A stretch of DNA of 14,778 bases, taken from positions 1 to 14,778 of the forward strand of contig JBEKSC010000041.1 in NCBI GenBank assembly GCA_049517415.1. The letters are read 5' to 3'. The stretch comes from Candidatus Bathyarchaeia archaeon. GTDB lineage: Archaea > Thermoproteota > Bathyarchaeia > 40CM-2-53-6. The position numbers and the translations under genes are program-made. The notes under the pieces were generated by a model, which was given only the letters and a program-made list of their open reading frames with translations, made no database searches and was not told where the DNA came from. This document shows, one piece after another, positions 1 to 14,778 of the stretch (within the stretch, counting starts at the first letter, position 1; every line of letters starts with the position of its first letter).

Positions 1-2
1 AG

Positions 3-329
3 CTAAACGTACTTTGAGATGAGGCCTAGGAGTCCGCCTAGTAACACGAGGATGCCGCCAATGCCTCCGCCGAGAAAACCAACGATGATCAGAACAATAG
101 CCCACTCGAGTTCAGTGACACGTTTGGCTAGGATAATTGCCACTATTCCCAGAATCAAGGGGAGGAAAGCGAAGCCAAACGTCATCCCTACCAGTGGGAC
201 GCTGAAGGGCATTGAAATGGCATGTCCGATAAGTGCCAGGATGTTCAAAAGTACCAGTAGAATGCCGCCAATGAGGACGAGGTAATAGGCAGCCCGATCC
301 AACCCGTGTGTTTTAACCAAGTTTCTCAA
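3..329 (-). CDS. Small integral membrane protein (108 aa, 3-4 predicted TM helices), hypothetical
   Basis: TTG start; almost entirely hydrophobic, with a Gly-rich C-terminal hairpin (GFLGGGIGGILVLLGGLLGL). No family recognised with confidence. Confidence 0.7.
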   Translation of the reverse strand: MRNLVKTHGLDRAAYYLVLIGGILLVLLNILALIGHAISMPFSVPLVGMTFGFAFLPLILGIVAIILAKRVTELEWAIVLIIVGFLGGGIGGILVLLGGLLGLISKYV

Positions 330-390
330 TCGAGATTGTTTTACGAGCTGCTAGATAGCCTTATCTATGCTTCTACGCGGCGATGTTGAT

Positions 391-462
391 CTACACTAAG
401 TGTACACACAGAACGAAACAACACAGCGTGTCTGGGTCAGCTGGTGCGCGCGCATACACTTT
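391..462 (-). repeat. Intergenic palindromic repeat family: one clear copy (426-462) and one degenerate copy (391-414)
   Basis: Reverse complement of 426-462 is AAAGTGTATGCGCGCGCACCAGCTGACCCAGACACGC, matching the GCGCACCA-nnn-GAC-n-CA(C/G)ACAC core at 7027, 9533-9629 and 10335-10429. 396-414 (CTAAGTGTACACACAGAAC) is a weaker match. Confidence 0.55.
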
Positions 463-557
463 CGGGGATTGACCGACGCTTGCTGGATAGTTTGATGCAA
501 AGTCAAACAGTCGGCGTGCTGGTCTCTCTCAACTCGCAACTCACTAACCATTAACAG

Positions 558-565
558 TTTTATTT
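558..565 (+). promoter_or_regulatory. Putative archaeal TATA box for the ferritin-like gene (probably leaderless transcript)
   Basis: TTTTATTT centred ~25 nt upstream of ATG 587; no RBS before the ATG. Confidence 0.45.
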
Positions 566-586
566 GAGAAATCCAATACGCGAAGT

Positions 587-1888
587 ATGAAGTCTGAGGA
601 GAAAGAGAAACCCATCGAAATCGACAATCGTTCAGCCCTAATCTACACACTGTCGGACGCTGCCACTCTCGAGCACATGGTTATGTGCGGTTACTTATTC
701 GCCACCTTCAGCCTGAAACGCGAGGAGAGCGAAAGGCTGAGCGCACAACAGCTGAATACTGTTCAGCGATGGGATCGAGCCCTTACGGCAGTTGCAGTCC
801 AAGAGATGTTGCACCTGGCCCTCGTGAACAATCTGCTGAGCGCTGTCGGCGGCCCACCAAGCTTCGATAGACCGAATTTTCCCCAACGTTCGAAGTATTT
901 TCCGTCTGCAGTTCAGATGGTTCTCCTCCCGTTCGGAGAAGATGCTCTCCGACATTCCCTCTTTCTGGAGAGACCAGAGGGAATGAAAGTGGAGGACGCG
1001 GAGGCTCTGATCAACGCGCCGGCAGAGGAGAAGAAGACCGTGCAACTAGAAGGTATGATGCCATCTCATCAGGAATTCTCTAGTGTCGGTCATTTGTACA
1101 GGGGCATAGAGCAAGGCATACATGAACTAGCGAAAAAGTACGGCGAAAGGAACTTGTTCGTAGGATCACGAAAGGCACAAGCAACCAAGAAATTCTTCGG
1201 GTGGGATAAGCTTGTCCCAGTAAGTGATGTCTCATCTGCAACGGCGGCAATTGAGGAGATCATTATCGAAGGCGAAGGGGCGCGCGGAGATTGGAAGAAG
1301 GCTCACTTCGGTAAATTTCTTGCCGTTTACGAGGAATACAAGAAGATGAGGGAGAGTGATCCGGATTTTGAACCTGCCAGACCAGTAGTCCCAGCGTACG
1401 TAAGGTACCACGACGATGTCACGGAACCAATCGTGAAAATTTCTGACCCGTTAACGCTCAGGGTGGCTGACCTCTTTAACTCGACATACGAAATCATGCT
1501 TCAGTTGCTCACTCGTTTCTTTCTACACGTGGGCACGACGCCCGCTGAGCTTGAGGTTCTAGCCAACACCGCTGTGGATACAATGTATAGCGGAATCAGA
1601 CCGCTCGGAACATATCTGACCGCGCTCCCAATCGGACCCAACCTTCCTGGGAAAACTGCCGGCCCCGCATTCGAGATCTACCGTAGACACTCCTACCTGA
1701 TCCCCCACAGGCGCACGGCCTGGATCATCCTCAGCGAACGTCTTGCCGAACTCTCCGAGTACTGCGCATGGCTTAAGATGCTTCCGCAGGCACCGCCTGG
1801 GCTGGCCGAAATCGAAGAAGTATTGAAAAAGTGCGGGCAAGCGATTTCTCCGCGTGCGAAGACTGCGAGGCGTAGGCACAAGAATTAA
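587..1888 (+). CDS. Ferritin-like domain protein (VioB/RebD C-terminal-type, PF12902-like)
   Basis: Characteristic motifs LSDAATLEHMVMCGYLFATFSL, VAVQEMLHLALVNNLL (ExxH), FLERPE, IIIEGEG, AHFGKF and C-terminal LFNSTYEIML...PLGTYLTALP...AGPAF. Confidence 0.85.
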   Translation: MKSEEKEKPIEIDNRSALIYTLSDAATLEHMVMCGYLFATFSLKREESERLSAQQLNTVQRWDRALTAVAVQEMLHLALVNNLLSAVGGPPSFDRPNFPQRSKYFPSAVQMVLLPFGEDALRHSLFLERPEGMKVEDAEALINAPAEEKKTVQLEGMMPSHQEFSSVGHLYRGIEQGIHELAKKYGERNLFVGSRKAQATKKFFGWDKLVPVSDVSSATAAIEEIIIEGEGARGDWKKAHFGKFLAVYEEYKKMRESDPDFEPARPVVPAYVRYHDDVTEPIVKISDPLTLRVADLFNSTYEIMLQLLTRFFLHVGTTPAELEVLANTAVDTMYSGIRPLGTYLTALPIGPNLPGKTAGPAFEIYRRHSYLIPHRRTAWIILSERLAELSEYCAWLKMLPQAPPGLAEIEEVLKKCGQAISPRAKTARRRHKN

Positions 1889-1909
1889 AGGCCCAATTAC
1901 CATTCCTAA

Positions 1910-2368
1910 ATGGCTTCTGGGATGGAGATCATGAAACGACGAGGGACCGGGGGCGACCCGGTTATTGAAATGCTGGAAAAGGCGTCCCTGTGGTCAGGTC
2001 TGGACAGGAAGGACCTAAAATTCATAGTTCAGTTATCGAAGGAACGCAAGTATGAAACGGGAGAGGTTATCGTACGAAAAGGAGAGGGCACGGTAGGATT
2101 TTACCTAATCCTAGAAGGTTCTGTGGAGATCAGATCAAATGGGAGCACTCTGTCAAAACTGGGACCAGGGCAGTTTTTCGGTGAAATGTCAGTCGTCGAC
2201 AATCAACCTAGGTCGGCCGATGTGGTTGCCATAGAGCCCTCAAGGTGCCTAATTCTTTCTGCATGGTCGTTCAATTCGCTAATATCTGAGCATCCTAAGA
2301 TAGCGCTCAAAGTACTCCAGGAGTTCGTTCGTCGGCTCCGCAACACTAACAAGGCATTAACCGAATAG
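1910..2368 (+). CDS. Stand-alone cyclic nucleotide-binding (CNB/Crp-type) domain protein without HTH
   Basis: GEVIVRKGE, FYLILEGSVEI and phosphate-binding cassette LGPGQFFGEMSVVDNQPRSADVVA. Ends after the C-helix (RRLRNTN) with no DNA-binding domain. Alternative ATGs at 1922/1931. Confidence 0.9.
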   Translation: MASGMEIMKRRGTGGDPVIEMLEKASLWSGLDRKDLKFIVQLSKERKYETGEVIVRKGEGTVGFYLILEGSVEIRSNGSTLSKLGPGQFFGEMSVVDNQPRSADVVAIEPSRCLILSAWSFNSLISEHPKIALKVLQEFVRRLRNTNKALTE

Positions 2369-2557
2369 ACCAAACCATTACACGCTGAAATTCCGTAGGC
2401 AAGAACCGTTACCTGCAGGCTTACTACCGAGCACGCCTCCAAGTCATCAACACCGCAGATATTCCGACTTCCAATTCACACATTTCCTACTCTCCATATG
2501 GTTTTCTATCTCTGAGTTGCGAGAGGCGAACCAATTTATTGCTGAGGCCGGCGAGTC

Positions 2558-3364
2558 ATGTCGAAAAGTGGTGTTGAGATGAGGGTGGTCATCATAGGTT
2601 CGGGTGCCTCCTGGCCGGACTCCGAGAGAGCCGCCCCAAGCCAAGTGATAGTGGCAGGTGACGAATCACTGCTCTTCGACTGCGGGCCTGGCACGGGAAT
2701 GAACTTAATGAAAGCAGGCATCAGCCCCGCGGCAGTAAGCCGGATGTTCCTCACACACCTACACATGGACCACTGCCTCGAGTTTCCATCCATAGTTTTC
2801 GAAGGTTACCTCGTTGGTAGAAAAGAAAAAGTGTACCTATACGGTCCACCCGGCGCGGCGGATTTCTGCAAGACATTGTTCGAGAAAATCTACCCATCCG
2901 CACCTCAGATCGTAAGAAGATTGCGAGAAGATGGGTGGAAGGTTGAACCATATGAAGCAACTAAAGGCCTTGTATGCCAAACAGACAGTTACCGAGTGCT
3001 TTCAACTCCAGTGGAGCATGGGATTCCGGCAGTTGCATATCGGTTAGAGACTGGGGAAGGCACGGTAGTAATTAGCGGCGACACAAGACCTTCCAAATCC
3101 CTGATCGAGCTGGCTAAAGGCGCCGACTTACTGATTCACGAATGTTCATTCCCAGACGATATGATCGAACTCGCGCGACTGACGAATCATTCTGCAGCAT
3201 CAGAAGTTGGAGAGGTGGCAAATCAGGCAGGGGTTGAAAAGGTAGTTCTGACGCATTTGTTCCCGCTATGGAAAGGAAGAGAGAAGGAAATGGTCAAGAG
3301 TGTGAACAGCAAGTTCGGCGGCGAAGTTATAGCAAGCCATGATCTCCTCGAAATCAAAATCTGA
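2558..3364 (+). CDS. Metallo-beta-lactamase-fold hydrolase, RNase Z/AtsA-like subfamily (lacks tRNase Z flexible arm)
   Basis: LLFDCGPG, THLHMDH (HxHxDH), VEHG, ISGDT, DLLIHEC, NHS and VLTHL motifs. Alternative start ATG 2579. Confidence 0.88.
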   Translation: MSKSGVEMRVVIIGSGASWPDSERAAPSQVIVAGDESLLFDCGPGTGMNLMKAGISPAAVSRMFLTHLHMDHCLEFPSIVFEGYLVGRKEKVYLYGPPGAADFCKTLFEKIYPSAPQIVRRLREDGWKVEPYEATKGLVCQTDSYRVLSTPVEHGIPAVAYRLETGEGTVVISGDTRPSKSLIELAKGADLLIHECSFPDDMIELARLTNHSAASEVGEVANQAGVEKVVLTHLFPLWKGREKEMVKSVNSKFGGEVIASHDLLEIKI

Positions 3365-3526
3365 AATCCGCAGCGAGCGCGTGATAGGTATCAACACCCC
3401 GCTGTGCCACTCATTGCGGGTGTAGTCATAAGCGTAATCACGATCTGCATAGTCAGTGGCCACCGCAAACACGAAACGAGTTTGAAATAAAGGTGAAATA
3501 GCGGGTCCGTAGAAATGGGATTTAGG

Positions 3527-3537
3527 TTTTCTTTTTT
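3527..3537 (+). terminator. Possible archaeal oligo-T terminator
   Basis: TTTTCTTTTTT in the intergenic region downstream of the MBL gene. Confidence 0.3.
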
Positions 3538-3601
3538 GCGTACGACGAACGAACGGTGGATGGATCCAGCAAACGGGCTTGGTTACAGCTAGGTGATGGT
3601 T

Positions 3602-4048
3602 TTGGGTGATTTGCAGTCCGTGATGGAGAAGTCTTTGGCCCAAGCGAGTCCTCATTCTAGGAAGGTGTATGGTCAGAACCCCCTGACCGCTAAAGAGGTT
3701 CTTGAGCTAGCTAACACTCACGTCTTGATCCTGGCCGCTACGGTAAAAGCAGAAGGAAAACCCCACCTCTCCCCTGTAGATCTTGTTGCTGTCGAGGGAA
3801 CAATCTATGTGGGAGTTGACGAAGCTACAGCCCGCTACAAGAACCTCAAACAGAACCCCGCAATTACGATGATGATCGCTGACGGATGGAAACGCCAAGC
3901 CATCTTGCAAGGAGTTGCACATTTCTTGGACAGCAAAAGTGAACGGGCAAGGAAAGCGCTGGAGGCAGAGAAGGAGAAGTACGGCTGGACTACTGAAGCC
4001 ATCGCTGAGTTCTCACCAGAGAAAGCGTTCACTTGGAAAGCTACGTAG
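3602..4048 (+). CDS. Pyridoxamine 5'-phosphate oxidase-like (split-barrel FMN/F420-binding) protein
   Basis: ILAATVKAEGKPHLSPV and RYKNLKQNPAITMMI motifs. Start placed at TTG 3602 because AGGTGA (3591-3596) is a well-spaced archaeal RBS; the ORF is open from 3593. Confidence 0.8.
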   Translation: MGDLQSVMEKSLAQASPHSRKVYGQNPLTAKEVLELANTHVLILAATVKAEGKPHLSPVDLVAVEGTIYVGVDEATARYKNLKQNPAITMMIADGWKRQAILQGVAHFLDSKSERARKALEAEKEKYGWTTEAIAEFSPEKAFTWKAT

Positions 4049-4092
4049 GCAAAAGCCCTCTGGAAAAGTGGTGATGAATACTGGATGAGGAG

Positions 4093-4737
4093 TTGCGGTA
4101 TTATCATGGCGAAAAGATCGAAGTGACTTGGAGTGCCAAGCGCTGCATCCACGCAGCCGAGTGTACGTCCCGGCTTGCCGCCGTGTTCGATACGAGCCGA
4201 AAGCCCTGGGTCCTTCCGGACGCCGCAACAGCGGATCAAGTAGCCGAAACAATCATGCATTGTCCCACTGGGGCATTGCACTTTACCCGCAAAGACGGCG
4301 GCCCACCAGAAGTTCCGGATTCGGTTAACACAATTTCTATGGACCTCAACGGCCCGCTCCACGTGCGTGGCGAGATTGTGGTCGAGACGCCCGACGGTGA
4401 GTTCGTGCTAAGGGATGTGCGCATGAGTTTGTGCCGCTGCGGCGCATCAAAAAACAAACCGTTCTGTGACAACAGCCATGAGGAGGTCGACTTTCAGCAC
4501 AACGGTCTCTTGGGCGAAAACAAGACAAAAACTGAGAAAGTCCTACCGCAAACCGGCCCGTTGAAGATCATTCCATCTGAGAATGGACCATTTCATATGC
4601 GCGGCCCCTTTGAGGTACGCGGACAAGATGGGACAGTTTACAGGGGTAACAAAGTTACCATATGTCGCTGCGGCAGATCAAGCAACAAACCGTTTTGCGA
4701 CGATACCCATCTGCACATCGGCTTTCAGAGCAAGTAG
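4093..4737 (+). CDS. Fe-S protein: N-terminal divergent 4Fe-4S (Fer4_19/YjdI-like) domain plus two CDGSH-type 2Fe-2S domains
   Basis: RCIHAAEC...VFD...KPW...HCPTGAL, then SLCRCGASKNKPFCDNSH and TICRCGRSSNKPFCDDTH. True start may be the in-frame CTG at 4081, which follows GGTGA at 4070-4074. Confidence 0.9.
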   Translation: MRYYHGEKIEVTWSAKRCIHAAECTSRLAAVFDTSRKPWVLPDAATADQVAETIMHCPTGALHFTRKDGGPPEVPDSVNTISMDLNGPLHVRGEIVVETPDGEFVLRDVRMSLCRCGASKNKPFCDNSHEEVDFQHNGLLGENKTKTEKVLPQTGPLKIIPSENGPFHMRGPFEVRGQDGTVYRGNKVTICRCGRSSNKPFCDDTHLHIGFQSK

Positions 4738-4860
4738 GGTACAATACACACTTTTGCGTTCAACATGCTTCGCCTATTTCATTACTGGGAACTCACGCAG
4801 TCAGTTTGGAACGAAAGCCAATCCGAGAGTTAGGTGGACTACCCGCGGAGACGCCTAGGC

Positions 4861-4866
4861 TTATAA
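4861..4866 (+). promoter_or_regulatory. Putative TATA box for the cyclase-TPR gene
   Basis: TTATAA ~40 nt upstream of TTG 4905, with RBS-like GGAG at 4891-4894. Confidence 0.4.
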
Positions 4867-4904
4867 TTCGCGCGGCCAAACTTTGGGAATGGAGCCAAAT
4901 AATC

Positions 4905-6872
4905 TTGCAAGATGCCGAGCAACCTAGAGAGGACCGGAAGCTGGCAGCAATTATGTTAACCGACTTGGTTGGTTTTACTTCTATGGCCCAGAGTAACGAA
5001 GCTCTTACGATGGAAATCCTCGATGAGCATAAGCAGATGGTACGCCCAATCCTCCAGAGATACGGTGGACTGGAGATTAAGACGATGGGTGACGCCTTCC
5101 TAGTCGAGTTTCCCAATGCGCTGGACGCTGTTCGGTGCGCTGTTGAAGTCCAAGAAGAGAATCGCAGAGTCAACTCAGGCCGCTCGCCCGAGAGAAGGGC
5201 GATGATCCGAATTGGGATTCATGTGGGCGACGTGATACACAACAAAGGAGATATCTTCGGTGACGCTGTCAACATTGCGTCTCGGATTGAACCCCTCGCA
5301 AACCCCGGTGGGGTCTGCATTTCGGAACAAGTGTATGACCAGGTATGGAACAAGGTCGATTTTCGTCTGGTGAAGATGGAGTCGCGGAAGTTCAAGAACG
5401 TAAGTATCCCTACTGATGTCTACAGTGTAGAGATGCTCCGGGAGGAGAAGGCGGCGCAGACAGTCGAGCTCGACAGACTAAGAGTCGCCGTGCTCCCCCT
5501 TAGCAATATGAGTCCTGATCCAAACGACGAATACTTCGCCGACGGAATGACGGAGGAATTGATTACGGCCTTATCTGGGATTAGCGGACTCACCGTTATC
5601 GCCAGAACTTCGGTGATGCCCTACAAGACTGCAGTAAAGCGGGTCGCGGAGATAGGTCGGGAGCTTGGGGCCGGGACCATCATCGAAGGAAGCGTGCGAA
5701 AAGCAGCCAATAAAGTCAGAATTTCCGTGCAGGTCATCGATGCGAGAAATGAAGGGCATCTATGGGCGCAGAATTACGACAAGGAGCTGAACGATGTCTT
5801 TGCCGTTCAAAGCGAGATTGCCGAGAAGGTGGCCGAGACGCTTAGGGTGAAGTTGCTTGAGTCAGGGAAGCGGAGGTTGGAGACGGCTCCCACTGAGAGC
5901 AGTGAAGCGTACACATTGTACCTGAAGGGCAGGTACTACTGGAACTTAAGGAGCAAGGAGGCAATGGAGAAGGCAATCGAGCACTACAAGGCGGCAGTGG
6001 AAGCAGACCCTGGATTTGCGCTTGGATACTCGGGACTCGCAGAATGCTACGGGACCTTGGCAAGAACCGGCCAAGCTGACCCGGTGACCGTGTACACAAA
6101 AGCAACACCGTATATAATGAAGGCACTCGAGCTTAACCCGAACCTAGCCGAGCCCCACGCAGACCTGGGAGCGTTCATGTTTGATTACGAGCACAAACCA
6201 AAGGAGTCCGAGTCAGAGTTTAGGAAGGCCATAGAGCTCAATCCGAACTATGCCAACGCCCACCAGTTCCTCTCGCACGTGTTATGTTCGGAGAGGCGTT
6301 TCACCGAAGCCTTCGCCGAAATCAGGAGAGCAGTAGAGCTTGACCCTCTCTCTCGATTCATCAACCTAAGCCTAGGAGATGCTCTCTACTATCTGGGGGA
6401 ATATGAAAAAGCAATAGAGCAATTCAAGAAGGTCGTTGAGTTGGATCCGAATTATGATGAGGTCTACCCCAGCCTAATCCAGGCTTACCTGCGGAAATCC
6501 ATGTACGACGAGGCACTTAGAGCGGCTGAAAAATACGCTGAGCTCTCAGGGAATTCATTAGAGTCGAAACAAGTGAAGGCGTACGTTTATGCATCGATCG
6601 GGAACAAGGAAGAAGCGCACAAGCTTCTGGCACAGGTTAAAGAGCGGTTCGGGGAAGAATTCCTCAGCTCTTACTTGATGAGCATTATTCACTTCGTTCT
6701 AGGAGAAACCGATGAGGGCTTTGAGTGGCTCAACAAAGCGTACAACCAACGCGACGCGAACATTACGTTGATGAACATCGACACAGAACTTGAAAACGTC
6801 AAATCCGACCCTCGATTCGTCTCACTCCTCGAGAAAGTGGGTTTGAGTGGAGAGTATAGCGCTTCGGCTTGA
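4905..6872 (+). CDS. Class III adenylate cyclase with TolB-like domain and C-terminal TPR repeats
   Basis: RKLAAIMLTDLVGFT, IKTMGDAF, RIGIHVGDV and [15 protein letters not shown]; then VAVLPLSNMSPDPNDEYFADGMTEELITALS (TolB-like N-terminal domain); then multiple TPRs (AIELNPNYANAH, VELDPNY). Start moved from 4662 to TTG 4905, just ahead of the catalytic domain. Confidence 0.92.
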   Translation: MQDAEQPREDRKLAAIMLTDLVGFTSMAQSNEALTMEILDEHKQMVRPILQRYGGLEIKTMGDAFLVEFPNALDAVRCAVEVQEENRRVNSGRSPERRAMIRIGIHVGDVIHNKGDIFGDAVNIASRIEPLANPGGVCISEQVYDQVWNKVDFRLVKMESRKFKNVSIPTDVYSVEMLREEKAAQTVELDRLRVAVLPLSNMSPDPNDEYFADGMTEELITALSGISGLTVIARTSVMPYKTAVKRVAEIGRELGAGTIIEGSVRKAANKVRISVQVIDARNEGHLWAQNYDKELNDVFAVQSEIAEKVAETLRVKLLESGKRRLETAPTESSEAYTLYLKGRYYWNLRSKEAMEKAIEHYKAAVEADPGFALGYSGLAECYGTLARTGQADPVTVYTKATPYIMKALELNPNLAEPHADLGAFMFDYEHKPKESESEFRKAIELNPNYANAHQFLSHVLCSERRFTEAFAEIRRAVELDPLSRFINLSLGDALYYLGEYEKAIEQFKKVVELDPNYDEVYPSLIQAYLRKSMYDEALRAAEKYAELSGNSLESKQVKAYVYASIGNKEEAHKLLAQVKERFGEEFLSSYLMSIIHFVLGETDEGFEWLNKAYNQRDANITLMNIDTELENVKSDPRFVSLLEKVGLSGEYSASA

Positions 6873-7026
6873 ACACGATAAGATACGACCGAAGACAAAC
6901 TTACCGGCTCCCGACAAGACTGGCTAGAAGACTGAGAGCAATCTCAAGCTGGTAGGCTTGCATTTGTCTACACTCTCAAGCCGTATCCTCCTGGTTAATG
7001 CGTAATTCGAATCGCCATCGTCAGGA

Positions 7027-7049
7027 ATTGTGTGTGCGCGCACCATTGA
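7027..7049 (+). repeat. Intergenic palindromic repeat family, left-arm copy
   Basis: ATTGTGTGTGCGCGCACCATTGA is nearly identical to TTTGTGTGTGCGCACCATTAG at 9596-9616 (one extra GC). Lies between convergent genes. Confidence 0.6.
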
Positions 7050-7093
7050 GGTTCATTCATCACCTTATCCCGAGTAGTAAAGCAAGTTTGAAA

Positions 7094-7624
7094 TTATTGA
7101 GGAGTCTTTCCTATTTTGCTGAACATTAACCATTTTGGCACCCTACTCTGATAATTTGCATACTTCCCGCCAAGTACTCTCAACAGATCCTTTTCCTCGT
7201 AACTCGCCATCCAATCGCACAAAACAAGAAAAATCACCCATATTGCAAATGCAATCAACGAAAACTTCAAAAAAAGAAAGCCAACCAAAATCATCATGGT
7301 TCCAAGATACATCGGGTGACGGACAAGGGAATAAACGCCGGAATCCACGAACTCAGGTTTGCCTGCCTTGCCGAAAACCGCGGCGTGCGACTCCTTAATC
7401 AGATATGCTCCAACCGCGATGAGAAAAACCGCGGGCAGAAGAAGAATTGGATACGCGGAAACTCTTGCCAATATACTCGAATATCCAAAGGAAACGGTGC
7501 TGATATCATCTAACAACATCACAACAATGTACGAACCTATCAATACAATCTGTATTCTGTCCCATAGAGCATGCTCGGAACCCAATCTAACGTGCTTTAC
7601 CGGAATTTCTGACACCCCGTTCAA
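7094..7624 (-). CDS. Isoprenylcysteine carboxyl methyltransferase / PEMT-family membrane protein
   Basis: FVDSGVYSLVRHPMYLG and EEKDLLRVLGGKYANYQSRVPKW motifs; several TM segments. Confidence 0.88.
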   Translation of the reverse strand: MNGVSEIPVKHVRLGSEHALWDRIQIVLIGSYIVVMLLDDISTVSFGYSSILARVSAYPILLLPAVFLIAVGAYLIKESHAAVFGKAGKPEFVDSGVYSLVRHPMYLGTMMILVGFLFLKFSLIAFAIWVIFLVLCDWMASYEEKDLLRVLGGKYANYQSRVPKWLMFSKIGKTPQ

Positions 7625-7892
7625 TAATCATGTTGTTGAGATATTCTATCTATTTGCCTGAAGAGCTGACCAAAAACTAGTTCGATTGACCGAATTGTTC
7701 ATTTTCTATTTTCTTCTGGTTTTGTCCCCTTGATGCTGCAACACCATCGAAGTTCTTGTCTGAATCATACTTCATGATTGATCCTCATAAGGCATTGGCA
7801 TTTGCGGGAAAACATTTCGAGCTGGTCCAGGGATACAAGGCCTAGGGACGGGTGGCTTGGAAGACCACACGGTTGACCGGGCCAAAGTTGCC

Positions 7893-9275
7893 TCAATTGC
7901 TTGAGATACCTATGTCAATTGCTGAATGAATTGCCCTGACCGCATCCGGAACATCGGCTTCATTGAGTATGAGGATTACTTGAGACGTGTGAGGTGCAAA
8001 GACGCCTCGTTTGATGTTTATGTTGGGAATAGAATGTATGGCCTTTGATGCAATGCCAGGGGATGTTCTCATCTTGTCCCCGACAAGAGTGACTATTCCT
8101 ACACCATATTCGACCTGCATTTCTTTGTCAAATGACCTTAGCTGCTTCTCATACTTCCTGACAAAGTTAGCGTCCAGAATCAGAAAATCGCGTAGAACCT
8201 GCCCGGTATCCATGACTTCCGCTCCAAGATCAAGGAAACCATCATAGTCCTCCCAAAGCCTAAGACAATCTTCAAGTGATCTGCTCTTCTCGTTGTTCAT
8301 TGTTATGATGGCGCAGTTCCTTGAGCCCGTTACACATTTGACAGTCTGATTGGTCGTGTCGTCTCTTTGTATCATAGTCCCTAGCGTTGGGTTCGAAAGA
8401 GGTGCAACCATGATTGTAAGGTTGTGCGACCTTGCAATTCTCACTGCTGCATTCTGAACTATGTTCATCCCAGCTATTGTCGCTTTTTGTGCTTCGTTAT
8501 AGGTCATCATTGGAACTCTCTCGAGCGGCTGATCTTTGACTATGCTTGGATCGGCAGTCTGCACAGGTGTATCCTTGAACAGAATCGTCTCAACGGCGAA
8601 GTGGCTGCTCAACAGTCGGGAGAGGAAGACCGCTGTCTGGTCGGATCCACCTCTTCCCAACACCGTTTCAAGACCATCATGAGTCAAGCCCAGAAACCCA
8701 CCAACTGTAACAACTTTTCCGTCTTCTAACAGACTTAGAAGGCCAGATAGGTTCTTGGCGCTCATCTCGTAATCTGGTGTAGCGTTTTCGAAAATGTCAT
8801 CGGTTATTATTGGCCACAATACCTTGTCAAGATGGCATGAGTGTACCGCTTCCGAGTTCAGGACGTAACTCATCAGAGCTGCGGTTGGTAACTCGCCTCC
8901 CGAGGTGAGCACCTTAGCCCGATTTACGCCATCGAATCGTCTATCAACTTTTGCAAGAGTCTTTTCAACCTCATTCTTCAACCCAGCAAGCACGCTTTGG
9001 CAATCCTTGAGAAGTTGTTCTCCTACTACGTGACGCAAAGCAAAGTCTGAGTAAGAAGCGAATATTGAATCAAGGTCATAATCTGAACCCAGAGCTTTGG
9101 CTTCGCCAATTGATTGGAGTCTGTCAGTGACACCTTTCGGTGCAGAGAAGATTGCAAGAGGGCCAAGATCTTTAGCCTCTTTAAGCTCTATGATGCGTTT
9201 GACAATTAAGCTGATGTTACTTCCGGTGAGATCTACCAAACTTCCGCCAAACTTAATGACTGCTATGCTCTTCAA
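7893..9275 (-). CDS. lysC: Aspartate kinase with C-terminal ACT-like region
   Basis: VIKFGGS, FSAPKGVTDRL, SGGE, GGFLG, LGRGGSDQTA, TADP and MTYNEA; ACT-like VTLVGDKMRTSPGIASK...AVRAIH. Start moved to TTG 9275 so that KFGGS lies near the N-terminus, as usual in the family. Confidence 0.88.
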   Translation of the reverse strand: MKSIAVIKFGGSLVDLTGSNISLIVKRIIELKEAKDLGPLAIFSAPKGVTDRLQSIGEAKALGSDYDLDSIFASYSDFALRHVVGEQLLKDCQSVLAGLKNEVEKTLAKVDRRFDGVNRAKVLTSGGELPTAALMSYVLNSEAVHSCHLDKVLWPIITDDIFENATPDYEMSAKNLSGLLSLLEDGKVVTVGGFLGLTHDGLETVLGRGGSDQTAVFLSRLLSSHFAVETILFKDTPVQTADPSIVKDQPLERVPMMTYNEAQKATIAGMNIVQNAAVRIARSHNLTIMVAPLSNPTLGTMIQRDDTTNQTVKCVTGSRNCAIITMNNEKSRSLEDCLRLWEDYDGFLDLGAEVMDTGQVLRDFLILDANFVRKYEKQLRSFDKEMQVEYGVGIVTLVGDKMRTSPGIASKAIHSIPNINIKRGVFAPHTSQVILILNEADVPDAVRAIHSAIDIGISSN

Positions 9276-9532
9276 GTTGTCACATCTCGGCCCTACAGCT
9301 ACTTGCTGGATTCTGTCTCTAAACGATATGTAATCATCCTTATGGCCTGAAGCATGAGAGCTGGAACGTCTAGCTTGAATGCCGCCTATTAACGCACTCG
9401 TGTCCGCCTTCCCGTGAACAATGCTCGCAGTGAGCGTATTTGTCTGTGCAAGCGTCGACATATCCTCAGTGCTAGTGATTCAGTTTTCATTGCCTAAAGG
9501 TCCGCAGGGAGTGTCGTTGATGGTATACGTGA

Positions 9533-9629
9533 TTGGTGTGTGCGTCCAATAGTGCGTGCATCCAAATTTGAACCATCGTCGTTCGTTCGTAAAAGTTTGT
9601 GTGTGCGCACCATTAGACACACACAGAAA
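9533..9629. repeat. Inverted doublet of the palindromic repeat (37-bp arms, 23-bp spacer)
   Basis: 9533-9569 versus the reverse complement of 9593-9629: 27/37 identical without gaps, mostly transitions. Each arm is itself an imperfect palindrome. Confidence 0.75.
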
Positions 9630-9680
9630 AATGACCCAACCTTCCAATTGAGATAGGTATAAGGCTGCAGGAGATTGGAA

Positions 9681-10334
9681 ATGCCAAGGCCGAGAGTAAG
9701 GGAACCTGAAGGCGTTACAGGGCAATTAACCACAGAATCATACGATCGCATGATGCGGAGCCTCATGAAGAAAGGCTACCTTGATACCTCTAAACTCATC
9801 AAGGCCGGCATTAACTCGGGAACTGCGCTTGAGGTCGGCCCTGGCCCCGGGTATTTGGGAATCGATCGGTTGACGAAAACCTCCAACACTTTCCTGAAGG
9901 GGTTGGACATCAGCGCGGACATGGTGAGAGTAGCTCAGCGAAATGCGACTGAATTCCATGTGGATGACCGAGCTGCATATTTTTTGGGCGATGCGCGGCA
10001 AATTGTGTTCGACGATGAAACATTTGATGCCGTCTTCTCAAACGGCTCCTTGCACGAATGGTCTGACCCAAGAATCGTCCTTAACGAGATTCATCGCGTC
10101 TTGAAACCCGGCGGGGTGTATTACATAAGCGACCTACGTAGGGATATGAGTCTCTTCGCAAGAGTACTCTTGCAACGGGCTATACCTAAAGAAAGAAAGC
10201 AAGGTTTTCTCATGTCACTCAACGCTTCCTACGCGACAGACGAAATAGCACCAATTTTGAGTGAAACCAAGTTGAGCAAATGTAAGGTATCGCGGGAATT
10301 TTGGACAATTGCAATAACCGCGAAGAAGACGTGA
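9681..10334 (+). CDS. Class I SAM-dependent methyltransferase (UbiE/Methyltransf_11-like)
   Basis: ALEVGPGPG (motif I), GLDISADMV, GDARQIVFDDETFDAVFSNGSLHEW and EIHRVLKPGG. TATAAG at 9658-9663 precedes ATG 9681; an in-frame TTG lies at 9675. Confidence 0.9.
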   Translation: MPRPRVREPEGVTGQLTTESYDRMMRSLMKKGYLDTSKLIKAGINSGTALEVGPGPGYLGIDRLTKTSNTFLKGLDISADMVRVAQRNATEFHVDDRAAYFLGDARQIVFDDETFDAVFSNGSLHEWSDPRIVLNEIHRVLKPGGVYYISDLRRDMSLFARVLLQRAIPKERKQGFLMSLNASYATDEIAPILSETKLSKCKVSREFWTIAITAKKT

Positions 10335-10429
10335 TTTGTGTGGTACTACTGGTGCGCACCCCCGAACTACTCCACCAATAACGATTGTTCAATTTGCGTT
10401 GCCCGTACCATTGGACCCACACACGCAAC
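10335..10429. repeat. Second inverted doublet of the palindromic repeat, starting immediately after the methyltransferase stop codon
   Basis: 10335-10368 (reverse complement AGTTCGGGGGTGCGCACCAGTAGTACCACACAAA) and 10392-10429 (ATTTGCGTTGCCCGTACCATTGGACCCACACACGCAAC). Centres are 62 bp apart versus 64 bp in the 9533-9629 doublet. Confidence 0.6.
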
Positions 10430-10507
10430 TGCACGGATCCACAATTCAATCGGCAAAACAGAGCCGGTAGATTGACGCAGTAGAGAGTGGGTCGGATCAC
10501 AATTGGG

Positions 10508-11143
10508 TTAGTTTAGTTCTGGGACTCGCCTTGTTAGCTCGGCCCAGTCTCCGCCAACAGTCTCTCGTATGAGAGCCTTGAGTCCAGCGAAAACTTGCGG
10601 AGGCATGAGAGTCATCCAGCCCCTGGTGACCACGGCACGGTCGTCATGGCCTAGTAGCGGGAAAAGCCACCGAACAACAGTGGGATTTCTGTCAGGGGGG
10701 ATCTTTCTAGCCATCGTCCCCACGATTGAGGCTTGCTCGCTTTCTGTAGTTCGCTCTCGCAGAATTGGGTACAAATGAGCGTCTTCCTTGTTAAGGTGAA
10801 TTCTCAGAAAGGCGTTTAGAACAGCTGTCGCCCTTGCCGCTGTCAATGAATCTGGTGCTGTCCGCATCGCTTCCAGTCCAGCAACCATTATGTCCAGTTC
10901 ACGATGGTCCAAAAAGTAGGCCTTCGCTACAAGCGGCGCTACCTTGTCGAGAGCAGGGAACACGGCCTCCTCCTCACCCTTCGCGTGATAGTCCAGAATT
11001 TCTCCTGTAACGTGAAGTCGATCCAAAACGCGAGTCATGTCCCCACCGTTCCGCGCCGCTTTGAAAGCAGCCTCATTGGCTTCCAGCGTGTCACGACGAA
11101 ATGCATTGTGTAAACAAAGCACTATGTCAATCGGCCCAGACAT
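10508..11143 (-). CDS. Hemerythrin/HHE cation-binding domain protein
   Basis: LHNAFRRD, YHAKGEEEAVFP, DHREL and IHLNKEDAHLYP: the H...HxxxE...H...HxxxE pattern. Confidence 0.88.
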   Translation of the reverse strand: MSGPIDIVLCLHNAFRRDTLEANEAAFKAARNGGDMTRVLDRLHVTGEILDYHAKGEEEAVFPALDKVAPLVAKAYFLDHRELDIMVAGLEAMRTAPDSLTAARATAVLNAFLRIHLNKEDAHLYPILRERTTESEQASIVGTMARKIPPDRNPTVVRWLFPLLGHDDRAVVTRGWMTLMPPQVFAGLKALIRETVGGDWAELTRRVPELN

Positions 11144-11269
11144 AGCCTATATTCTCCCGCGATACTCTTCGTTAGTGGGTATTTCACGTTATCCATACCG
11201 TATGTTATCGTTTTGTTAGTGTGTGAGGACGTAAGGATATGAAAGCCGAACGCAGTCGAAGAGCAGTCT

Positions 11270-11458
11270 TCACTTGTCAACCCAGATGAGACTAGGATGT
11301 ATTGGACAGTTCTTTGCACGATTCGACGTATTGGCTTTAATCTGATCTAATATTTCGTTGTTTATGAAATTCCCGAATGATGGATCAAACCAGGATTCCT
11401 CTTCATTTTTTTCCAGTATTACCCGTACCTGTGCGCGTTTTTCATCCACTGGAGCCAT
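11270..11458 (-). CDS. Small hypothetical protein (62 aa)
   Basis: ATG 11458 (or ATG 11467) in a GGGAGG context; fills an otherwise empty gap in the same orientation as the hemerythrin gene; TTAAAAG TATA-like element on the - strand near 11507-11513. No recognisable motif. Confidence 0.4.
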   Translation of the reverse strand: MAPVDEKRAQVRVILEKNEEESWFDPSFGNFINNEILDQIKANTSNRAKNCPIHPSLIWVDK

Positions 11459-11521
11459 CCCTCCCATTCGCTGTCGCTCAGAACATTTCAATTCCCACGC
11501 CCGACGCTTTTAACTCCACCC

Positions 11522-11605
11522 GCGGAGGCCCCACTGGTTACTGGAGTAAGGTCGAGGTTGGATTGGCCTTTCACTAGAGTGCAAACCAGAGGATGAGGCC
11601 TTCGT
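11522..11605 (+). other. Long imperfect stem-loop (candidate structured RNA or 5' leader element)
   Basis: Nested pairings GCGGAGGCC/GGCCTTCGT, CTGGTT/AACCAG, CTGG/CTAG and AAGGTCGA/TTGGCCTT around loop GGTTGGA; several G-U pairs favour the + strand. Confidence 0.4.
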
Positions 11606-11667
11606 TAATTTCCTGAACCTCTAAGACTTTATCTACATCTCTCCCCTATTTCCGGCTGTTCATACAA

Positions 11668-12765
11668 TTGTCTGAAGAGCGCAAACTTGCGGCAATAATG
11701 TTCACTGACATCGTAGGGTACACTGCGCTCACCCAAGAAAATGAATCGCTCGCGATGCAGATCTTAGATCTTCAGCGCAGTATCGTTCGACCGATCTTGG
11801 CAAAGTATGCCGGGCATGAGATAAAGACGATCGGGGACGCATTTCTAGTCGAGTTCCCAAGCGCGTTACGAGCGGTCCAATGCGCAACTGACATCCAGAA
11901 AAGTTTTGCAGACCAAACATCGCAGCAGGGCAAGAAAATGCTTCTGCGCATAGGAATTCACATCGGGGACGTGATCTTTCGTGAAGGGGACGTTTATGGA
12001 GACGCTGTGAACATTGCCTCCCGCATTGAACCGCTAGCAGAGCCAGGCGGCATCTGTATTTCACGCGAGGTCTATGCTCAGGTCTGGAACAAGATTGGGT
12101 ATAAGACCATTGAGCTTGGTGAACGTGAACTCAAGAACGTGCAATCTCCAGTCATTGTCTATTCTGTCCTGCCGCAAGCGGTGGATAAAGAAGTTCAACC
12201 TTCCCAATCCGTGAAATCAAGTCTACTTTCGGACGATCTTGGGAAGGAGCTTGAAGGTTTAGAGAACCCCGTTGTTCTAGGTCTAATGGACCCGATACGC
12301 TATCAGGAATCCGTTTTGAGGTTAATGCGCTACTTTACTAGCAGATCGCCGCGGGGAGTCTACGTGACCCTCAACAAGCCGTATGCGACGCTGCTGAAAT
12401 CCTTCGATAGGGCTGGGATACCGGCCGACTCTGTTTTCTTCGTTGACGCGATCACGGACGTTCCATCTGTCGAAGAAGATGCGACGCACGCGTGCGTAGG
12501 TTCGGGCGTCGATTTGAGCACCCTCGGCGTATGCATCTCGAAAGCCGTCAAACAAATCAAAGAAGACAGGTTCCTATTACTCGACAGCCTGTCAACTCTC
12601 CTAATCTACTACGATGCCAATGCCGTAGTCAAGTTCGCGCATCTCCTCACGGAGAAGATGCGCAGCTGGAACAGTTCAGGTTCGCTAATAACGGTGGAAA
12701 CGAATTCCGAGCGGGATCTGGTTTCGCAGCTTTCGCCTTTCTGCGACAAGGTCGTGAAGATATGA
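11668..12765 (+). CDS. Class III adenylate cyclase fused to a C-terminal degenerate KaiC/RecA-like ATPase domain
   Basis: [23 protein letters not shown] and [16 protein letters not shown]-terminal [40 protein letters not shown] and [11 protein letters not shown] resemble the KaiC/RAD55-like fold, but there is no GxxGxGK[ST]. Confidence 0.87.
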
Positions 12766-13778
12766 GCTCACGGCAAGGTGGCACAATAAGCCTGCCGGCT
12801 CTCGACTCGTTGCTTTACGGCGCCGCTAAGGCGTTCGACTATCTGGGCGATGAGGGGCAGGAGATGCTTGACAACGTCGGCGGGGGCATAGTGGAGTACT
12901 TAGTGAAGAAGGGGATCCTTCAAGAATCAAAGGACCCCATGCAGATGACTTTTCAGATAGCCAACATCTTTCGGGAGAACGGCTACATTGCCCAGGTGAG
13001 TCTCACTCCGAAAGGCGAAGCATACTCGGTTACGATGCAAAATTGGAATTATCTTCCTCTCATGAAGAACCTCCGCAATAAGGGATCCATCCTCCTGGCC
13101 TGTCCAATGTGCATCGCCAACAATTCGGTTCTAAGGTCGAATTCGCTCGCGTGGAAAAGGGTTAGTGAGGAAGTGGATAGTGATGGCAACTACTTTGAGC
13201 AGATGGAGCTTGTTCCTTATGGGGAGGGTCAGGCTACGCCAAATCCGTCAGCATTAGCCGACCTGACGGCCATCCCAGAAGCGACCTCGGATACGCACGT
13301 TGGAATACCCGTATTCGAGGCTGTGGAGTATGGCTTGATTCACGGCTTTGAGTATTTGGGGGCGCAAGCAGAACTCTTCCTAGACGCCATTGGCAGGGGA
13401 ATACTGGAATTCGTAAAAGAGGAGGCTGGCTTGCAGCATCCAGATGATCTAAAAGACGCGACGAAGGCTCTGGCCAGTTTCTTCACCAAGAACGGCCTAG
13501 CGGACCGGATAGACGTACAATTATCGCCGGCGGACGTTAGGGTGGAATTCGAGAACTACCGCTCTGCACCCGTTTTGGAGCAAGCTCTGAGTGAAGGGTT
13601 GAGGTCTGTTTCATGCCCCTTCCTTCTTGCGTTGAAGGCTCTGCTGCGTAGGGACGGGCGAATCGTAGAAGAGTCGAAGTGGGATTTCAGGACCGGGGCC
13701 AACGCGAGTCTCGTGATGAGGCTTCGTGGAGTGGCCGATGAATTTGACGCTGAAAAAATCAGCGCCTTAATGGATTAA
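12762..13778 (+). CDS. Hypothetical protein (338 aa) with two tandem homologous V4R/HNOX-like ligand-binding-type domains
   Basis: ATG 12762 overlaps the cyclase stop (ATGA). Internal duplication: [37 protein letters not shown] / [43 protein letters not shown] / FTKNGL; LACPM / VSCPF. The fold assignment is inference. Confidence 0.7.
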
Positions 13779-13982
13779 GACGGAGTGCAGAATTCTCCAC
13801 CCTCACTCGATATGATAAGTGATCCACGCGCCGTTGCTCAAACAACGTAACGGCGACTGGTTATTCTAATGAGCAGGCCTCCCGTTCGTCACGAATGTGG
13901 TAGCGTTCTCGTCACGAGTTTATTGATTTCCTGAATTTCGAATTACATTAGAAGTTAAGTACTGACCGAACCTCGTGAATCT

Positions 13983-14778
13983 CTATGGACCGTTGCCGGT
14001 TCCTGAAGTATGCGGGTTTGTTGGGGTTTGTTGGGTTCCGCATTTCCCGCAGAACCGGTCAGGCTGATTCAAGTGGTTGCCGCAATTGCGACAATAGTAT
14101 CCTGTCCCACCGTAACTCTGCGGCGACTTACCGGTCCTGGAGTTGGACAGCAAGAGCAGGAACACGCTAGCTCCCAATAGTATCAAAAGAACTGCTATTG
14201 CGAATCCGTAGAATGGGGCTGAAGAGTTGTCTGTCGTTGCGACCACGCTAGTGAAGGTGCTCAGAACCATTGCGGGGGTAGGAGTCGAAGTTGTCGTCTC
14301 GGTTGCGTAGCTTGTTTGGGTGACAACGCTGCTCTCCGTTGTAGTGGTTTGGTACGGGTTGTTTGAGTATGGGTTAGAGTAGTTTGGGGAGGTGGAGTAG
14401 TACGGGTAACATGCGTTCGGGTTATTCGGATCCACAAAGCAGCTGTAGTACGATGAATAGTAGAGTGAGGTTGGGTACGGGGAGGGGTACGGGTAGGTCA
14501 GGTACAGGTAACATACGTTCGGGTTATTCGGGTCCACGAAACAATTGTAGGCTGGAGCATAGTAAATGTAGTAAACAGGGTAGCCCGAGTACCCCCCATT
14601 GTACCCACCATTGTAACCCCCATTGTAGCCCCCATTGTAACCCGAGTAGCCCGACCAAGTATGTGAACCCGACCAGGTATGTGAACCCGACCAGGTATGT
14701 GAACCCGACCAGGTATGTGAACCCGACCAGGTATGTGAACCCGACCAGGTATGTGAACCCGACCAGGTATGTGAACCC
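13983..14778 (-). CDS. 5'-truncated single-pass membrane protein: repeat-rich N-terminal region, Thr/Ser linker, TM helix, C-terminal zinc ribbon
   Basis: The frame stays open from the window end: (GSHTWS)x7-GYSG-(YNGG)x4-YSGYPVYYIYYAPAYNCFVDPNNPNVC...; TM FYGFAIAVLLILLGASVFLLLL; zinc ribbon YCRNCGNHLNQPDRFCGKCG. Confidence 0.82.
   Translation of the reverse strand, partial: GSHTWSGSHTWSGSHTWSGSHTWSGSHTWSGSHTWSGSHTWSGYSGYNGGYNGGYNGGYNGGYSGYPVYYIYYAPAYNCFVDPNNPNVCYLYLTYPYPSPYPTSLYYSSYYSCFVDPNNPNACYPYYSTSPNYSNPYSNNPYQTTTTESSVVTQTSYATETTTSTPTPAMVLSTFTSVVATTDNSSAPFYGFAIAVLLILLGASVFLLLLSNSRTGKSPQSYGGTGYYCRNCGNHLNQPDRFCGKCGTQQTPTNPHTSGTGNGP
14407..14550 (-). repeat. Two ~42-bp direct repeats (period 102 bp) encoding YxCFVDPNNPNxCY
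   Basis: taacatgcgttcgggttattcggatccacaaagcagctgtag (from 14407) versus taacatacgttcgggttattcgggtccacgaaacaattgtag (from 14509). Confidence 0.85.
14592..14639 (-). repeat. 4 x 12-bp coding tandem repeat (YNGG)
   Basis: nccnccattgta x4; units differ only at third codon positions of the - strand frame. Confidence 0.85.
14650..14778 (-). repeat. At least 7 x 18-bp near-perfect coding tandem repeat (GSHTWS), running off the window end
   Basis: cccgaccaggtatgtgaa repeated without spacers; only the unit at 14650 differs, by one synonymous base. Confidence 0.95.

Follow-up and report, generated by a model that had tools for sequence, protein, structure and literature searches.

Dispersed repeats in a Bathyarchaeia genome as probable Cas1 casposase junctions around accessory genes

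Casposons and their targets

Casposons, which are moved by a transposase related to the Cas1 enzyme of CRISPR arrays, have been proposed as the origin of CRISPR adaptation. In the available portions of the cited papers, the target-site duplications (TSDs) of Methanosarcina mazei casposons are 14 bp long with an invariant CGCA (PMC4779613), and integration is abolished by mutating either CGCA or upstream base pairs 12–17 (PMC6977970). The same portions assign a TCAAATC motif to the casposase of Aciduliprofundum boonei (PMC6614799), and describe an engineered, enzyme-less mini-casposon that is mobile in vivo and yields tandems (PMC10359463). It has also been argued, in the text available from PMC5137440, that the casposon target is equivalent to the leader–repeat junction and could give rise to arrays. 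For CRISPR arrays, the accessible part of PMC4779613 gives repeats of 24–47 bp and spacers of 26–72 bp.

The analysis presented here concerns a stretch of 14,778 nucleotides from a Bathyarchaeia archaeon of peat (the window), together with its genome and related genomes. An earlier note on this DNA had described a dispersed family of intergenic palindromes, interpreted as REP-like elements or recombinase sites. A dispersed site of the recombination type was indeed found, but it is very probably of neither the HUH/REP nor the tyrosine-recombinase kind. Most likely, the repeats mark junctions at which a Cas1 casposase of the family-2 type has integrated DNA. Paired 14-mers, the T-loop spacing, Cas1 genes in repeat islands, an insertion at tRNA-Pro and shared cassettes together make casposase TSDs and terminal inverted repeats (TIRs) the most likely interpretation of these sequences.

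Distribution and anatomy of the repeats

The dispersed family is real: around 90 copies occur genome-wide, nearly all of them intergenic, and none in shuffled sequence. A position-weight scan of the whole genome recovered 109 sites at 16 bits or more, against 0 and 0 in two dinucleotide shuffles, and a half-site scan recovered 98 (86 junctions and 12 real tRNA ends), again against 0 and 0. Two of the 86 junctions lie inside ORF cores, though such cores make up 71% of the genome. Six of the seven window copies listed earlier were found, while the weak copy at 391–414 fails both scans. No Rfam family or tRNA was detected when the window was scanned for them. Sites flank genes on both sides and also occur in back-to-back pairs; an operator reading was rejected, in agreement with the earlier argument against a simple promoter operator.

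At each site, the 14 bp CGCACCA-N7 adjoin end tips (CACACAC/GTGTGTG), and in the column profile the tips start exactly outside the 14-bp segment that begins CGCA. Left halves are of two types. The first is a GTGTGTG tip (44 sites). The second, GGTTCAAAT-N6-GCC (50 sites plus five real tRNA ends), is a tRNA T-loop motif without the T-stem and is present in about half of the copies. It places TCAAAT(T/C) at −15 to −9 of the 14-mer, the spacing required by the Aciduliprofundum casposase. This leader pattern occurs in the genome at 25 sites with the correct gap and at 0 with a gap one base shorter; outside the order, it was found in 15 of 156 genomes, with at most two matches each. The 50 T-loop mimics keep zero to three of five T-stem pairs, and an origin from broken tRNA genes is ruled out by the missing stem. 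A tip lies within 75 bp upstream of 73 of 156 leader sites, versus 2 of 151 controls, and many units carry at one end a head of 30–60 bp, comprising tip, linker, T-loop mimic and pad. A few 7-nt tails recur across loci and genomes above the expectation for random host DNA.

The apparent palindrome probably reflects a single 14-bp target copy with two element ends around it, whose tips are inverted relative to each other. Some copies are palindromic, as the earlier note had held for the whole family, but those at 9533–9569 and 10392–10429 are of the leader type and are not. The CCA-T-TGG core that it gave as consensus is merely one among many variants, with CGCACCA alone fixed. A stable hairpin also fails to hold: one of six window copies folds better than its own shuffles, almost no two-sided changes occur between arms across 78 two-tip sites, and the 14-bp interior of sites is not self-complementary. 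Copies that are dispersed, intergenic and in some cases palindromic would suit a REP-like family of bulged hairpins mobilised by an HUH enzyme of the RAYT or IS200 type, as would the weak fold scores of an AEP-like protein with Y1 transposases (Z 5.0–5.5). Such an origin is nevertheless extremely improbable in view of the few folding copies, the lack of compensatory arm changes and the direct 14-bp duplications around large elements. Furthermore, a Y1 transposase (PF01797) was not found in the 59 contigs of the genome, in a search whose controls were positive in 6 of 14.

Two-tip copies also resemble the inverted arms around an asymmetric core of tyrosine-recombinase sites, whether of the dif-module or the integron-like type. 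One such recombinase is encoded in a repeat-bounded element on contig C9, and the alternating orientations resemble those of pdif modules. However, the duplicated conserved unit is 14 bp with the tips outside it, and in half of the sites the left side is a T-loop motif spaced as for a casposase. Among the tyrosine recombinases, the one traced across relatives, that on C9, is carried by 3 of 59 family genomes, whereas every large bounded element examined holds Cas1. Tyrosine recombination is therefore a very unlikely source of the sites.

Casposase, bounded elements and cassettes

The window encodes no cognate enzyme, in agreement with the earlier note, and the best-fitting one, a solo Cas1 casposase, is encoded elsewhere in the genome. 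All four Cas1 genes (two full, two fragments) lie in or beside repeat islands; Cas2 was not found in the search. The best PDB match of Cas1 is 6OPM (E 4.7e-69, residues 37–404), the M. mazei casposase, and residues E168, H237 and E254 are invariant in 16 of 16 aligned sequences. In a quick tree, the Bathyarchaeia proteins form a 22-row Cas1 clade (SH-aLRT 100) nested among PolB-linked casposases. The enzyme is predicted to be a stand-alone Cas1 casposase of the family-2 clade, with a C-terminal HTH extension. Among 104 relatives, casposase-query matches occur in 36 of 48 junction-positive versus 13 of 56 junction-negative genomes (kin not being independent), and in genus g2, both casposase and junctions are absent (0/22 each). 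Some of the 13 matches in junction-negative genomes resemble CRISPR-type Cas1. Viral contigs contained neither a casposase relative nor a junction. A crude CRISPR scan gave two matches with near-constant spacing of 60–90 bp.

Identical 14-mers bound nine Cas1-bearing elements of 5–11 kb, and also enzyme-less units of 0.6–3.4 kb. At locus L094, a real tRNA-Pro end serves as the target: the identical 14-mer stands at 8145 and 17173 with the casposase between, and the inverted repeat, which begins CACACACACAC, is perfect over at least 60 bp. Elsewhere, the TIR matches at 17 of the first 20 positions (L068), or at 11 of 20 with short tips only (the genome's own C3 element). Three identical 14-mers in succession are found at C3 and L066. 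When 7-nt tails were compared between site pairs, which are not independent and come from loci picked near Cas1 or junction clusters, they were identical in 16 of the 55 pairs that had the leader site upstream and the tip site downstream, versus 1 of 40 reversed pairs (background 2.1–2.2%). In the genome itself, same-strand identity reached just 5 of 114 pairs, against a background of 2.1%, so the directional signal stems mostly from relatives. The six window sites have no same-strand identical partner within the window.

PolB lies within 10 kb in 1 of 22 Bathyarchaeia clade rows, where it is outside the element, versus 15 of 19 other family-2 rows, some loci ending at contig edges. It was not found among the ORFs scanned in L030, L066, L068, L070 and L071, and that of L094 is located outside the element. 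The PolB genes of the host, found on C9 and on C46, were rejected as casposon polymerases, having no Cas1 or junction nearby. Most autonomous elements encode an AAA+ ATPase together with a small protein resembling AEPs, which might tentatively be predicted to form a replacement replication module. The DxD, xH and hD motifs of the AEP-like protein are invariant in 7 of 7 sequences, with scores of E 0.032 for Pfam AEP-TOTE and 0.89 for atlas AEP-like. Its fold search gave a best Z of 6.0 (generic ferredoxin-like), with AEPs at 4.5–5.0 and Y1 transposases at 5.0–5.5, and neither the AEP-like nor the ATPase alignment gave a significant match to PDB sequences.

The features of the window are listed in Table 1. 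Its methyltransferase unit is 94% identical in relative G042, with homology that stops at the junctions, and the pad of this unit is joined directly to its own T-loop leader in G042, that is, unoccupied. The hemerythrin unit is 86% identical in G051 and ends there at the same tips, with different outer 14-mers. These values compare with an identity of 69–75% for core DNA.

Table 1. Proposed junctions, heads, pads and gene units along the window
Feature	Position	Strand	Description
Unit with small membrane-protein gene	34 to ~415		Encloses 391–414; 87–89% identity in 6 relatives, right flanks differ
Putative decayed site at best	391..414	+	Below threshold in both scans
Two-tip junction	426..459	−	Element end 449–459, 14-bp target copy CGCACCAGCTGACC 448–435, next tip 434–426
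Accessory gene block	460..7027	+	Flanked by two junctions that face outward; ferritin-like, cNMP-binding, metallo-beta-lactamase fold, PNPOx-like, CDGSH, adenylate-cyclase-TPR
Distal-type junction	7028..7052	+	Tip 7028–7038, 14-bp copy CGCACCATTGAGGT 7039–7052, no following tip
Cargo	7053..9542	−	PEMT/ICMT-like methyltransferase 7094–7624, aspartate-kinase-like gene 7893–9461; tip ~9534–9542
Head module	9543..9605	−	Tip 9605–9595, linker, T-loop mimic GGTTCAAAT ~9575–9566, pad CGCACTATTGGACG 9556–9543
14-bp target copy	9606..9619	+	CGCACCATTAGACA, tip on each side
Tip-bounded cassette	9620..10342	+	Class I methyltransferase gene 9675–10334
14-bp pad of methyltransferase unit	10343..10356	−	CGCACCAGTAGTAC, occupied in window
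Head module	10357..10417	+	Variant tip CACCCCC, linker, T-loop mimic GTTCAATT, pad CGTACCATTGGACC 10404–10417
Tip-bounded cassette	10418..11225	−	Hemerythrin-domain gene 10508–11143

In the proposed mechanism, the casposase would read the tRNA T-loop motif plus CGCA and join both element ends 14 bp apart, so duplicating the target. Two intact casposase copies, located elsewhere in the genome, may move enzyme-less units in trans. A unit with a head would supply a fresh target, so that later arrivals could land within it in either orientation. If any outer tip pair were then mobilised again, the head would be copied with new cargo and 14-mers would be left unpaired, which could account for the mixed orientations seen in the window. 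There are 34 simple direct segments, and 28 with both 14-mers facing inward, which would require a nested or composite step. With built-in targets, units would be able to stack into arrays of whole genes.

It is conceivable, though unlikely, that the casposase scars are old, and that cassettes are now reshuffled by host homologous recombination at junctions or tips, or by circles carrying 14-mers, the arrays being largely fossil where the enzyme has been lost. The many inward-facing pairs and unpaired 14-mers fit this account, as do the recurring tails and the 12 of 48 junction-positive relatives without a casposase match, which include near-complete G046 (14 junctions) and G047 (16). Assembled contigs from seven public runs, which drop rare variants, showed flat depth and no credible empty-site or circle joint, with no movement seen; joints seen in them were rejected as excision, having sides of just ~21–33 nt that fit other repeat copies. 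In the parts of the papers available, TIR recombination switched the orientation of an artificial casposon (PMC5137440), and a target-carrying circle was hypothesised for M. mazei (PMC10359463). However, small enzyme-less units are bounded by perfect 14-mer pairs in the predicted order, cassettes recently shared across species end at tips and differ in their outer 14-mers, and the genome holds two intact casposases, all of which argues against this account.

Comparison with known systems

Relative to described casposons, the predicted elements differ in lacking PolB, in their many non-autonomous cargo units and in carrying their own landing pads. A literature search that covered few subscription journals, and main texts rather than supplements (such as the TIR and TSD tables of PMC4779613), found no account, for Bathyarchaeia, of casposons with or without PolB or of arrays like these. 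The target here appears freed from tRNA genes; it seems to have been amplified ~90-fold in the genome and to lie now within the ends of mobile units, and the inserts would be natural enzyme-less cassettes. This would explain the origin of much accessory gene content in abundant soil and peat archaea, and would provide hundreds of natural substrates for the study of Cas1 target choice, casposon excision and the need for PolB. The enzyme may also serve as a site-specific integrase that consists of one protein, uses a landing site of 32 bp and takes cargo of kb size.

A broader possibility, given somewhat below even chances, is that one Bathyarchaeia order possesses a working system of gene cassettes driven by Cas1. 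The enzyme would come from casposons that have a primase-helicase module in place of a polymerase, and enzyme-less cassettes with their own tRNA-mimic leaders would form self-renewing leader-repeat-insert arrays, which would trade whole accessory genes between species and be retained for their usefulness to the host. Such a system might represent a living casposon/CRISPR intermediate and a Cas1 counterpart of integrons.

The closest described relatives are the family 2 casposons of M. mazei (MetMaz-C1 and tRNA-Leu copies), which, in the available portions of PMC4779613, PMC6977970 and PMC10359463, share a solo Cas1 with a C-terminal extension, TIRs and a 14-bp TSD with CGCA. There too, targets are tRNA 3' ends and intergenic look-alikes, and tandem insertions sharing a TSD and solo TIRs occur. 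In contrast, the delimited Bathyarchaeia elements lack PolB, and their junctions number ~90 per genome, where those portions give one to three elements in M. mazei. They also differ in having natural enzyme-less cargo units, targets inside element ends and tips of CA or CCG repeats. The A. boonei casposon (PMC6614799 and PMC5137440, in the parts available) has the same T-loop motif at −15 to −9 and, like L094, targets a tRNA-Pro 3' end; it is one PolB-carrying element at a real tRNA, whereas the Bathyarchaeia targets are mostly stemless mimics and the arrays nested.

CRISPR leader–repeat arrays are similar in their Cas1 chemistry, in a leader motif that sets the site and in a repeat that is duplicated with each insertion. 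They differ from the present arrays, in which the repeat is 14 bp, inserts of 0.6–11 kb have their own tips and mixed orientation, and there is no Cas2 and no sign of guide RNA. A CRISPR array is ruled out by the 14-bp repeat, the kb-size inserts and the absence of Cas2.

The site consensus shows no attC end motifs. Integron cassette arrays and pdif modules have short recombination sites between mostly single accessory genes that are shared across species, as is the case here. They rely on another enzyme family and site anatomy, and proceed by conservative exchange, whereas the target is duplicated here.

Anatomy and placement of the repeats

Aligned sites consist of three parts: a left half, a 14-bp middle (CGCACCA followed by seven variable bases), and a right tip, CACACAC, which starts directly after the middle. 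The left half is of two kinds. One, GTGTG(T/C)G, is the inverted form of the right tip (44 sites). The other, GGTTCAAAT-N6-GCC, is found in 50 leader sites and, together with CGCACCA, resembles the 3' end of a generic archaeal tRNA gene, but has lost the T-stem (0–3 of 5 pairs). Because inverted tips flank the 14-mer, what the earlier note described as a palindrome is actually a pair of element ends flanking a single copy of the target. The 14-bp interior is not self-complementary and one of the six window copies folds better than shuffles, so the proposed REP-like hairpin is not borne out. A second tip type, a CCG repeat, occurs on the same 14-bp target and pads (loci L066:6079-17058 and L068:7591-14749; own-genome contig C9:21030) and accompanies a separate casposase subclade.

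A profile built from the six window copies matched the 2.65-Mb genome at 85 places (E<=10). With refined matrices the count was 109 sites scoring >=16 bits, versus none in two shuffles. All six copies were present as listed; a weak seventh, at 391-414, fell below both scan thresholds. A half-site scan recovered 86 junctions, grouped into 23 clusters, and 12 real tRNA ends, with none in two shuffles. Only two of the 86 junctions lie in ORF cores, though these comprise 71% of the genome, which upholds the suggested intergenic enrichment. Single contigs in four public runs, possibly the source of the assembly, span window positions 310-14500 or more, and the repeat arrangement is therefore not a misassembly.

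Probable casposase and proposed target duplication

Solo Cas1 genes were detected by Pfam scans among 146 island ORFs, with two full and two partial copies in the own genome. Neither Cas2 nor a Y1 transposase was found in this genome, the latter being the HUH/IS200-like enzyme that had been suggested as a candidate. Two adjacent tyrosine recombinase genes stand beside terminase and methyltransferases at C16:35000-47000 (L019), in a block that is probably a provirus unrelated to the junctions. The Cas1 protein of contig C8 matches 6OPM, which we take to be the M. mazei casposase, far better than CRISPR Cas1 chains (residues 37-404, E 4.7e-69). Presumably catalytic, E168, H237, and E254 are unchanged in 16 of 16 relatives.

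The leader sites carry TCAAAT(T/C) at -15 to -9 from the 14-mer, and the leader pattern occurs at the right gap in 25 own-genome sites and in none with a gap one base shorter. The M. mazei casposon has a 14-bp TSD with invariant CGCA (PMC4779613; PMC6977970), as at the opening of the 14-mers here, and the A. boonei casposase has the like T-loop motif TCAAATC at the same -15 to -9 (PMC6614799). These published target rules fit the junction anatomy exactly.

On contig C3, three sites share one 14-mer and bound two elements (table). Identical end 14-mers also mark seven further Cas1-bearing elements of relatives (L066, L068, L070, L071, L091, L100, and L094). The clearest is L094, where the 14-mer overlaps the end of a tRNA-Pro, 9.0 kb with the casposase lies between the first and second identical 14-mers, and the inverted repeat, opening with CACACACACAC, is perfect over at least 60 bp. 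A directional test covered the own genome plus 52 loci from relatives, selected for their closeness to Cas1 or to junction clusters; the 7-base tail was identical in 16/55 pairs in the predicted order, 1/40 in reverse order, and 2.1–2.2% of unlinked pairs, the pairs not being independent. The own genome alone shows a small excess (5/114 same-strand pairs). Enzyme-less units of 0.6–3.4 kb with matching 14-mers occur in two relatives (G045 and G046).

Positions and contents of heads, units, and C3 elements
Feature	Position	Size	Content and bounds
Window head one	9543-9605
Window head two	10357-10417
Methyltransferase unit	window 9618-10361
Hemerythrin unit	window 10415-11225
C3 element one		8.6 kb	intact Cas1; bounded by CGCACCACTATACC
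C3 element two		8.0 kb	Cas1 fragment; bounded by CGCACCACTATACC

Proposed landing pads, cargo units, and movement

Many units carry a head (tip, linker, T-loop mimic, and 14-bp pad): a tip lies <=75 bp upstream in 73/156 leader sites versus 2/151 in the control. The head of matched elements adjoins the proximal 14-mer in some cases and the distal one in others, which means that units insert both ways round. At C39:282-346 and 4449-4513, two identical heads with differing cargo each follow the same 14-mer. In the relative G042, the leader of the methyltransferase unit is directly joined to the pad, at a point occupied in the window by another unit's end, and the outer 14-mers differ; the pad is the same, free in G042 and in use in the window. 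At four places (C2:163(-), C47:8987(+), C8:85767(-), and L183:17216-18303), junction tips directly adjoin an end sequence opening ATGAAAA(G). Beside this sequence, at two of the four, stands an IS110-family transposase gene or fragment, and an IS110 element may target casposon junctions.

G042 has the methyltransferase unit at 94% identity, and a search of 22 congeners found this unit in one; G051 has the hemerythrin unit at 86% identity. For both units, homology ends at the tips. A 5.1-kb core stretch is 70–75% and 69–75% identical in the same genomes. Further junction-bounded segments are common to the own genome and relatives at 91–97%. The two-tip pattern occurs in 48/104 genomes of the order (reverse-read control, 0), with casposase-query matches in 36 of these 48 versus 13 of the other 56. 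Junctions and casposase matches are both absent from 22 genomes of genus g2. The query found no match in 12 junction-positive genomes, including near-complete G046 and G047, which counts against a strict enzyme–junction link. Outside the order, 15/156 sampled genomes have leader-type matches, one or two each.

Within the window's contig, C41, none of the sites is matched by an identical 14-mer on the same strand. A single 15-kb unit may take up most of the window, because the 14-mer of site 448(-) matches C16:813(-) and the two contigs share an 18-bp coding repeat at their ends, its frame reading through as one gene; the tail of 448(-) is found in 5/94 sites, which weakens this reading. The probable gene (window 13983-14778 plus C16:1-330) has a signal-like start, a (GSHTWS)n repeat, a Tyr-rich region, a membrane helix, and a zinc ribbon. 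A 20-mer at C3:1071, with 10 occurrences mostly at 60-bp spacing, is probably another coding repeat. Inward-facing 14-mer pairs would require nested or composite transposition. Assembled contigs of seven public runs gave no credible excision joint and flat depth. Movement of units in trans is plausible, since an engineered mini-casposon moves in vivo in M. mazei (PMC10359463).

Comparison with described casposons

A quick tree was built from 54 full-length Cas1 rows, drawn without fragments from 80 loci plus two own proteins. It places the own proteins within a Bathyarchaeia clade of 22 rows, itself nested among family-2 casposases. A PolB gene occurs within 10 kb in 15/19 other family-2 rows versus 1/22 in this clade, and in that single row it is outside the element; of three Bathyarchaeia rows that branch more basally, two retain PolB pieces. 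A small protein with AEP-like motifs is present in 14 of the 22 rows, in most cases accompanied by a basic protein and an AAA+ ATPase; its assignment as a primase is tentative. At L030:13518-15176, these form a conserved three-gene module, in which the AEP-like protein has 109 aa; the atlas clusters closest to the module are for the most part viral. Other cargo of large elements looks defensive (TIR, SIR2-like, HEPN, and HerA–NurA); the genes in small units are metabolic and regulatory. Two class III adenylate/guanylate-cyclase-domain genes (window 4662-6872 and 11668-12765), one with TPRs and one with a KaiC-like domain, share a block with a cNMP-binding protein and may together serve cyclic-nucleotide signalling.

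Tandem casposons, solo TIRs, and intergenic targets are already known from the portions available of PMC6563490, PMC13343696, and PMC5137440. Within literature outside subscription journals and supplements, as far as its text was available, we found no PolB-less casposon clade, natural non-autonomous cargo units, or self-carried targets. The Bathyarchaeia arrays make the casposon-to-CRISPR idea directly testable. The system works like a family-2 casposon but fails on PolB, which those casposons keep near the casposase and the Bathyarchaeia clade elements do not carry inside.
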